Sequence record: PZ583739.1
DNA from: a phage
Length of the DNA stretch: 64,000 bases
Strand: one strand, 5' to 3'
In this document: piece after piece, positions 1-64,000 of the stretch
Position numbering within the stretch: the first letter of the stretch is position 1
Layout: the number at the start of each line of letters is the position of its first letter
Position numbers and translations under genes: made by a program
Notes under the pieces: generated by a model
Told to the model about the DNA's origin: nothing
Database searches by the model: none
The model's input: the letters and a program-made list of their open reading frames with translations, nothing else

Positions 1-1325
1 GTAGGGCCTTGTTTAGGAGCCGAATCATCATCAACCTCATACCAGCGCTGATTACCTTTCTTAACACCCATCTTGAATTTATTATAGTAGTTCTTATCAC
101 CATAACGAGACTTAAGCTGTTTGATTAACTGCAGCCCCATTTGAGCGAATTCTTCGGTCTCAACAACACCCAACATAAAGTCAGCTGTATGAGCAATACC
201 AAAGGATTCTGCGATGTCAGCCATATCAATCTCAGCTGCAACGTTCGCGCCCCTGGTTGTCTGCGCTGCAGTCCACAGGACCACATTTTTCTCGACTGCC
301 AGACCACGAAGTTCTTCTGCAACCATCTTAATCAGACCGTAACTATTTTCGGTAAACGTTTTCAGTCTTGAGCTTGCACAGATTGCCAGGTAGTCAACAA
401 TAATCACATCTGGTACAAACCCTTGCTTCAGCTTGTACTCGTTCAGTAATGCACGGAAGGTGTCCGCATGAGCACCGCCAGTTGGATATTGTTTTATCTT
501 CAGAGTCCCAAGAGTCCCGGAAGCACGCCATTTTTCCATCTTAGCTTTATATTCCGCCCATGACACATGACCTTCATCAATATCATCCAGAGATACATCC
601 AGCAAGTTGGCATCAATACGTTTGGCACATACTTCTTCAGCCATTTCCATGCTTATATAAAGCACATTATGACCAGTCTGAAGATAGTCAGCGGCTAACG
701 AACAAAGTCCAAGGGATTTGCCGACGTTCGTCCCGGCCAGTAAAACGTTCTCTGTACCGTACTCAACCCCACCCTTTGTGATTTTATTCAGGATGTTAAT
801 ACGGAACGGAACCTTCTTCGATTTGTTCAGATAAGTCTGGAATCGAGCTTCGTAATCGTTTAACCAGTCATGGCCCAGAGCGGAGTCAAAACAGATAGAC
901 AATGCATCGCGCATGATGTCGGGGATAGCACCAATATCCGGGATTCGTTTATCACGTTTATCTTTAGGAAGTTCGGCATTACTCTGGATTTCGATAATCC
1001 TGGATGTGGCATTGAACATCGCAGACTTCTGTACATACTTCTCGGTTTCTTTAACCAACCAGTCCTGGTCTTCTGGAGTATCGGCCAGGACTCCTAAGAG
1101 TTTCTTTGTGCCTTCATATTCGACTTCAGAAAGGTCAGAACTGTCGAGCGCGATATCAAGTGCAGTCTTAGTTGGTACCGCTTGATATTCTTTTACGTGT
1201 TCGTTAATCGTATTAAAAAGGGTCTTTGCAGGACCCTTTTCAAAATATGTGTTATTCAGATATGGCCAGACTTTAACAAAATATTCCTTGTTAAAGAGTA
1301 GCTGGGATAAAATAGTTTCTACCAC
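1..1325 (-). CDS. 41: Replicative DNA helicase gp41 (DnaB-like), N-terminal ~441 codons; 3' end lies beyond the window
   Basis: Hand translation of minus strand from GTG at 1325: MVETILSQLLFNKEYFVKVWPYLNNTYFEKGPAK...MFNATSRIIEIQSNAELP...IPDIGAIPDIMRDALSI, collinear with T4 gp41 N-terminus. Absent from ORF track because it runs off the edge and starts with GTG. Start overlaps stop of gene 40. Confidence 0.85.
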   Translation of the reverse strand, partial: MVETILSQLLFNKEYFVKVWPYLNNTYFEKGPAKTLFNTINEHVKEYQAVPTKTALDIALDSSDLSEVEYEGTKKLLGVLADTPEDQDWLVKETEKYVQKSAMFNATSRIIEIQSNAELPKDKRDKRIPDIGAIPDIMRDALSICFDSALGHDWLNDYEARFQTYLNKSKKVPFRINILNKITKGGVEYGTENVLLAGTNVGKSLGLCSLAADYLQTGHNVLYISMEMAEEVCAKRIDANLLDVSLDDIDEGHVSWAEYKAKMEKWRASGTLGTLKIKQYPTGGAHADTFRALLNEYKLKQGFVPDVIIVDYLAICASSRLKTFTENSYGLIKMVAEELRGLAVEKNVVLWTAAQTTRGANVAAEIDMADIAESFGIAHTADFMLGVVETEEFAQMGLQLIKQLKSRYGDKNYYNKFKMGVKKGNQRWYEVDDDSAPKQGP

Positions 1326-1663
1326 TTCCACCACCTCTTTTTCATTTTAATCTTATCAATTTCATCTTGTATTTGCATTGTAACACACTTTTCTACATGC
1401 ACAGCAAGCTCCGCTTTGCGGTCTTCGGAAGGGGTGCCGAAATCAACTGAAACTTTTCCAGATGGTTCAATTTTAATTCCGGTTACGTACACAATGTGAC
1501 TGGACCCATCAGGGAGTGATAACAGAATTTCCTGTCGTACAGTTCCCATGGATTGCCGGATAATCTCCAAACTTTTTTCGTAGTAAGGTACAGAAGGAGC
1601 CTTAGCTCCCTCCGCATCTTTCTCGAAATTATCTAAATCAGATAAATCGATATCATTCATCAA
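1319..1663 (-). CDS. 40: gp40-like small protein (head vertex assembly factor in T4), 114 aa
   Basis: Position between uvsX and 41 as in T4; size matches; sequence identity not verified. Confidence 0.5.
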   Translation of the reverse strand: MMNDIDLSDLDNFEKDAEGAKAPSVPYYEKSLEIIRQSMGTVRQEILLSLPDGSSHIVYVTGIKIEPSGKVSVDFGTPSEDRKAELAVHVEKCVTMQIQDEIDKIKMKKRWWKW

Positions 1664-2831
1664 GGTCTTCCATCATATCTAAATCGTTTTCGATATCTGC
1701 AGCGGACGGTTTTGTCTTACCTTCAGGAGCAGAGTATTTTTCAACCTTGGAGGCAATAAGCGCATCAACTTCGGCATCAACAACAGCATTGCTATCGATT
1801 GCACCCAGTTGGTAATGGCGTTTGATTGCATCACGGAAAGGTTCGTGTTTAAACAGCGGCCCCCAGAATTCGGTGCAGTTAGTATCTTTTGCGCGCCATG
1901 ATTTTTCTTCGCGGACCATTTCCCCGGTCTCAACATCAAGATATTCACGGTTATACCAACCAACTTTTGGTTTAACCACAAATCCGATTTCTATTGCCAT
2001 ATCAAGCAGGCCAGAATACGGGTCAATACCGCCATCGAATTTTACATCAATGAAGAATTTACTTTTCTCTTTGACCATACGAGATTTTTCGGCGTTCAGA
2101 ACAAATTGGAAGCCTTCAAGTTCTTTACCAGTTTCTTTAATCTGACGTTTACCGATAATGAATACAGTGTCCGCGGAATACATAACACCTGTGCCACCGG
2201 TCATAACGGTTTTACTGTACATCTCAATCGTCTCGATTGTATGGTTAACCGCGACACAAGGAATATCCTTGATACTAAAATAAGGGGTAACAATACGGAA
2301 CAGAGATTTCAGGGATTTAGCACGAGTCATATCGCCAACGACTTTTTCGTTCATCGCATCTTCTGTTTCTTTTTTCGACGCCATGTTACCGATTGAGTCA
2401 ATAAAGATAATGACTTTTTCACCACGCTCAATTGCTTCAAGCTGGTTAACCATATCAACTTTCAATTGTTCAACCGACTGGATTGGTGTATGGATAACAC
2501 GCTCCGGGTCTACTTTCATTGCACGAAGATATGCTTCTGTGATACCAAATTCTGAATCATAGAACAAACAGATTGCGTCGGGGTATTTGTTCATATATGC
2601 AGAGACCATCGTTAAACCCATATTGGATTTAAAGTGTTTTGACGGACCAGCAAAAATAGTCAAACCTGACTGCATACCACCATCTAGTGCACCGCTGATT
2701 GCAATGTTCAGCATCGGGATTTTTGTACGAACTACATCTTTATCATTAAAGAACTTGGACTTGGTAAGAGTCGCAGTCATTTTGGATGTAGAAGCTTTAA
2801 TCAAACGGGATTTCAAATCTGCAATAGACAT
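1653..2831 (-). CDS. uvsX: UvsX recombinase (RecA/Rad51-like)
   Basis: 392 aa; MSIADLKSRLIKASTSKMTA...GLTIFAGPSKHFKSN (Walker A)...near-collinear with T4 UvsX over full length. Confidence 0.96.
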   Translation of the reverse strand: MSIADLKSRLIKASTSKMTATLTKSKFFNDKDVVRTKIPMLNIAISGALDGGMQSGLTIFAGPSKHFKSNMGLTMVSAYMNKYPDAICLFYDSEFGITEAYLRAMKVDPERVIHTPIQSVEQLKVDMVNQLEAIERGEKVIIFIDSIGNMASKKETEDAMNEKVVGDMTRAKSLKSLFRIVTPYFSIKDIPCVAVNHTIETIEMYSKTVMTGGTGVMYSADTVFIIGKRQIKETGKELEGFQFVLNAEKSRMVKEKSKFFIDVKFDGGIDPYSGLLDMAIEIGFVVKPKVGWYNREYLDVETGEMVREEKSWRAKDTNCTEFWGPLFKHEPFRDAIKRHYQLGAIDSNAVVDAEVDALIASKVEKYSAPEGKTKPSAADIENDLDMMEDLDE

Positions 2832-2884
2832 TCATTTTTTCCATAGGCACCATTATATTTTTCTCACAGGTTTAAGATAGGATA

Positions 2885-2911
2885 ATTATATCACTGTATT
2901 TTCAGAGCAAT
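2885..2911 (-). promoter_or_regulatory. Candidate MotA-dependent middle promoter upstream of uvsX
   Basis: Minus strand reads TTGCTCTGA (MotA-box-like) then 11 nt then TATAAT. Confidence 0.3.
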
Positions 2912-3173
2912 TAACGATTGAATCCACGATTAATTGCACGTTCAACAATCTTCCGGGTCTGACGTTTGTCCCACCAGTACATAAAACCAATACCAAATGC
3001 AGACAACAGCCATAGGCTAATCAATAACATACCAATCATAATATTCTTCTCGCAGTTCAGAGCAATTTAGTAAACGTTACCACGTTTCCAGTTTTCTTCA
3101 TTCAAATGCTTATTACGCTTTTCTAATAGCAACAAACCAATTACTGTTACAACAATCAGAAGTAATAATAACA

Positions 3174-3677
3174 TCAGTTAATACCTTGGCGTGCTTTCTC
3201 TTTAGCCACACATTTATTAATATAGCTCAGACGGTTTTGAGCAGAACGCTGATACATATCGCGGTACTCATTAGCTTTTGGAGAACCCGTCTCCGCTGCC
3301 TGATAAGCTTCTGCGCGCATGATGTTTATCTGCATATTGATATATGACATGCAGACCTGTGAAATCTGGTTAACAGTATCCAGGTCATTTTGTCGCTTAG
3401 TTTCTGCTTCCAGCTTGGCAATGATTTCGTCATGCTTCGCAGCTTGCTCGCGTTTGTACTCAATTTCTTGTTGAGCATATTTCGCGCAGTTGTTTCCACA
3501 TTGATTGTTGTCGCGTTTGTAGATAAGTCCAGTACCGCCTTTGAAATCAAAGGAACCATTATGCACCTGACGGTCTGCAGCAATTCGCGCTTTACCAATC
3601 TCGTTGGCATTAACAACATCACCCTGGTAAGCACAACCAGATAGCAGCATAACAGCTGCGATAGCTAACTTTTTCAT
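3174..3677 (-). CDS. Predicted lipoprotein, 167 aa
   Basis: N-terminus MKKLAIAAVMLLSGC (signal peptide + lipobox); RBS GAGGAAA upstream of ATG at 3677; ORF-track start at 3704 is a longer extension. Confidence 0.55.
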   Translation of the reverse strand: MKKLAIAAVMLLSGCAYQGDVVNANEIGKARIAADRQVHNGSFDFKGGTGLIYKRDNNQCGNNCAKYAQQEIEYKREQAAKHDEIIAKLEAETKRQNDLDTVNQISQVCMSYINMQINIMRAEAYQAAETGSPKANEYRDMYQRSAQNRLSYINKCVAKEKARQGIN

Positions 3678-3827
3678 TGTATTTTCCTCAATTAAAACAT
3701 TCATAGCGGGCTTGGAGCCCCAAAAATACCCAACCCAAAATTAAAGTTGGAATCATATGCGGAGTCATTATTGCCCAATAGATTGACATACTAAAAAATG
3801 CAATCAGTACAATAATTGTAATTATCT

Positions 3828-4070
3828 TCATTTTGCTTCCTTGATGATAATTACTTGTGCGTTTGATTTACGTTCAGCAACGAGTGCCCAGATAAATGCA
3901 ATAAACCATCCGACCATTGTCCAACCTAACAGGAGGTTAACAAAGAAGATTCCACAATTACTTTTGGTACCACGCAGCAGCGCGATAATCCACGGCAGAA
4001 AATATGCCAGTGCAGCCAGGAAGAAAGAACCCGCACCAAGAACAACAGTACCCGCAATTAATGTTTCCAT
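3828..4070 (-). CDS. imm: Small two-TM membrane protein, Imm-like by position (superinfection immunity)
   Basis: 80 aa, two hydrophobic helices, lies immediately upstream of gene 43 where T4 imm lies; homology not verified. Confidence 0.45.
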   Translation of the reverse strand: METLIAGTVVLGAGSFFLAALAYFLPWIIALLRGTKSNCGIFFVNLLLGWTMVGWFIAFIWALVAERKSNAQVIIIKEAK

Positions 4071-4139
4071 TTTAATATCCTTAAGTTATTCATCAGTTGA
4101 TGAGGTAATCATACGGCAATCCATTGCCGTTGTAAACAC

Positions 4140-6854
4140 TTAAAAGTCAAACATATCAAAAAGAGTTGCTTTCTTTTCGTAATCAACCTTTGCAGCTTCA
4201 GAGAAACCTGTTAATGGCTTAACAAAAGTCTTCTGGAACAGTATGTTGTAGTCCATCCACTGCAGAACCTGGTCACGGATTTCAATCGGGAGTTCAATCC
4301 CAGATGGCCATGCAATCACGGTTTCACCAAACGGGTTACCGACTTTAAGAGGAAGTACATACACCTTTTCCCCTTCCATGATTTGTGGAACAGTCTTCAG
4401 ACCTTTAGTTGCACGCATATATGCAAGCACACCTTTGATATGAGCCGGGCACTTAAATCCAGGGAAACCGCCTTCATTATATTTCTGGATGTTGTTAACC
4501 GATGATACACCTGCGATGGTCATGTAGTTAAGCTCATTAAATTCCTTATTGAATTCCTTGAAGTATGTCTGCAGAGATTCTTCACCTTCTTGCAGCATAC
4601 GGCGGATACATTCTTTCAGAGCTTTCTGACATGCCTTTGGAGTACTCGACTTTTGAGTTTCCAGACCCATGATTTTCAATTTCGGAACAGCATATCGTGT
4701 GCCTTCCATATCGTACACGTTCAGTGCATAACGCTTCTTCGCCGTCCAGAATCCACCCACACCCTTAGAACCCAGCGGAGGACATGCAATCGCTTCACGG
4801 TCCATAAACATAAGGTGCTGTTTGTTGTTCATGTATTCAGCCAGCTCACGGAAAGCTTTATCGATTGCCGGTTCCAGACGGTCTTTCGCAAACTTGTCCA
4901 TGAAGTCAACCAGGTGGTTTGTATCACGGAATTTAGATTCGCCACCAACCTTTTTAATCAGGTTATCGCACTGGATATAAATGGAGTCAGTATCGCCATA
5001 GAACACATAAGTTTCGCCGCTTGTCCCACAGACACTATCGAAGTATTCGTTAACTTTACGCTCAATCCACTGCAATGCAAGTTGTCCGAAAGATGTAATC
5101 GCGGTTGCATTTCGCAGGTCAAAGTAACGGAACCAGATATTGCCCAGAGCGCCATAACAACTGTTGATAAGCAGTTTACGGTTAATCTGTGCGGTCATGC
5201 CTGCAACTTCTTCCATCTGCGCTTTGTACAACATACCATTCAGGACTGTTTGATTCAGACCATGCAGGGCCGTTTTCATATTGTCATCAAAGTCATGACG
5301 ATAATCAACTTCTGGTTCGGTTGTGCCAGTTCCTGGATTACGCAGAGCTTCCTTAATCAGTTCACCATTACGTTGAGCCGCAAGCATATAGCCTTTGTGC
5401 TCTTTACGCTGATTAAACACCTTGGTGACTTCTGTCGGAATAATACCCGCAACATCTTTAAAATACATCATACCATTTGGAGCACAACTAAATGTATCAG
5501 ATGGACGGTCAGCAGTTCCTGCGATGTATTCATACATCGGCGCTGGGGCAAATGAACCGGCAATCGTTTCTGGACTGATATTAATCTGTCGGATGATGCT
5601 TGGATACAGAGATGTTAAGTCACAGCTCATCACATATTTGTACGCGTTCGGAATAGGTTCCTTAACAAATGCACCAGGGAACGATTGACGAACATGCGAT
5701 TTGGTTTCCGGAATGACTTTGTTTTGAGTCTTCAGGCTGTTAAAGATAATCGCATCCCAAGTTTTGATTGGGCTGAATACAGACTGAATCTGCATTTTTG
5801 CGTAATAACCCATTGACTGACTCAGGTTAATAAACTGCCGCTTACGGTCAATCTGCACAACACGATAAACGTCGATGATGTTATAAGAAATATACCGCTG
5901 GTGATTTGATTCACGCAGTTTAGAAATCGGACCATCATACGGGAGTTTACCAACACCCAGTTCAGATTCCGCAACATAATCCAACGAATAAGACGGTTGG
6001 TTTGTGAAGCTGAACTTTTTATACAGGTCCAGATAATCCAGAACAGAGATACCCAGAATCTGAATGATTTCTTGTTCTTCACCAAAGCCGTTGTTAATGA
6101 CCTTAACTTTTGTACGACGATGTGGGCTCAGACGTTTTGCCGTAGCTTCACCAAATACATTTTTAAGACGGTTGTAGATATATGGAATATCAAACTTCTC
6201 GATGTTCCAACCGGTTAACATAACCGGAGTTTTCTCGTTCCAGAATACCAAATACTGCTGGAGCATTTCTTCTTCTGAATCGAAAGCCATATAAACAATT
6301 TTTTCCAGGATTTCTTCAGGGACTTCATCACCACCGTCTTCCTGCAGCTTAGCAGCAATATCAATAGACCATTGCTCCACAGTGGCGTATGGTGAGCCCA
6401 AAAGGTCAAAGACATAGAATTTATCGTCTACCGAATCATAGTGCGTCAGGGCATCAATAGGGTGACGTGCTTCAGACGGTTCAGGGAACCCATCAGGAGA
6501 TGTCACCTCGATATCGAAGTTAGCAACACGGATTTTACTTGAATCATATTTGATTTCGTGTGGGTAACGGTCGGACAAGTATGCGAGTTTAAAGTCATCC
6601 ATACCCATAACTTCGAGGCCCATGTCATTCATTCGCTTCATCCACTGGGATGCATCACGCATGGAATCGAATTCTTTTTTCACACAACCTTTATTATAGA
6701 TGTCTGTATACTTTGCAGCCTGGCCTTCCCGGGCGTGCATAAACAAGCATGGGGCATAAGGGATTTCACGAACACGTTCATGACCATTCTTGTCAATATA
6801 TCGTTCGAGTAGGTTGTCACCGATTTGTTCGATAGTTAAATAAAATTCTTGCAT
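4140..6854 (-). CDS. 43: DNA polymerase gp43 (family B, with 3'-5' exonuclease)
   Basis: 904 aa; exo motifs FDIEV, Pol motifs DLTSLYPSII, KLLINSCYG, YGDTDS; C-terminal ...KKATLFDMFDF as in RB69/T4 gp43. Confidence 0.98.
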   Translation of the reverse strand: MQEFYLTIEQIGDNLLERYIDKNGHERVREIPYAPCLFMHAREGQAAKYTDIYNKGCVKKEFDSMRDASQWMKRMNDMGLEVMGMDDFKLAYLSDRYPHEIKYDSSKIRVANFDIEVTSPDGFPEPSEARHPIDALTHYDSVDDKFYVFDLLGSPYATVEQWSIDIAAKLQEDGGDEVPEEILEKIVYMAFDSEEEMLQQYLVFWNEKTPVMLTGWNIEKFDIPYIYNRLKNVFGEATAKRLSPHRRTKVKVINNGFGEEQEIIQILGISVLDYLDLYKKFSFTNQPSYSLDYVAESELGVGKLPYDGPISKLRESNHQRYISYNIIDVYRVVQIDRKRQFINLSQSMGYYAKMQIQSVFSPIKTWDAIIFNSLKTQNKVIPETKSHVRQSFPGAFVKEPIPNAYKYVMSCDLTSLYPSIIRQINISPETIAGSFAPAPMYEYIAGTADRPSDTFSCAPNGMMYFKDVAGIIPTEVTKVFNQRKEHKGYMLAAQRNGELIKEALRNPGTGTTEPEVDYRHDFDDNMKTALHGLNQTVLNGMLYKAQMEEVAGMTAQINRKLLINSCYGALGNIWFRYFDLRNATAITSFGQLALQWIERKVNEYFDSVCGTSGETYVFYGDTDSIYIQCDNLIKKVGGESKFRDTNHLVDFMDKFAKDRLEPAIDKAFRELAEYMNNKQHLMFMDREAIACPPLGSKGVGGFWTAKKRYALNVYDMEGTRYAVPKLKIMGLETQKSSTPKACQKALKECIRRMLQEGEESLQTYFKEFNKEFNELNYMTIAGVSSVNNIQKYNEGGFPGFKCPAHIKGVLAYMRATKGLKTVPQIMEGEKVYVLPLKVGNPFGETVIAWPSGIELPIEIRDQVLQWMDYNILFQKTFVKPLTGFSEAAKVDYEKKATLFDMFDF

Positions 6855-6939
6855 TTGATTTCCTTTATAGTCGAGTGATTGACTTTTGTTTTATGACTTG
6901 ACGCTATTATACTACAAAAGGGACCGAAGTCCCTTTGCT

Positions 6940-7167
6940 TTAAATTTCTATTGTACGACGTTCGATAGTCGGATTACCATTTTCATCTTTAGTTCTAACC
7001 ATAGCCTGGAAGACTCTCTGACCAGGATGCAATAATTTATTGAGTTCCTTTTGAAATTCTATTTGAAGTTCTTCGGAAAGGTCAAAAATAGTTTGAGTTG
7101 GGGAAAGTCCGTATACTTCTTTAAGGCGTTCACATGTTTCAATTTCATGCTTCATATCAATTACCAA
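6940..7167 (-). CDS. Hypothetical protein, 75 aa
   Basis: ORF between gene 43 and regA, co-directional; no recognisable motif. Confidence 0.4.
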   Translation of the reverse strand: MVIDMKHEIETCERLKEVYGLSPTQTIFDLSEELQIEFQKELNKLLHPGQRVFQAMVRTKDENGNPTIERRTIEI

Positions 7168-7525
7168 TTGTATATTTGGCTACGAGCTTCCAGTCGTCTT
7201 TTTGTTTGAATGAGATAACACGGAAGTTGTTTGTTACTGCGAACAATTCATTATGCTCTTCTTCTTTGATAGCAATTAAGCCCCAGTCTTCGAGCAGTTG
7301 AGCAATGGAATCACGGCGCTGATAGTCTTCGCCGTCAATATCCACCTGACGACCATCCATGCGCAGCATTTCTTTGAAGTGAACAATATAGTAACGACCT
7401 TGCTTTTGGAGGATGTGGCAGCTCTGGTACAGTACACGGTCTTTATTATTTGCGATGCCCATACGGGTCAGAGTTTCTTTAACTTTCAGGAAGTCTTCAG
7501 GTTGCTTTAATGTAATTTCAATCAT
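7157..7525 (-). CDS. regA: RegA translational repressor
   Basis: 122 aa; MIEITLKQPEDFLKVKETLTRMGIANNKD...NNFRVISFKQK, near-identical to T4 RegA. Confidence 0.96.
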   Translation of the reverse strand: MIEITLKQPEDFLKVKETLTRMGIANNKDRVLYQSCHILQKQGRYYIVHFKEMLRMDGRQVDIDGEDYQRRDSIAQLLEDWGLIAIKEEEHNELFAVTNNFRVISFKQKDDWKLVAKYTIGN

Positions 7526-7526
7526 T

Positions 7527-8105
7527 TTACCATTCCAATATTTGTTTTTTAATTTCTTTTTGTTCTTTCACATTACTGGTAACGGTCTTTAAGAATTCAT
7601 CCGTTACCAGACCTTTTGTCTTTTTCAAAACATCTTTAAGACTACCTTTGACTTTCAATGTTTCCATATACATCAAAGCATCATCTGCATTAATTGTATA
7701 ATATTTCATCAAAAGCTTTAACACAAGCTGGACGTTGACTACATCCGGTTCAGCCTTGGCCCATTTGCCATAACGCTTGCCTTGTGGAACTGCATGCAAC
7801 AAATAATTATAATGCTGCTGGTCTGTTAACCCGGAACCGATTAAGTTCATCACGTTCACCTGCATGATGCAATCAACATGTTGACTCAATGCGTTATCCA
7901 GCCAGAATTTATTGTAGTTTTCTGATTGAATAAGGTTCCGTGGTTTTTTGCTAACGGTTATGTCGTTAAGAATCGCGAACAATTCATTTTCTGCTTTCTC
8001 TTTGTATGAATCGGACAATTCCTGAATTTTGTTAAAGTCGCGTGATTTCCACGCAACCTCATGTTCGTTTAATTGAACGTCATCATCAAAGAGACTTACA
8101 GCCAT
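7527..8105 (-). CDS. 62: Clamp-loader small subunit gp62
   Basis: 192 aa; MAVSLFDDDVQLNEHEVAW...GKRYGKWAK...; collinear with T4 gp62; ATGA-type overlap with gene 44 stop. Confidence 0.93.
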   Translation of the reverse strand: MAVSLFDDDVQLNEHEVAWKSRDFNKIQELSDSYKEKAENELFAILNDITVSKKPRNLIQSENYNKFWLDNALSQHVDCIMQVNVMNLIGSGLTDQQHYNYLLHAVPQGKRYGKWAKAEPDVVNVQLVLKLLMKYYTINADDALMYMETLKVKGSLKDVLKKTKGLVTDEFLKTVTSNVKEQKEIKKQILEW

Positions 8106-9073
8106 TTCATTTCCCCAGCCAGTTGAGCAAACAGATAAGTCAAGTGTACTTCGGTATTGGCCGCAATGCCATGATACTGATTATTCTCACCTACAATCTC
8201 ATACATGCGGATGATACTTGCACCAGTCAGTTTGCCATACATTTCATCAGCCAGCTTTGCAATGAAGCTTGAATAATCATTTGCATGCTTAGGAGCCAAG
8301 CCACGGAGAACTTTAAAGTTACGGTCCTTAAGGGCATCAATCACATCATCAATTGGTGTGCGATTGTTTGTCACGATACTCAGAATACCAGAATCGATAA
8401 CACCCTTTGCAGAGTAACGGTCAAGCTCGTTAATTGTCTTACGCAGGTCCGGGAAGTTATGCTTAACCAGAGCAGCAACAACTTTCAGGTCTTCGATTTC
8501 AACGCCTTCGTTTTTACATACCGCGACTGCACGATGAATCATCTCTTTCATCATGGTAGTCTGGTCAGCCGGAGTTGCTTCACCGAATTTAATGACGCGA
8601 CAACGAGACTGCAACGGAGTGATGATACCATCGATATTGTTCGCGGTCATAATGATTGAACAGTTACTCGAATAAGCTTCCATAAAGCTACGGAGGTGCC
8701 GTTGTGATTCAGCCAGACCTGCACGGTCGAACTCATCGATAACGATTACCTTGCGGCGACCTTCGATTGATTTGGATGATGCAAAGCGAGTCAATTCATT
8801 ACGCACAAAGTCAATTCGGCAATCGGAGCCGTTAACAAACAGCATATCAGAATTCGTATCTGCACACATAGCTTTTGCAACTGTTGTCTTACCAGTACCA
8901 GGGGAACTACTGACCAGAATCAAGTTAGGAATCAAACCTTTTTTAACAATCGCCTCTAATGTTTCTTTATCATGGGCCGGGAGAATACACTCTGATAATG
9001 TACCTGGGCGATATTTTTGTTCCCACATGAAGTCGGATTCATTGACTGTCAAACCGTTAATTACTGTTGCCAT
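8096..9073 (-). CDS. 44: Clamp-loader ATPase gp44 (AAA+)
   Basis: Start trimmed to ATG at 9073 (MATVINGLTV...) with RBS GAGGA; Walker A SPGTGKTT, IVIDEFD, SRC motif; collinear with T4 gp44. Confidence 0.93.
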   Translation of the reverse strand: MATVINGLTVNESDFMWEQKYRPGTLSECILPAHDKETLEAIVKKGLIPNLILVSSSPGTGKTTVAKAMCADTNSDMLFVNGSDCRIDFVRNELTRFASSKSIEGRRKVIVIDEFDRAGLAESQRHLRSFMEAYSSNCSIIMTANNIDGIITPLQSRCRVIKFGEATPADQTTMMKEMIHRAVAVCKNEGVEIEDLKVVAALVKHNFPDLRKTINELDRYSAKGVIDSGILSIVTNNRTPIDDVIDALKDRNFKVLRGLAPKHANDYSSFIAKLADEMYGKLTGASIIRMYEIVGENNQYHGIAANTEVHLTYLFAQLAGEMKWL

Positions 9074-9110
9074 TATTATTTTCCTCATATTAGTTTCTAC
9101 TTTGTACTCC

Positions 9111-9128
9111 ATGGGGCCGAAGCCCCAT
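9111..9128 (-). promoter_or_regulatory. Intercistronic C(UUCG)G tetraloop hairpin between genes 45 and 44
   Basis: Minus-strand RNA AUGGGGC-UUCG-GCCCCAU; 7-bp stem, UUCG loop. Confidence 0.5.
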
Positions 9129-9131
9129 TTA

Positions 9132-9827
9132 TTAATCTTGGAATTCGTGGCTAGAGCCTTGTTCCATTGCAATCACATAGCTTGCTTGTGTGCCTTCAAA
9201 CTTCGTAGCAAATTTATCATCTTTCGCCCAAAGCATAACACGGTAATCAGCCGGAATCATTTTCATATTCAGTTTGTTAATGATAAATTTAAACGCTGCA
9301 TCGCCTTCGTAATCGCCACACACCAGGGAATACAATGGACGCGCTAATTCTTTATCTTCGAGCTGGTTATAACCATGGATAACAATCTTACCGTCTTTGT
9401 TGGTGATTGCAAAAGTGTCCAGAGACAAACCACCAGCCACACGCAGAAGCTGCTGCAGGTCACTGCCTTTCAGGTCGAAGATAACCTTAGCTACCGGGAA
9501 AGGAATCTTCTTAGCAGGGAACACGATAGTGCTCGGGTCAGCTGCAGGCCAGTGAATCGTTGAACGTTGGTCTTTGATAATGATATTCGATGCATCTTCA
9601 GACAGAGATACTTCAGCTTGGTCAGTTACCAGGCCCAGGATACTTAAGAAGCCGTTCAGGTCATAAATTGCCGCTTCAAAGTCGATTGTATCATTGATTT
9701 CAGATTCACCATATGACGCTCCAGTTACAGAACGAGTTAGGATGGTATTGCCTGGTTTAAGCATAATGCCAGAGTAGATGGAGGTGAAGTTTTTCAAAAC
9801 TGCGATGGTGTCACGACTAAATTTCAT
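9132..9827 (-). CDS. 45: Sliding clamp gp45
   Basis: 231 aa; MKFSRDTIAVLKNFTSIYSGIMLKPG...FWPAADPST...LQQLLRV; collinear with T4 gp45. Confidence 0.95.
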   Translation of the reverse strand: MKFSRDTIAVLKNFTSIYSGIMLKPGNTILTRSVTGASYGESEINDTIDFEAAIYDLNGFLSILGLVTDQAEVSLSEDASNIIIKDQRSTIHWPAADPSTIVFPAKKIPFPVAKVIFDLKGSDLQQLLRVAGGLSLDTFAITNKDGKIVIHGYNQLEDKELARPLYSLVCGDYEGDAAFKFIINKLNMKMIPADYRVMLWAKDDKFATKFEGTQASYVIAMEQGSSHEFQD

Positions 9828-10711
9828 TTCATTTTCCTATTAACATAATAATTTGACCAGGACCGGATTGCACCCTGATAGTTTTCATCATTAAACCCAT
9901 GTTCAATGGCGTGTTTTCTAAACTTAATATACCCTGGTTGGCCTAAAGCATTCCACAATGCTTTAAGTTCATCTTCATACTGTAACCAGGTTCCTCTTGC
10001 TTTAGATTTCCTAAATTTTTCTTTAAATTCAGGGTTGGCATTTCGTTCGGTTGCTCGTTTTGAAGCCTTTATTCTATTATCTGAATTATTCCAATATTCA
10101 GTAATTGATTTTAAATATTTTTCATATACTTCAGATGTATTCATTATAGCTTTGAATTTTAAAGCATACTCAACATCTTTATAACGATTTTTGACTTCAA
10201 CAGACCTTGCTTGTCGAGCTTCGTCAGTCCAATATTCTTTTTGGAAGTCTTTAATTGCTTGAATGTGCTTATCTGAAATTGAACAATCTTTACGAACACC
10301 AACATAATCAGATGTAAGTTCAGATGGATGTAATTTAACAACTTTACCCGTTTTCAAGTTTCGGTATGGAGCATATCCAGGAGCATCATAGCGGCTTTTG
10401 TCGTGTGCATACGTTTTATTAAAGTATTTCTCATTGGTTACAGCTTTAACTGACATTTGAAAAATATTTTCTATTTTCCTTGGGTCCTGTTTTGTTTCCC
10501 CAATGATAGTAACAATATAGTCACCGCTATCAATTAATTCATTATACAGCGTAGTATATTTTGAATTCGGAGAACCTGTATAAATTTTATTATTTTTATC
10601 GAGAATATTTTGGCCATTAAATGTCGTATCAACCTTTGAACCAATATAATAACAAGGGAATTCATTATTTTGTTCCCTTGTTATAAAGGTTATTTTATAA
10701 ATCAAATTCAC
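9824..10711 (-). CDS. GIY-YIG family homing endonuclease (Seg-like), free-standing
   Basis: N-terminus LIYKITFITREQNNEFPCYYIGSK fits the GIY-(10-11 aa)-YIG motif; inserted between 45 and rpbA; basic C-terminal half. Confidence 0.7.
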   Translation of the reverse strand: MNLIYKITFITREQNNEFPCYYIGSKVDTTFNGQNILDKNNKIYTGSPNSKYTTLYNELIDSGDYIVTIIGETKQDPRKIENIFQMSVKAVTNEKYFNKTYAHDKSRYDAPGYAPYRNLKTGKVVKLHPSELTSDYVGVRKDCSISDKHIQAIKDFQKEYWTDEARQARSVEVKNRYKDVEYALKFKAIMNTSEVYEKYLKSITEYWNNSDNRIKASKRATERNANPEFKEKFRKSKARGTWLQYEDELKALWNALGQPGYIKFRKHAIEHGFNDENYQGAIRSWSNYYVNRKMK

Positions 10712-11139
10712 GCAACAACTGCCATTTGTTTGCGGATAGCTTCCGGAAGAGATTCAATATACTCTGGAAGTTGCGCAGCAATAATAGAACCAGCTTGGAC
10801 CAGGTGGTCGTCGAAGTCAACACAGTAATCATCTTCGAGACGTTCGGAACCGTCACGGTCGATAACCAGTTTAGCACCAGCAGCCAGTGAATCGTTGTAG
10901 TGATTACGCATCAGTTCAATCCACTTATCAGATACATCAGTATCAATCACACCGTACAGCATGAATTTAATTTCTTGCGGCAGAGACTGCAGACGGGCAG
11001 CAGATGCTTCATCACATGCCAGGACCCAGGATTTGCGGATGCGGTTTTGGTTGTGTGGGTTAGCGTCGGTGCGGATGGTTTTAACTTGGATATCTTTAGC
11101 AGTTACGTTGTTCATAATATTCTCTCTATTCATTATCAA
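10708..11139 (-). CDS. rpbA: RpbA-like RNA polymerase-binding protein
   Basis: Position between 45 and 46; segment TIRTDANPHNQNRIRKSWVLACD...LQSLPQEIKFMLYGVIDTDVSDKWIELMRNHYNDS recalled from T4 RpbA; true start uncertain. Confidence 0.65.
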   Translation of the reverse strand: MIMNRENIMNNVTAKDIQVKTIRTDANPHNQNRIRKSWVLACDEASAARLQSLPQEIKFMLYGVIDTDVSDKWIELMRNHYNDSLAAGAKLVIDRDGSERLEDDYCVDFDDHLVQAGSIIAAQLPEYIESLPEAIRKQMAVVA

Positions 11140-11331
11140 TTAATCAAAGTATTCATATGCAAACCAGGCATTGTGTCTGTTCGCGATTATTTTAACATAT
11201 TCTTCACCGAAAGCGTTTTGTAAGTCACGTTCAGTAACAAGGTGTTCATCTTTCGAAAAGGTATTAACTAACACATACCGTTTAATTTCAGGGACAGCCA
11301 GTAAATGCTGCCCGGTTAAGAAGTCAGCCAT
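11140..11331 (-). CDS. Hypothetical protein, 63 aa
   Basis: Trimmed to ATG at 11331 with RBS AGAGG; the ORF-track extension overlaps gene 46. Confidence 0.4.
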   Translation of the reverse strand: MADFLTGQHLLAVPEIKRYVLVNTFSKDEHLVTERDLQNAFGEEYVKIIANRHNAWFAYEYFD

Positions 11332-11365
11332 AATAGCCTCTATTATAACATCCTTGTTTAAAGCA

Positions 11366-13048
11366 TTATTCCATAACAGTGAATCGACCAACTTTTTTCA
11401 TCTGGAGATGTTGCCCGTATGCTTCCGGGTCATGGTCTCGGTGACTGATAATAAAGATGTTGGTGTCTTCCAATTTGTTCAGGATGGTAGCAATTGCTTT
11501 AACACCCTCTACATCAGTGGCCGAGTCAAAAACTTCATCCAGAATTAAGGTGTTAATATTAACACCAGATACTTTCGCAGCAATATCACGCCATGTAAAC
11601 AGCAATGCAATATCGATACGAGCTTTTTCACCCTGGCTAAATGATGCATAGCTGAAGTCTTCACGTCCACGAGATTTAATCGTTTCGTTGAACTCTTCGT
11701 CTAACGTAAAACTATAATCAGCTTCCATAACTTTAAGGTAAGCGTTTATCTGCTTATTAAAGATAGGAATATATTTCTTAATAATCGCACCTTTGATACC
11801 GGAATCTTTCAACATATCCGTTAGGATACCACGTTGATATTTTTCCATCACAAGGTCAGATTTCTGTTTGACTATTTTATCAAGCTGGTCTTGAAGCATT
11901 TTAATGTCTGCTGCATGGTCGATGAATTCTGACTTAGCTTGCTCGATTAATGCTTTAACCTTTTTAGCTTTTTCGACAGTCTGGACTAAGGTTTGTTTCT
12001 TAGTTTGAATGTCTTGAGCTATTGTACGTTGTTTTTGTCTTGCAGCAGAATACACATCAAATTGCTCCTGAACAGCATTCTGACGAGCTTTATGCTTATC
12101 AGCTGATGCATTACATTCTTCAATCTTTGACTCAATCCTGGCGACAATAGGGTCTCCTGGATGCAACTGACTGGCACAAGTCTGACAACAACCACCTTTC
12201 TCGTACAGACCAACAACCTTTCGGTAATCGTCTATCTTCGACTTAATCAGAAATGATTCCTGCTTTAACTTCGTGAGTTCATGCTCAGGGTCTTCTCCCA
12301 AGATTATCTCGGTCAGTCTTGTTGTTGCTTCTTCGATAGTTGTCTTGATTCCACGTGCTTCTGTGGCAAGTTCATCATACATCGTTTGCAGCCGCAACAG
12401 ATTATCACCTGATAATTTTCTTTGACGGTCTTCGTTGTCCTGATAGATTTTAATCTGTTGAACAATCCCGTCATGCTGCACATCCATCACCTGGATTTGA
12501 CTATTGACTTCGCGGATAAGAGATTTGTTCAGCTTATCCATATCGGCCAGTACAGAAACCTCTAAAAGGTCTTCGACAAGTTTTCTTCTTGCAGGAGTGG
12601 ATAGGCCCATAAAAGGGGTATATCCAGCTGTGCCGAGTACGACAATCTGTTTGAAGCTTGCATAGGACATTCCGATGAGCTGTTCAAATTCCGCTTGGAA
12701 GTCTTTACTGCTGGCAGATTCATCAAGACGTTTACCGCCACAAGAGATTTCAAAAACATTGGGTTTTTGCCCGCGTTTGATATAGTATTCTTTTCCATCA
12801 TATTCCATCCACAATTCAACGAGCATATCTTTTTTGTTGCTCGAGTTAATCAACTGGCCTTTCTTTACATCACGGAAAGGCTTACCGAACATAGCAAAGG
12901 TAACCGCTTCAAGGAACGTAGATTTACCCGCACCATTCTTGCCGGTGACCAGAGTTTTTTGGACTTTATCCAGTTCAACAGTAATCGGTTGAGCACCAAC
13001 CGACATAATATTTTTATAGATAACTTTCTTAAGCTTAAAAGTCTTCAC
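11366..13048 (-). CDS. 46: Recombination endonuclease subunit gp46 (Rad50/SbcC-like ATPase)
   Basis: 560 aa; Walker A GKNGAGKST, central coiled coil with CxxC zinc hook, signature/Walker B near C-terminus. Confidence 0.95.
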   Translation of the reverse strand: MKTFKLKKVIYKNIMSVGAQPITVELDKVQKTLVTGKNGAGKSTFLEAVTFAMFGKPFRDVKKGQLINSSNKKDMLVELWMEYDGKEYYIKRGQKPNVFEISCGGKRLDESASSKDFQAEFEQLIGMSYASFKQIVVLGTAGYTPFMGLSTPARRKLVEDLLEVSVLADMDKLNKSLIREVNSQIQVMDVQHDGIVQQIKIYQDNEDRQRKLSGDNLLRLQTMYDELATEARGIKTTIEEATTRLTEIILGEDPEHELTKLKQESFLIKSKIDDYRKVVGLYEKGGCCQTCASQLHPGDPIVARIESKIEECNASADKHKARQNAVQEQFDVYSAARQKQRTIAQDIQTKKQTLVQTVEKAKKVKALIEQAKSEFIDHAADIKMLQDQLDKIVKQKSDLVMEKYQRGILTDMLKDSGIKGAIIKKYIPIFNKQINAYLKVMEADYSFTLDEEFNETIKSRGREDFSYASFSQGEKARIDIALLFTWRDIAAKVSGVNINTLILDEVFDSATDVEGVKAIATILNKLEDTNIFIISHRDHDPEAYGQHLQMKKVGRFTVME

Positions 13049-13254
13049 AAAAGATTCCTTTTAATGTATCTTTTAGACCATTCTATCATATCATCATAAT
13101 CTAAAAAGCATTCATCAAATTCAGCCATGCAAACCACTCCCTGCGCCGTTTTTGATGTGATATAAATTATTCCGACATATCTAGAATCTTCTTCGGTATA
13201 ATCAATATTTGCTACAAATTCATCATCAAGATTAAATTCAAAAGTCTTCATCAT
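13045..13254 (-). CDS. Hypothetical protein, ~69 aa
   Basis: Small ORF between 47 and 46, overlapping stops/starts typical of T4 operons. Confidence 0.4.
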   Translation of the reverse strand: MMKTFEFNLDDEFVANIDYTEEDSRYVGIIYITSKTAQGVVCMAEFDECFLDYDDMIEWSKRYIKRNLL

Positions 13255-13501
13255 AATAAGCATCCTTGATGCATGATTCAGCCATATGAATTAATGTCTC
13301 TGGAGTATCATCTTCCATTACATTAAAGCTAAATTCCACGGCCCAATCGGTGACTACATAGACTTTGATAAGTTGACCAGTTTCCCGGTCAGTGATAGCT
13401 TCAAACCAATACTTAATAGTATTCGGTTGATTATCGTCGTCAACCACAGCACATTCGCGGATATGTTCAAGACCCGCTTCATTAAAATCATAAAGTCTCA
13501 C
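13238..13501 (-). CDS. Hypothetical protein, 87 aa
   Basis: Small acidic ORF between 47 and 46. Confidence 0.4.
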   Translation of the reverse strand: MRLYDFNEAGLEHIRECAVVDDDNQPNTIKYWFEAITDRETGQLIKVYVVTDWAVEFSFNVMEDDTPETLIHMAESCIKDAYYDEDF

Positions 13502-14517
13502 GGTTGCACCTCAAGGTATAATTTGTTGGCCAATGCTTTGAGAGCTTTTGATTCTTTCTCATTGGCGTCAGGTAATGCATCGATATATTCTGCCATCATA
13601 TCTGTTAAGCGTTTTATGTCTAACTCTTCATCAGAGTCTGATGTGTCAACACTGTTATCAACCTTATTGACAACACGCAATTCATGCACACGCTTTTCTA
13701 ATTCAGATTCGAACTTGGTCAGGTCTTTATCGACTTTTTCTACAATAACACGGACTGATAAGTCTTTGAAGTCGTCGTAGTTAATAGTTTCGTTTGGATA
13801 GAAAATCTTCCGATGCCAGGTGGTTTCATTCGGAATAAATTTCATCTCTTTGGTTTCGGTATCAAATTCCCAGAACCCGCGTGGGTCGTTCTCGTCACCT
13901 GCTGTTAATGTCCATGGTGTCCCGATGTACTTAACGTTTGCAGCTTCTGAAATTGTGTGGAAGTGACCAGACCAAACTTGCTTGTACTTCTTAAGGAAAT
14001 CAGGCTCAAGTCCGTGGGATTTCAATCCTTTATAGAAATAAAACCCGGTTAATTCCCAGTGACCGATGCAATATTCAGCCCCAGAAGTTTTGATATGTTG
14101 GTGAATGTCAGTTGCGTTCTCGTCACACATCCATGGAATCATATCAATCTGACAACCGTCAAAATCAACAGTCGTTGGCTTATCGTAGATTTTAACATGG
14201 TCATACTTATTCAGGAGTTCAGTGATAGCATTAGGATGAATCTTATTCTTCAGATTCATGTCATGGTTCCCGACTATCGTGTGCATAGTAATTCCTGCTT
14301 CACGAAGGAGTTCCATAATCTCACGGCTGAATTCCATCGTCTTATGCGTTACGGCCTTACGGACGTCAAAAATATCCCCATATTGAATCCAGACTTTAAT
14401 CCCATTCGCTTTGGAATATGCAATCGCCTGTAAAATACCATCGCGTTGAATGTTTTGAGCCCATGGGTCGTCAGCTTTGACACCTAAGTGCCAATCACCT
14501 AAATTTAAAATTTTCAT
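13498..14517 (-). CDS. 47: Recombination nuclease gp47 (Mre11/SbcD-like phosphoesterase)
   Basis: Start trimmed to MKILNLGDWHLG; motifs GDWH, GDIFD, GNHD, GHFH; collinear with T4 gp47. Confidence 0.94.
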   Translation of the reverse strand: MKILNLGDWHLGVKADDPWAQNIQRDGILQAIAYSKANGIKVWIQYGDIFDVRKAVTHKTMEFSREIMELLREAGITMHTIVGNHDMNLKNKIHPNAITELLNKYDHVKIYDKPTTVDFDGCQIDMIPWMCDENATDIHQHIKTSGAEYCIGHWELTGFYFYKGLKSHGLEPDFLKKYKQVWSGHFHTISEAANVKYIGTPWTLTAGDENDPRGFWEFDTETKEMKFIPNETTWHRKIFYPNETINYDDFKDLSVRVIVEKVDKDLTKFESELEKRVHELRVVNKVDNSVDTSDSDEELDIKRLTDMMAEYIDALPDANEKESKALKALANKLYLEVQP

Positions 14518-14657
14518 AAGCCAAGCACCGTTATCGCAATGCAAAATAAAATTACTGAAATGAACCCGTCAGGAGTAGAAAAGAATCCTATCCAACAAGC
14601 TCTTGTGAATGTGTAGAATGCCATGAATAACACGACATATCCTAAAAATAATTCCAT
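14514..14657 (-). CDS. Small hydrophobic protein, 47 aa
   Basis: Hand translation MELFLGYVVLFMAFYTFTRACWIGFFSTPDGFISVILFCIAITVLGL; RBS GGAGAG; stop overlaps gene 47 start; below ORF-track size cutoff. Confidence 0.3.
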   Translation of the reverse strand: MELFLGYVVLFMAFYTFTRACWIGFFSTPDGFISVILFCIAITVLGL

Positions 14658-14700
14658 ATACTCTCCTCAGTTGGTTCATTTTATCATCCCGAATATAAAG

Positions 14701-14724
14701 CAAAAAAGGAAGCGCTAGGCTTCC
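14701..14724 (-). terminator. Rho-independent terminator
   Basis: Minus-strand hairpin GGAAGCcuagcGCUUCC followed by UUUUUU. Confidence 0.55.
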
Positions 14725-14946
14725 TTTCCAATTAATACACCATACAGAGGTTCATGAGAAGACCTGAACTTGATAGGCTTATAGGTAATAGTACCTTCAT
14801 TTTCTGCTTTAATGCGAGCGGCTTCAAATTGAAGTATCATCTCATTTTTGTCAGATTTAATCTTATCAAAATCCGTCGAATTCGTCATTCATATAGCCTC
14901 TTAAAAATCCGGGTGTTCGTCTTTCATTAGCCACCTGTCCATGTTA

Positions 14947-15147
14947 TCATCGTTGCCACCATTTCTTAAGTTGATGAGAATCGACCCAAACCTTGGCTAC
15001 AGGCTCAATCTTAAAAATACCATCAGAATATTGGCCCATCATTTTGTATTCGGTTTCGGTCTGCTTGATACAGATATTACCATATGAGCGAAGTCTGAAA
15101 GCGGCTCCAACAAGAAGCCGTTTAAAAGGTTTATTTACTAATGCCAT
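14947..15147 (-). CDS. Hypothetical protein, 66 aa
   Basis: ORF in 47-55 interval (where T4 carries alpha-gt). Confidence 0.35.
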   Translation of the reverse strand: MALVNKPFKRLLVGAAFRLRSYGNICIKQTETEYKMMGQYSDGIFKIEPVAKVWVDSHQLKKWWQR

Positions 15148-15442
15148 TTACGATTTCCCAAATTTGTTTGCGAGTAGAATCCCACATCAACTTAATCAGG
15201 TCTTCCGTAACGGGTTGGCGGTAAATCCCACGCAGTTTAACTAAAGCGTATTTGTATGCTTCAAAATTGTTTTCCAGCACTGCGCCTTGAGCATGCTTAT
15301 TCAGTCGTGCAATTTCACGAGCATTCTTTTTCAGAATCTTTGCCGCTTGACTCTGTGCTTCGAGTGCGTTCGCTTCTTCGAGACGTTCCTGTGCTTCTTC
15401 AATCTGCTTATCGGTCAGTTGAGAAATATCTGGAGCTTGCAT
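15131..15442 (-). CDS. Hypothetical protein, 103 aa
   Basis: ORF in 47-55 interval; helical, no motif recognised. Confidence 0.4.
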   Translation of the reverse strand: MQAPDISQLTDKQIEEAQERLEEANALEAQSQAAKILKKNAREIARLNKHAQGAVLENNFEAYKYALVKLRGIYRQPVTEDLIKLMWDSTRKQIWEIVNGISK

Positions 15443-15443
15443 A

Positions 15444-15677
15444 TTAATCCTTGGGAGTTAACTCAATTGTAAAATATAGATTAGCATTATCCACATGATA
15501 ACGGTAATCAACGTTATTATCCGGCGAAGTAAATTCCAGATTCCGGACGTTTAAAGGGTCGATATCAATTGGAAGACCTTTTATGTCTCGCAGATAAAGT
15601 TTAATGAAATATGGGAGCGCAGTAAAGTCTTCCTCGATTTTATCTAAAAAATCGGTAATATCAAATTGATGTTCCAT
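15444..15677 (-). CDS. Hypothetical protein, ~77 aa
   Basis: ORF immediately upstream of gene 55; start trimmed to first ATG. Confidence 0.35.
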
Positions 15678-16218
15678 ATAAAAAATCCAAATCACCTTCT
15701 TTATCTTTGGCGCTCTTATCAGACCCTGGCGCTTTAACTAAAGAGGATTCGTACTGTGTCATTTTGTCATAGATGTCCTGGATAAATGTTTCATCAGCCA
15801 GAGCCACCATATCGTCGTCACGTGAATCATACACGTTATGAACGAAGTAGCTATATTTCTTTGCCATTTCTTTACGTTCTTTTTTGATACGCTGAACGAA
15901 AGCATTGAAGCAAGCCATTGTTATGTAAGCATGTGGATTATCGTATTTTGTTTCGTCGAAGTTATGAAGACCTTTTATTGCGGCCTCAATTCCGTCTGCA
16001 ATCATTTCTTGCTTCCAGGATTGGGTATATCCGGAGAAGTTGAAACGTTTGCTAAGACCTTCGGCTATAAGCATAATTGCCAGACCAATAACATCGTTCT
16101 GGCGAATAATTTTATTCGGGTCGGTGTTCGCATTCAGCTTCTGTTTCCACTCCGAAATAGCTTTCAGAAGCTCTTTATTATTTACATAGTTATTCTTGGT
16201 TAATTTAATTTCGTTCAT
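15661..16218 (-). CDS. 55: Late-transcription sigma factor gp55
   Basis: 185 aa; [16 protein letters not shown]...[35 protein letters not shown]..., near-identical to T4 gp55. Confidence 0.96.
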
Positions 16219-16241
16219 ATCGCCTCGCTTAGTATATGAAT

Positions 16242-16270
16242 ATTATATCATCCTTAATACAAAGCATTAG
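16242..16270 (-). promoter_or_regulatory. Candidate middle promoter upstream of gene 55
   Basis: Minus strand: TGCTTTGTA (MotA-box-like), 13 nt, TGaTATAAT. Confidence 0.3.
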
Positions 16271-16533
16271 CGAAGTAAACAGTAAGCCTGAAAGACCTTC
16301 TCCATAATTGCCTTAAATTCATGAATGTCAATATAAGGGATAACCTCGGCATCACTAATGAATTCCATCAGACGGTCATGCTCGTTGCGGTATTGTCCTT
16401 CATTCAACATGCCGATATGGGACTCCCAAGAGCCATACCCTTCTGCGTGTGGGAAGAATGTTATTTTCATGAATTCATCCACCCAAAACGTTCCCAGGTC
16501 CTGGATGGATATCATTGTATGATTGATGTGCAT
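16267..16533 (-). CDS. Hypothetical protein, 88 aa
   Basis: ORF in 55-nrdG interval. Confidence 0.35.
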   Translation of the reverse strand: MHINHTMISIQDLGTFWVDEFMKITFFPHAEGYGSWESHIGMLNEGQYRNEHDRLMEFISDAEVIPYIDIHEFKAIMEKVFQAYCLLR

Positions 16534-16799
16534 CAGTACACCAATTGAGCAGCTTCTAAAACATCATCAAGCTTATCAAACTGGTCAATATAATCAATCC
16601 CACCAACTTCATCTTTAGCATACAACCAATATTGGTGAAATTCGTATTCAATAATAAAGTGGTCACCCTCAATCTGGAGAACCCCATCACCATTAAATTG
16701 AACTGCATAACCCGTAAAGCGAACATCATTCAGGAGTTCTTCTTTCATAGTAATCATTTCCAAGTTTTTATCGTAATTAGAGAGTTTTATTTTAATCAT
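16533..16799 (-). CDS. Hypothetical protein, 88 aa
   Basis: ORF in 55-nrdG interval. Confidence 0.35.
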   Translation of the reverse strand: MIKIKLSNYDKNLEMITMKEELLNDVRFTGYAVQFNGDGVLQIEGDHFIIEYEFHQYWLYAKDEVGGIDYIDQFDKLDDVLEAAQLVY

Positions 16800-17055
16800 T
16801 TAAGTAGTCCAGGAATTCGTCTAATGTCATGCCTTCCGCCCAAGCTTCCCAAGCATCGATTTTAGTGTACTTGGTTTTAGTACACATAGGATAGATTCTG
16901 AATTCATATCCCATTGAAATGAAATAATTTAAAGTCCTTTGTAAATAGTAACCTTGACTAATTTTATGAGCGCGGCGAATTCCATTAGCATACGTATGTT
17001 TGTATGATACTATTACCGCAACACCTTCAGGTAATTCAATAGCAGGACACATCAT
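16792..17055 (-). CDS. Hypothetical protein, 87 aa
   Basis: ORF in 55-nrdG interval. Confidence 0.35.
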   Translation of the reverse strand: MMCPAIELPEGVAVIVSYKHTYANGIRRAHKISQGYYLQRTLNYFISMGYEFRIYPMCTKTKYTKIDAWEAWAEGMTLDEFLDYLND

Positions 17056-17402
17056 TTCGCGCCCTTAATAATTTTCAGGTCAACAAAACCTTTCTTACGT
17101 TGGGAGTTCATGCGCTTGATGGCTTTGTCAGAAACTTCTTTGTTTTCGCGTGGAAGCGGCAGACCAAACGCTACTACATCAAATTCATTCAGGATATACT
17201 GAACAAGGCTTTCACGAATACGCGCTTTACCCATTGTCTGACCTTCTGCAATAATCAACTTCTGTACATCGCCTTCCCACTGGTCCAGAATCTCAGGGGT
17301 AACGAAACCAGATTTCATCAGAGTGTTAACTTTAGCAAATGCGAAATTAGCGATGGTGTTAGTGATAGATGCAGTCATGATATATTCCTCAGTCTCATTC
17401 AA
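17052..17402 (-). CDS. Hypothetical protein, 116 aa
   Basis: ORF in 55-nrdG interval. Confidence 0.4.
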   Translation of the reverse strand: MNETEEYIMTASITNTIANFAFAKVNTLMKSGFVTPEILDQWEGDVQKLIIAEGQTMGKARIRESLVQYILNEFDVVAFGLPLPRENKEVSDKAIKRMNSQRKKGFVDLKIIKGAK

Positions 17403-17450
17403 TTAAAATTTTATTATCCTGGGGTCATTATACCATGACCCCGCTGGTTT

Positions 17451-17648
17451 TTACTGCGCTTTTGCGCCTTTCCAACCTTCATACATCATCGCGGCGGAAA
17501 TTAATATTGCTCCTGCACATTTTGAATAATAGAGATTCCAAAACCAGTTCAGAAAAACTTCATCATCAATACCTTGAGCTATCATATTTTCAAAGAACTG
17601 ACGACGAGATTCAGCAATTCGCTGTGATAATTTAGATTCAGGATTCAT
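17451..17648 (-). CDS. Hypothetical protein, 65 aa
   Basis: ORF in 55-nrdG interval. Confidence 0.3.
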   Translation of the reverse strand: MNPESKLSQRIAESRRQFFENMIAQGIDDEVFLNWFWNLYYSKCAGAILISAAMMYEGWKGAKAQ

Positions 17649-17780
17649 TTAAATTTTCCAGTTACCGTTTTCATCAATAAATTCAATCCAGTCATTTACT
17701 GACCACTTAGTTGTATCGCCTTTTGGAGCAGAATTTAAAGTGTATAATCCTTGTTTAAAAAGCATTCGTTTGATATTCAT
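17649..17780 (-). CDS. Hypothetical protein, 43 aa
   Basis: ATG at 17780 preceded by RBS GAGGAAAAC; the longer ORF-track version overlaps the upstream gene. Confidence 0.3.
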   Translation of the reverse strand: MNIKRMLFKQGLYTLNSAPKGDTTKWSVNDWIEFIDENGNWKI

Positions 17781-17787
17781 GTTTTCC

Positions 17788-18081
17788 TCAGCTGTAACGA
17801 TAACACTCGTTTGATTTACGTTTTGCAACACGATGAGAAGTATTATAATCCAAATCATCCTCAACGTATACATCTTTTTTCAACTGACGAACTTCTTTAC
17901 GCAGTTGACGATTCATCTCATTCTTGACTTCTGAATCAACGCCACGCATACGCTTCCATTTGTCTGAACGGAAGATATTTTCTTCAACTTGTTCCTGACT
18001 TACACCATCAGGCGCCTGACGACGCCCTGAATAATAAAAATCTTTTACAGACAATTCTTTGCGACGAATAGTTTTACCCAT
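17788..18081 (-). CDS. Hypothetical basic protein, 97 aa
   Basis: Lys/Arg-rich ORF in 55-nrdG interval. Confidence 0.4.
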   Translation of the reverse strand: MGKTIRRKELSVKDFYYSGRRQAPDGVSQEQVEENIFRSDKWKRMRGVDSEVKNEMNRQLRKEVRQLKKDVYVEDDLDYNTSHRVAKRKSNECYRYS

Positions 18082-18083
18082 AG

Positions 18084-18338
18084 TTACCTCAGCAGTTTGT
18101 ATCCAATAAGATTTTTAATGTACTGGATATCTTTGACATCCAAATCCAACTTAAGGTCTTTCAGACGGTCACCCAGGGTCAAAAAGGTTACATGTTTCCA
18201 ATTCTTCACTGGGCAACAATAAGTCTTAGGACCATTTGCAATTTCAATATTCTTATCAGTGACGGTGAGAAAAATCAGGCGCTCATCATCCAGATTAAGG
18301 GTAATGATATTTTTCATTGAGTGTAATTTCAGGCTCAT
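18084..18338 (-). CDS. Hypothetical protein, 84 aa
   Basis: ORF in 55-nrdG interval. Confidence 0.35.
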   Translation of the reverse strand: MSLKLHSMKNIITLNLDDERLIFLTVTDKNIEIANGPKTYCCPVKNWKHVTFLTLGDRLKDLKLDLDVKDIQYIKNLIGYKLLR

Positions 18339-18517
18339 TTTTTACCTTCCTTTGCCACTGCACAAAATACACCACGGTCACATACCATCAAGGGTGCATC
18401 AGGCCAACCCAAAATGCGATACCATACATCCAGACTTGATAATTGAGTTACTTGGACCACATGGCCATTTACCGAATAATACTGGTTAACTTTAATTTCT
18501 TTACCGTTAATAGTCAT
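18335..18517 (-). CDS. Hypothetical protein, 60 aa
   Basis: ORF directly downstream of early promoter at 18549-18577. Confidence 0.35.
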   Translation of the reverse strand: MTINGKEIKVNQYYSVNGHVVQVTQLSSLDVWYRILGWPDAPLMVCDRGVFCAVAKEGKK

Positions 18518-18548
18518 TATGTTTTCCTCATCAGTGGTTGATGGGATA

Positions 18549-18577
18549 ATGATACATCATTCAAAGGAGCTTGTACA
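18549..18577 (-). promoter_or_regulatory. T4-type early promoter
   Basis: Minus strand: GTGTACA, 17 nt, TATCAT, followed by TATCCC; A-tract upstream of -35. Confidence 0.45.
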
Positions 18578-18585
18578 CCCCTTTT

Positions 18586-18903
18586 TTAATCTTCAATTAA
18601 GTCCTGGTCATACCCCAGGGATATCAGTTTTGTTTTAAAGGCAGGAATATTGGTCATTTTTTCATCATTGACAAAAATCACCGGGTAACGAATGTTAAGG
18701 GTAGGATATCCAGCACGCTTAGCAAGAGACACGATTAAAGGCCTGTCATAAGCGATTTCAGAGCCTTGTTTGTTAAGGACTGAATAGAATGTATAAGGAA
18801 GGTTTAAGGAGCCCAGAAGGCTCCTGACGTGCATACAACCGGGGCATCGACCGACTTCTTCGGGGATACCATAGATTTCAATCTTAGTCGAGTTTTGGCC
18901 CAC
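18586..18903 (-). CDS. Glutaredoxin/thioredoxin-like protein (NrdH-like)
   Basis: 105 aa; CPGC redox motif near N-terminus; position upstream of nrdG/nrdD. Confidence 0.5.
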   Translation of the reverse strand: MGQNSTKIEIYGIPEEVGRCPGCMHVRSLLGSLNLPYTFYSVLNKQGSEIAYDRPLIVSLAKRAGYPTLNIRYPVIFVNDEKMTNIPAFKTKLISLGYDQDLIED

Positions 18904-19183
18904 AGGAAATCACTCCTTGGTAGTTCCAGGTTTTAATAACTTCTTCATCGCTGGCAGTTGCGTACGGGACATAAACCTGTACCAGGAAACCCGTGTCATC
19001 GAAAGAGAAATAAACCGTCGGTTTGATTCCATGAATCTCTGATAGAGCATAGATGTCTTTAAGGTCTTCTTCCTTACCGACAAAGAATTCCGGGTTCAGG
19101 TCGCAGTCATGGAAGTACCATTCATCACCGAACTTGTCCCATGCGGTCCAATTAGTAGTTACATATTCTTCAAAACGTTTCAT
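18884..19183 (-). CDS. Hypothetical protein, 99 aa
   Basis: ORF upstream of nrdG. Confidence 0.4.
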   Translation of the reverse strand: MKRFEEYVTTNWTAWDKFGDEWYFHDCDLNPEFFVGKEEDLKDIYALSEIHGIKPTVYFSFDDTGFLVQVYVPYATASDEEVIKTWNYQGVISCGPKLD

Positions 19184-19419
19184 TCTTTCACCTTCATCAT
19201 TTTTGCAATGGTACTATGGATAGCCTGGATTCGTTTGTTGAATTCAGAGCTTTCGAGGCCAGGATTGGTGCTTAACCAACCGATGATAACAAACAGCAAA
19301 CCAAACGGGATAGCCAGAATAAGCAGACAAACGATGAACAACACAAGCGTTATGTTTGCCAGAATATCTGCTGCAGCATTTCTAAATTTATCCATATTTA
19401 CCCTTAATTGATTAACCAA
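19180..19419 (-). CDS. Small membrane protein, 79 aa
   Basis: One long hydrophobic helix (LVLFIVCLLILAIPFGLLFVIIGWL). Confidence 0.4.
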   Translation of the reverse strand: MVNQLRVNMDKFRNAAADILANITLVLFIVCLLILAIPFGLLFVIIGWLSTNPGLESSEFNKRIQAIHSTIAKMMKVKE

Positions 19420-19509
19420 GCATTGATAAGCACTAAACTATACTGCGAATAAAATTCTGGACCAAAATGAAAAATCATATCATTTATAGTACCCATAATG
19501 TAATTCAAT

Positions 19510-19980
19510 TTAATCATGTTTCCACACCCCATCGGTATTTGACCAAAGTCGCTGATTATCTGACCCTCGCCACAGTTTTTTGGTCGGAAGATTTTTCTCA
19601 TACTTCCCATCAATAATAACATCAACATATTTAAGCATTTCTAGTTGTTTAATATCTTCAAACTTATATCCTGTCCACATCCAAATGCTTTTATTGGGAT
19701 AAAGATTTTTAATAGTTTGAACCACAGAGTGAATAACATCTCGGTTATCAGGATAGAGAGGGTCTCCTCCAGTTATAGTTAATCCTTCTATATAATCATT
19801 ATTCAAACATTCAATTAATTGTTCTAGTGTTTCACCAGTGAATGGAACGCCATTTCTAGCATTCCATGTTGATTTATTATAACACCCTTCGCATTTATGC
19901 AAACAACCTGTAACGAAAAGAACGACCCTACAACCAGGGCCATTCACAAAATCGCAAGGATAAATTCTATCATAATTCAT
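19510..19980 (-). CDS. nrdG: Anaerobic ribonucleotide reductase activating protein NrdG (radical SAM)
   Basis: 156 aa; CDFVNGPGCRVVLFVTGCLHKCEGCYN radical-SAM cluster motif. Confidence 0.92.
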   Translation of the reverse strand: MNYDRIYPCDFVNGPGCRVVLFVTGCLHKCEGCYNKSTWNARNGVPFTGETLEQLIECLNNDYIEGLTITGGDPLYPDNRDVIHSVVQTIKNLYPNKSIWMWTGYKFEDIKQLEMLKYVDVIIDGKYEKNLPTKKLWRGSDNQRLWSNTDGVWKHD

Positions 19981-21794
19981 TGATGTTTAACCCTATGCAT
20001 GATTTCTTTATTTTTGCCAAGATTAAACCCGCGTTCGTTCGGATTTCCCAAATAGCCACATGTTCTTCTTATTGTGTTCATCTTTTTAGGGTCAGTTTCT
20101 CCACAAATGGAACAAACAAATCCGTTTTCAGTAGGAGTCATTTCATGAGTACTTCCACACGTAAAACATTTATCTACTGGCATATTAACACCAAAATAAT
20201 CTAAATGTTGTGCAGCATAATCCCATGCAGCCTCAAGACCTTTTAGGTTATTTTTCATATCAGGAAGTTCAACATAAGAAATGTGACCACCTGTCGCAAT
20301 GAAATGATATGGGGCTTCACGAGAAATCTTTTCAAACGGGGTAATATTTTCTTCTACTGAAACGTGGAAACTGTTAGTGTACCAGCCTTTATCGGTAACA
20401 TCTTTTACACTTCCATATTTTTCGGCATCGAGTTTACAGAAGCGATAACACAGGTTTTCAGCAGGAGTAGAATACAAGCTAAAAGCAAATCCGGTTCTTT
20501 CGGTCCACTGCTTAAGACGAGCATTCATTTTAGTCAAAATTTCCTGTCCAATATCACGACCGACAAGAATATTCAATTCGTGAATACCGATGTATCCTAA
20601 AGACACTGAACTTCTGCCATTTTTAAATAACTCAATTATATCGTCATCAGGTTTAAGACGAACCCCAAATGCACCTTCTTGGTAAAGAATAGGAGCAACA
20701 GTCGCTTTAACTCCTTTTAAGGAACTAATTCTACACATCAAAGCTTCAAAACATAAATCCATTCGCTCATTGAATAATTCATCAAATTTCTGTTCATTGA
20801 ATTGTGTTCCAATATAAGAATCTAATGCAATGCGAGGAAGATTCAGTGTTACAACACCAAGATTATTACGTCCATCAAGAATTTCATTACCAGTCGAATC
20901 TTTCCATACGCTCAAGAAACTACGGCAACCCATTGGAGAAACAGGAATAGATGAACCGGTGATAGCTTTATTGTTCTTAGCCGAAATGATGTCAGGATAC
21001 ATTCTTTTGCTTGCACACTCTAAAGCAAGCTGCTTAATATCATAGTTCGGGTCGTCTTTATAAAGATTAACACCTTCTTCAACAAACATAACAAGTTTAG
21101 GGAAAATAGGAGTTATCCCATCGCGACCAAGACCTTTGATACGATTTTTCAGAATTGCTTTCTGAATCATTCGTTCAGTCCAGTCAGTTCCCGTGCCAAA
21201 CGTAATTGTCACAAAAGGCGTTTGCCCATTTGAACTAAAGAGCGTATTTACTTCATATTCATAAGCTTGGAATGCATCATATACGTCTTTTTCTGTTTTA
21301 GATTGAGCATAATTCAATGCATCAGTGATTTGCCATTTTTCTGCATCTTCAATATGTTTTGCGTATGTACGTTTAACATAAGGAGAAAATACTTTGTCTA
21401 CATTAGCAAAAGTCGTTCCACCATATTGGTGAGAAGCAACCTGTGCAGTAATTTGTGCCATAATTGCAGTAGCAACACCAATTGATTTAGGAGTTTCAAT
21501 CTGCGCATTACCGAGCTTAAACCCGTTCTCAAGCATTCCTTTTAAATCTACTAAACAGCAATTAGTAAATGGAAGAGCGGGGGAATAATCAATATCATGG
21601 AAATGAATAATTCCACTTTCATGTGCTTTCATAATAAAAGACGCGACCATATTTTTGGCAATGTGTTTAGATACAATACCAGCCATAAGGTCCCGTTGAG
21701 TTGGAAAAACACGAGAATCTTTATTAGCATTCTCGTTTAAAAGGTCTTTATTAGTTTTATGAATCAATCCTTCAATTTCGTTTTCAATTGTCAT
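19977..21794 (-). CDS. nrdD: Anaerobic ribonucleoside-triphosphate reductase NrdD
   Basis: 605 aa; C-terminal glycyl-radical motif RRTCGYLG and Zn-ribbon CxxC...CxxC. Confidence 0.95.
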   Translation of the reverse strand: MTIENEIEGLIHKTNKDLLNENANKDSRVFPTQRDLMAGIVSKHIAKNMVASFIMKAHESGIIHFHDIDYSPALPFTNCCLVDLKGMLENGFKLGNAQIETPKSIGVATAIMAQITAQVASHQYGGTTFANVDKVFSPYVKRTYAKHIEDAEKWQITDALNYAQSKTEKDVYDAFQAYEYEVNTLFSSNGQTPFVTITFGTGTDWTERMIQKAILKNRIKGLGRDGITPIFPKLVMFVEEGVNLYKDDPNYDIKQLALECASKRMYPDIISAKNNKAITGSSIPVSPMGCRSFLSVWKDSTGNEILDGRNNLGVVTLNLPRIALDSYIGTQFNEQKFDELFNERMDLCFEALMCRISSLKGVKATVAPILYQEGAFGVRLKPDDDIIELFKNGRSSVSLGYIGIHELNILVGRDIGQEILTKMNARLKQWTERTGFAFSLYSTPAENLCYRFCKLDAEKYGSVKDVTDKGWYTNSFHVSVEENITPFEKISREAPYHFIATGGHISYVELPDMKNNLKGLEAAWDYAAQHLDYFGVNMPVDKCFTCGSTHEMTPTENGFVCSICGETDPKKMNTIRRTCGYLGNPNERGFNLGKNKEIMHRVKHQ

Positions 21795-22264
21795 TTTAAA
21801 CTCTTTCTAAGCTGCTTCTTAAATGAAGCCATTAATTGTGTTTTGGTGTCAGATTCATTATAAGTCATACCATTCAAAAGCATTTCCCGAATCATTTCTT
21901 CTTTCCCCAGACGACCGAACTCTTTGGCTTTGTCTGCCACAAAATTAGGGTGAATATTGTTTTCGGTATAATCAGATTTCAGATAGACAAGCAAACTCTC
22001 TAACCATTCCAGGTAGTCAACATCGCGACTTTTCAGACCCGAACGGCTGAACTTATGCTTCATTTGTCCTTCTGTCCCATTGCACAGATTGCATAGTAAC
22101 CCGCGAACCTTACCAGCTTTTGGCCCGTTCAATTCGTGGTCATGGTCAAGATGGTTGGCCTGAACATCGGAGTCCAAATCACGGTGGCAAATTGGACACT
22201 TACCAGCTTGTGCATCATAAAGTTTTTGTTTTTCTTCTTTGTATAATTTGCCAGTCAACAACAT
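21791..22264 (-). CDS. 49: Endonuclease VII (Holliday junction resolvase) gp49
   Basis: 157 aa; MLLTGKLYKEEKQK...HLDHDHELNGPKAGKVRGLLCNLCN...; near-identical to T4 endo VII. Confidence 0.95.
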   Translation of the reverse strand: MLLTGKLYKEEKQKLYDAQAGKCPICHRDLDSDVQANHLDHDHELNGPKAGKVRGLLCNLCNGTEGQMKHKFSRSGLKSRDVDYLEWLESLLVYLKSDYTENNIHPNFVADKAKEFGRLGKEEMIREMLLNGMTYNESDTKTQLMASFKKQLRKSLK

Positions 22265-22393
22265 AATAAACCCTTACCATTATTAGATAAGGGTATTTAT
22301 TAATATCCTAATAGTTTAGCAGTGCAACTTAGCACTAACAACAATCCGAATAAAACAACTCCGACCCAAAATACCGTAATAAGAGCATCCATA

Positions 22394-22570
22394 TCAGACC
22401 CCGTAGAACGAGCGATGTAACCGTTTAAATTGACGAATCATCTTTTTGGTAGGACGAGTATACAATCCCACACAGGTGGCCATAAACTGGTCAGTAGGAC
22501 TTCCTTTGATAAGGAGTTTCCAGACCTTGCCACCGTTTAACTTTTCGGTATAGACTAATGCAGTTTTCAT
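22394..22570 (-). CDS. Hypothetical protein, 58 aa
   Basis: Hand translation MKTALVYTEKLNGGKVWKLLIKG...; start ATG overlaps upstream stop (TAATG); below ORF-track cutoff. Confidence 0.3.
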   Translation of the reverse strand: MKTALVYTEKLNGGKVWKLLIKGSPTDQFMATCVGLYTRPTKKMIRQFKRLHRSFYGV

Positions 22571-22842
22571 TAAACAATCCTAAAACAAGGATAATGGCAG
22601 TCAACGTTACCATTATCAATTATCATATACTCAGTGATACAGGCCCATGACCCTTCAATTTCTATGGTATCAAAAAGGTATTCATCTGTTTCAACAACGT
22701 CCCAAACATTACATTCAACATCAGGGTCAAAACGTTGTCTTAACGCCTGGATAACATCGCCATTTTTAAATCCTGCGTCTTGAAGCTCTTTCATAAAACC
22801 TGATTGAGCAGCAGCATGAATATTAACAATTTCTAAAAACAT
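22570..22842 (-). CDS. Hypothetical protein, 90 aa
   Basis: ORF downstream of gene 49. Confidence 0.4.
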   Translation of the reverse strand: MFLEIVNIHAAAQSGFMKELQDAGFKNGDVIQALRQRFDPDVECNVWDVVETDEYLFDTIEIEGSWACITEYMIIDNGNVDCHYPCFRIV

Positions 22843-23015
22843 TAAAAGGCCTCATCAGAAAAGCGGAGTTGAGCTTCAAGCCAATGAATGTAGTCAGCTG
22901 CAGCAAAAATTAAAGCAGATTCTTCATCGGGTAACTTACGAGAATCCGACAATTCGTAAAGCGAATGCTCAATCAGACGGCCTTTATGACGGCCAACTTC
23001 AATTTTGGTACTCAT
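22842..23015 (-). CDS. Hypothetical protein, 57 aa
   Basis: Hand translation MSTKIEVGRHKGRLIEHSLYELSDS...; stop overlaps next start (TAATG). Confidence 0.3.
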   Translation of the reverse strand: MSTKIEVGRHKGRLIEHSLYELSDSRKLPDEESALIFAAADYIHWLEAQLRFSDEAF

Positions 23016-23131
23016 ATCCAAACTCCATATCGATTAAATCATTGTTTGAAGGTTCATTATACTCTATTTCGGAATCGTTGTAAACAGGTTCCTCTGGCTC
23101 GACAGTTTCAAATCTACATACAAACCAAGGT

Positions 23132-23812
23132 TTATTCATTATTCTTTTTCCTAGCATCAGAAGCAGCTTTTCTTCTAGCTCTGGTCCTTTCTAAATCAGC
23201 GGCAATCAAATTAGCTATATTAGTAACCGGATTACCAAATTCATCATAAGTAATATATTTCCAAGCATATCCAAATGTATGATTTCTCTCATTAAGAAGG
23301 CATCTTTTAATAGCACTGCCTGCTTTATAAATTGAAAGAAATTTAGCTGCATCTGGTAAATAATCAAAGGTTTCTACCAATTCACCTGAACTTAAATCAA
23401 ATGCGCCAAAAAGCTCAATGGTGTATTTACTCCTATCAAGACTGGCTTTAGCTTCATGCTTTAAGTGGTTTATTTCTTTTAGAATTTTAAGGTCTAATTG
23501 TCCTGGTATTTTATCTATCTGTACACCCATTCTAGATAAAGCATATCCCATTTTATAGTTTCCTGATTTGGCCAACCAATAGTGGGCCATAATATGGCTT
23601 TCTATACTTAGATTTACAAGATTCCATTTAGACGTTTTAAATTCAGGAAATAACGATTTAGGTAATATATGGTGAGACTCGGTTTTACCTTTTATTAAAG
23701 GTCCGGAAGACTCTATTAAAGAGAAATAGTTTTCAGCAAATTGCCTTATTGGCAATTTGCTTTTAAGAAGTTCTTTAATTTCGTCTAAGGTTTTAGTAGG
23801 CTTAACGGTCAC
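23132..23812 (-). CDS. HNH homing endonuclease (Mob-like), free-standing
   Basis: 226 aa; ESHHILPKSLFPEFKTSKWNLVNLSIESHIMAHYW matches the HNH motif of T4 Mob endonucleases. Confidence 0.65.
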   Translation of the reverse strand: MTVKPTKTLDEIKELLKSKLPIRQFAENYFSLIESSGPLIKGKTESHHILPKSLFPEFKTSKWNLVNLSIESHIMAHYWLAKSGNYKMGYALSRMGVQIDKIPGQLDLKILKEINHLKHEAKASLDRSKYTIELFGAFDLSSGELVETFDYLPDAAKFLSIYKAGSAIKRCLLNERNHTFGYAWKYITYDEFGNPVTNIANLIAADLERTRARRKAASDARKKNNE

Positions 23813-24110
23813 ACCAATAACAACTTACTTCAAAATCAGGCTCGCCGTCGTCCCAGTACCAAGGACCAACCGGATGCCAATCGCCATGCTTATCTTCTTC
23901 ATATACTTCAGATTCAAGGCCAACGTATTGCCATTGGACTTCATAAGCAGTGCCACCAATTACAACAGTGTTCTCACCATACGGGTTAGCCACAGCAAAG
24001 TCAATACCTTCTTCTTTCGCCAGGGCTACCATGTATTCATAGAGTTTATGTTCCAGGTCGTCTTCTTTACCGTCACCCAGATAAATTGTTTGTCCGTCTA
24101 ATTCACTCAT
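23802..24110 (-). CDS. Hypothetical acidic protein, 102 aa
   Basis: ORF upstream of HNH gene; C-terminal CYWC. Confidence 0.4.
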   Translation of the reverse strand: MSELDGQTIYLGDGKEDDLEHKLYEYMVALAKEEGIDFAVANPYGENTVVIGGTAYEVQWQYVGLESEVYEEDKHGDWHPVGPWYWDDGEPDFEVSCYWCDR

Positions 24111-24296
24111 AATTCCACCATAAATTCGTCAATCATTTAAAGTTCCAGAATGAAGCACCGACCAGAAATAAAGGCCAACAAATCATAGACGTCAGCCACC
24201 AACAAAAATCACCTGCACCGAAATCATCTAATTTAGCTAGGGTCTTAGCATAGCCAATACCGATGATAAGATACAAAACACCCAACATTAATTCAA

Positions 24297-24560
24297 TCAT
24301 TTGAAATATGCTCGCAGTTGGTCAAAGCCACCAATATGACTTCCATCAGGGGCAAATACTTGCGGCATGGTCAAACCAATTTGAGATTCGCGACCAAGCG
24401 CAACCAGGAGTTGAGCAATCTTCTCATCATCAAACACACCTTTTTCCGGCATAACATTGATGAACTCGTAAGGTTGTTTTTTAACGTCAAGTAGACGTTT
24501 TGCATTATCGCAGAAAACGCAACGATGGATGTTTGAATCATAGCCATATACTTTAAACAT
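24297..24560 (-). CDS. nrdC: Thioredoxin/glutaredoxin NrdC
   Basis: 87 aa; [24 protein letters not shown]...[26 protein letters not shown], near-identical to T4 NrdC. Confidence 0.93.
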
Positions 24561-24798
24561 CTTGAATTCCTAATACTTGTTTGAATACTTCAGAGCGGTC
24601 GAGCTCTGTTCCAGTTTCTTTAAGGTGTGCATTTCTGATATCATGCACTTCAGTAAGGATATTATTATACGAACGAGTTAAAGCAGATTTCAATACTGAA
24701 TAACTATCCGGAAATTTACCGTGTTCTTTATAATAGGCCAGAGTTAATTCACGGACCACTCTTTCGGCGGTCTCAACATATTCTTTACGCTTTGCCAT
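24553..24798 (-). CDS. Hypothetical protein, 81 aa
   Basis: ORF upstream of nrdC. Confidence 0.4.
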
Positions 24799-24964
24799 TT
24801 TCTTCTCGCGGACTGATTACAAGTGATTTACCATCAAGTGCTTCCAGGATGTCTGACACTAAATTATCTGGCATGGGCTGGACTTCACAAATTTGTTTTG
24901 CAAAGTCATCGATACCAAGAGCACACTTTTCTTTAAGCCTTTTTAATTCATCTAAATTAATCAT
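24785..24964 (-). CDS. Hypothetical protein, ~59 aa
   Basis: Trimmed to ATG at 24964 ([13 protein letters not shown]...), overlapping upstream stop ATGATTAA. Confidence 0.3.
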
Positions 24965-25295
24965 TTTCTTCTCGCTCAAATTTATGTTTACAATGTCTGC
25001 ATTTATAACGAAGATTACTAGTCTGCCAATGGACCAACTGGACCTGTTCAGTTCCACATTCTGGACAGTTAGGAACACGTTTAGAAGCACGTTCACGGCG
25101 ACGAACTATAGCCATTACCATATCCCAATCGGGAACCTGACTATAATCGTCACAACCATGAATCTTTCCTAACTGCACAAGGTCAACACCCTCAGCGTTT
25201 TCAATAAATTTTAAAAGACCTTTATTAACCCCCGCGGCGGGGGTCCATTCTGGAAATGCAGTTTCTGCAATATCTTCAGCTAAACGTTGTTTCAT
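24957..25295 (-). CDS. Hypothetical Cys-rich protein, 112 aa
   Basis: C-terminal CPECG...CRHCKHKF (zinc-ribbon-like). Confidence 0.4.
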   Translation of the reverse strand: MKQRLAEDIAETAFPEWTPAAGVNKGLLKFIENAEGVDLVQLGKIHGCDDYSQVPDWDMVMAIVRRRERASKRVPNCPECGTEQVQLVHWQTSNLRYKCRHCKHKFEREEND

Positions 25296-26281
25296 TTCAG
25301 CAGCTCCAGAGCCTGTTCCAGTTTATCCAGACGATTGGTTGATTCTTCCCAAAGTCGCTTGGCTTTAGTATAGTCTTCAGTTGCCTTTTTATTAACAGCA
25401 AGAGCTTTATTATACGCCGTTTCCAGAGCAACAATTTCAGGCGCTTTTTGTTCCACTGGCTCATTATTCAGATTATCAATCAGGTCTTCAAGGGTGGTTT
25501 CTTGCGGTGCATTCATAATTTCCTCACTTTTCTTTTTATAAATTTCTGCAACAGTTGGTTGTTTTGCGCATTTAACTTCACGCAATGTCACCACAATTTT
25601 CCAACCTTTCCAACCATGAGTACTGGTGATAGGGTCTACTTTAATTTTTTCAACAGTGCGCATATAGTTAAGGGCACACTGCATCTGTGAAGTAAGCGTG
25701 CTCGCAGCATCAAAATACTTTTTGACATTTTCTGGAGTAGCCGCTGGCGTAAAGAACGCATACTTAACTGTAATAATTACCTGATTTTCACCAGACTCTT
25801 TAACATTTATCATGTGCTCAGCCAAATGGGAGATAGTGCGATAATCGCTACCCATCAATTTTGTCGCTGATTTGATGATAGACATTTTGTTATCTCTGAA
25901 TTCACGAGCCCAGCAATTTGCGAATTCAGAAACAGTATAGCCTTGTTTATCAAGGTAGTATTTTTCAACATCACCAAACCAATGATATCCAATTGTACCT
26001 TTACCATGTCTGGATTCAACGCCAAACTTATTAAGAAGGTCTTTATTAACCAGGTATGCCAGGACTCGGGAACCTTTAAAAGTTTTCTTGATATCATCGT
26101 TACCAGCACGACTCGCAATAGTTGCAATGTCTTTCTTGAAGCGACCAGATGCAACAATCGTCGAGTCAATCTGATTTAACCAGAAATTGATAATTAAAAG
26201 GATAGCCGATTCACCTATTAATGGTTTTACTTTTGTGTCGATAGTGGTGTTAAAGGCCCGGATATATTCGTTACGTGTCAT
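25292..26281 (-). CDS. Hypothetical protein, 329 aa
   Basis: Large ORF; C-terminal coiled coil ...LDKLEQALELLK. Confidence 0.5.
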   Translation of the reverse strand: MTRNEYIRAFNTTIDTKVKPLIGESAILLIINFWLNQIDSTIVASGRFKKDIATIASRAGNDDIKKTFKGSRVLAYLVNKDLLNKFGVESRHGKGTIGYHWFGDVEKYYLDKQGYTVSEFANCWAREFRDNKMSIIKSATKLMGSDYRTISHLAEHMINVKESGENQVIITVKYAFFTPAATPENVKKYFDAASTLTSQMQCALNYMRTVEKIKVDPITSTHGWKGWKIVVTLREVKCAKQPTVAEIYKKKSEEIMNAPQETTLEDLIDNLNNEPVEQKAPEIVALETAYNKALAVNKKATEDYTKAKRLWEESTNRLDKLEQALELLK

Positions 26282-26339
26282 AGTGTTCTCCTCATAAAGT
26301 AGGAATTCATTATACTCCCTCCATCCCTGGAAGTAAACA

Positions 26340-27275
26340 TTATTTTAATGCTTTGATTGCCGCTTGCAATTTATTGCGTTGTTTTTCCATATTCTTGATG
26401 CGATTCAGAACATCCTGGATACCCTTTTTCTCATCTTCAATCAGACCATTTAAGCGGTTAACTGATTCCCGGATAGCATCAGCATGATAGCTCTCAATAG
26501 GCTTCATTGGTGGGTTAAAGATTTCAAGAGAGCTGTTTGGCTGGATTTTCCATTGATACATATTTTTAACTTCCAGTGGTGAAATTTTAGTCTGGTCGTA
26601 AGATTTAAACTGACCTGCAAATGCTGGGCCATATGATGCGGTAGGGATACGTTCCATTTCTGGTTCCTTTTTATCTTCTGGTTCATTTTTCTCTTGATAA
26701 GGAGCATAAGATAAAAGATATTCTTTAGTCAATTTAATATCAATGGCTATAGTTTTGAGGAATTTTTCCGTTTGGTGGATATAATTTGTATCTTCATCAA
26801 ACGTGTACGATTCAACAGCATGGCGCATATAAAACAGCGCAATACCCATAACCTCTTTAAAGTTATGACAAAGAGCAACATCGCCCTTGGTAGTTGGTTT
26901 GAACTTAATCTGTACACCATCATTCTTAATATTGATAATCAAGTTGTCAGAGTTAAAATTATAGTTCTTGATGTTAACCGGAGCTTTGCGAATACGAAAT
27001 CCGCCGGCCAGAATTTCCTTGATACTCTTACGAACCGTGGCACCAAACAAAAACGCTGGGCGACGGCAGTAATCATTCAGAGAGTTAATTCTTACAATAC
27101 GTTGACCATACCCCTGGGTAGCAGAACCTGATTTGATTTTGCCAAAGTTAACCAAAGAATTCATTGCGATAAGACGAGTCACACGACCGTCATGTGGTTC
27201 ATAACTACTAGCGTATTCTTTACGTGTTTTAATTTTCATATCATAGTCCAAATAATTTTTCATAGAATTTAGCAA
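26340..27275 (-). CDS. Hypothetical protein, 311 aa
   Basis: Large ORF; C-terminal coiled coil ...QRNKLQAAIKALK. Confidence 0.5.
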   Translation of the reverse strand: MLNSMKNYLDYDMKIKTRKEYASSYEPHDGRVTRLIAMNSLVNFGKIKSGSATQGYGQRIVRINSLNDYCRRPAFLFGATVRKSIKEILAGGFRIRKAPVNIKNYNFNSDNLIINIKNDGVQIKFKPTTKGDVALCHNFKEVMGIALFYMRHAVESYTFDEDTNYIHQTEKFLKTIAIDIKLTKEYLLSYAPYQEKNEPEDKKEPEMERIPTASYGPAFAGQFKSYDQTKISPLEVKNMYQWKIQPNSSLEIFNPPMKPIESYHADAIRESVNRLNGLIEDEKKGIQDVLNRIKNMEKQRNKLQAAIKALK

Positions 27276-27456
27276 TAGGCCAACACACCATCATAATTGC
27301 CAAAACAAACCAAAGCAGAGGCCATACTAGTGTAATGAATACTGCATCATAGCTTGATTCAATTTCGATTGGATTCCAATCACCCGATTTATGAATGATA
27401 ATGGTCGTCATGAATCCTAGCACAAAGTAAAGGAGAATAAAACCTACAATTTCCAT
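27241..27456 (-). CDS. Small membrane protein, 71 aa
   Basis: Two hydrophobic helices. Confidence 0.35.
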   Translation of the reverse strand: MEIVGFILLYFVLGFMTTIIIHKSGDWNPIEIESSYDAVFITLVWPLLWFVLAIMMVCWPIAKFYEKLFGL

Positions 27457-27540
27457 ATTAACCTACAATATTTGAGAATATCAGCCACAGAATACCTGTG
27501 GCAACGATTGCATAACCAAGAACAGCAAGCCATTCCATAA

Positions 27541-28389
27541 TTAATCCTTAAGCAATTCAATAACGTTCATCAGTTTCTGACGTTCGGCTTTCGCTGCGCT
27601 ATTCAGTCCTGACAGACGGAAAATTTCATCATCTTGCTGCTGGATGGTGATGTTAAGCTCTTCAATCTGTTTAGTGAAAAGCTCAATTTGCTCTGAATAT
27701 TTTTCATTGCTTCGCACTGGAACAGGTTCCATTTTAGGAGCTTGTTCAATGGGGCTCTCGACTTCAACTTGGTCTTTAATTTGACATAGTTTAATACGCT
27801 GGACGCCTCCAGTTTTAACATCATAAAAGGTAAGAATGCCGTGACATTCCAGTACAGACAATGCCAAACGAAGATGGAATTTCCAATTATCATATTGACA
27901 TCCACTAAAAGAAGAAATACTGTATTCACCTTCTTTTTGACCTTTAATAACATTAAATAGTTTATAATCTAAAGAATTATTGGTTTTAAAGGTCATTTGT
28001 TTATCTTGACCGCTTGCTAAACGAGCGCCTAATGCCAATAAACGGCGCTGGTTTTTCCAAAGGTCTTTAACCACTTCATCAAACGTCATGGTGCTAATCG
28101 CACGACCATAAAGGTCATAGCCTTTATTATAATTTTTAAGTAGAATTTTGGCATTAGCACGAGACAACATACCTGAACGATGAAGAGATTTCATGACTCG
28201 GTCTTCTAATGTAAGAAGACCAGTGGTCTTTTCAAAGATTTTAGTGAATTCAGCGGAATTAGTACAAACATTGAACTTATTCCACATCATATATAAAACA
28301 TTTAAAACCACATCTTTAGTGCTTGGAATACTGTTAAATTTAACAACTTTTTTAACTTCAGAACGAATTTCATTAATTGCTTGTGACAT
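27541..28389 (-). CDS. Hypothetical protein, 282 aa
   Basis: Large ORF; C-terminal coiled coil ...RQKLMNVIELLKD. Confidence 0.5.
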   Translation of the reverse strand: MSQAINEIRSEVKKVVKFNSIPSTKDVVLNVLYMMWNKFNVCTNSAEFTKIFEKTTGLLTLEDRVMKSLHRSGMLSRANAKILLKNYNKGYDLYGRAISTMTFDEVVKDLWKNQRRLLALGARLASGQDKQMTFKTNNSLDYKLFNVIKGQKEGEYSISSFSGCQYDNWKFHLRLALSVLECHGILTFYDVKTGGVQRIKLCQIKDQVEVESPIEQAPKMEPVPVRSNEKYSEQIELFTKQIEELNITIQQQDDEIFRLSGLNSAAKAERQKLMNVIELLKD

Positions 28390-28452
28390 AATAATTTCCT
28401 CAATAGATTAATCAAAGGTCAGAACCATTATACCATCCTTGGTATAAAGCGT

Positions 28453-28977
28453 TTATGCGAGAACCGTCTTTAAACGCTCTTCAAACTTCTGAAGGAGTAC
28501 CTGGCGCTCTGCTCTTTGTTTGGTATAGGTTTCAATACGCTCTGAAGTGAGATTGTATTGTTCATTAACTGATTCCCGCATGAATTCAGGAATCTCTTTA
28601 CATGCTTTGATTTCATTGAACTTATCAAGCACCGCTTGTTGTTCAGCAATCAGACCATCATAATATTGGATATCTGATTTGATGTTTTGTACATCAGATT
28701 CAGTAGGCATATTTTTCTTTGCTCTTGTCGCCTGATACTCAGCATTAGTCTCTCTTGACCAGAACAAAGAGCGGTTTTTGTTGGTGTTTTTATACACATC
28801 AACAATACCAACTGAATCAACAGTCACAATCCAGTTCCAGGCGTTTTTATAAGTCTGACCACCTGATACTGTAATCTCACCTGCACGAGCAACATCATTA
28901 AAGAACTTACTTTGTGCTTCTGATTTAAAATTACCATTATTGTAATTAATCAGATTAAAGATTGATTTGGCTTCCAT
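28453..28977 (-). CDS. Hypothetical protein, 174 aa
   Basis: ORF directly downstream of early promoter at 29014-29042. Confidence 0.45.
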   Translation of the reverse strand: MEAKSIFNLINYNNGNFKSEAQSKFFNDVARAGEITVSGGQTYKNAWNWIVTVDSVGIVDVYKNTNKNRSLFWSRETNAEYQATRAKKNMPTESDVQNIKSDIQYYDGLIAEQQAVLDKFNEIKACKEIPEFMRESVNEQYNLTSERIETYTKQRAERQVLLQKFEERLKTVLA

Positions 28978-29013
28978 TTTATTCTCCAGTATTTGGTAAC
29001 TCAGTATGGGAAC

Positions 29014-29042
29014 ATTATACGTCTATCCCCATACTATGTACA
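29014..29042 (-). promoter_or_regulatory. T4-type early promoter cassette (PeSL-like)
   Basis: Minus strand: GTGTACA, 17 nt, TATAAT, then conserved leader GTTCCCATACTGAGTTACCAAATA. Confidence 0.5.
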
Positions 29043-29045
29043 CAT

Positions 29046-29348
29046 TTAATTAAAAGTTCTTTCAGTATTTTCACCGCTGAACCAGACGCTCTTAACGGCT
29101 TGCTGGGCGCGATGGAGCTGCTCTGCCATATAAACATCAAGGGCCTCAGCTTTACGTGTCCTGTGAGCTTCTGCGGCGACCATTTGCAGCTTATCCATCA
29201 TGATAAGAGCTTTACATTTCTCCTTCAGAGCATATCGCTTCTTCTCTTCTGGAGTTTTGACCATTCCTCTTAACTTGTGCATTTTCAACTTAAAATGGTC
29301 AGCAGATTTCAGACATGCCTCAATCATGTCAAGTTCATACTTTTTCAT
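29046..29348 (-). CDS. Hypothetical protein, 100 aa
   Basis: Helical basic ORF. Confidence 0.4.
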   Translation of the reverse strand: MKKYELDMIEACLKSADHFKLKMHKLRGMVKTPEEKKRYALKEKCKALIMMDKLQMVAAEAHRTRKAEALDVYMAEQLHRAQQAVKSVWFSGENTERTFN

Positions 29349-29354
29349 AATTCC

Positions 29355-29561
29355 TCACTTGCGACGACGTTTTGGTAATGGTTTAGGGAAGAACATTGCT
29401 TTACCTGCAGGGGTCAAAGTCACACGCAAAGCATTACCAATACCAAGGGATGCTTTAACCAGACCTTTGGCTTTTAACTCACCAAATGCTTGACGTTGTT
29501 CAGGGTCACGAGTGTTAACCATCAGACCTTTTTCACCAGCAGCTTTGATTAATTCTAACAT
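29355..29561 (-). CDS. Hypothetical protein, 68 aa
   Basis: ORF directly downstream of early promoter at 29603-29631. Confidence 0.4.
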   Translation of the reverse strand: MLELIKAAGEKGLMVNTRDPEQRQAFGELKAKGLVKASLGIGNALRVTLTPAGKAMFFPKPLPKRRRK

Positions 29562-29602
29562 TTTATTCTCCGTTTGTTTATTTGGTAACTCAGTATGGAA
29601 TC

Positions 29603-29631
29603 ATTATGTCCTAAGACAAGAGGCTTGTACA
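29603..29631 (-). promoter_or_regulatory. T4-type early promoter cassette (PeSL-like)
   Basis: Minus strand: GTGTACA, 17 nt, CATAAT, then GATTCCATACTGAGTTACCAAATAAAC. Confidence 0.5.
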
Positions 29632-29679
29632 CAATATACTAAATAAAAATACTTAATAAAACCATAAAGGAGAAAGTTT

Positions 29680-30426
29680 ATGATTTTGTCCGGAAGAACT
29701 ATTGATGAACTCAATGAAAAAGTCCAGGCCGCCTTGGCTGATAATTGGTATTTGTTTGGTTCTACTGTGGTGTTGCCAAATACACCTACGGATAGCAAAG
29801 AACGTTTTTTCCAAACTATGTCCAACTCGGAAACTCAGATACCGGGCCCGCCTGGACCAAAAGGAGAACCGGGTGTGTCCGGGCCCAAAGGAGACCCAGG
29901 CGGGGCTGGAAAATCTTCTTATCAGATATGGCTTGACTTGGGGAATACAGGAACTGTTGATGATTTTTTAACTGATACAGCGGGAAAGAGGGAAAAATCC
30001 GAGGTGTTTTGGAGTGGTATAAACGTTCTATTAACTAATGGTGCGACTTCAAACATAATTAGTATTTTAAAGGGGATTCCGCCGACAGCAGGGACTCTAT
30101 CTCCGTTTTTTAGAACCGCTGATGATAAGTTGTGGCCATATAACCAAGACAGAAGCCTAATGTTTAAACTCAACCTTATTGGTAATTTTACAGGAGCCTC
30201 GCAAGCTCGAAGTATAACATTAAATTTCGTTGGAACCAACGGAAACACTTATATACAGAATCGTCCGGAAAATGCTACAGATATTTTGTCTTTTACGACG
30301 TTCTTTAGCATTGATAAAGATGGGGCAATGGCAACCAATGGTACAGCTATAACTGTTACGCCAAATGGCGGCAACTTTACAATAACCTCTGCATTGTTAG
30401 TAGCCGAACAAACAGTGACTTCGTAA
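29680..30426 (+). CDS. Collagen-repeat fibre-like protein, 248 aa, on the opposite strand to its neighbours
   Basis: Strong RBS AAAGGAGAAAG 7 nt before ATG; seven Gly-X-Y triplets (GPPGPKGEPGVSGPKGDPGGAG) followed by KSSYQIWLDLGNTGTVDDFL, a motif I associate with phage tail-fibre proteins; Asn/Thr/Gly-rich C-terminus. Confidence 0.6.
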   Translation: MILSGRTIDELNEKVQAALADNWYLFGSTVVLPNTPTDSKERFFQTMSNSETQIPGPPGPKGEPGVSGPKGDPGGAGKSSYQIWLDLGNTGTVDDFLTDTAGKREKSEVFWSGINVLLTNGATSNIISILKGIPPTAGTLSPFFRTADDKLWPYNQDRSLMFKLNLIGNFTGASQARSITLNFVGTNGNTYIQNRPENATDILSFTTFFSIDKDGAMATNGTAITVTPNGGNFTITSALLVAEQTVTS

Positions 30427-30448
30427 ACAAAAAAGGGCCAGATGGCCC
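30427..30448 (-). terminator. Rho-independent terminator (hairpin may also stop the plus-strand gene)
   Basis: GGGCCagauGGCCC hairpin with U6 on minus strand; lies between converging genes 29680-30426 (+) and 30449-30688 (-). Confidence 0.5.
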
Positions 30449-30688
30449 TTAGATTGCACTCCAAAAATTATGGAATCTTATAGTATTGATAGCCCAGTTA
30501 GCAAACCTGCGAGTTTGCTTGGAAGTTGGTTTGCATGTGTACTTGATATTGACCCGACGACCAGTTTCACGACAGACTGCTTCGAGATACCAGCGGCGAC
30601 CTTTATGAGGTCTTCCATATGATAAGAAGACCTTGATTTCCTGGTTATCGATAATAAGAGTTGTGGTTGTCAAGATATACCTCTTCAA
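30449..30688 (-). CDS. Hypothetical basic protein, 79 aa
   Basis: ORF downstream of nucleotidyltransferase gene. Confidence 0.35.
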   Translation of the reverse strand: MKRYILTTTTLIIDNQEIKVFLSYGRPHKGRRWYLEAVCRETGRRVNIKYTCKPTSKQTRRFANWAINTIRFHNFWSAI

Positions 30689-31655
30689 CGAACTTGTTCC
30701 AGAACTTCATGTCCACCTTCTCAGGCATACCGTTCTTATGAGCCTGGATGGCCAGGACTTCGACTTCATCGACAGTATTTTCCAACAGGCCTTGGACGAC
30801 TTTGAAAGGCATATCGCCAGCTTTGATTGCTTTAATAATAGAAGCGTTTTTGAGCGGATAAACCAGGTCACCAGTTTGATAGATTTCCTTCAACTGGTAT
30901 CCAGCACGATAAGCATGGCTCAGAGCTTTCCAGTCAATACCTTCATTGGCTTCAGCCTTACGAGCACGTTCACCATATTCTGCATCGAGCTTATTCAGAG
31001 ATTGCTTAAGCTCAATTAAAGACAGGGTGGTTTGGTACTTACGTCCAAGAACAGTATAGAACGTTTGAGGGCCTGTTTTCTCATGATTATGGAATACCCA
31101 TTCACAGAACTCATTTTCAGGGAGTCTGTGTTTGATATCTTCTACCTTAGTTCGACGTTGCTTAGTTGAACCGTCTTCTTGATAATCAACCCACTGTTCA
31201 GGAATCTGGTTAACGATTGCCAGTACACCACGTAGAGCGGCCAATCGAGAACCTTTAACACCATATTTGGAAGCTTGCTTACGGACATAACCCAAATAGG
31301 CTTTCATGTTAGTTGTATAGAACCGTGAACGGTTATCCTGGATAAACTTCCATACATCTGGTAAATCGGATTTGACAACCAGGTCAGCCGGGGTGTGAAT
31401 CATATCCAGAGCAACGGTTTCGCCTTCGGCCGCCAGTTTAAAGAAATATTTCAGACTATAAAGTTCATGGTCAACATCATCTTTTGTATTTTTGGTGGCC
31501 GTGTTATTCGTGTTCAGGTTGGTATGGTTCATCGCCGTCCCAAGTAGAATATCACGAGGATGTGGAACAAAGATTTCTTTAAAATCGACATCAGATTCTG
31601 AGGTACTTGTTCCATAAAGGTGGCTACCGAAGTAGCCTTTCATAACTGTTCTCAT
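30645..31655 (-). CDS. Predicted Pol-beta-superfamily nucleotidyltransferase, 336 aa
   Basis: Start trimmed to ATG at 31655 with RBS GAGGA; N-terminal GSHLYGTSTSESDVDF fits the GS-x(9-13)-DxD NTase signature. Confidence 0.55.
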   Translation of the reverse strand: MRTVMKGYFGSHLYGTSTSESDVDFKEIFVPHPRDILLGTAMNHTNLNTNNTATKNTKDDVDHELYSLKYFFKLAAEGETVALDMIHTPADLVVKSDLPDVWKFIQDNRSRFYTTNMKAYLGYVRKQASKYGVKGSRLAALRGVLAIVNQIPEQWVDYQEDGSTKQRRTKVEDIKHRLPENEFCEWVFHNHEKTGPQTFYTVLGRKYQTTLSLIELKQSLNKLDAEYGERARKAEANEGIDWKALSHAYRAGYQLKEIYQTGDLVYPLKNASIIKAIKAGDMPFKVVQGLLENTVDEVEVLAIQAHKNGMPEKVDMKFWNKFVEEVYLDNHNSYYR

Positions 31656-32104
31656 TTTTTGTCCTCGAAGTGGATTACAGGACACATCTTAGATTTACGA
31701 GCTTTAATGTATTGAATAACGATGTTTTCTTTAGTTTCCTTTCCTTCACGTTTGGCTAGAATACGTTGCCATTCCTTTTCTTCTTTATGTAAATCATACC
31801 AGGACCATAAATTCATTAGACCATACATTAAACCAAATGCTACCGCCAGAATAAGAGCCAGTGTAGCTAGTCCTAAAATAAACCCTAAGCCTAAACCGAC
31901 CGGGGTGCTTAATACAAAGAAATGCTCTAATACACCAGCCCCAGCGACAGTTAATCCAAAACCCATACTACCTGCAGCAACAGCACAAACAAAACAGGCC
32001 CAAACCATTTTCCAGAAATAAGCACACAATGAGTGTGGGCGAGAATTGCGGTCATAAAATTTATCGTGGAAACGAGCATGCCAAGAGTTTGTATTGATAA
32101 TCAT
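31652..32104 (-). CDS. Multi-pass membrane protein, 150 aa
   Basis: Three or four hydrophobic helices (Gly/Ala/Leu-rich), charged C-terminal tail; stop overlaps NTase start. Confidence 0.45.
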   Translation of the reverse strand: MIINTNSWHARFHDKFYDRNSRPHSLCAYFWKMVWACFVCAVAAGSMGFGLTVAGAGVLEHFFVLSTPVGLGLGFILGLATLALILAVAFGLMYGLMNLWSWYDLHKEEKEWQRILAKREGKETKENIVIQYIKARKSKMCPVIHFEDKK

Positions 32105-32114
32105 AATATTTTCC

Positions 32115-32675
32115 TTAAGAGTTCATAGTTGGGATAACAGAGTTCAGATAAGAGACTAAAACTTTTAGCTCGTCTTTAGTAAATACCACTTCATTAAAAC
32201 CGTCGTGGGTCTGGGTCAGGGATAGCAAATCACGACCCTCGTGTTGATACACGGTTAATTCAGTATCATAATTCAGTTCTTCTTCATCACCTTCAAATGT
32301 TTCACTAGAACGAATCACCGCATCTTGACCAGGGACTTTCCATTCAACTTCTGGCTTGCATTCTTCCTGGAACAGTTTAAAAATACATTTAAAGAATTTA
32401 TCAGAATCGCTAATGCTCAGACATTTTTCATCTGTTTCAATATTAAACCCGCCATCGTGCTTATAAATGCGAGCGCATACATCATCGTTAATATCAAATA
32501 CACCACTAAAACTACCGTTAAGATATTCATCTTTATCCAAAACCTTTAAATCATAAAGCGGCTTGATATCTTGGATAGTCAGTACGATTTTATCGTCTTC
32601 TTGACAAAGCTCAATTGCGTTATTAACTACTTCAGCGGTCAGTTCGCCAAACAATTCAGTTGTTTCAATAATCAT
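32115..32675 (-). CDS. Hypothetical acidic protein, 186 aa
   Basis: ORF upstream of the membrane protein/NTase pair. Confidence 0.45.
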   Translation of the reverse strand: MIIETTELFGELTAEVVNNAIELCQEDDKIVLTIQDIKPLYDLKVLDKDEYLNGSFSGVFDINDDVCARIYKHDGGFNIETDEKCLSISDSDKFFKCIFKLFQEECKPEVEWKVPGQDAVIRSSETFEGDEEELNYDTELTVYQHEGRDLLSLTQTHDGFNEVVFTKDELKVLVSYLNSVIPTMNS

Positions 32676-32685
32676 TTTCTGTTCC

Positions 32686-32922
32686 TCAACGGTTATGTTT
32701 TAAAATACTATAAAGCGCTTCTACTTGGCTTGCATCCAGGTAAATAACATCATCATCTTGCTCAATGGAAATCCCACCAGTATTACCTTTAACAAAATTA
32801 CATTCGCACACTTCAACTGGGCGGTATACGTCACCAACTGGATGCTCAGGCTCCAGAACAATCACACCATTTTCAGAATTACCACTTGGGTCATATAAAC
32901 TCATCTCATGCTCCTGTGCCAA
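32686..32922 (-). CDS. Hypothetical protein, 78 aa
   Basis: Small ORF. Confidence 0.35.
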   Translation of the reverse strand: MAQEHEMSLYDPSGNSENGVIVLEPEHPVGDVYRPVEVCECNFVKGNTGGISIEQDDDVIYLDASQVEALYSILKHNR

Positions 32923-33158
32923 CAGTTTCGTGGCTCACGTTTAAAAATTTCATCATGCATTGATTGACAACCAACACAATATATCACACCTTTAATCGCT
33001 TGTCTCCGCGCTTCAGGAATTTTTTCGTCGCAGTCAAAACAGAATTCAGCAGACTCCCTTTCAACTGCAACTTGTGCTCTCGCATGGGTGATAGCGGCTT
33101 GGACAACCGCTTCCATCTCTAACTGTTCAGCACCATCTTTTGCAAATCCAACAGCCAT
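32901..33158 (-). CDS. Hypothetical zinc-ribbon protein, 85 aa
   Basis: CFDCD...CVGC motif pair. Confidence 0.4.
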   Translation of the reverse strand: MAVGFAKDGAEQLEMEAVVQAAITHARAQVAVERESAEFCFDCDEKIPEARRQAIKGVIYCVGCQSMHDEIFKREPRNCWHRSMR

Positions 33159-33340
33159 TATGCTTTCAACCCATTCAGATACTCAACCAATGCTGCTTTA
33201 GAATTCGCTAAATCTCGTTTACACTGCTCTATTCCGGAATATGAATAGCCTTCACAATGTTCTACTGCACTATCATAAGAATCGCGTTCAATAGTAGTAG
33301 CGAGTTTAAGGATTTGTTCAATCTGTTCAGTAGTTAACAT
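33158..33340 (-). CDS. Hypothetical protein, 60 aa
   Basis: Small ORF. Confidence 0.3.
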   Translation of the reverse strand: MLTTEQIEQILKLATTIERDSYDSAVEHCEGYSYSGIEQCKRDLANSKAALVEYLNGLKA

Positions 33341-33344
33341 AATA

Positions 33345-33581
33345 TCACCAGTATTTTTTGATGGTAGAAATTAATTCTTGGACTTGAGTAGTTTTCAGTT
33401 TACACCCGCAACCCTTTAGGGTGTCTTTAAGGAGCCATGGTTCCTTGAGCTCATCCTTTTCCAGGCGGATTCTATATCCGCGGTAATCAGCAAATATGCT
33501 TCTGTCATCAAATATCTTAATTTCAAGAATATGATTATTGGTTTCATATTCCAATGAAACCATGGTATTTGTAAGTTTCAT
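33345..33581 (-). CDS. Hypothetical protein, 78 aa
   Basis: Small ORF. Confidence 0.35.
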   Translation of the reverse strand: MKLTNTMVSLEYETNNHILEIKIFDDRSIFADYRGYRIRLEKDELKEPWLLKDTLKGCGCKLKTTQVQELISTIKKYW

Positions 33582-33784
33582 TATTCCACCACATATGATA
33601 ATGAGAAAATTGCTGATGAAAGATGGGTAGCATCTTCTTCACACAGTTCAAATGGAGCTTTCTGTAAGAGTTCAACCACTTCTTCATCAGTGGCACTGTC
33701 CATAAAGATTGCATAATCATTAAGATAGATAACAACCTCATCACCAGTATTAACTGCATCAATCTTGATATTTTTAATTCTCAT
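33581..33784 (-). CDS. Hypothetical protein, 67 aa
   Basis: ORF directly downstream of early promoter at 33813-33842. Confidence 0.35.
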   Translation of the reverse strand: MRIKNIKIDAVNTGDEVVIYLNDYAIFMDSATDEEVVELLQKAPFELCEEDATHLSSAIFSLSYVVE

Positions 33785-33812
33785 TGTGTTCTCCTCAGTA
33801 GTTGATGGGATA

Positions 33813-33842
33813 ATAGTACACCCTTTTTATGAGGATGTAAAC
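33813..33842 (-). promoter_or_regulatory. T4-type early promoter
   Basis: Minus strand: GTTTACA, ~17-18 nt, TACTAT, then TATCCC. Confidence 0.4.
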
Positions 33843-33851
33843 ACCCTAAAT

Positions 33852-33885
33852 GAAAAAAAAAGGTCCACCCGAAGGCAGACCTTTT
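33852..33885 (-). terminator. Rho-independent terminator with UUCG tetraloop
   Basis: Minus-strand RNA GGUCUGCC-UUCG-GGUGGACC followed by U9. Confidence 0.65.
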
Positions 33886-33888
33886 GAA

Positions 33889-34272
33889 TTACTCTAGTGT
33901 TAACAGATACTTAGTCTGAAAGAAAACTCCAACGATATCGTCCAGAGTCGATTGAATAGCCTTGGGTACAACTTTATAGACTCTTTCCGAGCTTTTAATC
34001 ATTTCATCTAAAAACAAAATTGTATCTTTCGGCAAGTCCGAGGCGGACGGTAATGCAGCTTTGTATTGTTTCCCGCTGTAACCTAACCATTGCTCACTGA
34101 ACTGGTCGAGTGGACCTTGGATTTCTGTGAAGTAGAAATCATAAGCTTTATGGCGGGCGTAACTTTTGGTTTCAAGATGGGCGGACTTAAAATAAGCCAA
34201 AGAGACTAACAACCACCCAATATATGAATCCACCTCAGACCCACGACCCGTTACGAAATCATCAAATTTCAT
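33889..34272 (-). CDS. Hypothetical protein, 127 aa
   Basis: ORF downstream of rI. Confidence 0.4.
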   Translation of the reverse strand: MKFDDFVTGRGSEVDSYIGWLLVSLAYFKSAHLETKSYARHKAYDFYFTEIQGPLDQFSEQWLGYSGKQYKAALPSASDLPKDTILFLDEMIKSSERVYKVVPKAIQSTLDDIVGVFFQTKYLLTLE

Positions 34273-34555
34273 CTTCCAATTTTACCTTCATTAATTTAGC
34301 GTACTCTCTCGCCGCAGCTTTACCATCGCTTTTGCAGGTAATTTCAGTTTCGCATTGGCTTTTGTTGTTCCATTCAGTCTTGATAAACGCCCAGAACTGT
34401 TCGGATTGGTGCACGCTTGGTTCTTTGAATTGCGAATAAATCTTCATCGCACTATCTGCATATTGGGTAAACTTCCCATCTGTTGCAGAGGACAGATTTG
34501 GACCTAAACAGCCCAGGATTATTAGACTTAATGAAAGTCCTCGAATAAGGTCCAT
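34262..34555 (-). CDS. rI: RI lysis-inhibition antiholin-like periplasmic protein
   Basis: 97 aa; N-terminal signal/anchor, then SEQFWAFIKTEW...C...C...YAKLMKVKLEDEI resembling T4 RI; adjacent to tk as in T4. Confidence 0.6.
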   Translation of the reverse strand: MDLIRGLSLSLIILGCLGPNLSSATDGKFTQYADSAMKIYSQFKEPSVHQSEQFWAFIKTEWNNKSQCETEITCKSDGKAAAREYAKLMKVKLEDEI

Positions 34556-34627
34556 AAGGACTCCTATTGTTGGTCATGATTACGCTTTGCAGCCTTAACA
34601 TAGCGGAATACTAGTTAGTAACTGTAT

Positions 34628-34903
34628 TTATAGACGTTTAAAATTAAAGCAGTACTCTGAAAATAAACCTGCAAAATTACGTTCAACCCAGACCCGTTGT
34701 TTTGGACTGGTAATCGTTGACAAATAGTATGCTTGTTGCAGGCTTATTCCGTTTTTATTAGGGCACTCTTTGTTGAACGAGTGATAGGTACTTGCAACGA
34801 TTTCGACTTCGCGCTCATACCTTTCCTGGTCCTGTTGCATAGGAACAAAAACCAAAACCAGGAATATCAAAATAGAGATATACGTCCAAACCTTGTATAC
34901 CAT
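34628..34903 (-). CDS. Hypothetical membrane-anchored protein, 91 aa
   Basis: N-terminal hydrophobic helix; between tk and rI. Confidence 0.4.
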   Translation of the reverse strand: MVYKVWTYISILIFLVLVFVPMQQDQERYEREVEIVASTYHSFNKECPNKNGISLQQAYYLSTITSPKQRVWVERNFAGLFSEYCFNFKRL

Positions 34904-34910
34904 GTGAACC

Positions 34911-35483
34911 TCAGCTTGTTAATTCGAGCCAATGTTTTCTGCACAAAGATACGTACGATTCATTCCCACCGACCAATACTTGCTCGCCGTCCTTTACAGC
35001 AGCACCGTCGATTACTCGAGCGGTCATGGTTGCTTTCCGGCCGCAATGACAGACGCCCTTTAATTCAACCAGTTTATCCGAAATAGCCAGAAGTCTGGCC
35101 GAACCGGGAAATAATTGACCCCGAAAATCTGTTCTTAGCCCGTAACACATAACGGGGATATTGTAATTATCAACCACTTGAGCTAACTGGTCAATTTGCT
35201 CTGGTAACAAAAATTGAGCTTCATCGACCAGGACACAATGGATATCCTTTTGAGACTCGGCCCATTTATAGAATTCAAACAGGTTCATGTCGGCCGTTAC
35301 CAGGTTTGCTTCCTGGCTAATACCGATGCGTGATTTAATTTCGCCTTCCGAGTCCCGATTATCAATAACAGGTTTTAGCAAAAGCACACTCATTCCACGC
35401 TCTTTATAGGAATAAGCTGCAGTCAGCAATGAAGCTGTTTTGCCTGCATTCATTGCTGCGTAATGATAAATTAAACTCGCCAT
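34911..35483 (-). CDS. tk: Thymidine kinase
   Basis: 190 aa; P-loop MNAGKT, ...VDEAQF..., C-terminal zinc-binding CHCGRKA...C. Confidence 0.95.
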   Translation of the reverse strand: MASLIYHYAAMNAGKTASLLTAAYSYKERGMSVLLLKPVIDNRDSEGEIKSRIGISQEANLVTADMNLFEFYKWAESQKDIHCVLVDEAQFLLPEQIDQLAQVVDNYNIPVMCYGLRTDFRGQLFPGSARLLAISDKLVELKGVCHCGRKATMTARVIDGAAVKDGEQVLVGGNESYVSLCRKHWLELTS

Positions 35484-35492
35484 ATCACCTTC

Positions 35493-35678
35493 TTAAAGCG
35501 TATTCACATAAGCTATTAATTCGTTTTCTTTCGCATCAAATCGATTGGCAAATTCTTCCTGATGGTCGGCATCTATCGGGCCATATTCATCATAAAAAGC
35601 ATTTGCTTCCGTATGCTCATCCAAAAGCTCATGGATAAGCTCAAATAATCTACTTTTCTGACTAATGCTTAAACTCAT
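35493..35678 (-). CDS. Hypothetical acidic protein, 61 aa
   Basis: Small ORF upstream of tk. Confidence 0.35.
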   Translation of the reverse strand: MSLSISQKSRLFELIHELLDEHTEANAFYDEYGPIDADHQEEFANRFDAKENELIAYVNTL

Positions 35679-35881
35679 TTCGGTTCCCCATATCGCACAA
35701 ATTTAGGATGTTCGCAATAACCAGAATGAAAACCTTCACCCTTATGATTAGAACATCCTTTATTAGAACAGTACCACCAGTAATCATATTCGCAATTCAT
35801 TTCATCATTGCATAAAGCTGCGATTACTGGCCATTCACATTTTTCACATTTGGCCGTTTTAAGAATTCGGGCTTGGCTCAT
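35675..35881 (-). CDS. Hypothetical Cys-rich protein, 68 aa
   Basis: CEKCEW...CNDEMNCEYDYWWYCSNKGC (zinc-binding-like). Confidence 0.4.
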   Translation of the reverse strand: MSQARILKTAKCEKCEWPVIAALCNDEMNCEYDYWWYCSNKGCSNHKGEGFHSGYCEHPKFVRYGEPK

Positions 35882-36332
35882 AATCCACCACTATTAAATC
35901 AATATCAGGAGTAAACATGTCGATTAATTTAGAAACCTTATCCCAATCGCCGCCAGCAATACCACAACCAATACGAGGAATATAAATTACCGGTTTAAAC
36001 AAAAGGGTTTCTGCCTGTAGATTTAATTCTATCATACAATTTACTAAAGCGCCATAATCAAGATTAGGGCCCGGTTCATATTGGGTGTACAAATTATAGC
36101 ACATACCAAACCCAGTAGGTTTATGTTTAAAAACAATAGACATATCACCGAGTTTTCCTCTGTAACCATAGTCGGTTGAGGTTTTATCTATTTCTAAAAC
36201 TTTTGGATAAGCCTTCGCCAACTGTCCAGCTACGCCAGAACCCATTGTGTGAAAGCAGTTGCAACCATGTGCAATAATATTGCCTTGAAGAAAGAGGGCG
36301 ACGATATCGCCCTTAATATACTGGGTAATCAT
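35859..36332 (-). CDS. Macro-domain protein (predicted ADP-ribose binding/hydrolase)
   Basis: 157 aa; GDIVALFLQGNIIAHGCNCFHTMGSGVAGQL resembles the macro-domain N-terminal core; Gly-rich loop GCGIAGGDW later. Confidence 0.6.
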   Translation of the reverse strand: MITQYIKGDIVALFLQGNIIAHGCNCFHTMGSGVAGQLAKAYPKVLEIDKTSTDYGYRGKLGDMSIVFKHKPTGFGMCYNLYTQYEPGPNLDYGALVNCMIELNLQAETLLFKPVIYIPRIGCGIAGGDWDKVSKLIDMFTPDIDLIVVDYEPSPNS

Positions 36333-36688
36333 TTAGAGTTCAATCCTCTATTATATGAATCCACTAACCTGTCAACCATACTGGTGCAGGCCGCCTTATA
36401 TTTTGCACTTGACAGAATGCAATCCATTTCAAATAGTTTCTTTTCATATTTGTTGGATAATACATTCTTTTTCAAAAGCGTATGTTCAACATCATTTTGG
36501 CCATCTTTATAGGCTGCGGTGAGCTTGGCACTGAACCGGATTACACAATCCACATTGCTTGATGCGCAATAATCTTTAGCCGTCCTCGTTGCATATTCTA
36601 CGATGCTGTTGTTGTCGTCGCTCTGTACTGAAGCTATTCCTCCCATGCTGAATACTAACCCTATGGCTAAAGTGATAACTCTTACCAT
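36329..36688 (-). CDS. Secreted hypothetical protein, 119 aa
   Basis: N-terminal signal peptide MVRVITLAIGLVFSMGGIASVQS. Confidence 0.45.
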   Translation of the reverse strand: MVRVITLAIGLVFSMGGIASVQSDDNNSIVEYATRTAKDYCASSNVDCVIRFSAKLTAAYKDGQNDVEHTLLKKNVLSNKYEKKLFEMDCILSSAKYKAACTSMVDRLVDSYNRGLNSK

Positions 36689-36690
36689 TT

Positions 36691-37233
36691 TTAATCCACC
36701 GTTTTTAATAGGCCTCGTGATTTTAAGTAGTTAGCTTTTTCTAGGACCTGTGAAGCATACGTATTACCAGCTTTCACATTCCATCCTGCGTTATATGATG
36801 ATAGTGTTTTTCTTATATCCCCCTTATGAATATTCAACCAGTATGAAAGCTCAATATAAGCCCAGCGCGCACTGTTCTCTCTCTTGCTTATCATCTTGAT
36901 TATTTCTTTATCTGTCATTGTCCACCCAACCTGTTTCACGCGTTCGCGCACGGTTGGAAGATAATTTTGGAATATACCATATGCATGATGCTTATCTTTA
37001 TTTAATCCAGTATTAACCCCAGCAGAACTTTCCTGCCAGGTTAAACCAGCCATGATATATCCCAAACCATTACGTTGGTGTGGATTTTCTTTGTACTTGC
37101 CATTTTTCTGGAACTGCTCTCCAAACGCATAAGCATATTGGAGGTTCCCCATTTGTTCATTACTGAAAGTAGGCTCTACGCTATGGGCAGACATACTAAC
37201 TGTCAATAGTAAGGTGGCGATTACTTTTTTCAT
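36691..37233 (-). CDS. Secreted lytic-transglycosylase-like protein (SLT fold), 180 aa
   Basis: Signal peptide MKKVIATLLLTVSMSAHS; GLTWQESS...AYGIFQ matches the family-1 SLT E-S...G-hydrophobic-x-Q pattern. Confidence 0.5.
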   Translation of the reverse strand: MKKVIATLLLTVSMSAHSVEPTFSNEQMGNLQYAYAFGEQFQKNGKYKENPHQRNGLGYIMAGLTWQESSAGVNTGLNKDKHHAYGIFQNYLPTVRERVKQVGWTMTDKEIIKMISKRENSARWAYIELSYWLNIHKGDIRKTLSSYNAGWNVKAGNTYASQVLEKANYLKSRGLLKTVD

Positions 37234-37243
37234 GAATTCCCCA

Positions 37244-37702
37244 TTAGATATAAATCACTTTTGTGCTAATTTTTCCTTCCAGACGATTAGAGTTAACAAA
37301 CGCCATACGACAACACATGGTCGGAGACTTCCCAGGAAGAGCTGGGTTAACTGTCATTCCTAACCATAGGTTCTTGTCTGTGATTTCCAGACGAAGTGGA
37401 CGGTAGTTCACATTCGGGTCAATTTGTGCTTCAACTTCCGGGAGCGGTTTCATCTCCAGGAATTCAACGATTTCTTTTACATGTGGTGTGATTTTTCCAA
37501 ACAAGTCAAAAACATATTGTTCATCAATTTCACGTTGGATTGCACGGTCCAACAGGTGCGGACTGTACTTAATGAAGAATGCCTCAAGGCCTGCTTCTTT
37601 ACAAGCCTTGTTGATAGCATTATTAATTTTGAGGAACTCCGTTTCAAAAATGCGACGAAGTTTATTGCGGCGAATGTAAACACTTGAATCGATAGTAGTC
37701 AT
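37244..37702 (-). CDS. regB: RegB endoribonuclease
   Basis: Trimmed to ATG at 37702 with RBS GGAG; MTTIDSSVYIRRNKLRRIFETEF...YSPHLLDRAIQREIDEQYVFDLF...CRMAFVNSNRL, collinear with T4 RegB (152 aa). Confidence 0.9.
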   Translation of the reverse strand: MTTIDSSVYIRRNKLRRIFETEFLKINNAINKACKEAGLEAFFIKYSPHLLDRAIQREIDEQYVFDLFGKITPHVKEIVEFLEMKPLPEVEAQIDPNVNYRPLRLEITDKNLWLGMTVNPALPGKSPTMCCRMAFVNSNRLEGKISTKVIYI

Positions 37703-37729
37703 GATTATCTCCTTTTGTTTGATGGGATA

Positions 37730-37758
37730 ATCATAACTCATTTCAACCTGCTTGTACA
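37730..37758 (-). promoter_or_regulatory. T4-type early promoter driving regB
   Basis: Minus strand: GTGTACA, 17 nt, TATGAT, then TATCCC. Confidence 0.5.
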
Positions 37759-38338
<580 letters not shown>

Positions 38339-38342
<4 letters not shown>

Positions 38343-38572
38343 TTCACTTCCTCGCCAGTTGCGATATCATATTCTACCAAACGAAGGCCTTCAGTCCAAC
38401 CTTGCACGGAGATATAGGTAGTCGGGTAAATCATTTCTTTACCATTCCACCGACCGCCATCCCAGACTTCCAGAAAGTCTTGTTCACCTGGCCCATTAAA
38501 CCATTCAACAAATCTTTTCAGAGCTTCATCAGAGCCTTCAATTGTCAATTTAGACATATTTTTTCCAGTCAC
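38339..38572 (-). CDS. Hypothetical protein, 77 aa
   Basis: Small ORF. Confidence 0.35.
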
Positions 38573-38849
38573 TAATTAATCGCACATCCTGGTCATAGGT
38601 CAGGAGGCTACGAGTGATAATACCCTTACACGGTCCAGAAATAAATTCCAGAGTAAAGTAAGGAACCAACTTCATCAAGCGAATACTCGGAGCAGTGCAA
38701 CGAAATCTGGACCCAATAAAAGGCCCAGACAAAAACACATACTCAAAGAAATTTGCTTTATTAAAGATTTCAAAATTCTTTACGAAATCTTCTGACCTAA
38801 CCTTTGGAATAAAATAGATTTGGTCAAAAAGCTCTTCATGGGTCATCAT
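38550..38849 (-). CDS. Hypothetical protein, 99 aa
   Basis: Small ORF. Confidence 0.35.
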   Translation of the reverse strand: MMTHEELFDQIYFIPKVRSEDFVKNFEIFNKANFFEYVFLSGPFIGSRFRCTAPSIRLMKLVPYFTLEFISGPCKGIITRSLLTYDQDVRLISDWKKYV

Positions 38850-39442
38850 TGCATTCCTATCACAAAGAACAGAGGACGTGTGGTTTGATTGGTTTCTTCA
38901 CATGATGCACGACAGCAATAATGCACAACCTTTATGTGGGCATCGTAAATCTTATCCATATCAGGTGTTTTAACAGGCTCATCAATTATATACAGAACCC
39001 GTGAAAGTGATAATCCACGGAATTTGCATGCAGTGTTACCAATAAAACTACGAACAGAATCAGTGTACAAACGGTGCTTAATACTTTCTGTATGGTTATT
39101 AAAATATTCCTTTCGGATTGCAGTAGCCGAAACATTAGCATATGCCGTGTTATTAGACAAAATAACAATAGAGCCGCCATCAGCTAACCATTCCGTAGCA
39201 AAAATGGATACTGCTTTAGTTTTACCAGATTGACGCCCACCATCAAGTTTTAAGGTGCAGCATTCTTTAAACAAGGTTTGTGAATCGGGTACATAAAACC
39301 CACTATTACAAATGTGTTCTACTCTAGCATCAGAATGGTTTGCAAAAGCATTCATCAGGGATAGATAACTACCGGTTAAAAACGTTTTCATAATTGTCTC
39401 TTTTAAGTGGTGGGGCCATTCCTTGGCACATAATTCGTCCAT
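38846..39442 (-). CDS. Predicted P-loop NTPase, ~198 aa
   Basis: Walker A GGRQSGKT and Walker-B-like LYIIDEP; start uncertain. Confidence 0.45.
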   Translation of the reverse strand: MDELCAKEWPHHLKETIMKTFLTGSYLSLMNAFANHSDARVEHICNSGFYVPDSQTLFKECCTLKLDGGRQSGKTKAVSIFATEWLADGGSIVILSNNTAYANVSATAIRKEYFNNHTESIKHRLYTDSVRSFIGNTACKFRGLSLSRVLYIIDEPVKTPDMDKIYDAHIKVVHYCCRASCEETNQTTRPLFFVIGMQ

Positions 39443-39554
39443 GTATCCGTATGTAAACCCTTTACCGCACTTGGGCTCGACCTTATTACAGGTAGGGAAA
39501 GGTCCATCACTCAGAGGACGCGACGTTCATGAGGAGAGGGTCGGCTTGCCTTTA

Positions 39555-39854
39555 TTAGAAAGAACCAGAACCTTTAATTGTGTTCTGGCGACCTTTATTT
39601 TCTAATTCAGAATGGTCAATTTCATATGCTTGTGCTACGCCAAAGGCCTTTTTAACTTTAGCTAAAGAACCTTTAGATGTAACAATATTAAAAGTATTGC
39701 CTTTAGTAAAATCAACCGAATCCACTTGCACGCCCTGTTTACCGAGGCTTGCTACAATAGCATCAACATATTGTTGGTCTAAATTACCTTGGACTCCGAT
39801 TTGAAATGCTTTAGGAGCTTTAGCTTCTGTGATAAATTCTTTATAAGTTAACAT
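39555..39854 (-). CDS. Internal-protein-like small protein with CTS-like N-terminus
   Basis: First ATG gives MLTYKEFITEAKAPK..., resembling the T4 internal-protein capsid targeting sequence MKTYQEFIAEA. Confidence 0.45.
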   Translation of the reverse strand: MLTYKEFITEAKAPKAFQIGVQGNLDQQYVDAIVASLGKQGVQVDSVDFTKGNTFNIVTSKGSLAKVKKAFGVAQAYEIDHSELENKGRQNTIKGSGSF

Positions 39855-39902
39855 TTTATATTCTATTGTTTGGTTGATAAAATCAGTATACAACCTTTTT
39901 AG

Positions 39903-40319
39903 TTAAGCGTACACTGCTTTCCCATAGTATTTGTACCAGGTAGGCTTTTGAGAAATTTTCTCATTCAGTCTGGCTTGACTGATTTCAATTGACCAGATTG
40001 ATGGTTGATAATCATTCTTCCATTCATCAGGAATATCATTTAAATCTTGGGTAGAAATATCTTTTATGTTAAACCCTCGCTTTAAACATTCCGCAATAAG
40101 TTCTTGATGGCGGTTTTTAAGGAACAAAAGTTTATCATAAAAGAAGGTGACATGACCAGTCCCTAAAAGAAAAGATGATGGGATTTTAAAGTCAGAAACC
40201 TTTTTACCATTTTGTACATGTTTGCGAACCGCACCAAACACGCGAGGAAGCTCACGATATTCAGCCATAAGGTGTTGGTCAGCAAGTTCAGATACCAGGG
40301 TTAAGTTAATACGTGTCAT
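39903..40319 (-). CDS. denV: Endonuclease V (pyrimidine-dimer DNA glycosylase) DenV
   Basis: 138 aa; [35 protein letters not shown]...[13 protein letters not shown], near-identical to T4 DenV. Confidence 0.96.
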
Positions 40320-40345
40320 GTTTGTTCTCCGTAGTTGATAGGGTC

Positions 40346-40374
40346 ATTATAACCCTATCATTTGGAGATGTACA
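40346..40374 (-). promoter_or_regulatory. T4-type early promoter upstream of denV
   Basis: Minus strand: TGTACA, 17 nt, TATAAT, then GACCCT. Confidence 0.45.
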
Positions 40375-40644
40375 TCATTTCTTAGAGTATTGACCCATAA
40401 GTTTAGCGATATCACCCAATTTCTGATTAAACAAATAATCCACTTCTTTACCAGATTTATCTACAATTTGCCACTGGCCACTTCCTTTGTTACCAAAGGT
40501 CCAATCACCAACTTTAAATGAAGTTCCATTAACTTTTTTAATAGAAGTAAACTCAAAGCCTTCTTTCTTAGCTAAAAATGCCATGCGGCTTTCATCTGAT
40601 TCATTTAATACAGATTCAGCCAAAAATTCTTGATACGTTTTCAT
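40375..40644 (-). CDS. Capsid internal protein (IPII/IPIII-like) with capsid targeting sequence
   Basis: 89 aa; N-terminus MKTYQEFLAES matches T4 CTS; located between denV and e as ipII/ipIII are in T4. Confidence 0.7.
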   Translation of the reverse strand: MKTYQEFLAESVLNESDESRMAFLAKKEGFEFTSIKKVNGTSFKVGDWTFGNKGSGQWQIVDKSGKEVDYLFNQKLGDIAKLMGQYSKK

Positions 40645-40647
40645 ATT

Positions 40648-41142
40648 TTACCTTTTGTATGCGTCAAAAGTTCCAGTACGGAAAGTTTCGATAACTCGTT
40701 TTGCCCTATTCGGAGTCTGGACTTTATACCATCTTGAGTCAGCTAGTTCCTTAGCAGCAGCTTCCCATGATTTAGCCTTCAGAAGTCGCATACCCTTAGG
40801 AAAACCAGCTACCCCAGCAACACCCATCTGGAATACCATATTAATGAGTGCACAGCGACGAACTTCATCCAGTACATCATAAACAGGTTTTAAGACAGGA
40901 TGTCTCAAGATTCCAGCTTTAGCTTTTTCGACCGAACGATTAAACAATGTTTCAGCTTCGTGTTGGGTTATGCGACCATTGCAGACGCGACCCATGAGCT
41001 TGTCGAGCTCAGCACGAGCAACATCTTTTGATGGGTTCTTAGTTATCAGTTGCCCGATACCAATGGTCCAATAGCCTTCAGTATCTTTATACAAATCCAA
41101 CTTACAACCTTCATCTATACGTAACATTTCGAATATATTCAT
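40648..41142 (-). CDS. e: Lysozyme (endolysin, T4 gene e)
   Basis: 164 aa; [32 protein letters not shown]...[12 protein letters not shown]...[16 protein letters not shown], near-identical to T4 lysozyme. Confidence 0.98.
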
Positions 41143-41168
41143 AATACCCCCTTATATAGGAGTATTTA

Positions 41169-41630
41169 TTATCCGAAAATTTGAGTCATTACCTTGTACA
41201 TCGATTTGCCCATCACGTACTGCCATTGGCTCGGTTTAATCAGAGCAAATGCATCAAACTCTGGGACCGAACTGCCATCCGGGAAGGTATGATAGGCAGA
41301 GCATTTACTGTGTCTGAATTGCTCATGCTCGACAGGAACCGTATACAAAAACAGGTGAAGGTTTTTGTTATCTGAATAACGGAACTCACCGAGGTCTTTT
41401 AAGAATGCCGGGTCGTATTGGGTAAACCCAGTTTCTTCTTCGGTTTCACGAATAGCCGCTTCAATCGGGGATTCACCAGCTTCCACATGACCCTTAGGGA
41501 TGTCCCATTTGTGTGCTGGCATACCTGGTTTACGAGAACCGGTCACACGACCCATGAATAACTCTTTATCTTCAGTCATGAAAATAATGCCAGCAGATAA
41601 TTCTTTCACCTTGTTTTTCTTACTCATCAT
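41169..41630 (-). CDS. nudE: Nudix hydrolase NudE
   Basis: Nudix box GHVEAGESPIEAAIRETEEETG; start trimmed to ATG at 41630. Confidence 0.9.
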   Translation of the reverse strand: MMSKKNKVKELSAGIIFMTEDKELFMGRVTGSRKPGMPAHKWDIPKGHVEAGESPIEAAIRETEEETGFTQYDPAFLKDLGEFRYSDNKNLHLFLYTVPVEHEQFRHSKCSAYHTFPDGSSVPEFDAFALIKPSQWQYVMGKSMYKVMTQIFG

Positions 41631-41856
41631 CACGTTCCCAAGATTTTTTAAAGATTTCGCCCATAATAATTTCAATACGTGTTTCTGTTGAAGGCGATTC
41701 ACTATCAGAAGTTTGAACTTTATATTCAGAAATAGGGCGGAACATATCTAAGTCAGTTTCTAAATCATCTTTGATTTTCTCTTCTGATGTACCTGTGTCA
41801 TAGGAATACAGATAAGAATCACATGACTCAGATTTAATATAAATCGCAATACTCAT
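41620..41856 (-). CDS. Hypothetical acidic protein, 78 aa
   Basis: Start overlaps upstream stop (AAATGA). Confidence 0.4.
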   Translation of the reverse strand: MSIAIYIKSESCDSYLYSYDTGTSEEKIKDDLETDLDMFRPISEYKVQTSDSESPSTETRIEIIMGEIFKKSWERDDE

Positions 41857-42440
41857 TTACGGCATTCCTCAATAAAAGAGTTCAATGTATTTTTCTTATT
41901 GATATCGTCATATAGCTTTTTAACTTTAGAAATACGAAAAGGTACTTCAATAGCCATAGTCCATAAAAATGATGCAATAAGTCCAACAGCAGCAGAAGAA
42001 AGGCACGCGCCCATTACAGCTACAGGTGCTTCATTTTTACCTGTCAAGAAAAACAACAGGATTGGTAAAAATAAGATTCCAGTCCACGCATAAAACCTGG
42101 AACAAATTAACTTATCAAATTCATCTTTCCAGGTACGAAATCCATATTTCTTGCTATAAGAAATTAATGGGTCGGGTGTCTGTTCTTTGAGTGGTTCTGG
42201 TTGATACCCATTAATGATGTATCCCATTTTATATTCCTTAATTAAAAGCTCTTTAACATGACGATTGCATCGCGACCAATCAACATTTTCCACCTTGATT
42301 CCTTCATCACCATCATCAAGGTTCGCCCAATATTTTTTGGTAATCATAAATTCATCTCTTGATACAATTATACCTGTATTTTCTGCCCGGCGGATGAAGT
42401 TTACATCAACACCCATACAACCGGGTTCATAAAGGGCCAT
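41853..42440 (-). CDS. Membrane protein with soluble N-domain, two TM helices and C-terminal ...FIEECRK tail
   Basis: 195 aa; hydrophobic helices ILFLPILLFFL and VAVMGACLSSAAVGLIASFLW; tail motif shared with 45448-46676 proteins. Confidence 0.45.
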   Translation of the reverse strand: MALYEPGCMGVDVNFIRRAENTGIIVSRDEFMITKKYWANLDDGDEGIKVENVDWSRCNRHVKELLIKEYKMGYIINGYQPEPLKEQTPDPLISYSKKYGFRTWKDEFDKLICSRFYAWTGILFLPILLFFLTGKNEAPVAVMGACLSSAAVGLIASFLWTMAIEVPFRISKVKKLYDDINKKNTLNSFIEECRK

Positions 42441-43126
42441 TACCAGCCCTCCATAGGGAATTCCAGATATACTTGAGCATTAACGCGGATTTCATTTGTA
42501 ATCTTTTTAACACGGTCGGTATTACGAGACACACGACCAAACCAGCGCCAACCGTTACTTACTGCACGAGAACCTGTATGCCATGTCTGCCAATCAAACT
42601 GGAGCAACGTGCGGTCAGGAGCATCCCACTTGGTTAATTCATTGGACTCAATTTTTTCCAGAACTTCTTTATGCCACTGGCGATAGATAAGTTCGCCTTC
42701 AGGAATCTGACTAAATTGGGCAGTTCCGGTCGCAAAATAAGTAGGACACACATCAGCGTTAACAAGACCAAGAATATGTTCAGAATGGTAACGAGGATTA
42801 TCATAATCAGGTTGCCCTGCAGTAATAAAGTGTTGACCAACCGGAATATCCTGGCGCGGTACATCATCATGGTGATAACCTGGGATAGCAGGATACCAAC
42901 CAGGCATTAACATATGTACACGAGAATCGAATACGACATTTTCATTAGTCCAATCAATCGGAAGATTGGCAATAAAACTACGAGTGATTGGGCCGCCTTT
43001 ATCCCAAGCAAAACTCAAATCGCAGTTAAAGAACATTGGTTCATTTTTGATTTGATCGTTTTGAACATCGTGAGCAAAACCACTTACGGCACGAGCTCGG
43101 CTATTAAACACTTTAGAACTATTCAT
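42440..43126 (-). CDS. Hypothetical protein, 228 aa
   Basis: Trp/His-rich ORF; TIR AATGAGGAAAATATT-ATG. Confidence 0.5.
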   Translation of the reverse strand: MNSSKVFNSRARAVSGFAHDVQNDQIKNEPMFFNCDLSFAWDKGGPITRSFIANLPIDWTNENVVFDSRVHMLMPGWYPAIPGYHHDDVPRQDIPVGQHFITAGQPDYDNPRYHSEHILGLVNADVCPTYFATGTAQFSQIPEGELIYRQWHKEVLEKIESNELTKWDAPDRTLLQFDWQTWHTGSRAVSNGWRWFGRVSRNTDRVKKITNEIRVNAQVYLEFPMEGW

Positions 43127-43153
43127 AATATTTTCCTCATTGATTGTGGGACC

Positions 43154-43182
43154 ATTGTGTCATAGTCCCACTTGGATGTACA
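43154..43182 (-). promoter_or_regulatory. T4-type early promoter
   Basis: Minus strand: GTGTACA, 17 nt, CACAAT, then GGTCCC. Confidence 0.4.
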
Positions 43183-43185
43183 CAC

Positions 43186-44145
43186 TTATTTTGCGAAAGG
43201 ACGAATTAAATGTTGGTTAGCTTTAAAACGTTTAACATAGTCTTCGTGCCCCAGGGTGTTGTACATATTAACCACTTCCTGGTAATGTTCCCAGGCATAC
43301 TCACGGAACCATCCAGAAGTAATGGAGGTGCAGACTTTTTCCAGCGCAATATGGAAGCTCACGGATGGAGAGATATTGAACTCATTAGGAACCTGCGAAC
43401 GCTCCAGAGCGAGCACACATGCTTCTTCATAAACCCCTGCCAGTTTAATAACATCAGGGAGTGCTTCAAATTTTTCACGCGAGGTCATGACTTCTGAATC
43501 ATCCTTCATATAGAACTTATATGCAGGCTTATCAGCAAGCGCCACGGCCTCGTGGATGGAGTCATGGTCAAGGGTATAGATTGTATCATTAAAGAAAGTT
43601 TTCTTGCCCACGTCTAGTTTAGGGTGACTGTATGACAGTGTCTCTGCCTGACGCTGCAGCATGATTTTCTGCAGTTCATCATTAAGAACAATACCCTTAT
43701 TGCGAAGGTAATTAATATGACTCATGGTCTTCAGGAAGAATGGATTGTTCTTCAGGTAACGATGAGATAATTTAATTGCCAGACAAATATCAGGAGTTGC
43801 CCAGTAAAAACCTGTAAGACGATCTTTTTTAATATGATTTTCAGCATATTTCAGGAGACGATAACTTGAGGTGAAATCTTCGTCTTGAAGCTCACCAGTA
43901 ATTTCTCGTACGTTGGTCAGGGCACGGACAATATAAGCTTCAAAATAGGTTTCTTTGCCATTGTACATACATTTAAAAGCTTGGACGTTAGGGTTATCCA
44001 CAGGAACATGAGCACCGAACATACGTGCTTTAAAGTGGTTCCAGGAGCCTTGGTCAGCGATAAAGTCCCAATCAGAGTTTTCAATTTTCTGACTTTCAAT
44101 CAGACCAGCGTTATGTAATGCACGAGAACCAATAACTAACATCAT
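43186..44145 (-). CDS. Hypothetical protein, 319 aa, possible nucleotidyltransferase fold
   Basis: N-terminal IGSRALHNAGLIESQKIENSDWDF loosely fits GS...DxD; TIR AATGAGGAAAATATT-ATG. Confidence 0.45.
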   Translation of the reverse strand: MMLVIGSRALHNAGLIESQKIENSDWDFIADQGSWNHFKARMFGAHVPVDNPNVQAFKCMYNGKETYFEAYIVRALTNVREITGELQDEDFTSSYRLLKYAENHIKKDRLTGFYWATPDICLAIKLSHRYLKNNPFFLKTMSHINYLRNKGIVLNDELQKIMLQRQAETLSYSHPKLDVGKKTFFNDTIYTLDHDSIHEAVALADKPAYKFYMKDDSEVMTSREKFEALPDVIKLAGVYEEACVLALERSQVPNEFNISPSVSFHIALEKVCTSITSGWFREYAWEHYQEVVNMYNTLGHEDYVKRFKANQHLIRPFAK

Positions 44146-44159
44146 AATATTTTCCTCAT

Positions 44160-44326
44160 TAGTAAAGACGAGTTACTTCATATTTTCCAAGTGCCGATTT
44201 TTTCGCTTCAATTCGTGAGGCAGCAAGATTGGCGGCCTCTAGTGAAGAAAATTGAACCACTTGAGAAGTATTCTGTCTTACTCCACCTTGCGGGTGAGTG
44301 ACAAAAACAATAAGAACATTATACAT
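44160..44326 (-). CDS. Hypothetical protein, 55 aa
   Basis: Hand translation MYNVLIVFVTHPQGGVRQNTSQVV...; same TIR AATGAGGAAAATATT-ATG; directly downstream of promoter 44355-44383. Confidence 0.3.
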
Positions 44327-44354
44327 AATATTTTCCTCATTAGTTGACGAGATA

Positions 44355-44383
44355 ATGATACTACGTTTCTTTAGGCTTGTACA
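44355..44383 (-). promoter_or_regulatory. T4-type early promoter
   Basis: Minus strand: GTGTACA, 17 nt, TATCAT, then TATCTC. Confidence 0.45.
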
Positions 44384-44429
44384 CTAAATTTCTGCACATA
44401 AGTCCTCCTATCACATCCTTGTGATAATT

Positions 44430-44654
44430 TTAGCAGCTACTCGGGTGCCAGATTTTACCGTCAGGTTGAGCAACAAAGGTGCGACCAGCGTCTTCGCCAT
44501 AGCAAGAGCTGTACAACCAGTCTTCGAGACGAACCTCACCATCATATTCGTCAAGCTCAATACCGAAATCTTGAGCGTTAGCCATATCTTTTACTTTCTT
44601 ATACAATGCAGCCAGTTCAAGTGCTGCTTTTTCTAATTCATTAATATCAGACAT
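44430..44654 (-). CDS. Small protein, 74 aa, C-terminal ...KIWHPSSC (divergent member of the WVSSSxxC family)
   Basis: N-terminal helix plus C-terminal W-x-x-S-S-C tail; first of four tandem paralogues. Confidence 0.45.
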   Translation of the reverse strand: MSDINELEKAALELAALYKKVKDMANAQDFGIELDEYDGEVRLEDWLYSSCYGEDAGRTFVAQPDGKIWHPSSC

Positions 44655-44663
44655 TTTTATTCC

Positions 44664-44861
44664 TTAGCATTCGTAAGAGGAGGACACCCAAGAGGTACCA
44701 CTAATTGTAATACAACCATTATAAAGCGTGATATGTCGTTCTAGGTCACGAACACCATCGATATAGATATCAGCTTCTTCGCGTTCTTCTTTGCAAATCT
44801 GGATAACGTTTTCAATAGCTGCCGCAGCAGTACGGATTGCACAATCTAATTCACGAGACAT
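44664..44861 (-). CDS. Small protein, ~65 aa, C-terminal ...SWVSSSYEC
   Basis: Trimmed to ATG at 44861 with RBS AAGGAA; tandem paralogue. Confidence 0.45.
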   Translation of the reverse strand: MSRELDCAIRTAAAAIENVIQICKEEREEADIYIDGVRDLERHITLYNGCITISGTSWVSSSYEC

Positions 44862-44869
44862 AACATTCC

Positions 44870-45151
44870 TTAACATTCAGAAGAGGAGGACACCCAACCG
44901 CCTTTTTCCAGGTCAGTTGTATAGTCATGAGTATTAACAATAGCCCATTCAGGATGGCCATGTTCTTCCCAATGAGCAAGGTCGGCTTTCAGGGCGCCAG
45001 GAGAATAATAGTCACCGCCCATACCGCGAGCAGGGTATATATTAAAATGAGTCTCATATTTGTTTGCAATTTCCTCGGCACGACGAATAGCTTTATGGAT
45101 GTCATTTACTGCGTTAGCCAGTTCTTTATTTTTACGGTAATCATTCATCAT
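44870..45151 (-). CDS. Small protein, 93 aa, C-terminal ...GGWVSSSSEC
   Basis: Tandem paralogue; helical N-terminus. Confidence 0.45.
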   Translation of the reverse strand: MMNDYRKNKELANAVNDIHKAIRRAEEIANKYETHFNIYPARGMGGDYYSPGALKADLAHWEEHGHPEWAIVNTHDYTTDLEKGGWVSSSSEC

Positions 45152-45160
45152 AGAGTTTCC

Positions 45161-45451
45161 TTAGCACATTGCCGAAGAGGAGACCCAAGCACCAACTGTA
45201 ACGACACCGTTTTCAACTTCGCCGCCGTTGTTTTCAATTTCATCTTTAAACCACTTGGAGCATTCATAACCGACAGGATAATATGTACGGCCTGAACCAT
45301 AATCACCGGTACCGAATTGGATACCGTATTCATCTGCGATTTCTTCGCAGTGTTTTTCAATTTCAGAGGTCTTATTTAGAAGAGAATAGATAGCTTTTTC
45401 TGCAGATTTTTCATCATAATACTTGGGGATAGCAATTTCAATTTTATTCAT
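45161..45451 (-). CDS. Small protein, 96 aa, C-terminal ...GAWVSSSAMC
   Basis: Tandem paralogue. Confidence 0.45.
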   Translation of the reverse strand: MNKIEIAIPKYYDEKSAEKAIYSLLNKTSEIEKHCEEIADEYGIQFGTGDYGSGRTYYPVGYECSKWFKDEIENNGGEVENGVVTVGAWVSSSAMC

Positions 45452-45801
45452 GATTTACATTCCTTAATAAAGGTTTCAAGGTCATTACGTTTTGTTTTGT
45501 CTAGGAACTTATTATACTCAGCCATTGCTGAAGCATATCTCTTCCGACTAGGAGCATTCAAGGCGTTTGTGTGACAGATATCATACACAACAGGGATAAA
45601 ATAAGCCACAACAGCCGGAGCAATTATCATAAAGAAGCCCATATCAATAGGCATGACTCCCTCGATTGCAGCCATAACCGTGGTCATTACCAGACCAACC
45701 AAACCGCCAAGCATGGCGGTGACAATCCCTAATAATAAACTGGCACCAATATCATATTCAGCCAATTGATAAACATGTGATGCAAGACTAGGCCGTTCCA
45801 T
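45448..45801 (-). CDS. Two-TM membrane protein with C-terminal ...FIKECKS tail, 117 aa
   Basis: ATG at 45801 with strong RBS AAGGAGG; hydrophobic helices; tail motif shared with neighbours. Confidence 0.45.
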   Translation of the reverse strand: MERPSLASHVYQLAEYDIGASLLLGIVTAMLGGLVGLVMTTVMAAIEGVMPIDMGFFMIIAPAVVAYFIPVVYDICHTNALNAPSRKRYASAMAEYNKFLDKTKRNDLETFIKECKS

Positions 45802-46147
45802 TACGAACCTCCTTAATAAATTCTTCGGCACATTTAATTTTGTGCTCTTCTTGCAGGGAAACACATTTTTGTTCCCACTCTTTAACTCGCCCACGATATC
45901 CTTTATTCATATGATTTTGATGCCACACGTTTATCAATATCATGCTCAGGACTGTAATAAAAGGTGCTGCAATTATTAGTGACCAGGCGACTCCAACACT
46001 AATGATATTCATATCCCCACAAAGCACCATCATTATAACCCCAACGATGCACATGGACAAAGCTCCAAATGGAGGCATAAGGTCTTTATCAATCTTGTCT
46101 GCGTACACAAATTTTTCTGGTTTACTTGGCAGATATAGCGTTCGCAT
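45788..46147 (-). CDS. Two-TM membrane protein with C-terminal ...EEFIKEVRN tail, 119 aa
   Basis: ATG at 46147 with RBS AAAGGGG; two hydrophobic helices. Confidence 0.45.
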   Translation of the reverse strand: MRTLYLPSKPEKFVYADKIDKDLMPPFGALSMCIVGVIMMVLCGDMNIISVGVAWSLIIAAPFITVLSMILINVWHQNHMNKGYRGRVKEWEQKCVSLQEEHKIKCAEEFIKEVRNGTA

Positions 46148-46676
46148 TTTGAACCCCTTTAGCATATTCACGACATTCAGCAATAAAACGATTAAGCTTA
46201 CGTTTCCGTTTACGACTCTCTAATGTGTACTCAGCCGCCAAATCAAGAAGCTCATCTTTATCATAATTTTTAATATCAGTATAAGTTGGTCGGCGGTCAA
46301 CCATTCCAAAGTGGTCACCATTTTCCAACATCAAATAACACACCAAATGGTCACCATCGTCCGCATTAATAAGTTGCCTATAATCATCTGGGTCATTTAA
46401 CGCATATACTGAATAACGTAGTCCACCGAATTCCACTCGTTGAATACCCAGATTTACATCAATAATTTCCAAGGCATCTGCGAAAGAAAGGTCTTCAGCT
46501 AAAGCAAAAATAAAAGGCAATTTGGTAGTATCGCCGCGACTTGTCGTTCTTCTTAAGAAATCATTGGAATAACCCAGGTCTTGGCGAATTCTGTAAAGAA
46601 CCGTGTTAGTTTCAGTGGCAAGACCACTACCACTAAACCAGTCTACATTTGATATAAGGTCAGTATATAAGCTCAT
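46122..46676 (-). CDS. Hypothetical soluble protein, 184 aa, C-terminal region ...NRFIAECREY...
   Basis: ATG at 46676 with RBS GGGAGAGGAG; preceded by hairpin 46697-46713. Confidence 0.45.
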   Translation of the reverse strand: MSLYTDLISNVDWFSGSGLATETNTVLYRIRQDLGYSNDFLRRTTSRGDTTKLPFIFALAEDLSFADALEIIDVNLGIQRVEFGGLRYSVYALNDPDDYRQLINADDGDHLVCYLMLENGDHFGMVDRRPTYTDIKNYDKDELLDLAAEYTLESRKRKRKLNRFIAECREYAKGVQNANAISAK

Positions 46677-46719
46677 AATATTCTCCTCTCCCAATTAGGG
46701 GGCAAAGCCCCCTTTTATC

Positions 46720-47313
46720 TTACTTAAGTGAATTGATGTATTCTTCAATGTCAGCGGACGTGGTATCCACACCAACCTGTGGGCCTTTGAAGGTTTCAAC
46801 ACGCATCAGGGTGTCTTCAATATCAATCTTAGTCAATGCAGCGATTTCAACAACATCATCTGCGGTTGCAATACCCAGTGCAGACACCTTACGGGTTTCG
46901 CGGATGTATTCCAGTTTAACAGCTAGTTCCTGACGAGAGTCATCCAGCTCTTTAACTTTCAATTTAATTTCATTACGCATTTCAACATAATCATCTGCCT
47001 TCTTACGAAGTTGTTTAGCAGTGCGACGATACAGGAGACCCAGTTTAGCATGGACCTGGACATCAGCACCATCAGCAATCAGTTTACGAATTTCACGCTC
47101 TTTTGAAGCGGCGAGCTGGTCTTTTTCATTCGCTAACTCGCGGATGCGTTTTTCTTCATTAACAGACTTAACGTGGGCAGTCTGGAGCTCAGTAATCTTA
47201 TCAATCAGGGTAGAAGCAGCTTTAGTATACTGGTCTTCAATAGACAGGTTTTGCGCCATTGCAGTACCCAGTTTGGAGCGGATGAATTCAACAATTTTCT
47301 TTAAAGTATTCAT
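46720..47313 (-). CDS. Hypothetical coiled-coil protein, 197 aa
   Basis: Long charged heptad-like helical sequence; no motif recognised. Confidence 0.45.
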
Positions 47314-47385
47314 GGTATTTCCTTCAGATGGTTAAAGTTTTATTATCCAGGGAACATACTATCATGTTCCCATTAAAGCACTAAT

Positions 47386-47691
47386 TTAGATTTTGTTTTC
47401 CTGCACACCATAATAAAGTTCATCAGACACGATATCCAGGATGCGGCGAACATATTCATCATGGTATTGGCAGTCAAAATCAAATGCAACAGTAGTTTCC
47501 GCTTCACGAGTGAATTTAACTTGCACATTCAGGTGATTAACAACGTTAGTTAATTTATCAGTAAAGAACTCTTTTGCTACCGCCTGTTGGACTTGCACTT
47601 TGAACTTGGTGTTACGAATCATATTTTCAGCAGATGCGAAATTACCAGTTTTATCAAAGTCAACAAGCGCCAGGTTGATGATGAATTTCAT
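47386..47691 (-). CDS. Hypothetical protein, 101 aa
   Basis: RBS GGAG; directly downstream of promoter 47733-47761. Confidence 0.45.
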   Translation of the reverse strand: MKFIINLALVDFDKTGNFASAENMIRNTKFKVQVQQAVAKEFFTDKLTNVVNHLNVQVKFTREAETTVAFDFDCQYHDEYVRRILDIVSDELYYGVQENKI

Positions 47692-47732
47692 TTTATTCTC
47701 CAGTGTTTTATTTGGTAACTCAGTATGGAATC

Positions 47733-47761
47733 ATTATGCCTTAAAGCAGGGGGCTTGTATA
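47733..47761 (-). promoter_or_regulatory. T4-type early promoter cassette (PeSL-like)
   Basis: Minus strand: GTATACA, 17 nt, CATAAT, then GATTCCATACTGAGTTACCAAATAAA; -35 sits inside the GGGGGcuuguauaCCCCC hairpin. Confidence 0.5.
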
Positions 47762-47773
47762 CCCCCTTTTTAA

Positions 47774-48205
47774 TTAAATTTCAAATTCTTTTCGGAAGTT
47801 GGAAGCATAAGACTGAACTGATGCTTTGTTGAATCCAAACTCACGCACAATCATATCAATAACAGCTCTGCGAGCAGCACCATTAGACATATTAACAGTT
47901 TTGAACATATCATAGCATAAATCTTTGTTGCTCATACCGGAGCGTTTAGGTGCTTTTGGTTCAGCTTTAGGAGTAGGTTTAACTTCTGGTTTAACCTGTC
48001 CATCATTCAGACCTTTAAAAATTTTACCTGCCAGAGTTGCCAGTTTAGCAGCTTCGCCACGAGTGATACCAAATACTGCCGGGTTAAATGAAATACCTTC
48101 AGCTGTCAGACGTTTGAAGAACATACGTGCTGCGGATTGTGCTTCAGCTTCAGAAGAGTTGTTTAATGCCAGTTTAACATACTTAACCAGTTTTGAAGTT
48201 TTCAT
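47774..48205 (-). CDS. Hypothetical protein, 143 aa, paralogue of 48289-48714
   Basis: Trimmed to ATG at 48205 (MKTSKLVKY...); C-terminal ...AARRAVIDMIV...VQSYASNFRKEFEI. Confidence 0.45.
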   Translation of the reverse strand: MKTSKLVKYVKLALNNSSEAEAQSAARMFFKRLTAEGISFNPAVFGITRGEAAKLATLAGKIFKGLNDGQVKPEVKPTPKAEPKAPKRSGMSNKDLCYDMFKTVNMSNGAARRAVIDMIVREFGFNKASVQSYASNFRKEFEI

Positions 48206-48247
48206 TTTATTATCCCGTTTGTTTATTTGGTAACTCAGTATGGGATA

Positions 48248-48276
48248 ATTATACACTATCCCACCTGGAAGTAAAA
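48248..48276 (-). promoter_or_regulatory. T4-type early promoter cassette (PeSL-like)
   Basis: Minus strand: GTTTTAC, 17 nt, TATAAT, then TATCCCATACTGAGTTACCAAATAAA. Confidence 0.5.
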
Positions 48277-48288
48277 CACTTTTCTCAA

Positions 48289-48714
48289 TTATTTTTGAGC
48301 TTTGCGGAAGTTGGAAGCATATGACTGAACAACAGTCTTTTTGATATCATGGGTGGTAACCAGAACATCAATCAGAGCACGACGAGCTGCATTATCATTC
48401 ATATCAATTTCTGCAAATGCCTGGAAGCAAATGTCACGAGCGTTACCAGATTTGGACTGGATTTTTTCTTCTTTAACTTCTTCAATTGGGAATTCAATCA
48501 TTTCAGCTTGGATTAATTCAATAATAGATTCTTTTGACTGTTTGGTGTTTACCTTCAGTTCAGAATTAAGGGACTTGGCGATGGCAACAATCTGGGTTGA
48601 AGTCAGATGGATAAGTGCATCTTCACGAATGCAGATTTCACATACTTCGTCGGCAACCATTTTGTTAGTGATGCGGGTAACAGAGAATGCAGAGGTCAGG
48701 GTCAGAAAGTTCAT
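48289..48714 (-). CDS. Hypothetical protein, 141 aa, paralogue of 47774-48205
   Basis: Trimmed to ATG at 48714 (MNFLTLTSAF...); C-terminal ...AARRALIDVLV...VQSYASNFRKAQK. Confidence 0.45.
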   Translation of the reverse strand: MNFLTLTSAFSVTRITNKMVADEVCEICIREDALIHLTSTQIVAIAKSLNSELKVNTKQSKESIIELIQAEMIEFPIEEVKEEKIQSKSGNARDICFQAFAEIDMNDNAARRALIDVLVTTHDIKKTVVQSYASNFRKAQK

Positions 48715-48765
48715 TTTATTTCTCCAAAGTTTTGTTTGATTCAGTGTGTAACTCAATATGGAATC

Positions 48766-48794
48766 ATTATGCACCCGGTCAATTCGGATGTACA
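48766..48794 (-). promoter_or_regulatory. T4-type early promoter cassette (PeSL-like)
   Basis: Minus strand: GTGTACA, 17 nt, CATAAT, then GATTCCATATTGAGTTACACACTG. Confidence 0.5.
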
Positions 48795-48830
48795 CTACTT
48801 TTTGAAGAAAATTTCAAATTTATTCAGGGT

Positions 48831-48854
48831 ATAAAAAAGCCCGCATTGCGGGCT
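48831..48854 (-). terminator. Rho-independent terminator
   Basis: Minus-strand hairpin AGCCCGCaaugGCGGGCU followed by U6. Confidence 0.6.
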
Positions 48855-48855
48855 G

Positions 48856-49410
48856 TTAGTTCTTATAAAAACGGAACGGATTTATATGAAAGGCGAGCAT
48901 AGCCTTAGGGATGGGTCGGGACAGAAGGCTCTTGAGCTTCCAGCCACAATAAACACGCAGATAAAAGGTGATTCCACCGACCTTAAGATAAGGAACAGAA
49001 GCAAAAACACCCCAGGCATTGTCCGTCCACATAAAGAGCCATCCATGATGAGCTTTATCCGGGGAACCAGATTCGACATCAGGATTACCTTTATAATGGA
49101 ATTCTGAATTGCAATCACGACCGAGCTTGTGGTAAGCAAAATTGTATGCTTTGTTTCGCCAGAGCCAGGCTACTCGTTGAAAGTAAACACCTAATGGCCA
49201 TTTTCGGATTTTTGACCAACGTTTGACATGACCTCGGTCACCATCAATCGGATTATCATAAGTCATCATCCAATCAAATCCGAACGGAAGTTTACCAGTC
49301 TTTTTATTATGGAACGGAACTACAAATGGAGCCAGGATAACGGCCAGAATCATGGAGATAAAATCCAGCGGAACTAACAGAATCCAACTCAAATATTTTA
49401 ACAGTTTCAT
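48856..49410 (-). CDS. Membrane protein, ~184 aa
   Basis: Trimmed to MKLLKYLSWILLVPLDFISMILAVILAPFVVPF (N-terminal TM); Trp/His-rich; TATAAATC (late-promoter-like, 7/8) lies 20 nt upstream. Confidence 0.45.
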   Translation of the reverse strand: MKLLKYLSWILLVPLDFISMILAVILAPFVVPFHNKKTGKLPFGFDWMMTYDNPIDGDRGHVKRWSKIRKWPLGVYFQRVAWLWRNKAYNFAYHKLGRDCNSEFHYKGNPDVESGSPDKAHHGWLFMWTDNAWGVFASVPYLKVGGITFYLRVYCGWKLKSLLSRPIPKAMLAFHINPFRFYKN

Positions 49411-49432
49411 ACGTTTCTCTTTAGTTGATTTA

Positions 49433-49461
49433 TAAAAAAGCCCCAACCTTTCGGAAGGGGC
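49433..49461 (-). terminator. Rho-independent terminator
   Basis: Minus-strand hairpin AGCCCCuuccgaaagguuGGGGCU followed by U6. Confidence 0.55.
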
Positions 49462-49499
49462 TATACCTTGTCGGGGTTCCACCTGCAAGGCAAGTGTTC

Positions 49500-49883
49500 T
49501 TATCCGCGAGCGAATGCCATTGCAGCGCGTTCGTTGGCACGGTCGGTGATGTTCAAGAATTTATCACGAGCGATTTCGATTGGAGCGCCAACCCAGTCAG
49601 CGGCACCATTACCTGGAGACTGTTTAGGACGAACCATATAAGTTGAAACTTTGGAACCGGCTAGTTTAGCACCTGGTGCTGCTGCGTTTTTAACGTCTTT
49701 GGCTTTGATACCAAACCCAGTTACGATACCCCAAGAAACACCATTAACTGGTTTCTTGAACATAACACGGTCACCAATTGAAACACCGGCTTTTTCTGGA
49801 GCCACTAAAGAAAATTTGCCAGCTTCAGTCAGTACGGATTCGGTGATGGTATTGCGATTTAAAAATTCTGCATATGTAAGCAT
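49500..49883 (-). CDS. Small protein with CTS-like N-terminus (internal-protein candidate), 127 aa
   Basis: MLTYAEFLNRNTITESVLTEA...; late promoter TATAAATA 32 nt upstream. Confidence 0.5.
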   Translation of the reverse strand: MLTYAEFLNRNTITESVLTEAGKFSLVAPEKAGVSIGDRVMFKKPVNGVSWGIVTGFGIKAKDVKNAAAPGAKLAGSKVSTYMVRPKQSPGNGAADWVGAPIEIARDKFLNITDRANERAAMAFARG

Positions 49884-49914
49884 TTTGTTTTTCCATTATT
49901 AGGGTTGTTGTTAA

Positions 49915-49922
49915 TATTTATA
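49915..49922 (-). promoter_or_regulatory. T4 late promoter TATAAATA
   Basis: Exact TATAAATA on minus strand 32 nt upstream of ATG at 49883. Confidence 0.55.
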
Positions 49923-50120
49923 TTCCATAGTACCGGATGCACCATCCGCTCGGATTTCTCATACTACCGGGCGCACCGCCCGCTCTGGAAAAACTCCGTA
50001 AAAGGGTGCGCCGTTTCTGCTGTGATATAAGGGGACATCAACAAATCGTAAAGATTTATTAATGTCAGTCCTTAAACAGGGAACATCAGTCCGACGACTT
50101 ACCGGTAGCGACCCGGTTTC

Positions 50121-50360
50121 TCATTCAATTGTAATAGCTAATTTGACTTTAACAACCTTATAATTGGAATCAAGGTCATTGAATTCCATAAAATTTGTTG
50201 CTAATCTGCGAGTCGGGAAACTTAGATATTTATTATGAGCCGGAGGAGCGGTTAATGCAAACCATGGGACTTGTTTATCATTTGCATCAAACTCGTCAAA
50301 GCTATAAACCAGCTCGTTGTTGGTTATATCCATAACCGCGTAGGATTCGTTAATAACCAT
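50121..50360 (-). CDS. Hypothetical protein, 79 aa
   Basis: Trimmed to ATG at 50360 with RBS GAGGA; the ORF-track N-terminal extension runs into tRNA-Arg. Confidence 0.4.
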   Translation of the reverse strand: MVINESYAVMDITNNELVYSFDEFDANDKQVPWFALTAPPAHNKYLSFPTRRLATNFMEFNDLDSNYKVVKVKLAITIE

Positions 50361-50375
50361 AATATCCTCAGTAAT

Positions 50376-50452
50376 TGGTCGGGGTGGTGGGATTCTAACC
50401 CACAACCTACGGTTTAGAAGACCGTTGCTCTATACAATTGAGCTACACCCCG
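50376..50452 (-). tRNA. tRNA-Arg (anticodon UCU), CCA encoded
   Basis: Hand-folded cloverleaf: acceptor CGGGGTG/CACCCCG, anticodon stem ACGGT/ACCGT, loop CTTCTAA, T-arm GTGGG-TTAGAAT-CCCAC, discriminator A + CCA. Confidence 0.8.
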
Positions 50453-50454
50453 GG

Positions 50455-50528
50455 TGGCCCCATCCGGACTTGAACCGGAAACCTGCCAGTTATGAGCCGG
50501 ATGCTCTAACCAATTGAGCTACAGGGCC
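50455..50528 (-). tRNA. tRNA with CAU anticodon (Met, or Ile if lysidine-modified)
   Basis: Hand-folded: acceptor GGCCCTG/TGGGGCC, D-arm GCTC-AATTGGTTA-GAGC, anticodon loop CTCATAA, T-arm TCCGG-TTCAAGT-CCGGA. Confidence 0.8.
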
Positions 50529-50533
50529 TAAAA

Positions 50534-50800
50534 TTAAATTACAAATCCAGCGGGAGCATTATCATCTTTTGCCATGTGCTGAATTGTATGATAAGTCATT
50601 TCTTCCGGAGCAACCAGATAAGCCGCAACGTTAACTAGTGGAATTATTTTTGGTTTAGCGAATGTGCTATCGGCAATTGCCATAAAGGACTCGCCGTCGG
50701 TCTCAACTTCGCCAAATTGACATTCATATGAAATAGAACAACGTTTGGTAGTTGTTGTCTTGGTTTCCGGGTCATAAAAAGCTAATTTTAATACTAACAT
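50534..50800 (-). CDS. Hypothetical protein, 88 aa
   Basis: ATG at 50800 with RBS GAGGTG; immediately upstream of the tRNA pair. Confidence 0.4.
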   Translation of the reverse strand: MLVLKLAFYDPETKTTTTKRCSISYECQFGEVETDGESFMAIADSTFAKPKIIPLVNVAAYLVAPEEMTYHTIQHMAKDDNAPAGFVI

Positions 50801-50921
50801 AAGCACCTCAAGTAAAATTAAGTAAAGTAAGTTTGATTAATAGCACATGCTATTATGAAAGGTTCTTTGAGGGAAGAACCTTTGGTAATAGAGGGTACTT
50901 ATTAATAATAACGCGTTTTTG

Positions 50922-51398
50922 TTAAAGCATATCAAGCCCTTTAACAGATGGGATTCGGATTTCTTCTTCGATTATATATAGCTTAACATAAGAAATTACA
51001 CGCATGAAATCGCCATCATATTCGCAAGCCATACCAAGGAGCTCAGTAAGGGCTTCATTCAAATAGTATGCTTCTTCATCATCATTCAACAAGGCTTCTA
51101 AGTCTTGGATACCAAGAACTTTATCCAAAAATTCATAAGTCAACTGGCCAGATTTTACGCCAGATGCAATGTGGGCGATAACCAAGTGCTTAACCACATC
51201 CCATTCTGAATTACCACATTTGTTGCGGTTGTTACAATGCGAACCATGGAAAAGTTCCAGGATATATTTGTACTGCTGGATTTCTTGTTCTTCTACGCCA
51301 AATACCGTTTGGGTTTTATAGTTGTCACCATCATTTTCCCAGGTTTCAATTTCAATCACATAACCTTTAGGGATGGTCTGACCAAATTTGATATTCAT
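50922..51398 (-). CDS. Hypothetical protein, 158 aa
   Basis: ATG at 51398 overlaps upstream stop (ATGA). Confidence 0.45.
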   Translation of the reverse strand: MNIKFGQTIPKGYVIEIETWENDGDNYKTQTVFGVEEQEIQQYKYILELFHGSHCNNRNKCGNSEWDVVKHLVIAHIASGVKSGQLTYEFLDKVLGIQDLEALLNDDEEAYYLNEALTELLGMACEYDGDFMRVISYVKLYIIEEEIRIPSVKGLDML

Positions 51399-51784
51399 TC
51401 GCATGTTCCTTCATCAACAATAGTATGCGTATTGGCATTAACAATCTGCCACCAGTCAAAACGGTTGGAACCATAACAAGGCTTCTTCTCGTTTTCTTTA
51501 ATGATATCACGCAGTTCATCTTCAGTCGCAGCCTTTGCGATTAAGTCAGCATAACCGCCACGAGGATAATAGCTATCACCAGCAAAGAGCAAAAAGTTTG
51601 TTTTGATATTCTTGAATTCTTCAAGAGTAATAACTGTTCCATTTGGTTGAACAATATCTACATAACTATACCCTAATTTTTGAGCTTCATCTACTGCTTC
51701 AAGCAGGGTGTCATGCGCCCACCCAATTTGGCAATCTGGTTTTTCAGATGGATTTGCCTGATAATCCGCGTACACTTTATACAT
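51395..51784 (-). CDS. Hypothetical protein, 129 aa
   Basis: ATG at 51784 with RBS AAGGTG. Confidence 0.45.
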   Translation of the reverse strand: MYKVYADYQANPSEKPDCQIGWAHDTLLEAVDEAQKLGYSYVDIVQPNGTVITLEEFKNIKTNFLLFAGDSYYPRGGYADLIAKAATEDELRDIIKENEKKPCYGSNRFDWWQIVNANTHTIVDEGTCE

Positions 51785-51785
51785 T

Positions 51786-51971
51786 TTACTCACCTTTGGA
51801 GATTTTATCCATAACGAAAGAGATTGAACCAATTAAAAATGCAACTACTAAAGAGATTATATTCTCAGAAGTTGAAAGCATATTCAACATAAAGCCAGCA
51901 AACATGCTAAAACCAAAAGCGGTAACAGCAACAAGGGCAGTAACATTTCTAATTAATTCGCAACGTTTCAT
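51786..51971 (-). CDS. Small membrane protein, 61 aa
   Basis: Two hydrophobic helices. Confidence 0.4.
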   Translation of the reverse strand: MKRCELIRNVTALVAVTAFGFSMFAGFMLNMLSTSENIISLVVAFLIGSISFVMDKISKGE

Positions 51972-52032
51972 TTTATTCTCCTCATATTTTGATAGGGTTA
52001 TAGTATCTCAACTAGAACCCGTTGTAAACAAT

Positions 52033-52257
52033 TTATTCCACACCAGCAGCTTTCAAAAGTTTTTTAAGATTGGCAGTACCTTGAGCGGAAAATGTGACTT
52101 TGCCACCTTTTTCACCGATGCTACCGGTCAATTTAGCAAGTTTATCACTTGGAATTTTTTTAAAATCAGCCAGTGTACCATCAAAGGTTTTTGTAACAAC
52201 TGGCAGTTCATCTTCGTGTCTTTTAGCTTCGGTAATAAATTCTTGATAAGTTTTCAT
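52033..52257 (-). CDS. CTS-tagged capsid internal protein candidate, 74 aa
   Basis: N-terminus MKTYQEFITEA; own early promoter. Confidence 0.65.
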   Translation of the reverse strand: MKTYQEFITEAKRHEDELPVVTKTFDGTLADFKKIPSDKLAKLTGSIGEKGGKVTFSAQGTANLKKLLKAAGVE

Positions 52258-52287
52258 TTTGATTCCTATTGTTTATTTGATGAGATA

Positions 52288-52316
52288 ATTATACAATATC
52301 CCATTCAAAAGTACAC
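52288..52316 (-). promoter_or_regulatory. T4-type early promoter
   Basis: Minus strand: GTGTAC, 17 nt, TATAAT, then TATCTC. Confidence 0.45.
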
Positions 52317-52571
52317 TTATTTTTTAGGGATACGGTAGTAACGCATCTCAACATCTTTCTGCTTGTACCACTTTTTGATAAGGTCTTCAGAACCTTTAAT
52401 AGTAACGATGTCATAGCGACCATCATGCGATACTTCAGCACTTAACTGCATGAAGTTGTCTAGTGAACGACGCAATTCCTCATTAGAAAAACTACCACGC
52501 GGGGAACCAACATAAGCAAACTCAACTTTTGCATCTGCGGCTTCGTTAATAAATTCTTGATAAGTTTTCAT
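52317..52571 (-). CDS. CTS-tagged capsid internal protein candidate, 84 aa
   Basis: N-terminus MKTYQEFINEA; own early promoter. Confidence 0.65.
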   Translation of the reverse strand: MKTYQEFINEAADAKVEFAYVGSPRGSFSNEELRRSLDNFMQLSAEVSHDGRYDIVTIKGSEDLIKKWYKQKDVEMRYYRIPKK

Positions 52572-52596
52572 GTTGTCTCCAGTAGTTGATGAGATA

Positions 52597-52626
52597 ATTA
52601 TACTGCAGTTATCCCATCGCGTATAC
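52597..52626 (-). promoter_or_regulatory. T4-type early promoter
   Basis: Minus strand: GTATAC, 18 nt, TATAAT, then TATCTC. Confidence 0.4.
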
Positions 52627-52627
52627 T

Positions 52628-52870
52628 TTATTTTAAGTCTTCCAGACGTTTTTTCATCTTGGTGCCGTTCTTAGCAATCTCGCCTGCATCAGAACAAAGA
52701 GCAAGGAGAGCTTTAACTTTACCCTGGTCGCCTTTAAAAGATGATGCATCTACTGAATCAGCAAGTTCTTTGATACGTGCAAACAGGCGCTCTGCTTCAG
52801 CAAGGGCTTGACCAAGTTTAACTTCCATACCATGGGAAGATTCTGTTATAAATGTTTGATAAGTTTTCAT
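52628..52870 (-). CDS. CTS-tagged capsid internal protein candidate, 80 aa
   Basis: N-terminus MKTYQTFITES. Confidence 0.65.
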   Translation of the reverse strand: MKTYQTFITESSHGMEVKLGQALAEAERLFARIKELADSVDASSFKGDQGKVKALLALCSDAGEIAKNGTKMKKRLEDLK

Positions 52871-52878
52871 TTGAAATC

Positions 52879-53151
52879 CTATTTTAGATAAATTGCATAT
52901 TTTTTATAACCAGCCGTCTCATGGCGAAGACCCTTGTCATTGGCAAAACGCTCAATGTTATTAATTTGGTTCTGGTCAAGTTCTGAAATGTCAAACGCGA
53001 AAAAGTTGCGTTTGTTGCCAATTGTTATATGGTCAGTTAAGTCAATGCTATACAGGTGATTGATATTGTCAATCATAGCTTTGACCGCTTTACTAATTTT
53101 TACTTCTTCATTCAGTTGTGACTCGTTGAAAAATTCATTGAAAGTTTTCAT
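52879..53151 (-). CDS. CTS-tagged capsid internal protein candidate, 90 aa
   Basis: N-terminus MKTFNEFFNES; late promoter TATAAATA 10 nt upstream of the ATG. Confidence 0.6.
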   Translation of the reverse strand: MKTFNEFFNESQLNEEVKISKAVKAMIDNINHLYSIDLTDHITIGNKRNFFAFDISELDQNQINNIERFANDKGLRHETAGYKKYAIYLK

Positions 53152-53159
53152 AAGAAACC

Positions 53160-53492
53160 TTATTTATAAAGTTTTGCCAGTTCTTTACGTCCGCGAGCAG
53201 ACATAATAAATTGTTCATCGCCAATTTTAAAATAAGCCATACCACCGTCAACAGCGATACCAATTTCTTTAGTACCTTCTTTGCCTTTCCACTTGCCACC
53301 AGATTTCAGGACAGCTTCAACTGCAGCTTTGGAATATTTGGACGTTTGAAAACGTTCATTACCAATCTGAAAGAAAACACCATCTGCATTTTTGGATAAA
53401 CCAAATTTCAGAGAGCCTTCACTATCATCAATTGATTTGGTCTCATTGATGGCGGATTCGGCTAAAAACTCGTTGTAAGTCTTTATGTTCAT
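53160..53492 (-). CDS. CTS-tagged capsid internal protein candidate, 110 aa
   Basis: N-terminus MNIKTYNEFLAES; own early promoter. Confidence 0.6.
   Translation of the reverse strand: MNIKTYNEFLAESAINETKSIDDSEGSLKFGLSKNADGVFFQIGNERFQTSKYSKAAVEAVLKSGGKWKGKEGTKEIGIAVDGGMAYFKIGDEQFIMSARGRKELAKLYK
53161..53168 (-). promoter_or_regulatory. T4 late promoter TATAAATA
   Basis: Exact TATAAATA on minus strand overlapping the stop of the upstream gene. Confidence 0.5.
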
Positions 53493-53523
53493 TTTAACTC
53501 CGTTTGTTCATTGGTGTAGGAAC

Positions 53524-53552
53524 ATAATACTGCACCTACACTCATTTGTACA
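53524..53552 (-). promoter_or_regulatory. T4-type early promoter
   Basis: Minus strand: GTGTACA, 17 nt, TATTAT, then GTTCCT. Confidence 0.45.
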
Positions 53553-54243
<691 letters not shown>

Positions 54244-54244
<1 letters not shown>

Positions 54245-54921
54245 TATATTACCTTATTAATTTTATCAAAAAGTTCTTCGAGTGTGCCATCGTTTTTAAT
54301 AACAATGTCACTAGCTAGTGGTGGAAGTCCAGCTTCCGTAATGTGTGTATCAGTAGAATGATTTGCTTCATCGCGTTCTACAAAGATTATTGTAGCACCC
54401 ATCGCCCGAAGCGAATCAAGTTCGTTCTTTTGGCGAACATCTGGGACAACGTAATATTTATATCCAGAATAGAGGTTGTCAAGATAGTCGCAGGCAAAAG
54501 TTTTAATCCAAAACATGCTGTCGAACTCTGTACAAACAATATCAGTTCCAAGGGTCTGCATGAAACGTCTAACTGTCCAGGGCTCAACATTATTTAGTGT
54601 GTGAAATTCAATAATTTTACGAACCATATCCGGATTCGGAAGGTCAAGATTGTATTGTTGTTTCAACCATTCAAGAGCATCAACCAGAAGAATATAAGCT
54701 TCGGTGTTGTTCATTATCAAGGTTTTTTCACGGTCATAACCTTGCCCATCAAAATTTTCCAGGGTCAAATTGTGTGGCAGGTCTTGACGAATCCACGCTT
54801 TATAAAGCGCTTCTTTAATCGGACCAGCAAGCTGCCACTTTGTTCCGTTTTGACTAATAACATAATCAGCAGTCGTATCTTTACCACTGCGTTTTTTACC
54901 CACAATCGCAATTAATTTCAT
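54244..54921 (-). CDS. 1: Deoxynucleoside monophosphate kinase gp1
   Basis: 225 aa; P-loop GKKRSGKDTTADYV; ...RAMGATIIFVERDEANHSTDTHITEAGLP as in T4 gp1. Confidence 0.92.
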
Positions 54922-55517
54922 ACGTTTCTCATAGATGGATGCATTGACTTAGACCTGATTTCCTGTTGCATTGCTGCATTACTATCAATCTGTGGTCTAC
55001 CTTCTATTATTATACCATCAATTTCTACAGCAAAAGACTTAAAGTTAAAAGTTGCTGTTGCATTGATAGCCGGGTCAGAATCTTCTTTATATGAGTACTG
55101 AATCTCTGACAGGTCGGACGGCCATGCTCCATAGTAATGGATTGACATGACAATTTTGTCCTTGTTGTTATCTAAGATATGAAGCGTGACCGCTTCGGGA
55201 CGACCCTTCGGATGCCATGCTTTTGATTCGTGTGTGATGTAGTTATTGAGCGAGAGCATCCATTTATAAATGTCAAGCCATGCTCTTAGGTCTTTGTCAC
55301 ACAGAAAGTTAACAATCAGCGGGTCGAATTCTATTGTACTACCAGGAAGACTGGAGCGATTTATACCTTGTGTTCCGCCCGGAACATCCGTCACAGGAAT
55401 GTGAACTCCAGGGAGGGTAACATCTTGAACATTGAGTTTAAAGGTCTGTGTGAGGTTTGAATCGCTTACCTCTAATATAAAGTTAGTCGTGTTAGTTTGA
55501 TTATATAAACCTGACAT
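54918..55517 (-). CDS. 3: gp3-like tail completion / sheath stabiliser protein
   Basis: Assigned by position between genes 1 and 2 (T4 order 1-3-2-4); start trimmed to first ATG (MSGLYNQ...); homology not verified. Confidence 0.5.
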   Translation of the reverse strand: MSGLYNQTNTTNFILEVSDSNLTQTFKLNVQDVTLPGVHIPVTDVPGGTQGINRSSLPGSTIEFDPLIVNFLCDKDLRAWLDIYKWMLSLNNYITHESKAWHPKGRPEAVTLHILDNNKDKIVMSIHYYGAWPSDLSEIQYSYKEDSDPAINATATFNFKSFAVEIDGIIIEGRPQIDSNAAMQQEIRSKSMHPSMRNV

Positions 55518-55602
55518 AGTGCACCTTGTTTGCTTTAAAACAATCAGTGTTATAATGGTTCTAGACCTTTTGTCCTTACCAATAACACTGACCGACAATA
55601 GA

Positions 55603-56277
55603 TTATTTTATTAATGTGTTAAGTCTTAGCTTAGTCATAAACGGATAACGTTCCAACATTGGCTTTACCCAGTATCGAGGATGCAATTCCTTTTTATATG
55701 CTAGGACCAACTCTCGAGCTTGCTCGATGGTATCAACTCCGAAGTTTTTGCACATTTCTTGCCTATCTTTTTCCCACCGGCGCTTTCTCAATTCATCCTG
55801 AATCTCTTTATTTTTAAAATGTCCATTATTGCGAGAATGTTTTGTACCCTTGGTTGGACTGTAATGTCTTCCTTTGACAAACCCATCCGGAACATCTTCC
55901 CATGGAAATAGTTTTATCGATTTTACACCATTATTAAAGTAAACTTTACCGGTTTGGCTTTTAGAAATATTGTCAGCGTGTCTGCGTCTTAACCAGCCAA
56001 ATAATTTATTATTGCGTTTCAAATACTTGCTTGACTGGCTCATAGATGTGGCAGCAAAACTTAAACCTGGATTTGTAGGATATATTTTAACCAATAGTTG
56101 ATGGGCTACATAATGTTCTTCGGGAGTCAAATCGACTAAGTTATCCGGAGCATTTGAACCACCCATACATTTCGGAATGATGTGATGAGATTCTTTATAT
56201 GAAATCAGGACCCTGTTACGGGCCCTTTCAATTAACGATGAATATATAAACTGATAATTCAAAGTGAATTTCTCCAT
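55603..56277 (-). CDS. HNH homing endonuclease, free-standing, inserted between genes 3 and 2
   Basis: 224 aa; [31 protein letters not shown] is a canonical HNH motif; basic C-terminal DNA-binding-like region. Confidence 0.75.
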
Positions 56278-57086
56278 ACTTTCTGTGAAGAAAATCTTTT
56301 GCCTTTTGAAAAAAACTGCTGAAGGGGGAGTAATACCACATTTGCCCAGTCGCTGGGCTTGATTTCAGTAATAGTACCTTTTATATTGCCAGGTATATAT
56401 GCTTTAATCATCTGGTCAGCCCCTTTAAATCCCTTCACTTTTGACCAATCAATCTTCAGATGAGTCTTGTTCGTAATCGTAGGAGTATTAGCATATTGCT
56501 TAAGAAGTTCCTCAAGGAACTCTTGACGTGCCTTCGGTGGAATATAGTGCAAGTTCAAACCATACATCAAATTGTGCTTACCTAGCCCAAGATAAATGAT
56601 TAACGGATATTTGTCCCAGTACGGAAGAGTATCCTTATGCTTTGCATCATAGATATAAGCATAAATCTTACCCGGTTGAGGTTTAGCCGTTACGTGGCCC
56701 CGAACTGATTTCTTAATTGTCTCTGCGAACCATCTGGCAGATTTGGTGTTGCTTGCGGCGCCTTCGTTAGCAATCTTATCTCTTATGCTCTTTCTAAAGC
56801 TATTCACCATTATCAGCTGACGTTCAGCCTTCGTAAGTTTACCGGCAGGTTTCTTTTTGAGCTTGGATACTTTATAAGCAGTCTGAATTCTCGAATGATA
56901 TCTTGACATGCTTTTGGTAAAGGTCGAATAGTTGATTCCTTTCTCTTCAGCAAACTTCTTCGAGGTCATTCCCTTTTCTTTTGCTGTATAAAATTCAACC
57001 CCTATCTCAACCCATTGTTGTTCGGATTTACTGGGTTTCGGACCTGGTTTATCTGCAGATTCATTGATAAATGTAAAAATACTCAT
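56259..57086 (-). CDS. 2: DNA end-protector protein gp2
   Basis: 275 aa from ATG at 57086 (ATGA overlap with upstream stop); size and position match T4 gp2. Confidence 0.75.
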
Positions 57087-57811
57087 CCTTTCCATCCTTC
57101 TATAAAATTAATCAAATCATTTTTTAAATAGTATGGTAAGGTTTCTGTATAGCCATCGACCATAATATCTTTATTCAAATAACCTCTGTCTTTTATATAT
57201 AATACAGATATTGCGGATTCTAACATTTTGGCTTGTGCACCCAGTTCAAATTCTCGATAATATAATTTGGAACTAATGCATTTGGAAAAATGATTTTGCT
57301 GCCACAATCTAAAATCATGATTGGAAGTTATACCATACTTTAAAGCAGTTCCGCCTGGATATTCTATTTTATTAACATAAACAATAGCAGGTTTCTTTGC
57401 GTTAAATCCTTTGTGACAACAGTTTGGACATCCTTTGTTTTTTGTTGTAAAGTTGTTTAGATTTGTAATCCAACTGGTTGAACACGTAGAACACTTTATA
57501 TAGGCTTTTGATTTTGTAAAAGTTGAATATGTGGTATCCCATTTATCAAAACTATACAATGGATTCACGGAATTTATTCTTGTGATTGCATCTAATTCAG
57601 ATATTAATTTGCTTTCACCATAAGAACGTTTTAAATTACAATTAGAACACCAACTTTTTGTTTTTAACTTATGCTTTAAAACAGTTGCTTTGTATTTGCA
57701 TGTTTCTTCACATATAAAGCACTTTACAAATATCAAAGTTTTTGATTTATTAAAATCGCCTTGTCCCACTATCTCGCCATTTGTGATGTTAAAATCTGAA
57801 CAATCGTACAT
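57083..57811 (-). CDS. Cys-rich putative endonuclease, inserted between genes 2 and 4
   Basis: 242 aa; N-terminal CxxC pairs ([13 protein letters not shown]) and second cluster CSTCS...CPNCCH; C-terminal [21 protein letters not shown] is GIY-YIG-like; genes 2 and 4 are adjacent in T4. Confidence 0.4.
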
Positions 57812-58263
57812 TATAAACCCTTATATCCCATTTTTCTAAGTGCATCTTCAGTAATCAATCTAAACTGGATGCCCATTTTATCGGCTACGGCCTGCGCTGC
57901 TTTCCACTTATCCTTGTTAACGGCCCAAGTGTACATTTCGTTCATAAACCTCTTCTTACTTGCAGCGGTCGTATTGACTGGTTTTGCCGGCGGCCTTGTT
58001 TCCTTTTTGGGTTTGACCTCAAAGAAAAACTGTTGTCCATTTGAGAATTTCACCCACATATCCATGTAATATCTGCGTTTTTTACCATCCGCATTACTGA
58101 AATATGGAATAATTACGGTCTCAGAGCCCCATTGTATCACATCTGGATGATTATCTAACCAATTAAATACAAATTTTTCCCAATTTGACCTGTATGTGAT
58201 TTTCTTCCAGTCTCCTTTGTACTTGGCAACGTTTTTTGGCTGCCACTTCCCGGAGTATGCCAT
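57811..58263 (-). CDS. 4: Head completion protein gp4
   Basis: 150 aa; position and size as T4 gp4; late promoter TATAAATA 29 nt upstream. Confidence 0.8.
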   Translation of the reverse strand: MAYSGKWQPKNVAKYKGDWKKITYRSNWEKFVFNWLDNHPDVIQWGSETVIIPYFSNADGKKRRYYMDMWVKFSNGQQFFFEVKPKKETRPPAKPVNTTAASKKRFMNEMYTWAVNKDKWKAAQAVADKMGIQFRLITEDALRKMGYKGL

Positions 58264-58291
58264 ATAGCCTCCTAATAAATATTGATATACT

Positions 58292-58299
58292 TATTTATA
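58292..58299 (-). promoter_or_regulatory. T4 late promoter TATAAATA for gene 4
   Basis: Exact TATAAATA on minus strand. Confidence 0.55.
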
Positions 58300-58303
58300 A
58301 ATG
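58296..58303 (+). promoter_or_regulatory. Late-promoter-like TATAAATG for gene 53 (divergent from gene 4 promoter)
   Basis: 7/8 match to TATAAATA on plus strand, overlapping the minus-strand promoter in a near-palindrome; 8 nt before the ATG. Confidence 0.35.
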
Positions 58304-58311
58304 GAGGCTTT

Positions 58312-58914
58312 ATGCTTTTTTCATTTTTTAACCCAATTGATTATGATGCTAAAACAATCAGAAAAAACTCGGCATCATTAACGAAAGAAGACGTCTTAAG
58401 CATCCCGATGACTGACATCTTCAGAAACTATCGTGCCTATTTTGATAAGGTTGCGGTTAATTATACACCGAAAACATATTACATCGCTGGAGCTCCAAGA
58501 CCTGAAGAACTTGCATATCAGCTCTATGGTAATACTCAACTCTATTGGGTTCTCCTTATGCTTAATGATATCTATGACCCGTATTATGGTTGGATATGTT
58601 CACAAGAATCATCGTATCAGGCATCAGTTCAACGCTATTCGAATATAGGTGGTAATCAGGTTCTTTATCATGTAAATGAAGATGGTGAAAAATTCTGGAA
58701 TCTTGTTTCTTATCCTGATAATCCGTACACCTGGTATGATAAAGGTGATAAGAATAAATTGTACCCACAATATGAAGGTCCATTAGCTGCAGTAGATATC
58801 TATGAAGATGCTATTCGTAAAAATGAATATAAACGAGAAATAAAGATAATCGACCCTAATGATATCGAATCATTTATTTCGGCATTAATCCGTGAGATGG
58901 AGAAGTCATTATGA
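58312..58914 (+). CDS. 53: Baseplate wedge protein gp53
   Basis: ATG at 58312 with RBS GGAGG; MLFSFFNPIDYDAKTIRKN...PMTDIFRNYRAYF...YHVNEDGEKFWNLVSYPDNPYTWYDKGDK, collinear with T4 gp53. Confidence 0.9.
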   Translation: MLFSFFNPIDYDAKTIRKNSASLTKEDVLSIPMTDIFRNYRAYFDKVAVNYTPKTYYIAGAPRPEELAYQLYGNTQLYWVLLMLNDIYDPYYGWICSQESSYQASVQRYSNIGGNQVLYHVNEDGEKFWNLVSYPDNPYTWYDKGDKNKLYPQYEGPLAAVDIYEDAIRKNEYKREIKIIDPNDIESFISALIREMEKSL

Positions 58915-60653
58915 TTAATATGTCAGATAATGTAAGTTGGTTCGTCGGTGTTGTCGAAGACCGAATGGACCCACTTCAACAAGGCCGAGTCCGTGTCCGT
59001 GTATGGGGTATGCATCCATATGAGAAATCACAAGGGCCTGTAAAAGGTATCAGAACTGAAGACCTGCCATGGATGTCTGTACTGATGCCAACATCATCTG
59101 CATCAGTTTCTGGTATTCAAACTGCAATGACCGGTATGGTGCCAGGGACTCAGGTATATGGTCACTTTTTAGACAAGTGGAAACTCAACGGGCTTGTTAT
59201 TGGTACGTATGGTTCAGCCTCAAGACAAAAAGCAAATCCCAACGAAGGCTTCTCTGACCCCACAGGACAATATCCACTTTATGTAGGTAATGATGCTGCT
59301 GCGCTCAACCGTGGCGGTGAGGTTGGTTATGATGCAACTTCGAACGTAATTCAGGATGCAAACACCGATGTAGGTATTAACCCTGATGGCCTTGATTTGA
59401 GTCAAGTTAAGCCAGATGATAATCCTAATTTCACAATTGAAAATATGCTTCACCGTGATGAAGGTCTTCGTTTGAAAGTATATTGGGACACCGAAGGTTA
59501 TCCTACTATAGGTATAGGACACTTAATTGCACCACAACCTATTAGAGATATGAATCAGATAAACAAAATATTATCTAATCAAATAGGCCGTGAAGTTAAA
59601 GGTAACCCTGGTGCAATATCAATGGACGAGGCTTCTAAGTTATTCCAGGAAGACCTTAAAAAAGTTCAAAACGATATAGGCCGGCATAGTGTTGTAGGCC
59701 CGGTTTACAATAAAGAAAACCGTTCGAGACAAATGGCTCTTGAAAACATGGCTTTCCAAATGGGATTGGGTGGGCTTGCTAAATTTAAAACGATGCTCGC
59801 TGCAATGTTAGCCGGAGATTATAAGAAAGCATTTGATGCCGCCCGTGATTCTGTATGGTTTAACCAAACTAAAGGCCGTGCATCAAGGGTATCAATGATT
59901 ATCCTCACAGGTAATATGGAATCATATGGTATTATGGCCCCTAAAGAAAGGTCATTTAAAGGGCGTTCATATAGGATGATTCAAACCTTTGCAGCCCCTG
60001 CAAATTCTGACCCAGCCGACCCGTGGACTCCAGAAGATACGAGGATTTTGTTTAAAGAGCCAGAATCCAGTTACAAGGGCGAATATCCTTACGTGCAGAC
60101 AATGCAAACTGAAGGCGGTCATATTCAGGAATTCGATAACACCCCTGGACAAGAACGTTATCGACTGATTCACCCGACCGGTTCCTATGAGGAAGTTGCA
60201 CCAGATGGTCGTAAGACTTCGAAGACAGTGGCTGATGGATATTATATGACCCAGGGCGATTCGAGTACTTACGTTGGCGGTAATAATAAAGTCAACGTTG
60301 GTGGTGATGAAACCTATTATAATATGGCTAACGTTCGTCGTCAGACCGATGGAAACGAAAGCATTCATATTCGTGGGAATGAAACCAAAACCATTGAAGG
60401 TGACGGTACAATTATCGTCAAAGGTAATGTAAGTATTCTGGTCGAAGGTAATGCTGAAATAACTGTTAAAGGTGACGCAAAAACTCTTGTCGAAGGTAAC
60501 CATGATTATACGGTAAATGGTAATGTCAAATGGTCCGTTAATGGAAACGTTGATATGACCGTGGCTGGCAATTGGTCCGAAACAATGTCAACAATGAGTT
60601 CTATTGCATCTGGTCAATATACTATTGATGGTTCGAGGATTGACATTGGCTAA
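58911..60653 (+). CDS. 5: Baseplate hub / tail lysozyme gp5
   Basis: 580 aa; OB-fold N-domain, central lysozyme domain (LRLKVYWDTEGYPTIGIGHL) and C-terminal beta-helix VxGxxxxx repeats. Confidence 0.96.
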   Translation: MINMSDNVSWFVGVVEDRMDPLQQGRVRVRVWGMHPYEKSQGPVKGIRTEDLPWMSVLMPTSSASVSGIQTAMTGMVPGTQVYGHFLDKWKLNGLVIGTYGSASRQKANPNEGFSDPTGQYPLYVGNDAAALNRGGEVGYDATSNVIQDANTDVGINPDGLDLSQVKPDDNPNFTIENMLHRDEGLRLKVYWDTEGYPTIGIGHLIAPQPIRDMNQINKILSNQIGREVKGNPGAISMDEASKLFQEDLKKVQNDIGRHSVVGPVYNKENRSRQMALENMAFQMGLGGLAKFKTMLAAMLAGDYKKAFDAARDSVWFNQTKGRASRVSMIILTGNMESYGIMAPKERSFKGRSYRMIQTFAAPANSDPADPWTPEDTRILFKEPESSYKGEYPYVQTMQTEGGHIQEFDNTPGQERYRLIHPTGSYEEVAPDGRKTSKTVADGYYMTQGDSSTYVGGNNKVNVGGDETYYNMANVRRQTDGNESIHIRGNETKTIEGDGTIIVKGNVSILVEGNAEITVKGDAKTLVEGNHDYTVNGNVKWSVNGNVDMTVAGNWSETMSTMSSIASGQYTIDGSRIDIG

Positions 60654-60663
60654 TATACTTCCA

Positions 60664-61185
60664 ATGAGCACTGACCTAGGAGACTCCATGGAAGGAGCCT
60701 CAATCGATGTTACGTTTACAGCTCAATTAGAAACAAACGAAACATTAGTCGAAATAAATATAACTGAATATGAGGCCACCCCTGGCGTTAATGTTGAGGG
60801 TAATCATCTTTATGGTGTTTATGAATCCGTGTTCGGATTTGCAGATGATGCGCTTAAATACCGACTTAACGATGAATTCAAAACTGCCGGTTCATGGGAA
60901 GACCTTCCTACCGATAAGAGTACTCAATTGTATCTCTGGAGGGCCCCAGCGAGCCTCCAGAAGGTCTTTTCATACACGGTAACCCTAACCTATGACTTTC
61001 AAGAAGAGAGCTCTGGTGGAGACACAGGGAGCTCTGGTGGCAGTAATAGCCGTGCAGGTAATGAGACCGACCCACCTCCTGCTCCAGTAAGAAAAACAAT
61101 GACAAAAGTTTACACAAAAACTATCGTTGGCAACTGGTCAAGATGGGCAGATAAACTGCGTTCATACGTATACGCGAGGGATTAA
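60664..61185 (+). CDS. 5.1: gp5.1-like hypothetical protein
   Basis: ORF between 5 and 5.4; start trimmed to ATG at 60664; Gly/Ser-rich segment. Confidence 0.45.
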
Positions 61186-61478
61186 TGGCTGGATTAAGTT
61201 TCAATCAATGTGTTACAGCAGGCCACGAAGCATGGCCACCGACTGTAATTAATGCAACTCAAGGTAAAGTATTCACCGGGGGAATTCCGGTGTTAGTTGC
61301 CGGAGACCCTATTACCGAGCATACCGAAATTAAAAAACCATATGAAACTCACGGTGGAGTAACACAACCGCGCACATCAAAAGTATTTGTTACCGGTAAG
61401 AAAGCTGTTCAAATGGCAGACCCGATTTCATGTGGTGATACTGTCGCACAAGCTTCAGGGAAGGTGTTCATAAAATGA
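61185..61478 (+). CDS. 5.4: PAAR-repeat spike-tip protein gp5.4
   Basis: 97 aa; PAAR-like motifs ([20 protein letters not shown]); position after gene 5. Confidence 0.85.
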
Positions 61479-62152
61479 ACAAAGAATTTAATTTTGTATA
61501 TGTAACTACAAACCTAGAAAATGGTAAAAAGTATATAGGCAAACATTCTACTGACGATATGTTTGATGGATATTACGGCACAGGGGAGCTTATCAAAAAG
61601 GCTTATAAAAAATATGGAAAGGATTCGTTTGAGACAAAAATAATAAAATTTTTTGATACTGAAGATGAAGCTTACGACTACGAAGAATTTTTAGTAGACG
61701 AATCTATAATTTATGATGATAGATATTATAATATAGATTTGGGTGGCAAAGGAAGTATGCGAGGAAGAAAGCATAAGGAATCTTCAAAAAAGCAAACATC
61801 AGACAAAATGAAGGGTAGGCCAAAGCCACCTAGAAGTAAAGAACATATTGAAAATTTTGAAAAAGCTATGGCCAAAAGGAGAAAACCTAAGCTACCTCCA
61901 AAACCGAGGGTTTTTGTTAGAGGAGAAGAGCATCCTTTATATAAAAGACCAAGACCTCAATCTGTTATTGACCTATGCAAACTTAATAATAGAAAACACC
62001 CCATTTGGCAATCATATGATATTTTATTCAAATTATGGAAAGAAAATGATAAGCCAGGTTGGAGAAAAATGACACGATTGGCCATTGAAAACGGATTTCC
62101 AAATACGGCTTATGACAAAATGATAAAACAATTTAAACAGGATTCAGAATAA
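61475..62152 (+). CDS. GIY-YIG homing endonuclease (Seg-like), inserted between 5.4 and 6
   Basis: 225 aa; [19 protein letters not shown] fits GIY-x10-YIG; basic Lys/Arg/Pro-rich C-terminal half; AT-rich relative to neighbours. Confidence 0.8.
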
Positions 62153-64000
62153 TGGCTACTCCTACGAATTACCAATTAACAAGAACCGTTAACGCTATCC
62201 CAAAAGTATTTGTGGGAGCTACGTTTGAAGAAATTAAAAAGAACATCATCGACTGGTTATCAAGCCAGGATGAATTTAAGGATTATGATTTCGTCGGTTC
62301 GCGAATGAATATCCTGATTGATATGCTTGCATACAATACATTGTATATGCAACAGTTTGCTAACACGGCAGTTTACGAATCATTTATCGGAACTGCAAAC
62401 TTAAGGTCTTCGGTTGTTCAGGCGGCACAGGATAATGGATATCTTCCATCTTCACGTTCGGCCGCAAAGACTTCGGTTATGCTGACATGTTCTCATGCTC
62501 TGCAACCATCGAATATCGAAATCCCACGAGGAACTAAATTCCTGGCCTATGCTCGTGATACATCAGCTGACCCTTATGTTTTTGTTACCACGGAAAACGT
62601 TATTGCGGTTAAAGATATTAACAACCAATACCTTCCGATTGTATCTCTAGCCCAGGGTCGTATTATTCGTACAGAACTTTTATATGACCCGAAACAACCT
62701 ATTCTTATTCGCGACCCGGATATCGACCGCAAAGAAGTTAAGTTATATGTGAACGGTGTTGAGTGGGTTGACTGGACGAACAAATCAATGGTCCATGCTG
62801 GTTCGACTTCCACCATATTTTATATGCGTGAAACAATCGATGGCTATACTGAATTTTTCTTCGGTGAAGGTGAATCCACCAAATCCGTAGCCGGCGGCGT
62901 TATGGAAGCCAACTATATTGGCGGTCTCAAACCTGTGCAAGATTCGACAATTGTTATTGAATATCTTCGCACCTCAGGGGCAGATGCAAACGGTGCTGTT
63001 GATTTCAGTTATGCCGATACTTTGTCTTATATCACAGTGGATAAAATTACTGAAAACTACAATGACGACCCTGATTATGTCGGTGCTGATGGTGGTGGTG
63101 ACCCAGAAGATATCGAACGTATCCGTGAACTGGCTGTTGTTAAACGTGAAGCGCAGATGCGTGCTGTCACCGGAACAGATTATGATACCTTCGTATCTGA
63201 AAGATTTGGTTCAATCGTGCAAGCCGTACAGACGTTTACAGACGCAAATAAGCCTGGGTATGCGTTTATATCAGTTAAGCCTAAATCGGGCTTGTATCTC
63301 ACTGCAGTGCAGCGTGAGGACATCCAGAACTACCTTAGTGAGTTCAACGTATCAACAATTACACCATCGGTAATTTCTCCGGATTATTTGTTCCTTAAAC
63401 ATAATATCAAAGTATCTTATGCGCTGAACAAATTACAAGAATCTGAACAATGGTTGCAAGCACAAATCATTAATCAGATTGACCGTTATTATATCGATGA
63501 AGTTGAAATCTTTAACAGAAGTTTTGCTAAGTCAAAAATGCTTACGTATGTGGATAATACTGACCATAGTATTCTTGGTTCGTCTGCAACCATTTCGATG
63601 GTGCGTGAAGTCCTGAACTTCTTTAAGACTCCAGAATCCGGCATTAAATACTATAACCAGTATGGCAACCGTTCAGTCGAATCAAGTGAATTTGAATTTG
63701 TTCCGACCACGGGTGAAGCCTATAACGTTCGCATTGTTGCAACTGATAAAGATTCTCGTGGTGATGGTAAAATGGTAATTGGTCCATTCCGCCCGGGTGA
63801 TGTTATTGAAAACGTAAACATCCACCCTTACCTACAAGATGACTTTAATAAAATGGAAGCTCCGGCTGACCAAACAGTTTATTACGCAATTGGCGAAATT
63901 GACTATTACTCTGATTATATTTTTTGGGATATCGCCGCGATTGGATTGACCTCCGAACGCTTTGAAGTTCAATCAATCGAACTTTATGCAAGTCCTAACC
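62152..64000 (+). CDS. 6: Baseplate wedge protein gp6, N-terminal ~616 codons; 3' end beyond window
   Basis: Hand translation from ATG at 62152: [36 protein letters not shown]...ANLRSSVVQAAQDNGYLPSS...GADGGGDPEDIERIRELAVVKRE..., collinear with T4 gp6; absent from ORF track because there is no stop in the window. Confidence 0.9.
   Translation, partial: MATPTNYQLTRTVNAIPKVFVGATFEEIKKNIIDWLSSQDEFKDYDFVGSRMNILIDMLAYNTLYMQQFANTAVYESFIGTANLRSSVVQAAQDNGYLPSSRSAAKTSVMLTCSHALQPSNIEIPRGTKFLAYARDTSADPYVFVTTENVIAVKDINNQYLPIVSLAQGRIIRTELLYDPKQPILIRDPDIDRKEVKLYVNGVEWVDWTNKSMVHAGSTSTIFYMRETIDGYTEFFFGEGESTKSVAGGVMEANYIGGLKPVQDSTIVIEYLRTSGADANGAVDFSYADTLSYITVDKITENYNDDPDYVGADGGGDPEDIERIRELAVVKREAQMRAVTGTDYDTFVSERFGSIVQAVQTFTDANKPGYAFISVKPKSGLYLTAVQREDIQNYLSEFNVSTITPSVISPDYLFLKHNIKVSYALNKLQESEQWLQAQIINQIDRYYIDEVEIFNRSFAKSKMLTYVDNTDHSILGSSATISMVREVLNFFKTPESGIKYYNQYGNRSVESSEFEFVPTTGEAYNVRIVATDKDSRGDGKMVIGPFRPGDVIENVNIHPYLQDDFNKMEAPADQTVYYAIGEIDYYSDYIFWDIAAIGLTSERFEVQSIELYASPN

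Follow-up and report, generated by a model that had tools for sequence, protein, structure and literature searches.

The accessory genes e.5, e.4, e.3 and e.2 of a T-even type phage share a C-terminal peptide of about 10 residues. The DNA that encodes it immediately precedes the next start codon and usually contains the Shine-Dalgarno (SD) sequence of the following gene. The account that we favour, and that we regard as moderately probable, combines a shared and selected tail peptide, a dual-use ribosome-binding junction and a putative assembly or docking surface. The analysis covers a window of 64,000 nt (PZ583739.1), over the whole of which six-frame and ORF scans were taken. The phage is a Gaprivervirus.

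Gene identities and protein architecture

All four ORFs are present on the minus strand and each starts with ATG. Based on PHROG, Pfam and tblastn matches together with synteny they are, at the level of sequence comparison, the counterparts of T4 e.5, e.4, e.3 and e.2, and the T4 names are used here. The families concerned are PHROG 2203/35263, 2330, 2604 and 2607/8788 and Pfam PF26896 and PF26873.

The e.2 homologue (41853-42440, minus strand; 195 aa, tail ...NSFIEECRK*) gives E=5e-66 against PHROG 2203 (residues 32-195), and 29/29 of its homologues carry a precomputed Pfam assignment to PF26896. It is followed by a 78-aa gene (41620-41856), nudE (41169-41627) and e (40648-41142), which is the position expected for the e.2 family. 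A cytoplasmic N-domain (W..DDGDEGI..VDW..C) precedes a transmembrane (TM) hairpin whose second helix (TM2) runs on as a long helix into the tail, and the invariant positions of the family (alignment A4) are W38, DD.D.GI, DW..C, IE.P.R and F.I.ECRK. Hydropathy places TM segments at residues 113-133 and 140-164 after a soluble part of ~110 aa. The AlphaFold2 model has helices at 105-133 and 138-194, the latter continuous from TM2 to the tail, with pLDDT values of 72-93 in the hairpin and <50 for the greater part of the first 80 residues.

In case of e.3 (45448-45801, minus strand; 117 aa, tail ...ETFIKECKS*), PHROG 2330, the T4 e.3 family, is matched over the full length (E=1.3e-45), additional cross-hits fall in the e.2 family, and the gene lies immediately downstream of the e.4 homologue, as e.3 should. 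T4 e.3 itself is entered as phrog_2330 in a published knockdown data set (PMC11879866 supplement). The e.4 homologue (45788-46147, minus strand; 119 aa, tail ...EEFIKEVRNGTA*) matches PHROG 2604 (E=3.5e-45) and is 33% identical to T4 e.4 by tblastn (E=9e-9); LY.P..P, R..W...C and F.KE.R are invariant in its family (alignment A1), and a second in-frame ATG at 46165 corresponds to the position of the T4 e.4 start. Both proteins have two TM segments and a basic cytoplasmic C-terminal helix, with an acidic periplasmic loop in e.3 and, judging from hydropathy and charge, an N-in/C-in topology in e.4. The e.3 and e.4 families align over 107 columns with an hhalign probability of 90%.

The e.5 counterpart (46122-46676, minus strand; 184 aa, tail ...NRFIAECREYAKGVQNANAISAK*) is divergent and soluble, with zero TM segments by hydropathy and a long predicted C-terminal helix that bears the motif; its structure model is unusable (pLDDT 39). 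PHROG 8788 is matched with E=4e-111 and PHROG 2607, the T4 e.5 family, weakly with E=0.0066. Comparison of its family with T4-type e.5 by hhalign gives a probability of 94% with the tail (107 columns) and 33% without it, and is collinear over 100 columns. Orthology is further supported by the location between the e.6 and e.4 genes, the same place as T4 e.5, and by the common CREY.K tail. At the head of the module, e.6 (46720-47313, minus strand) matches PHROG 1203 (E=2e-84) and is 65-75% identical across genera. Its C-terminus, IEEYINSLK*, agrees with a relaxed version of the tail pattern, and 6/233 scanned ORFs match this version near the C-terminus.

A first-pass annotation of this DNA had described two TM helices after a soluble part in e.2, two-TM e.3 and e.4 proteins and a soluble e.5, and hydropathy agrees on every count. 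It had also set a fused arrangement in e.2 against a split one around e.5. This contrast finds no support, since the e.2 N-domain and e.5 give hhalign probabilities of 1.2% and 0.2% and the tail is the sole part that e.2 and e.5 share; fused versus split is best described as an architectural analogy only.

Conservation of the tail peptide

The kinship of the four tails, noticed from the sequence in the first-pass annotation, is confirmed by the ORFs and by chance controls. Translated in six frames, the window contains the pattern FI.E[CV] 5 times, compared with 1.27 +/- 1.1 times in 200 first-order Markov resamples, 0.5% of which reach 5, and 4/5 of the occurrences in the window lie near the C-termini of these four proteins. 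Within the last 22 residues it is found in 4 of the 130 minus-strand ORFs, where 0.034 would be expected from within-ORF shuffles (maximum 2 in 500). That the proteins end in the motif is accurate for e.2 and e.3, whereas 4 and 15 residues follow the motif-closing Arg in e.4 and e.5, respectively.

The motif consensus spans ~10 residues, hydrophobic-x-x-[F/W]-[I/V]-x-[E/D]-C-[R/K]-[K/R], and is found in Gaprivervirus, Dhakavirus, Mosigvirus, Tequatrovirus, Jiaodavirus and Mosugukvirus as well as in one metagenome contig. At least 8 small proteins, membrane and soluble and otherwise unrelated or barely related, carry it: e.5, e.4, e.3, e.2, extra two-TM paralogues and two small soluble proteins. 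Tails outside the array occur on a Mosigvirus 101-aa, a KP185 102-aa and a PM2 55-aa protein. Between families, alignment is limited to the last 10-26 residues, and the bodies of the window's e.5, e.4, e.3 and e.2 are 19-34% identical to those of four more distant genera and 45-67% identical to those of Dhakavirus QL01, compared with the 65-75% of e.6.

Codon usage was tabulated for 46 distinct instances. Position 1 is F in 43 (TTT 38, TTC 5) and W in 3, position 2 is I in 33 and V in 13, Cys is present in 36 (TGC 19, TGT 17) and the closing Arg in 42 (AGG 13, AGA 12, CGT 10, CGC 5, CGA 2). Alongside F, I/V, C and R, a hydrophobic residue at -3 is conserved. The change from F to W turns TTT into TGG, and that from I to V alters first and third bases. 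Position 3 varies freely (K, E, T, A, S, I, R, D, M, N), S, N, Q and Y can take the place of the acidic residue at position 4, and the e.4 family often has V, I, S or M instead of Cys, so that Cys is not universally required. The heavy synonymous codon turnover at the conserved residues shows that the tail is selected as a peptide, and next to the divergent protein bodies it is an island of conservation.

The similarity is not confined to the RBS hexamer, the outcome that the first-pass annotation had named as refuting its proposal; amino acids are conserved, also outside the RBS. This is the case for e.5 of Gaprivervirus/Dhakavirus, Jiaodavirus and Mosugukvirus, and the soluble KP185 102-aa protein keeps the tail ahead of a 28-nt spacer and an SD of its own, a separate TAGGAGGT. 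Overlapping nucleic-acid constraints could inflate the apparent conservation of the motif, since all but one or two motifs lie within 22 nt of a downstream start.

The distribution of K and R predicts, by the positive-inside rule, that the tails are cytoplasmic. On a helix, L(-3), F, I and C fall in a 100-degree arc; the tail's hydrophobic moment does not significantly exceed that of shuffles.

Ribosome sites and gene loss at the junctions

The motif is almost always located 0-22 nt ahead of the next start codon. In e.2, F-I-E-E-C-R (41859-41876, minus strand; TTT ATT GAG GAA TGC CGT) holds the SD GAGGA (41866-41870) of the 78-aa gene, whose start overlaps the e.2 stop as ATGA. In e.3, F-I-K-E-C-K (45454-45471, minus strand; TTT ATT AAG GAA TGT AAA) holds the SD AAGGA (45461-45465), which serves the gene at 45161-45451, again with an ATGA stop/start overlap. 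The e.4 motif F-I-K-E-V-R (45803-45820, minus strand; TTT ATT AAG GAG GTT CGT) contains the SD of e.3, AAGGAGGT (45807-45814, minus strand; dG -12.5 kcal/mol), and the end of e.4 overlaps the 5' end of e.3. The claim that the I-(K/E)-E codons contain the next gene's SD in three cases is thus borne out. The e.5 motif F-I-A-E-C-R (46170-46187, minus strand; TTT ATT GCT GAA TGT CGT) has no SD inside. It lies 22 nt upstream of the annotated e.4 start and 15 codons ahead of its own stop, the residues beyond its Arg being encoded in the e.5/e.4 overlap, and the SD of e.4, AAAGGGG (46154-46160, minus strand; dG -7.3 kcal/mol), is found within e.5 downstream of the motif.

The three SDs within motifs are placed 5-8 nt before the downstream ATG, and anti-SD duplex energies at the junctions range from -6.1 to -12.5 kcal/mol. 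Stop and start overlap by 1-4 nt for e.2 and e.3, by 14 nt for e.4 into e.3 and by 26 nt for e.5 into e.4; the genes thus show the overlap or near-abutment, with an SD in the upstream ORF at 5-10 nt, that is typical of coupled pairs. Across genera the SD floats. It is formed by codons 3-4 in 12 motif types, by an Arg AGG codon, usually together with AAA, in 12 others, and lies downstream in the rest. AGG for Arg is used in 0/12 cases where codons 3-4 give the SD compared with 12/24 otherwise (Fisher p=0.0025, for instances that are not independent). Folding of the junction RNA revealed no structure (z -0.5 to +1.6) and no predicted sequestering fold, and promoter-like sites, 23 compared with 21.4 expected, gave no signal above chance.

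The junctions also coincide with the end points of deletions. In Manna and in the viral metagenome contig UViG_2974787500, e.2 is deleted with a crossover inside TGCAGGAAA(A)TTAAA(A)TG repeats, and C6 and QL01 are without e.4, the join being at the ATG. Identity between the window and QL01 rises from 40-55% to 93-98% at the tails. Judging from these alignments, whole genes are lost precisely via recombination between junctions.

Interpretation and relation to known systems

In the account that we favour, e.5, e.4, e.3 and e.2 are accessory genes that share a ~10-residue C-terminal peptide module. It forms the tip of a long alpha-helix in the cytoplasm, which continues TM2 in the N-in/C-in membrane proteins, and in case of e.5 the same tail ends a soluble protein. 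With the module DNA directly before the next start and usually including the SD, the same 18-25 nt serve as both peptide and RBS; the peptide does not change, but the codons that supply the SD do. Recombination between these junctions, which recur throughout the array, adds or removes whole genes in frame, and this explains the tandem paralogues as well as the same tail on a soluble protein. We infer that the L/F/I/C patch of the tail may be a common assembly or docking surface. Coupled and co-produced proteins would then either bundle their cytoplasmic helices mutually or bind one shared partner, for which the strongly conserved e.6 is a conjectural candidate, and the outcome would be a putative accessory complex of the inner membrane, with rapid evolution of the parts embedded in the membrane.

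A bolder version, which we hold to be rather unlikely, is that the tail is a portable assembly tag plus RBS cassette from which a recombined gene gains coupling and a docking peptide in one step. If so, docking would occur onto a conserved hub (candidate e.6) or a cytoplasmic-helix bundle, and T-even phages would exchange rapidly evolving subunits, membrane-bound as well as soluble, of a single accessory complex in the inner membrane. A dual-coding sequence of ~10-18 nt would maintain this plug-and-play module.

The first-pass annotation had suggested that part of the motif may be a junction cassette rather than a functional peptide. Taken to its end, this would make the similarity an RBS and coupling signal (AU-rich stretch, SD, spacer, stop/start overlap) with a functionless peptide. 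The junction half of the suggestion stands. The motif is tied to the ATG that follows and not to its own stop: in e.5 it precedes the stop by 5-15 codons yet still sits shortly before the start of e.4. The use of K/E at position 3 and of AGG at position 6 varies with the SD, and genes are lost between junctions. The codon table, however, largely refutes a functionless peptide, as Cys and Arg use all the synonymous codons listed above and F changes to W and I to V, with F, I/V, C, R and the hydrophobic -3 conserved. With the SD wholly outside the motif in four junction types, the separate SD behind the KP185 spacer and junctions free of RNA structure, this reading is very improbable. A relic of tandem duplication, in which the tail was copied with the junction and kept by the overlap of stop, SD, spacing and next codons, would likewise require no specific peptide function. 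Through an offset duplication the new copy would receive the tail of the gene upstream. The e.3 and e.4 proteins are paralogous over their full length and have a common N-terminal M-x-K-P-x-L, both the e.5/e.4 and e.4/e.3 junctions of T4 have TTTGTTAAGGAAT...ATG.(A)AAGCC, and units are lost at junctions. Such a relic nevertheless leaves unexplained both why amino acids are conserved across six genera while their nucleotides turn over, in proteins otherwise ~20% identical, and the tails outside the array, and we consider it unlikely.

Two further readings concern function. The membrane proteins might be holin/antiholin-like or superinfection-exclusion (Imm-like) effectors, with the charged tail as the usual regulatory cytoplasmic C-terminus. 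In size (117-195 aa), two TM helices, N-in/C-in topology and a highly charged cytoplasmic C-terminus they resemble class II holins/pinholins and T4 Imm, although these features are generic and not diagnostic. The genes lie a few positions from lysozyme e, and one depositor labelled an e.2 homologue 'holin', but depositor labels are mutually inconsistent (holin, MotA-ExbB, VirB3). Searches against Pfam and NCBIfam gave no holin, Imm or other family at E<=0.1, and fold searches of PDB and BFVD matched only e.2/e.3 relatives. In T4, holin, antiholin and exclusion functions are encoded by different genes (t, rI, imm, sp). Unlike those systems, the e genes form a paralogue array together with a soluble partner that bears the tail, and a lysis or exclusion phenotype is absent from the record. 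Such a role also leaves the occurrence of this tail on soluble proteins unexplained. Knockdown of T4 e.2-e.6 left fitness unaffected, e.2-e.4 being scored 'Not Fit', i.e. no fitness defect (PMC11879866 supplement). The exclusion and lysis-inhibition functions raised in the first-pass annotation thus find no backing, and effectors of this kind appear quite improbable. Because these knockdowns are without fitness effect and T4's own e.2 is frameshifted, the function of the e.2-e.6 module is dispensable in laboratory T4.

The other reading centres on Cys, with tails of several chains jointly binding metal or linking covalently, or with the tail marking the proteins for processing or degradation. 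Position 5 is most often Cys, e.4 of T4 and Mosigvirus, lacking it there, has R-C two residues later, and the e.4 family has a further invariant cytoplasmic Cys (C95); the I-x-E of the tail resembles the T4 prohead protease site. Position 5 nevertheless tolerates V, I, M, A and S like a hydrophobic core position, each tail has one Cys and no CxxC, position 4 is sometimes non-acidic, and membrane proteins are unlikely substrates for a capsid-internal protease. A Cys-centred role is accordingly quite doubtful.

The e.2-e.6 block is one among many conserved accessory regions of T-even phages, and a shared selected C-terminal peptide would be the first concrete handle on its products. Given one compartment, putatively coupled production and a common surface, they can be tested as a complex by means of point mutations in the tail. 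The block may also serve as a clean natural case of two codes, peptide and RBS, with visible compensation, the AGG Arg codon being used only where the K-E codons fail to supply the SD, and it illustrates how genes can be gained and lost with precision through coding junctions that repeat.

Compared with T4 e.2-e.5, the window shares gene order (e.6-e.5-e.4-e.3 ... e.2-nudE-e), TM architecture and tail (in T4 FVKECREY.., FVKESRC.., FVIDCRKIK and FITECRKLK). It differs in a strongly diverged e.5 (19% identity), in ~3 kb of extra genes that set e.3 and e.2 apart, and in an e.2 with a 31-aa N-terminal extension and another type of TM region. PeSLs are mobile regulatory cassettes of T4-type phages that consist of intergenic promoter and stem-loop units (PMC2839356, PMC4122927). 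Like them, the junctions are short boundary repeats in a hyperplastic region that act as recombination sites, whole genes being gained or lost, and the e.2 and e.4 losses end in the repeated boundary sequence. An assignment to PeSL-type units was rejected, as the junctions are coding overlaps with a repeat of only ~10-18 nt and with the z values and promoter counts given above.

Overlapping coupled genes with an SD in the upstream ORF (ATGA/TAATG) are frequent in T4 and also in operons, trp among them. The arrangement described here is not a new class of system but a dual-use junction on accessory proteins: as in coupled genes generally, the coding sequence of the gene before includes the SD, at 5-8 nt from the start that it serves, whereas here the SD codons belong to a peptide motif of several different proteins, and the SD migrates among these codons while the peptide stays fixed.

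The shared tail of e.2 to e.5

All genes of interest lie on the - strand. Their region shares 95.8% identity with Escherichia phage vB_EcoM_VR20 and runs collinear with that of SP18 and of other Gaprivervirus (JS98-like T-even) phages. In order of transcription, e.6 (46720-47313, PHROG 1203) is followed by D (46122-46676, in the position of e.5), C (45788-46147; e.4, PHROG 2604, E=4e-45), B (45448-45801; e.3, PHROG 2330, E=1e-45), a run of small genes, a DUF7275/DUF7277 protein (43186-44145), a 228-aa protein (42440-43126), A (41853-42440; e.2, PHROG 2203, E=5e-66), a 78-aa gene (41620-41856) and then nudE and lysozyme e. The T4 e genes carry the same PHROG numbers as their window counterparts in the CRISPRi-ART supplement (PMC11879866), and precomputed Pfam labels were found for e.2 (PF26896) and e.4 (PF26873). 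D matched the e.5 PHROG profile weakly (E=0.0066), while profile-profile comparison with T4-type e.5 gave a probability of 94% over 107 columns, falling to 33% without the tail. Genes A to D are ordinary members of known, uncharacterised T-even families.

The four open reading frames, their related tails and their transmembrane (TM) content agree with the first-pass annotation. The tail motif, h-x-x-[F/W]-[I/V]-x-[E/D]-C-[R/K], lies near the C-terminus in each case but not always at the very end of the protein as had been described, since C continues for 4 and D for 15 residues (...FIAECREYAKGVQNANAISAK) beyond the motif-closing arginine. FI.E[CV] occurs 5 times in the six frames of the window (1.27 expected) and within the last 22 residues of 4 open reading frames (0.034 expected). 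The recurrence of the tail is real and highly non-random, far above chance. A relaxed form of the pattern is found near the C-terminus of 6 of the 233 window open reading frames; a match at 33158-33340 belongs to an unrelated family (PHROG 653) and is due to chance.

B and C are paralogous over their full length (hhalign probability 90%, 107 columns) and have an N-terminal M-x-K-P-x-L in common with their T4 counterparts. Alignment of A with B, C and D is limited to the last 10-26 residues of A. Because the soluble N-domain of e.2 showed no similarity to e.5 (hhalign probability 1.2% and 0.2%), the fused versus split arrangement proposed earlier is an analogy of architecture rather than fission or fusion of homologous parts. 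An origin of e.2 by fusion of an e.5-like domain to a two-TM unit was rejected on the same grounds (probability at most 1.2%). The element truly common to all four proteins is the C-terminal module.

We compared the same region in Tequatrovirus (T4, PhiZZ30, pSe_SNUABM_01, Manna), Mosigvirus (O157tp3, ST0, UGJNEcP1), Dhakavirus (QL01, C6), Jiaodavirus (KP185, K65), Mosugukvirus PM2, several viral metagenome contigs (UViGs) and one other metagenome contig. Scans of viral contigs yielded only 3 and 7 loci, so that the diversity was drawn from GenBank phage records. The tail is present in every e.5, e.4, e.3 and intact e.2 of these phages, for example in T4 e.5 (..EKFVKECREYVKAITIPSK), e.4 (..MKFVKESRCKSQS) and e.3 (..KEFVIDCRKIK), in PhiZZ30 e.2 (..NNFITECRKLK) and in the e.5-like (..DFVESCRKSV..) and e.2-like (..DFIKNCRR) proteins of PM2. 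It also ends a 101-aa two-TM protein of Mosigvirus (..ENFIKECRGK), two extra two-TM proteins each in Jiaodavirus (..AWIRSCRK and ..SWIKEMK) and PM2 (..FFIDDCRRNKNA and ..QFIESARKK), and small soluble proteins of KP185 (102 aa, ..LELFIAKCRAK) and PM2 (55 aa, ..MFINQCRRK). When 1.84 billion representatives were searched exhaustively with the profile, only 14 relatives were returned, all small proteins of this type, the full-length ones with tails such as EEFIKQVRK and EMFVKQLKNRIKR; none was a bacterial or distant relative from which a function might be transferred. The tail-bearing family is tiny and restricted to T-even-like phages.

Several other features of this accessory region were recorded. 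Four tandem small soluble paralogues (45161-45451, 44870-45151, 44664-44876 and 44430-44654, together 44430-45451, - strand; PHROG 899 and 4882) share another conserved tail, W-[V/I/H]-[S/P]-S-S-x-x-C, whose last residue is cysteine. Genes with this ending also lie just 3' of e.3/e.4 in every other case recorded, namely Mosigvirus (WVSSSALC), Pectobacterium phage PM2 and a metagenome contig (WISSSEMC). They are missing from T4. Two similar GC-rich intergenic hairpins (AGGGGGC...GCCCCCT; 46697-46713 and 47748-47767) flank the e.6 gene and a 101-aa gene, one per side, and on the + (antisense) strand are followed by T-runs and look terminator-like. Finally, 47774-48256 and 48289-48795 (- strand) are a further duplicated pair of the same accessory region, tandem paralogues with a conserved C-terminal region in common (..NGAARRAVIDMIV...VQSYASNFRKEFEI and ..NDNAARRALIDVLV...VQSYASNFRKAQK).

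Peptide and ribosome-binding layers

The first-pass annotation had proposed that part of the apparent protein motif is a junction signal, with motif codons doubling as the Shine-Dalgarno (SD) sequence of the next gene in three cases. We confirmed these three (GAGGA, AAGGA and AAGGAGGT, each 5-8 nt before the ATG), and the count is right since the SD of gene C (AAAGGGG) lies 3' of the motif of D. Gene C itself has two in-frame ATGs six codons apart (46145-46167, - strand; MLKGFK-MRTLYL..), the upstream one at the T4 e.4 start position and without an SD, the downstream one with AAAGGGG.

Codon usage was counted over 46 distinct 36-nt motif instances. Position 1 is F (TTT 38, TTC 5) or W (TGG 3), and position 2 is I (ATT 26, ATC 4, ATA 3) or V (GTT 7, GTG 6). 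Position 3 is free (K 22, E 6, T 5, A 3, S 3, I 2, R 2, and D, M and N), position 4 is mostly E or D, and position 5 is C in 36 instances (TGC 19, TGT 17) and otherwise V, M, A, I or S. Position 6 is R in 42 (AGG 13, AGA 12, CGT 10, CGC 5, CGA 2), thus using both arginine codon families, or K in 4, and the residue at position -3 is hydrophobic in 37 of the 46. Where close orthologues differ within the motif, the changes seen in the list of instances are synonymous at every position but the third, and similarity is therefore not confined to the hexamer of the ribosome-binding site. This pattern of codon exchange shows that the motif core is a selected peptide.

A second layer is superimposed on this peptide. 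The distance from the end of the motif to the next ATG is 0-22 nt in all but one or two cases, and this holds for e.5 as well, although its own stop codon is 5-15 codons further on. The best anti-SD pairing falls on codons 3-4 (AAGGAA, GAGGAA, AAGGAG, AAAGAGG, AGGAGC), on the C-R-K codons (TGC AGG AAA) or 3' of the motif. Of the 24 motif types that lack an SD in codons 3-4, 12 use the SD-creating arginine codon AGG, against 0 of the 12 types that have one (Fisher p=0.0025, indicative only as the instances are related). The varying site and the restriction of AGG to motifs without an SD in codons 3-4 indicate an SD that shifts its place while the peptide stays fixed. Ribosome binding has shaped two parts of the protein motif, the K/E of position 3 and the AGG of position 6, and the peptide and nucleic-acid layers are both present and distinguishable. 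The proposed junction signal is thus borne out for position 3 and for the choice of arginine codon, but not for the core. RNA structure was ruled out as an explanation, since folding predicted none for any of the four window junctions (z -0.5 to +1.6), and a promoter scan gave no signal above chance.

Topology and possible role of the tail

Lysine and arginine number 0-1 in the inter-TM loops compared with 8-9 in the C-terminal segments, which gives an N-in/C-in topology and places the tails in the cytoplasm, the compartment of the soluble e.5. AlphaFold2 predicted a confident hairpin for A (helices 105-133 and 138-194; pLDDT 72-93, down to 66 at the last residues, and <50 over most of the N-terminal 80 residues), in which TM2 extends as a single helix of ~57 residues with the motif at its tip. 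In case of D, pLDDT was 39 because the alignment was restricted to sequences of 70% identity or more. Plotted on a helical wheel, the residues L(-3), F, I and C cluster inside a 100-degree arc with E and R/K flanking; the overall hydrophobic moment of the tail was not significant. In the e.4 lineage V, I, M, A or S can take the place of the cysteine, which suits a residue involved in packing better than one that catalyses or binds a metal. In T4 and Mosigvirus e.4, a cysteine is kept two residues further on.

Each gene from e.5 to e.3 overlaps the one that follows it, stop to start. Overlapping genes are commonly translation-coupled, and these genes are thus probably translated in a coupled, near-equimolar manner. 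Within one block, several membrane proteins that evolve fast and also soluble proteins carry a conserved hydrophobic and charged patch at the tip of a long cytoplasmic helix. The simplest reading, offered with modest confidence, is that this patch would be a surface for assembly or docking common to them all, the tails either bundling together or binding one shared partner. The suggestion of e.6 as this partner is prompted by its place at the head of the block in every genome examined, its by far highest conservation and its ending, IEEYINSLK, a match to the relaxed pattern that is suggestive only. The e.6 protein has an all-helical look, and its downstream neighbours are ~20-30% identical across genera. 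An idea from sequence reading that e.6 is PspA-like was dropped for want of Pfam or PDB support; no relative was found in Pfam, NCBIfam or PDB (best E=0.44 against solved-structure sequences, where the e.5 profile also found nothing).

Exclusion or lysis-inhibition roles, raised earlier by analogy with T4, received no support: no match to a holin, Imm or any other characterised family was obtained in Pfam, NCBIfam or the BFVD/PDB fold searches. Searches of NCBIfam and of a Pfam copy without PF26896 and PF26873 gave no family for A to D or e.6, and Foldseek of model A returned only e.2/e.3 relatives from BFVD and nothing from PDB (best E=0.8). For T4 e.2-e.8 the function is given as unknown, and knocking them down did not impair fitness (PMC11879866, supplementary files 8 and 15); a literature search on e.2-e.6 found mention only in these CRISPRi-ART tables and no functional study. 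The depositor labels of Escherichia phage EAWsc9 (L026 1054-6637; e.2 'holin', e.3 'MotA-ExbB domain-containing protein', e.4 'VirB3', e.5 'ubiquitinyl hydrolase 1') are mutually inconsistent, are reproduced by neither Pfam nor NCBIfam and are unfit for propagation. As far as we found, the dual-coded tail common to e.2-e.5 is an undescribed feature of moderate interest.

Junctions as recombination points

Between the window and four more distant genera, e.5, e.4, e.3 and e.2 are 19-34% identical, compared with 65-75% for e.6, 58-82% for nudE and 67-70% for lysozyme. Against Dhakavirus QL01, nucleotide identity is 40-55% in the TM cores of B and A, rises to 93-98% at the tail-junction and stays high into the downstream gene. 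The tail stands out as a conserved island. The flanks of these e.2/e.3 cores (41900-42200 and 45540-45750) are 93-100% identical to QL01. The e.2 core of QL01 type resembles the T4 type more closely than it does that of the window, suggesting that at least two membrane-part 'alleles' circulate between conserved ends.

Gene losses point to the same sites. In Manna and UViG_2974787500, e.2 is absent and the e.3 tail continues into what is elsewhere the right half of the e.2/nudE junction, with the crossover within a shared TGCAGGAAA(A)TTAAA(A)TG. In C6 and QL01, e.4 is absent and the e.5/e.4 junction is fused at the ATG to the e.3 body. The T4 e.5/e.4 and e.4/e.3 junctions are near-copies (TTTGTTAAGGAAT..ATG.(A)AAGCC). 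Whole-unit losses have their end points in junctions, and the junction acts as a recombination cassette. An offset tandem duplication with a unit starting inside the tail could have given the soluble e.5 the tail of its membrane neighbours.

T4 e.2 is split into two open reading frames by a 1-nt deletion in an A-run (L006 4222-4709, the T4 record, against L010 5734-6222), which is A5 in T4 and A6 in PhiZZ30 and pSe_SNUABM_01. Its 3' part (..NNFITECRKLK) is intact directly before nudE, and the annotated 102-aa T4 e.2 is thus a truncated form.

In effect, the junctions resemble the PeSL boundary cassettes of T4-type phages (PMC2839356, PMC4122927). Unlike in PeSL, however, the repeat described here is coding and carries neither a stem-loop nor a promoter signal.

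Follow-up and report, generated by a model that had tools for sequence, protein, structure and literature searches.

Why should three consecutive genes that encode unrelated proteins begin with exactly the same letters? These early genes belong to a T4-like phage, a Gaprivervirus with VR20 as its nearest named relative; they lie in a variable region bounded by the lysozyme gene e and the tRNA genes, and were examined in a window that comprises the whole 64,000-nucleotide stretch of phage DNA analysed (sequence record PZ583739.1). On the minus strand the 18-nt sequence AATGAGGAAAATATTATG is found, identical, at 43124-43141, 44143-44160 and 44324-44341; an exact-repeat search of the window thus reproduced the first-pass annotation's observation of a single initiation region shared by three neighbouring genes. 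The genes and the three copies are as follows.

42440..43126, minus strand: 228-aa gene (phrog_1843)
43186..44145, minus strand: 319-aa gene (DUF7277 and DUF7275, phrog_2141)
44159..44326, minus strand: 55-aa ORF (phrog_20278), inside the 181-nt unit between copies B and C
43124..43141, minus strand: copy A, AATGAGGAAAATATT followed by the ATG of the 228-aa gene, with a GAGG Shine-Dalgarno sequence and an A/U spacer of 8 nt
44143..44163, minus strand: copy B, ACTAATGAGGAAAATATT followed by the ATG of the 319-aa gene
44324..44344, minus strand: copy C, ACTAATGAGGAAAATATT followed by the ATG of the 55-aa ORF

Paralogy was ruled out as the source of the shared start, since the three proteins belong to three different PHROG families. 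The 228-aa protein matched no Pfam family, neither the 319-aa nor the 228-aa protein gave a significant match when searched by sequence against solved structures, and the 319-aa protein has no similarity to the NrdC.11-like protein that neighbours a fourth near-copy of the start region. Use of the three ATGs as start codons is a prediction; the same three starts are annotated in VR20, VR7, VR26, SP18 and EAWsc9, and two of them, those of the 228- and 319-aa genes, are annotated in phage RZ as well.

All three copies consist of GAGG, the 8-nt spacer AAAATATT and ATG, such that the Shine-Dalgarno sequence and start codon form the 3′ end of the element, as they do in the promoter-early stem-loops (PeSLs) considered below. 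Copies B and C match exactly over 21 nt (ACTAATGAGGAAAATATTATG, 44143-44163 and 44324-44344) and A and B over 19 nt, with identity ending 2–5 nt 5′ of the Shine-Dalgarno sequence; the copies are direct repeats, B and C lying 181 nt apart and A and B 1019 nt. The 16-mer TAATGAGGAAAATATT, which had been placed before all three ATGs, is exact in B and C, but copy A (CAATGAGG...) has C in place of T at 43142. From its base composition the window should hold 1e-5 exact 18-mers, and a search of the window with the 16-mer allowing up to two mismatches gave four matches against 0.22 expected in shuffles. A profile derived from 76 other start regions in the window assigns the 15 nt ahead of the ATG a probability of 1.3e-6 per gene. 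In-register identical runs between start regions measure 0–6 nt for 3069 gene pairs, and runs of at least 10 nt are confined to two start-region families, one of them the present repeat, making the run-length distribution bimodal. Finally, random placement among ∼115 genes would put three exact copies on three consecutive genes with a probability of 4.6e-4. Chance is excluded by base composition and by the start-region profile alike.

Two functions that the sequence might have suggested were rejected. The RegB endoribonuclease targets a GGAG motif within the Shine-Dalgarno sequence of early mRNAs (PMC3014915), and was ruled out because the Shine-Dalgarno sequence here is GAGG and GGAG is absent from the 21 nt. 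An antisense promoter was also considered, as the repeat contains CATAAT on the plus strand, which resembles a −10 box; in a promoter scan none of the three sites gave a promoter on the plus strand. GGAG does occur in the window's other family of repeated start regions, GGAGAATAAAATG.

The DNA immediately upstream differs from copy to copy, as the following predicted features illustrate.

44355..44383, minus strand: early-promoter-like site before copy C (TGTACA, 17 nt, TATCAT; 9/12 matches), a member of the six-copy family D1
43154..43182, minus strand: weak promoter-like site before copy A (TGTACA at 43182-43177, 17 nt, CACAAT at 43159-43154)
43146..43171, minus strand: 10-bp stem-loop that overlaps the −10 element of copy A and ends 4 nt before copy A

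The assertion that two of the copies lie directly behind early promoters holds clearly for copy C and weakly for copy A, where the site begins right behind the stop codon of the 319-aa gene, has 8/12 matches and, being under the threshold of the scan, was read directly from the sequence; in VR7 and VR26 its −10 box is CATAAT. The hairpin at copy A is arranged as in the stem-loops of PeSL cassettes, and its stem is kept in VR7, VR26 and RZ through G-U wobble changes; at copy C the only counterpart is a weak inverted repeat, A/T-rich and 6 bp long, on the upstream side of the promoter (44400-44415). Promoter activity and a role for the hairpin are predictions. At copy B neither a promoter nor a stem-loop was found. 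This copy lies inside an operon and holds the TAA stop codon of the 55-aa ORF (44161-44159), which makes it a likely coupling or re-initiation site with no promoter of its own.

What, then, keeps the three copies alike? Comparison with other genera indicates that each gene has held on to its start region. GAGGAAAATATT is base-perfect before homologues of the 319-aa gene in five of the six other genera compared, and the genera that keep this start region are Mosigvirus, Winklervirus, Marfavirus, Karamvirus and Dhakavirus in addition to Gaprivervirus. The 12 nt before the ATG are identical at 12/12 positions against five genera, at a divergence where four-fold synonymous sites are 31–51% identical, and the DNA further upstream in these five genera is unrelated to that of the window. 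Across 18 distinct upstream contexts of 319-aa homologues, with amino-acid identities of 66–99%, exact GAGGAAAATATTATG is present in 15, and conservation rises from ∼0.3 to at least 0.9 at position −13/−12. For homologues of the 228-aa gene, about 14 of 35 distinct contexts retain these 12 nt, and in VR20, VR7, VR26, SP18, EAWsc9 and JS98 there is no loss of the start-region sequence at any of the three genes. As a control, gene e has a conserved Shine-Dalgarno sequence but not a conserved spacer, and at genes 43, 44 and 45 the window and T4 have different start regions. Taken together, these comparisons show that the start region has been kept by each gene under purifying selection since before the split of several Tevenvirinae genera, and that the DNA upstream of about position −13 is interchangeable between phages. 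In T4-like genomes the exact 18-mer is also found ahead of ORFs from at least nine unrelated families, with several of these copies lying 4–8 nt after a tRNA gene.

These observations bear directly on the explanation proposed in the first-pass annotation, namely that one promoter-plus-RBS cassette was recently duplicated within the genome and now drives unrelated ORFs. Copies A and C do share a layout in register (a −35 TGTACA, 17 nt, a −10 box and 11–12 nt to the start region), and the window does contain near-identical cassettes of promoter plus start region, the families D3/D4 with exact matches of up to 32 nt. Against this, identity between A and C and between A and B is limited to the start region: over the 49 nt upstream A and C agree at 21 positions (∼43%) and A and B at 13, and copy B has no promoter at all. 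Moreover, the 319- and 228-aa genes have the same start region behind unrelated DNA in other genera, hence the copies are older than the genome of the window. Recent cassette duplication is thus largely refuted as judged from these alignments, and we consider it improbable; what survives of the original idea is that the ORFs are unrelated, that their translation signals are identical and that copy C, with copy A less clearly, closes an early-promoter cassette, whereas the promoter part is not shared. Gene conversion among neighbouring copies, maintaining their identity with no selection on the sequence, is more improbable still. The copies are close direct repeats, three of them exact and clustered, in a highly recombining phage whose nearest relative VR20 encodes uvsX and genes 46 and 47, but gene conversion cannot account for identity between genera, and such concerted evolution was rejected on account of genomes in which the 228-aa gene has a variant start (GAGGAAAATAAT, GAGGATAATATT or GAGAAAAATATT) and the 319-aa gene still has the standard one, with no sign of co-conversion. 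We attach equally little weight to independent convergence on a consensus T4-type ribosome-binding site, under which identity and adjacency would be insignificant. The repeat is close to the consensus of the window's start regions (AGGAAAATAAAATG), about five further genes of the window lie within 1–3 mismatches of it, and its 15-mer core is common in viral contigs (more than 120 stretches among the matches listed, mostly in unrelated viruses); we estimate that a collection of that size would contain a 15-mer many times by chance, so this count is uninformative and the 18-mer scan is the informative one. The profile probability, the bimodal run lengths, the adjacency of the three copies and the occurrence of the 18-mer before so many ORF families all speak against convergence of this kind. 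As to ultimate origin, the presence of one sequence on three unrelated genes could be due either to copying from a common source or to convergence on an optimal sequence.

An alternative of a different kind is that the repeat is a translational operator, through which one regulator, most plausibly the RegA repressor, would bind the three mRNAs, along with a few more, and shut them off together. In this case binding specificity, beyond ribosome binding, would freeze the spacer, and a sequence-specific constraint of some sort is needed to explain a base-perfect spacer at saturated synonymous divergence; generic selection for a ribosome-binding site does not obviously account for it, a point against the explanation favoured below. 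The window encodes RegA (7157-7525, a 122-aa protein, PF01818, E = 4e-61). RegA sites are A+U-rich and unstructured, have a 5′ poly(A) tract and include or abut the AUG, an upstream UAA possibly aiding recognition, and the T4 operators include those of gene 44, rIIB and dexA (PMC3014915). GGAAAAUAUUAUG fits this description, which is one of low specificity, and is unpaired in predicted folds. In the T4 genome the classic operator, at the start of gene 44, is AATGAGGAAATTATG; it matches the repeat save for a 3-nt insertion, and the start of gene 44 in the window has the same 12-nt core, ATGAGGAAAATA; a literature search for the exact gene 44 operator string gave no match, and the operator sequence was confirmed from the T4 genome. 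However, RegA sites are loosely defined and many A/U-rich start regions would qualify. The archetypal gene 44 operator itself differs in bases between T4 and the window phage, which argues that RegA binding normally freezes its sites less tightly than is seen here. Compared with known operators, then, the repeat shares the A+U-rich, unstructured, poly(A)-bearing character, near-identity to the T4 gene 44 start region and a regA gene in the same genome, but known operators vary between phages and the repeat is base-perfect across genera, the likeness being one of sequence. We regard RegA control as a possibility worth keeping in mind, though a doubtful one, and it can be compatible with the explanation that we favour.

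That explanation, which we consider probable, is that the repeat is a selected, portable and self-sufficient start region (GAGG, AAAATATT, AUG) that forms the 5′ boundary of three independent gene modules, ends PeSL-type cassettes and doubles as recombination microhomology. Copies A and C would be the 3′ ends of two PeSL-type early cassettes (−35, −10, stem-loop, Shine-Dalgarno, ATG), and copy B would serve ribosomes that have just terminated on the 55-aa ORF. In every context the leader is very short, with a promoter start site, a hairpin, the 3′ end of a tRNA or a stop codon only a few nucleotides upstream, and this may be why all of its bases, beyond the Shine-Dalgarno sequence, are constrained.

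The recombination part of this explanation draws on phage RZ, which lacks exactly 181 nt between copies B and C and has its junction inside the 21-nt repeat. The same junction is present in DK-13, pEC-M719-6WT.2 and PSD2001, and the 55-aa ORF is absent from RZ and from these three relatives; the direct repeats thus coincide with a rearrangement junction. Direct repeats 181 and 1019 nt apart could serve as recombination microhomology, and crossing-over between B and C would remove or re-insert the 55-aa ORF with one intact start region remaining. Adjacency of the 55- and 319-aa genes is common to Gaprivervirus and Dhakavirus, and loss in the RZ group is consequently the simpler history. More generally, relatives differ in which ORFs separate the 319-aa gene from the 228-aa gene and in which ORFs precede the 319-aa gene, and in ∼190 of 207 matching phage records homology to the RZ junction query begins only at the 5′ edge of the start region. 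The latter is weak evidence of crossing-over at that point, because in a gene-dense genome viable recombinants need junctions at gene boundaries by any mechanism. Synthetic junction queries for the remaining deletions, A with B (the 55-aa ORF fused to the 228-aa gene) and A with C (promoter C fused to the 228-aa gene), each matched zero of 50,697 phage records; only one of the three possible repeat-mediated deletions is therefore seen, which counts against the recombination part of the favoured explanation.

The repeat appears to match regulatory cassettes of a type known from earlier work on T4-type phages. PeSLs are mobile cassettes (Arbiol et al. 2010, PMC2839356; Comeau et al. 2014, PMC4122927) that by definition end in a Shine-Dalgarno sequence and start codon and have crossovers mapped between the Shine-Dalgarno/ATG and the −10 box (PMC2839356, PMC4122927); they have been proposed to shuffle ORFs by recombination between copies. 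The locus would resemble them in combining a putative early promoter and a predicted stem-loop with Shine-Dalgarno sequence and start codon, and it does so in having several similar copies per genome and in lying in a hyperplastic region where adjoining ORFs vary between close relatives: it sits between e and the tRNA genes, the 55-aa ORF is variably present and insertions of variable ORFs precede both the 228-aa and the 319-aa gene. That an ORF between two copies is missing from a relative with one copy likewise recalls ORF192 of RB49 as compared with phi1. It differs in that the exact repeat is just the 15–21-nt start-region end of a cassette, the promoter parts of A and C having diverged and copy B having none, and in that across genera the start region goes with particular genes and not with the cassette. 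Recombination between flanking PeSL copies would yield mini-circles or excisions during infection; what is seen here is the evolutionary product, the RZ-type junction. Precise absence of the 181-nt unit in the RZ group with one repeat left also agrees with deletion between short direct repeats, as in the work of Albertini et al. (1982) in so far as it is cited in PMC4122927, except that the repeats here are functional start regions and the product retains a working gene start, which random repeats usually would not provide. T4-type translational coupling offers a further parallel at copy B, where the TAA of the 55-aa ORF, followed by an in-frame TGA, lies within the start region 13 nt before the next ATG, and in SP18 and EAWsc9 the TGA within TGAGG is the stop of an inserted upstream ORF; the parallel applies to copy B only, as A and C are preceded by non-coding promoter or hairpin sequence. 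A literature search found no published description of such a repeat for Gaprivervirus.

A bolder and more tentative idea, unlikely to hold in full, is that the repeat marks an accessory-gene regulon of the Tevenvirinae, as a sequence-specific post-transcriptional operator or minimal portable leader under RegA or an unknown RNA-binding factor, and is at the same time a preferred crossover point for ORFs. If true, the 319-, 228- and 55-aa genes would belong to this regulon together with small ORFs in tRNA clusters and others, the base-perfect Shine-Dalgarno sequence and spacer at saturated synonymous sites would be explained, and the start region would be a favoured crossover point for ORFs entering or leaving variable regions.

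On a practical level, the start region is a compact natural expression signal found across contexts and marks candidate insertion slots for phage engineering. For T4-type phages, the locus would offer a natural example of a regulatory sequence that doubles as a joint for gene-cassette exchange, one relative having lost exactly the unit between two copies. It also shows that an entire ribosome-binding region, spacer included, can be conserved much more strictly than the gene it serves, and the specific constraint to which this points might be a RegA-type operator or a minimal leader.

We show that the 18-nt block AATGAGGAAAATATTATG, present before three consecutive genes of phage record PZ583739.1, is a start region (Shine-Dalgarno sequence, spacer and ATG) under strong purifying selection, and that it forms the 5′ boundary of interchangeable gene modules. 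Megablast of positions 41500-46000 assigned the window to the T4-like phages, genus Gaprivervirus, with VR20 as the closest named relative (96% identity across the entire query). The repeat lies in a variable region between lysozyme gene e (40648-41142) and the tRNA genes, where genes are oriented on the minus strand:

43124-43141, minus strand: copy A of AATGAGGAAAATATTATG, before the 228-aa gene
44143-44160, minus strand: copy B of AATGAGGAAAATATTATG, before the 319-aa gene
44324-44341, minus strand: copy C of AATGAGGAAAATATTATG, before the 55-aa gene
44383-44355, minus strand: promoter-like site before copy C, TGTACA-17-TATCAT, from the promoter scan
43182-43177 and 43159-43154, minus strand: promoter-like site before copy A, TGTACA, 17 nt and CACAAT (8/12 matches, below the scan threshold)
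43146-43171: 10-bp stem-loop before copy A, covering the -10 box and ending 4 nt before the repeat
50376-50528: tRNA-Arg and tRNA-Met

The ORFs that start at the three ATGs encode 228, 319 and 55 aa, and all three starts are likewise annotated in VR20, VR7, VR26, SP18 and EAWsc9; the annotation of RZ, a further Gaprivervirus, agrees on where the 228- and 319-aa genes begin. Each protein is from a different family (phrog_1843 for the 228-aa protein, DUF7277 plus DUF7275/phrog_2141 for the 319-aa protein and phrog_20278 for the 55-aa protein). The 18-nt identity reported in the first-pass annotation is borne out by identical minus-strand blocks, with shared lengths of 21 nt for B and C and 19 nt for A and B; B and C match the annotation's 16-mer exactly, but copy A carries C in place of T at 43142. 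At its N-terminus the 319-aa protein has a stretch (LVIGSRAL...DWDF) that resembles a nucleotidyltransferase motif, and it is so annotated in one relative.

Allowing up to two mismatches, the 16-mer has four matches in the window against 0.22 expected in shuffles, while base composition predicts 1e-5 exact 18-mers. The stricter null, a start-region profile built from 76 other gene starts of the window, assigns the 15 nt preceding the ATG a probability of 1.3e-6 per gene, and three exact copies on three consecutive genes have a chance of 4.6e-4. In-register identity between start regions is bimodal, at 0-6 nt in 3069 gene pairs and at least 10 nt only within two families, GAGGAAAATATT and GGAGAATAAA, the former comprising copies A-C and a near-copy at gene 31652-32104. 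This near-copy, AAGGAAAATATTATGAT, shares 16 identical nt with copy B and precedes a minus-strand 150-aa ORF directly upstream of an NrdC.11-like gene. Promoter or start regions hold nearly all of the window's exact repeats of at least 16 nt.

The first-pass annotation had interpreted the repeat as a duplicated promoter-plus-RBS cassette with two copies behind early promoters, and this was supported only in part. Copy C does follow a promoter-like site, a member of the six-copy, ∼55-nt promoter family D1, but the site before copy A, which follows the stop codon of the 319-aa gene, falls below the scan threshold (its -10 is CATAAT in VR7 and VR26). Copy B lacks a promoter, and the 55-aa ORF ends on its TAA. 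In the DNA preceding the repeat, A and C match at 21/49 positions and A and B at 13/49; the repeated unit is therefore the start region rather than a promoter-plus-RBS cassette.

Homologues of the 319-aa gene on viral contigs (66-99% amino-acid identity) occur in 18 distinct upstream contexts, of which 15 have the exact GAGGAAAATATTATG; beyond -13 the upstream DNA is unrelated (other genes, promoters, hairpins). Conservation rises from ∼0.3 to at least 0.9 at -13/-12 and remains high until roughly the sixth codon. The exact sequence is present in Mosigvirus mar005P1, Winklervirus CHI14, Marfavirus PWKp18, Karamvirus VIPECLUMC02 and Dhakavirus JS98; Tegunavirus TG1 differs by one deletion, and Ceceduovirus Assk, from another subfamily (45% amino-acid identity), by two changes. 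Between the window and the five genera with the exact sequence, four-fold synonymous sites of this gene are essentially saturated (31-51% identical), and the 12 nt before its ATG are 12/12 identical. Homologues of the 228-aa gene (75-99% identity) have the exact 12 nt in ∼14 of 35 contexts and one-base variants in others; within a given genome the 319-aa gene does not share these variants, a pattern that speaks against gene conversion between copies.

In the control gene e, conservation is confined to the Shine-Dalgarno sequence and does not extend to the spacer, and T4 and the window have different start regions at genes 43, 44 and 45. Generic ribosome binding does not account for the base-perfect A/U spacer of the repeat. 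A candidate explanation, judged from sequence, is a translational operator for RegA, as regA is present in the window, the T4 gene 44 start region, the classic RegA operator, is AATGAGGAAATTATG, and the repeat fits the published description of RegA sites (PMC3014915). However, that description is loose, and the gene 44 operator is itself not frozen between genera. With GAGG instead of GGAG as its Shine-Dalgarno sequence, the repeat lacks the RegB nuclease motif; GGAG does occur in the other family of repeated start regions in the window.

The exact 18-mer was found in 37 stretches of the viral-contig collection, and it stands before at least nine unrelated ORF families in T4-like genomes. Among these are small ORFs within tRNA clusters of T4-like genomes other than VR20, where it begins 4-8 nt past the 3′ end of a tRNA gene (loci L012, L013, L018, L023, L036, L039 and L041), and a 167-aa ORF at ∼136.4 kb of VR20, preceded by a fourth exact copy outside the window (L017, 10813-10830).

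All Gapriverviruses examined keep the three start regions, except that RZ, which has no 55-aa ORF, keeps two, and the gene content around them differs. VR7 and VR26 have a 216-aa ORF between the 321-aa (equivalent to 319-aa) and 228-aa genes; in SP18 this slot is taken by a 74-aa ORF with a promoter cassette of its own, and homology to the window restarts at TGAGGAAAATAT. SP18 and EAWsc9 have additional ORFs between promoter C and the 55-aa ORF; here homology restarts at TGAGGAAAATATT, in which TGA terminates the inserted ORF. Across T4-like contigs with the 319-aa gene, the 228-aa gene is always nearby in the same order (window 42440-44145; loci L063-L095), and the slot between them is empty or holds ORFs of 74, 216, 143, 121+68, 135+65, 46+134 or 101 aa, depending on the phage.

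In RZ, promoter C and the start region are joined directly to the 319-aa gene; exactly 181 nt are missing from the alignment, and the gap fits at any point inside the 21-nt repeat. DK-13, pEC-M719-6WT.2 and PSD2001 have the same junction. The 55- and 319-aa genes are adjacent both in Gaprivervirus and in Dhakavirus JS98, which makes loss in the RZ group the more parsimonious scenario, and this loss may have arisen through recombination of copy B with copy C. A search of 50,697 phage records revealed neither of the two other deletions that the repeats could mediate. Homology to a query spanning the RZ junction starts at the 5′ edge of the start region in ∼190 of 207 matching phage records, although viable junctions in a gene-dense genome are confined to gene boundaries, making this weak evidence for the crossover position.

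Several other features of the window were recorded. A second, stronger family of repeated early regulatory cassettes, D3/D4 (∼74 nt), begins at a GTGTACA -35 box, continues through CATAAT and GATTCCATACTGAGTTACCAAATA and ends at GGAGAATAAAATG; it contains the window's longest exact repeat (32 nt, at 29577 and 47707) and, in contrast to the GAGG of copies A-C, has GGAG, the RegB nuclease motif, in its Shine-Dalgarno sequence. Four small paralogous ORFs of 74, 65, 93 and 96 aa, with products ending WVSSSxxC, form a tandem array (44430-45451) whose copy number differs among relatives; at each gene junction, a 33-nt repeat combines the conserved C-terminal codons of one gene with its stop codon and the TAAGGAA Shine-Dalgarno sequence of the next. 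A start region and an N-terminal coding repeat (MKTYQEF...) are common to five small genes; this resembles the leader that targets T4 internal head proteins to the capsid, and relatives have ip genes annotated at matching positions.

28990-29020, 29559-29632, 47689-47762, 48204-48277 and 48722-48795: D3/D4 cassettes
44659-44691, 44865-44897 and 45156-45188: 33-nt repeats of the WVSSSxxC array
39823-39878, 40613-40668, 52226-52281, 52540-52595 and 52839-52894: MKTYQEF... start and N-terminal repeats

A plus-strand 248-aa ORF (29680-30426) within the minus-strand early region encodes an Sf6-type tail needle knob domain (PF16532, E = 8.5e-33), with a weak collagen-repeat match below Pfam's cut-off. 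In the core replication cluster, a minus-strand 295-aa ORF (9824-10711) without a Pfam match lies directly upstream of gene 45; in VR20, genes 44 and 45 instead flank a 196-aa ORF, with rpbA upstream of gene 45, a difference in layout that suggests an indel inside a conserved module.

Promoter-early stem-loop (PeSL) elements, mobile regulatory cassettes of T4-type phages, consist of an early promoter and stem-loop with a Shine-Dalgarno sequence and start codon at the end; they are located in hyperplastic regions, adjoining indels, and their crossovers have been mapped between the Shine-Dalgarno sequence or ATG and the -10 box (PMC2839356; PMC4122927). Copies A and C would be the ends of PeSL-type cassettes, and the entire short leader may be constrained because almost nothing precedes it. 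The feature probably belongs with the known PeSL-type cassette ends and short-repeat gene gain and loss of T4-type phages, its unusual property being the deep, base-perfect conservation of a start region common to unrelated genes.

Follow-up and report, generated by a model that had tools for sequence, protein, structure and literature searches.

Pol-beta-type nucleotidyltransferases carry the signature hG[GS]x9-13Dh[DE]h, with a third carboxylate ~40 residues downstream, and those known to act on proteins (GlnD, GlnE, DrrA, and MntA) modify tyrosine, not serine or cysteine. In the pairs GlnD-PII, GlnE-glutamine synthetase, and MntA-HepT, a G-S…D-x-D enzyme is encoded beside small protein partners, an arrangement that resembles the phage locus described here. 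We analyzed a 64,000-nucleotide stretch of phage DNA (PZ583739.1; "the window") in which four small genes whose products end in a common tail precede a gene for a protein with DUF7277 and DUF7275 domains. There is no detectable homology to the known nucleotidylylation pairs, whose acceptors are tyrosines; most members of the phage family have a Tyr/Gly loop, and all have conserved hydroxyl residues. The phage systems also differ in having up to six partner paralogs and in their putative site, which is a C-terminal W-x-S-S-x-x-C. By eye, neither the small partner nor the enzyme has a HEPN R-x4-6-H motif.

In RiPP-style clusters (e.g., those for lanthipeptides, with a Ser/Thr…Cys core), several precursor genes lie upstream of one modifying enzyme. 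The phage loci are similar in that one to six small genes, whose products have a conserved C-terminal segment with Ser/Thr/Cys, directly precede one enzyme gene. However, the small proteins here are folded domains of 65 to 110 amino acids (AF2 pLDDT, 89), and lanthionine rings would mostly call for a longer or more constant Ser-to-Cys spacing than the 0 to 3 residues seen here. Pfam searches of the seven neighbors in the window and of the genes at related loci identified no LanB/C/M/KC, YcaO, radical SAM, protease, or exporter gene. The DNA mimics Ocr, Arn, and ArdA are likewise small, strongly acidic, cytoplasmic proteins with a pre-replicative context, but there is no sequence or fold similarity to them, and DNA mimics have neither a Cys tail nor a conserved enzyme neighbor. 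A local likeness links Fil, the cell division inhibitor of phage 186 (PF10893; phrog_816), to subfamily E of the new family: the Fil segment YGHGWIAGKDGKRWHPC, which is internal rather than C-terminal, resembles YGEDAGRTFVAQPDGKIWHPSSC of the window protein. We rejected homology to Fil and regard the match as a lead only (14 bits and E = 0.04, against a gathering cutoff of 25 bits; hhalign, 0.2%). The PHROG families matched by the small proteins, phrog_899 (96, 93, and 74 amino acids) and phrog_4882 (65 amino acids), have no assigned function; they are clustering labels that give no motif description, context, or link to DUF7277/7275.

The original prediction was of four tandem minus-strand paralogs sharing a C-terminal tail. 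Examination of the sequence confirmed the four open reading frames (ORFs) and their tails, all of which are in frame after start assignment (Table 1). The start codon of the 96-amino-acid gene overlaps the stop codon of e.3 (ATGA), each TAA stop lies within a TAAGGA that forms the Shine-Dalgarno sequence of the next gene, and ~9 nucleotides separate the genes. For the 65-amino-acid gene, the ATG at MSRELDC is the start used in orthologs; an alternative ATG upstream, at 44876, gives 70 amino acids. The internal start is supported because the match to phrog_4882 (E = 3.2e-36) covers residues 6 to 70 of the 70-amino-acid ORF. The window has 668 ORFs of at least 40 codons, 14 of which end in Cys, and the tail motif is found in exactly these 4 ORFs. 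No ORF with the motif was found in 200 shuffles of the window or in the T4 genome. Chance origin of the four tails is therefore excluded.

Table 1. Positions of the tail genes, their neighbors, and associated elements in the window
Feature	Position	Strand	Remarks
T4 middle-promoter-like site	45511..45535	-	MotA box TGCTTCA, 12 nt, TATAAT; consensus match only
Subfamily A member, 96 aa	45161..45451	-	GDYGSGRTYYP loop; tail ...GAWVSSSAMC
Subfamily B member, 93 aa	44870..45151	-	GMGGDYYSPG loop; tail ...GGWVSSSSEC
Subfamily C member, 65 aa (from MSRELDC)	44664..44861	-	Tail ...TSWVSSSYEC
33-nt DNA repeat unit	44659..44691		Tail codons + TAA + GGAA Shine-Dalgarno; from repeat search in the window
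Subfamily E member, 74 aa	44430..44654	-	Two motif copies: internal DWLYSSC, terminal KIWHPSSC
55-aa ORF between array and enzyme gene	44159..44326	-	phrog_20278; not a family member
Partner gene, 319-aa DUF7277 + DUF7275 protein	43186..44145	-	PF23942, E=2e-26; PF23940, E=1.5e-75

The genes had been assigned to the hyperplastic e region of T4-like phages and described as a family not recognized from T4, and both statements are correct. In VR7 and RB69, e.3 and e.2 flank the array, whereas in T4 these two genes abut. A six-frame scan of all 168,903 bp of T4 (NC_000866) with both hidden Markov models (HMMs) and a regular expression for the tail identified no tail ORF and no DUF7275 homolog. The scan gave one weak N-terminal helix match, in T4 tk.1 (E = 0.01). 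A candidate middle promoter is located inside the 3′ end of e.3, ~60 nucleotides upstream of the first family gene; the pattern has 13 matches in the window, compared to 4.4 expected. The nearest match to the late-promoter sequence TATAAATA is more than 4 kb from the array.

An exhaustive HMM search yielded 157 family clusters at 50% identity. Subfamily B is the most widespread type: the 93-amino-acid protein has tblastn matches in 285 phage records and matches phrog_899 with an E value of 8.9e-20 and the family HMM with an E value of 2e-23. The corresponding values for phrog_899 are 5e-23 for the 96-amino-acid protein and 2.3e-9 for the 74-amino-acid protein. Orthologs of the 96-amino-acid protein (subfamily A) occur in VR7, RB69 (where the gene is split), Klebsiella phage P545, Edwardsiella phage PEi20, and phAPEC8. 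Gene number differs among close relatives, with five copies in VR7 and four in the window; many phages have a single member, and others retain as many as five or six orthologous subfamilies. The 144 proteins with the tail motif have a mean net charge of -7.4 and a median length of 87 amino acids. This is a broad, phage-restricted family of small, acidic, cytoplasmic proteins.

We found no Pfam family for the small proteins (best matches, 11 to 16 bits, with cutoffs of 23 to 27), NCBIfam gave nothing relevant, and the longer members have no additional Pfam domain, such that no fusion partner was found. The AF2 model of the 96-amino-acid protein (pLDDT, 89) consists of a helix at residues 14 to 42 and a small sheet, and a comparison with solved structures gave no fold match. 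A literature search returned no paper on phrog_899, DUF7275/7277, or the ORF names of RB69; for the YGMGG motif, and for a C-terminal cysteine in connection with a nucleotidyltransferase, it returned nothing of relevance. GenBank names such as "tail completion protein," "major capsid protein," and "baseplate hub subunit" (Yersinia phage P8, UPEC01, and others) were set aside because they are implausible for early-region proteins of 74 to 93 amino acids.

The family consensus is a helix, a YGMGGTYY loop, an acidic linker, and a terminal G-x-W-x-S-S/T-x-x-C-COOH; the defining tail is G-x-W-x-[S/A/P]-S-[S/T]-x(0-3)-Cys-COOH. All 144 tail-motif proteins have the first Ser, and the residue after it is Ser in 135 and Thr in 9. 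A Ser/Thr swap at one tail position would be characteristic of a target hydroxyl. Cys is the C-terminal residue in 137 of 151 proteins inspected, and some of the others have one extra residue. Some linkers and subfamily E contain repeats of the W-x-S-S-(x)-C unit, a pattern more consistent with a modular site for recognition or modification than with an element of the fold. The N termini of the four proteins in the window had been called dissimilar. This does not hold for the 96- and 93-amino-acid proteins, which are homologous over their full lengths, with a helix and a YG-x-G-x-x-YY loop. It does hold for the other two proteins, whose homology to the main family could not be demonstrated with hhalign once the tail was removed: probabilities fell from 94.6% to 6.4% for the 65-amino-acid protein and from 84.8% to 20.8% for the 74-amino-acid protein.

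The partner gene encodes a two-domain protein that also matches phrog_2141. Only G6, S7, D25, and D27 are invariant in 32 diverse DUF7277 N-terminal domains; E69, in a strand-like E-x-E-I-A-W segment, is conserved in most. DUF7277 thus has the G-S…D-x-D signature and a third carboxylate, with a spacing of ~9 to 17, a match at the level of the motif only. Homologs from two independent GenBank submitters are labeled "nucleotidyltransferase." From these residues, we infer that DUF7277 may be a nucleotidyltransferase-type domain. For the partner protein, Pfam returned only DUFs, and NCBIfam returned nothing significant; NTP_transf-type Pfam models matched none of 14 members; and sequence and profile searches of the PDB with full-length and N-terminal profiles gave no match. 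Comparison by hhalign aligned the D-x-D with SDIEMMC of KNTase at only 0.3% probability and gave 0.1% for AadA. T4 NrdC.11 was considered as a relative and is unrelated (hhalign insignificant). The single-sequence AF2 model of the partner has a pLDDT of 38. Invariants of the C-terminal DUF7275 domain are K..SH, HD..H, EE, ER, and TS. Compared with the H…HD…D metal-binding motif of HD phosphohydrolases, the invariant H128, H194-D195, H198, and E240/E241 have an atypical spacing, and there is no Pfam HD match.

In the window, VR7, RB69, P545, and PEi20, the DUF7277/7275 gene is immediately preceded by family genes, as it is in distant metagenomic T4-like contigs and in phages unrelated to T4 (phAPEC8, Pseudomonas phage SYP, Ralstonia phage RSP15, and Acinetobacter phage Acj61). 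The order is one to six family genes and then a single DUF7277/7275 gene on the same strand; in Stenotrophomonas phage YB07, the family genes are downstream of the enzyme gene. We tested co-occurrence systematically from the enzyme side, using IMG/VR loci collected through the enzyme alone. A family member was present at 74 of 80 such loci (75 after inspection by hand). Of the 40 enzyme clusters (65% identity) that were informative, 35 have a family member beside the enzyme gene, and the other five lineages have none nearby. One contig carries two family members, and its remaining 1.3 kb has no enzyme gene. In Acj61, the module adjoins Prs-like and NAMPT-like genes; in Vibrio phage K408, a DUF7275 gene adjoins such genes alone, with no family member nearby. 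T4 lacks both the family genes and the DUF7277/7275 gene. A search of 185,579 species genomes returned only 6 loci, mostly on contigs of metagenome-assembled genomes (MAGs). The 55-amino-acid ORF that separates the enzyme gene from the array is limited to close relatives (phmmer matches among the fetched loci, VR7 and P8 only). We rejected this ORF and the 228-amino-acid downstream gene (42440-43126) as a third core component because they are confined to T-even relatives. We conclude that the neighborhood of the tail genes and the DUF7277/7275 gene is conserved. Because the tail genes are almost always just upstream of one enzyme-like gene, the two have the appearance of a two-part phage module that has not been described before.

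The reading that we favor, which we consider possible though somewhat short of an even chance, is that the partner enzyme recognizes the exposed tail and covalently modifies the small proteins, giving early effectors or decoys. The tail would serve as the docking site for the DUF7277/7275 protein, and the enzyme would nucleotidylylate the invariant Ser or the Ser/Thr hydroxyls of the tail, with the terminal Cys as a possible second reactive group. The Ser pair is separated from the Cys by anything from 0 to 3 residues, so that any chemistry of fixed geometry linking them is doubtful. With their differing bodies, the paralogs would then provide several modified effectors or decoys that are produced ahead of DNA replication and serve host takeover or anti-defense. 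The original prediction had suggested that a terminal Cys after a Ser-rich stretch could mark a modification or targeting site, and the conserved enzyme-like neighbor lends this suggestion indirect support. Enzyme class, physical interaction, covalent modification, and biological role are all putative properties of the module.

Adjacency alone would fit a substrate or a regulator alike, and the same conserved neighborhood speaks equally for a noncovalent role, which we consider somewhat unlikely. The tail would then be a docking peptide that inserts into the enzyme, with the small proteins serving as adaptors, regulators, or antitoxin-like inhibitors whose variable bodies direct the enzyme to different targets or restrain it. 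Several paralogs with one common tail and divergent bodies would suit a shared docking motif, and the many invariant basic residues in the C-terminal domain of the enzyme (e.g., K125, H128, K139, and R249) are opposite in charge to the acidic small proteins. However, the invariant Ser, the Ser/Thr position, and the terminal Cys resemble reactive groups more than a binding epitope, and a variable number of small genes 5′ of an enzyme gene resembles substrate or precursor arrangements. It is unlikely that the small proteins are independent early effectors in anti-defense or host takeover that adjoin the enzyme gene through co-regulation in an accessory island, with the tail binding a common host target or with its thiol and carboxylate entering a host metalloenzyme. 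Their small size, strong acidity, pre-replicative promoter context, and hyperplastic location, the difference in copy number between the window and VR7, and the Prs-like and NAMPT-like neighbors in Acj61 and K408 are all consistent with such effectors. Nevertheless, the adjacency holds across phage families without other shared synteny and was recovered from the enzyme side alone, both genes were lost, or never gained, together in T4, and mere islands would not hold order and strand so strictly.

Two further explanations concern the Cys and the nucleotide sequence of the tail. We consider quite improbable a role of the terminal Cys as a metal or redox ligand, with several chains, perhaps those of the co-encoded paralogs, pooling single thiols at a Zn or Fe-S site or in disulfides to form a hetero-oligomer. 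A single Cys, at or next to the C terminus, in 90 of the 144 members and the retention of up to five or six subfamilies together would suit such an assembly, but many phages have only one member, the invariant W-x-S-S is left unexplained, there is no second ligand motif, and disulfides are disfavored in the cytoplasm. The original prediction had also raised the possibility that the tail codons form a conserved RNA element, with a CCUCC stretch just upstream of the next ribosome-binding site. This stretch is present in the 93- and 65-amino-acid genes (TCC TCC TCT) and absent from the other two, where the 96-amino-acid gene has CUCCUCU and the 74-amino-acid gene, ending in WHPSSC, has none. Pairing of CCUCC with the Shine-Dalgarno sequence of the next gene could couple translation, and the 33-nucleotide repeat does recur in the window at 44865-44897 (91% identical) and 45156-45188 (70%), with CCUC pairing with the downstream AAGG/GGA in two of four minimum-energy folds. 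However, nucleotide-level conservation of the repeat is absent in other genera, CCUCC being confined to the Dhakavirus/Gaprivervirus type and missing from the tails of the RB69, P545, and PEi20 orthologs. The four junctions fold no more stably than shuffles (z = 0.06, 1.40, 0.72, and -0.18), and the tail motif also terminates genes with no coupled gene behind them. On the grounds of serine codon variation and fold statistics, we rejected a translational coupling element, which we judge to be extremely improbable. Because orthologs use TCC, TCT, TCG, TCA, AGT, and AGC for serine while W, S, S, and C are fixed, we conclude that the tail is under selection as protein rather than as RNA.

Carriers of the module include T-even relatives, rV5-like phages, a member of the Ackermannviridae, and other phages, as well as jumbo-sized contigs; T4 is not among them. 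Returning to covalent modification of the small proteins, we propose, more tentatively, that large lytic phages of many families encode an undescribed modification system in which a nucleotidyltransferase-like enzyme acts on W-x-S-S-x-x-Cys tails. The nucleotidylylated or further processed products might act early in infection, e.g., against host immunity or nucleotide/NAD-based signaling. Even without a mechanism, the invariant tail and strict gene order provide a simple annotation rule, which corrects labels, including "tail completion protein" and "major capsid protein," now propagating through GenBank. Should the module function as inferred, it would be a new phage-encoded posttranslational modification system with its own family of substrates or partners. 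It would give a role to two Pfam DUFs and two PHROG families that have no assigned function and would account for a block that recurs in the hyperplastic region of T-even phages.

Region 44430 to 45451 of the window consists of four successive minus-strand open reading frames (ORFs), and the C-terminal tails that the original prediction had attributed to them were confirmed: exactly these 4 of 668 window ORFs (≥40 aa) carry the tail motif, and no such ORF turned up in 200 shuffles or in the whole genome of phage T4. At the junctions, the TAA stop lies within TAAGGA, the ribosome-binding site of the next gene, with intergenic gaps of ~9 nt; a 33-nt DNA unit (tail, TAA, and GGAA) recurs with 91% and 70% identity. 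The hairpin that follows the array has the same sequence in phage VR7; it has no U-tract and is therefore not a classical terminator.

Features of the tail-gene array and its surroundings in the window
Feature	Coordinates	Strand	Description
MotA-box middle-promoter match	45535-45511		TGCTTCA, 12 nt, TATAAT; ~60 nt upstream of first array gene
Subfamily A ORF	45161-45451	-	96 aa; ends ...GAWVSSSAMC
Subfamily B ORF	44870-45151	-	93 aa; ends ...GGWVSSSSEC
Subfamily C ORF	44664-44861	-	65 aa from MSRELDC; ends ...TSWVSSSYEC
Subfamily E ORF	44430-44654	-	74 aa; internal DWLYSSC, terminal ...KIWHPSSC
Hairpin	44409-44426	-	TATCACA-AGGA-TGTGATA, 7 bp; directly 3′ of last family gene
Sigma-70-like pair	44383-44355		TGTACA/TATCAT; after the hairpin
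Enzyme gene	43186-44145	-	319 aa; Pfam DUF7277 + DUF7275; downstream of array, past a 55-aa ORF
228-aa gene	42440-43126	-	downstream of enzyme gene; phrog_1843, RB69 ORF132c-like

The segment is 95 to 97% identical to Yersinia phage vB_YenM_P8 and Escherichia phages VR20, VR26, and VR7, T-even relatives of the Gaprivervirus/Dhakavirus type. In VR7, five array genes (ORF142c to ORF138c) lie between e.3 and e.2. Since e.2 directly adjoins e.3 in T4, the block in its entirety was inserted into the hyperplastic e-region. Five subfamilies, A to E, are recognizable across the orthologous arrays of VR7, RB69, Klebsiella phage P545, and Edwardsiella phage PEi20. Subfamily D (VR7 ORF139c, ending ...GFWYNSSMSC, between C and E at 4565 to 4792 of the VR7 locus) is missing from the window, at 44654 to 44664. 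RB69 has kept only three subfamilies, with A split into ORF139c (N-terminal part, 3679 to 3894 of its locus) and ORF138c (3884 to 3985), whose tail, ...GAWVSSPALC, has lost one serine; the split reflects either a frameshift that left a pseudogene or an error in sequencing. Recombination between the repeated tails and TAAGGAA..AAAATG junctions could be what drives gain and loss of cassettes. GenBank names of early-region genes in P8 (587 to 3564 of its locus), UPEC01, vB_EcoM_005, and ABTNLsp5 are evidently wrong and spreading: the 74-aa protein is called “major capsid protein,” the 93-aa protein “tail completion protein,” the DUF7275 gene “baseplate hub subunit,” and genes overlapping e.3 and e.4 “head outer capsid protein” and “sulfurtransferase.”

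The first array gene overlaps the e.3 stop codon. The MotA-box pattern found upstream of it is enriched three-fold in the window, and the nearest late-promoter matches are >4 kb from the array. From these features, the array and the enzyme gene are predicted likely to be coexpressed before DNA replication.

The small proteins had no match in Pfam or NCBIfam; in PHROGs, A, B, and E belong to phrog_899 and C to phrog_4882, two families that lack a functional assignment. When 1.84 billion representatives were searched exhaustively with HMMER, 157 clusters were recovered (E ≤ 0.001). Nearly all inspected hits are 65 to 145 aa long and align to the last residue; a single 1,446-aa match is probably spurious, and longer members have no extra domain. 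The consensus runs from an N-terminal amphipathic helix (…A-E-x-I-A-D-E-x-G-x-x-F) through a Y-G-M-G-G-T-Y-Y loop and an acidic variable linker to (E)-G-x-W-x-S-S-S-x-x-C. Of the 151 proteins inspected, 137 have the C-terminal Cys, and some of the remainder carry a single additional residue. Among the 144 proteins with the tail motif (median length, 87 aa; mean net charge, -7.4), every one has the first Ser (144/144), the position after it holds S (135) or T (9), the residue before the pair is S, A, or P, and the Cys is the sole cysteine in 90. W-x-S-S-(x)-C recurs in the linker of some members, and subfamily E has two copies. An AF2 model of the 96-aa protein (pLDDT, 89; 15-sequence alignment) has a long helix (residues 14 to 42) that leads into short strands and another helix, then a small sheet and, at the end, one more short helix, with lower confidence for the last six residues.

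The four genes had been described as paralogues with dissimilar N termini. In profile comparisons with the main family, D scored 98.5% without its tail, whereas C fell from 94.6% to 6% and E from 84.8% to 21% once the tail was removed. Hence, A, B, and D can be called clear paralogues; what C and E have in common is the tail and the placement of a helix, with deeper homology unproven. A subfamily E segment, YGEDAGRTFVAQPDGKIWHPSSC, resembles YGHGWIAGKDGKRWHPC of Fil, the cell-division inhibitor of phage 186 (5953 to 6180 of its locus), but the likeness is below threshold and lacks statistical support, and it was set aside as a local resemblance.

T4 has neither the tail family nor the enzyme. 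Contig look-up placed the DUF7277/7275 gene directly downstream of distant family members in five of six distinct contexts; the sixth contig has two members and ends 1.3 kb on without the enzyme gene. Several phages that are not T4-like share this order of genes: phAPEC8 (Stephanstirmvirinae), with three members, Pseudomonas phage SYP, Ralstonia phage RSP15 (Ackermannviridae), and Acinetobacter phage Acj61; in Stenotrophomonas phage YB07, also not T4-like, the members are downstream of the enzyme gene instead. We then retrieved 80 IMG/VR loci by enzyme alignment, a selection in which the tail family played no role. At least one family gene lay on the same strand within 4 kb of the enzyme gene in 74 of them (one to six per locus, almost always upstream); by hand inspection, locus L056 also has a member and L102 is cut off upstream. 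When the enzymes were clustered at 65% identity, a member was present in 35 of the 40 lineages that were informative. Six loci were found in 185,579 species genomes, mostly on MAG contigs, with members upstream in three. Together, the neighborhood kept in unrelated phages and the enzyme-side counts are strong evidence that the tail genes and the DUF7277/7275 gene form a two-component functional module. The 228-aa gene, which has no match in Pfam or NCBIfam, and the 55-aa ORF were ruled out as parts of it, being confined to T-even relatives.

Four of the five memberless lineages are the most divergent homologues; they come from one phage each of Streptomyces and Gordonia, from Vibrio phage K408, and from an Actinoplanes chromosome. 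In place of tail-family genes, each of the three phage homologues is followed immediately by another gene for a small acidic protein (4130 to 4822, 4100 to 4390, and 4114 to 4479 of the respective loci), which may represent an alternative partner family; the products are similar near the C terminus (~...TGYY/R-DSW/Y... and ...V-x-P/K-x-x-K-x-IT-x-Y). In another locus without tail-family genes (L087, 4004 to 4930), the enzyme gene is split into two ORFs, consistent with module decay once the partner is absent. The unrelated phages Acj61 (4669 to 7378 of its locus) and K408 (1 to 2663) share, a few genes from DUF7277/7275, ribose-phosphate pyrophosphokinase-like and nicotinamide phosphoribosyltransferase-like genes resembling phage NAD-reconstitution genes, a hint that the role may be nucleotide or NAD related.

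Across 32 diverse N-terminal domains of the enzyme, the sole invariant residues are G6, S7, D25, and D27 (h-h-G-S … D-h-D-h-h), with a conserved Glu downstream in an E-x-E-I-A-W segment. This pattern is the signature of Pol-beta-type nucleotidyltransferases, and two GenBank submitters have labeled homologues “nucleotidyltransferase.” The fold was not confirmed by Pfam, PDB profiles, or hhalign against KNTase, AadA, and T4 NrdC.11, so it is from the motif that we infer the enzyme class. The C-terminal domain has many basic residues and invariant K..SH, H-D..H, E-E, E-R, and T-S; its H…HD pattern recalls HD hydrolases, with no profile support.

The original prediction had offered the conserved RNA of the tail, with its CCUCC stretch, as a possible translational-coupling element. 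W, S, S, and C are fixed in orthologous tails, but the serine codons vary among TCC, TCT, TCG, TCA, AGT, and AGC, CCUCC is restricted to the Gaprivervirus/Dhakavirus type, and the folding of the junction RNAs is not better than that of shuffled controls (z, -0.18 to +1.40). We concluded that conservation is at the amino acid level and that an RNA element is effectively excluded; the most plausible source of the in-phage nucleotide repeat is codon choice common to the paralogues or local gene conversion among them. Any explanation must account for an invariant tail that bears a terminal thiol and two hydroxyl residues and is repeated within some proteins, and for variable bodies, variable copy number, and a strict place upstream of a single enzyme-like gene. 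Sharing of a metal or redox site is improbable. That the small proteins are independent effectors merely coregulated with the enzyme is unlikely, and a tail acting as a noncovalent adaptor or regulator is a somewhat better, still doubtful, candidate.

We found no paper on any module component. In its proposed working, the module is most like the protein-nucleotidylylation pairs GlnD-PII and MntA-HepT, and it is like RiPP clusters in having several precursor genes before one enzyme, although it did not prove to be a member of either. We rate it as outside every characterized kind of system, meaning absence of a characterized relative rather than demonstrated new chemistry. Our favored, tentative reading is of an enzyme and its substrates: the tail is probably exposed on the small proteins, and the putative nucleotidyltransferase would dock on it and covalently modify it.
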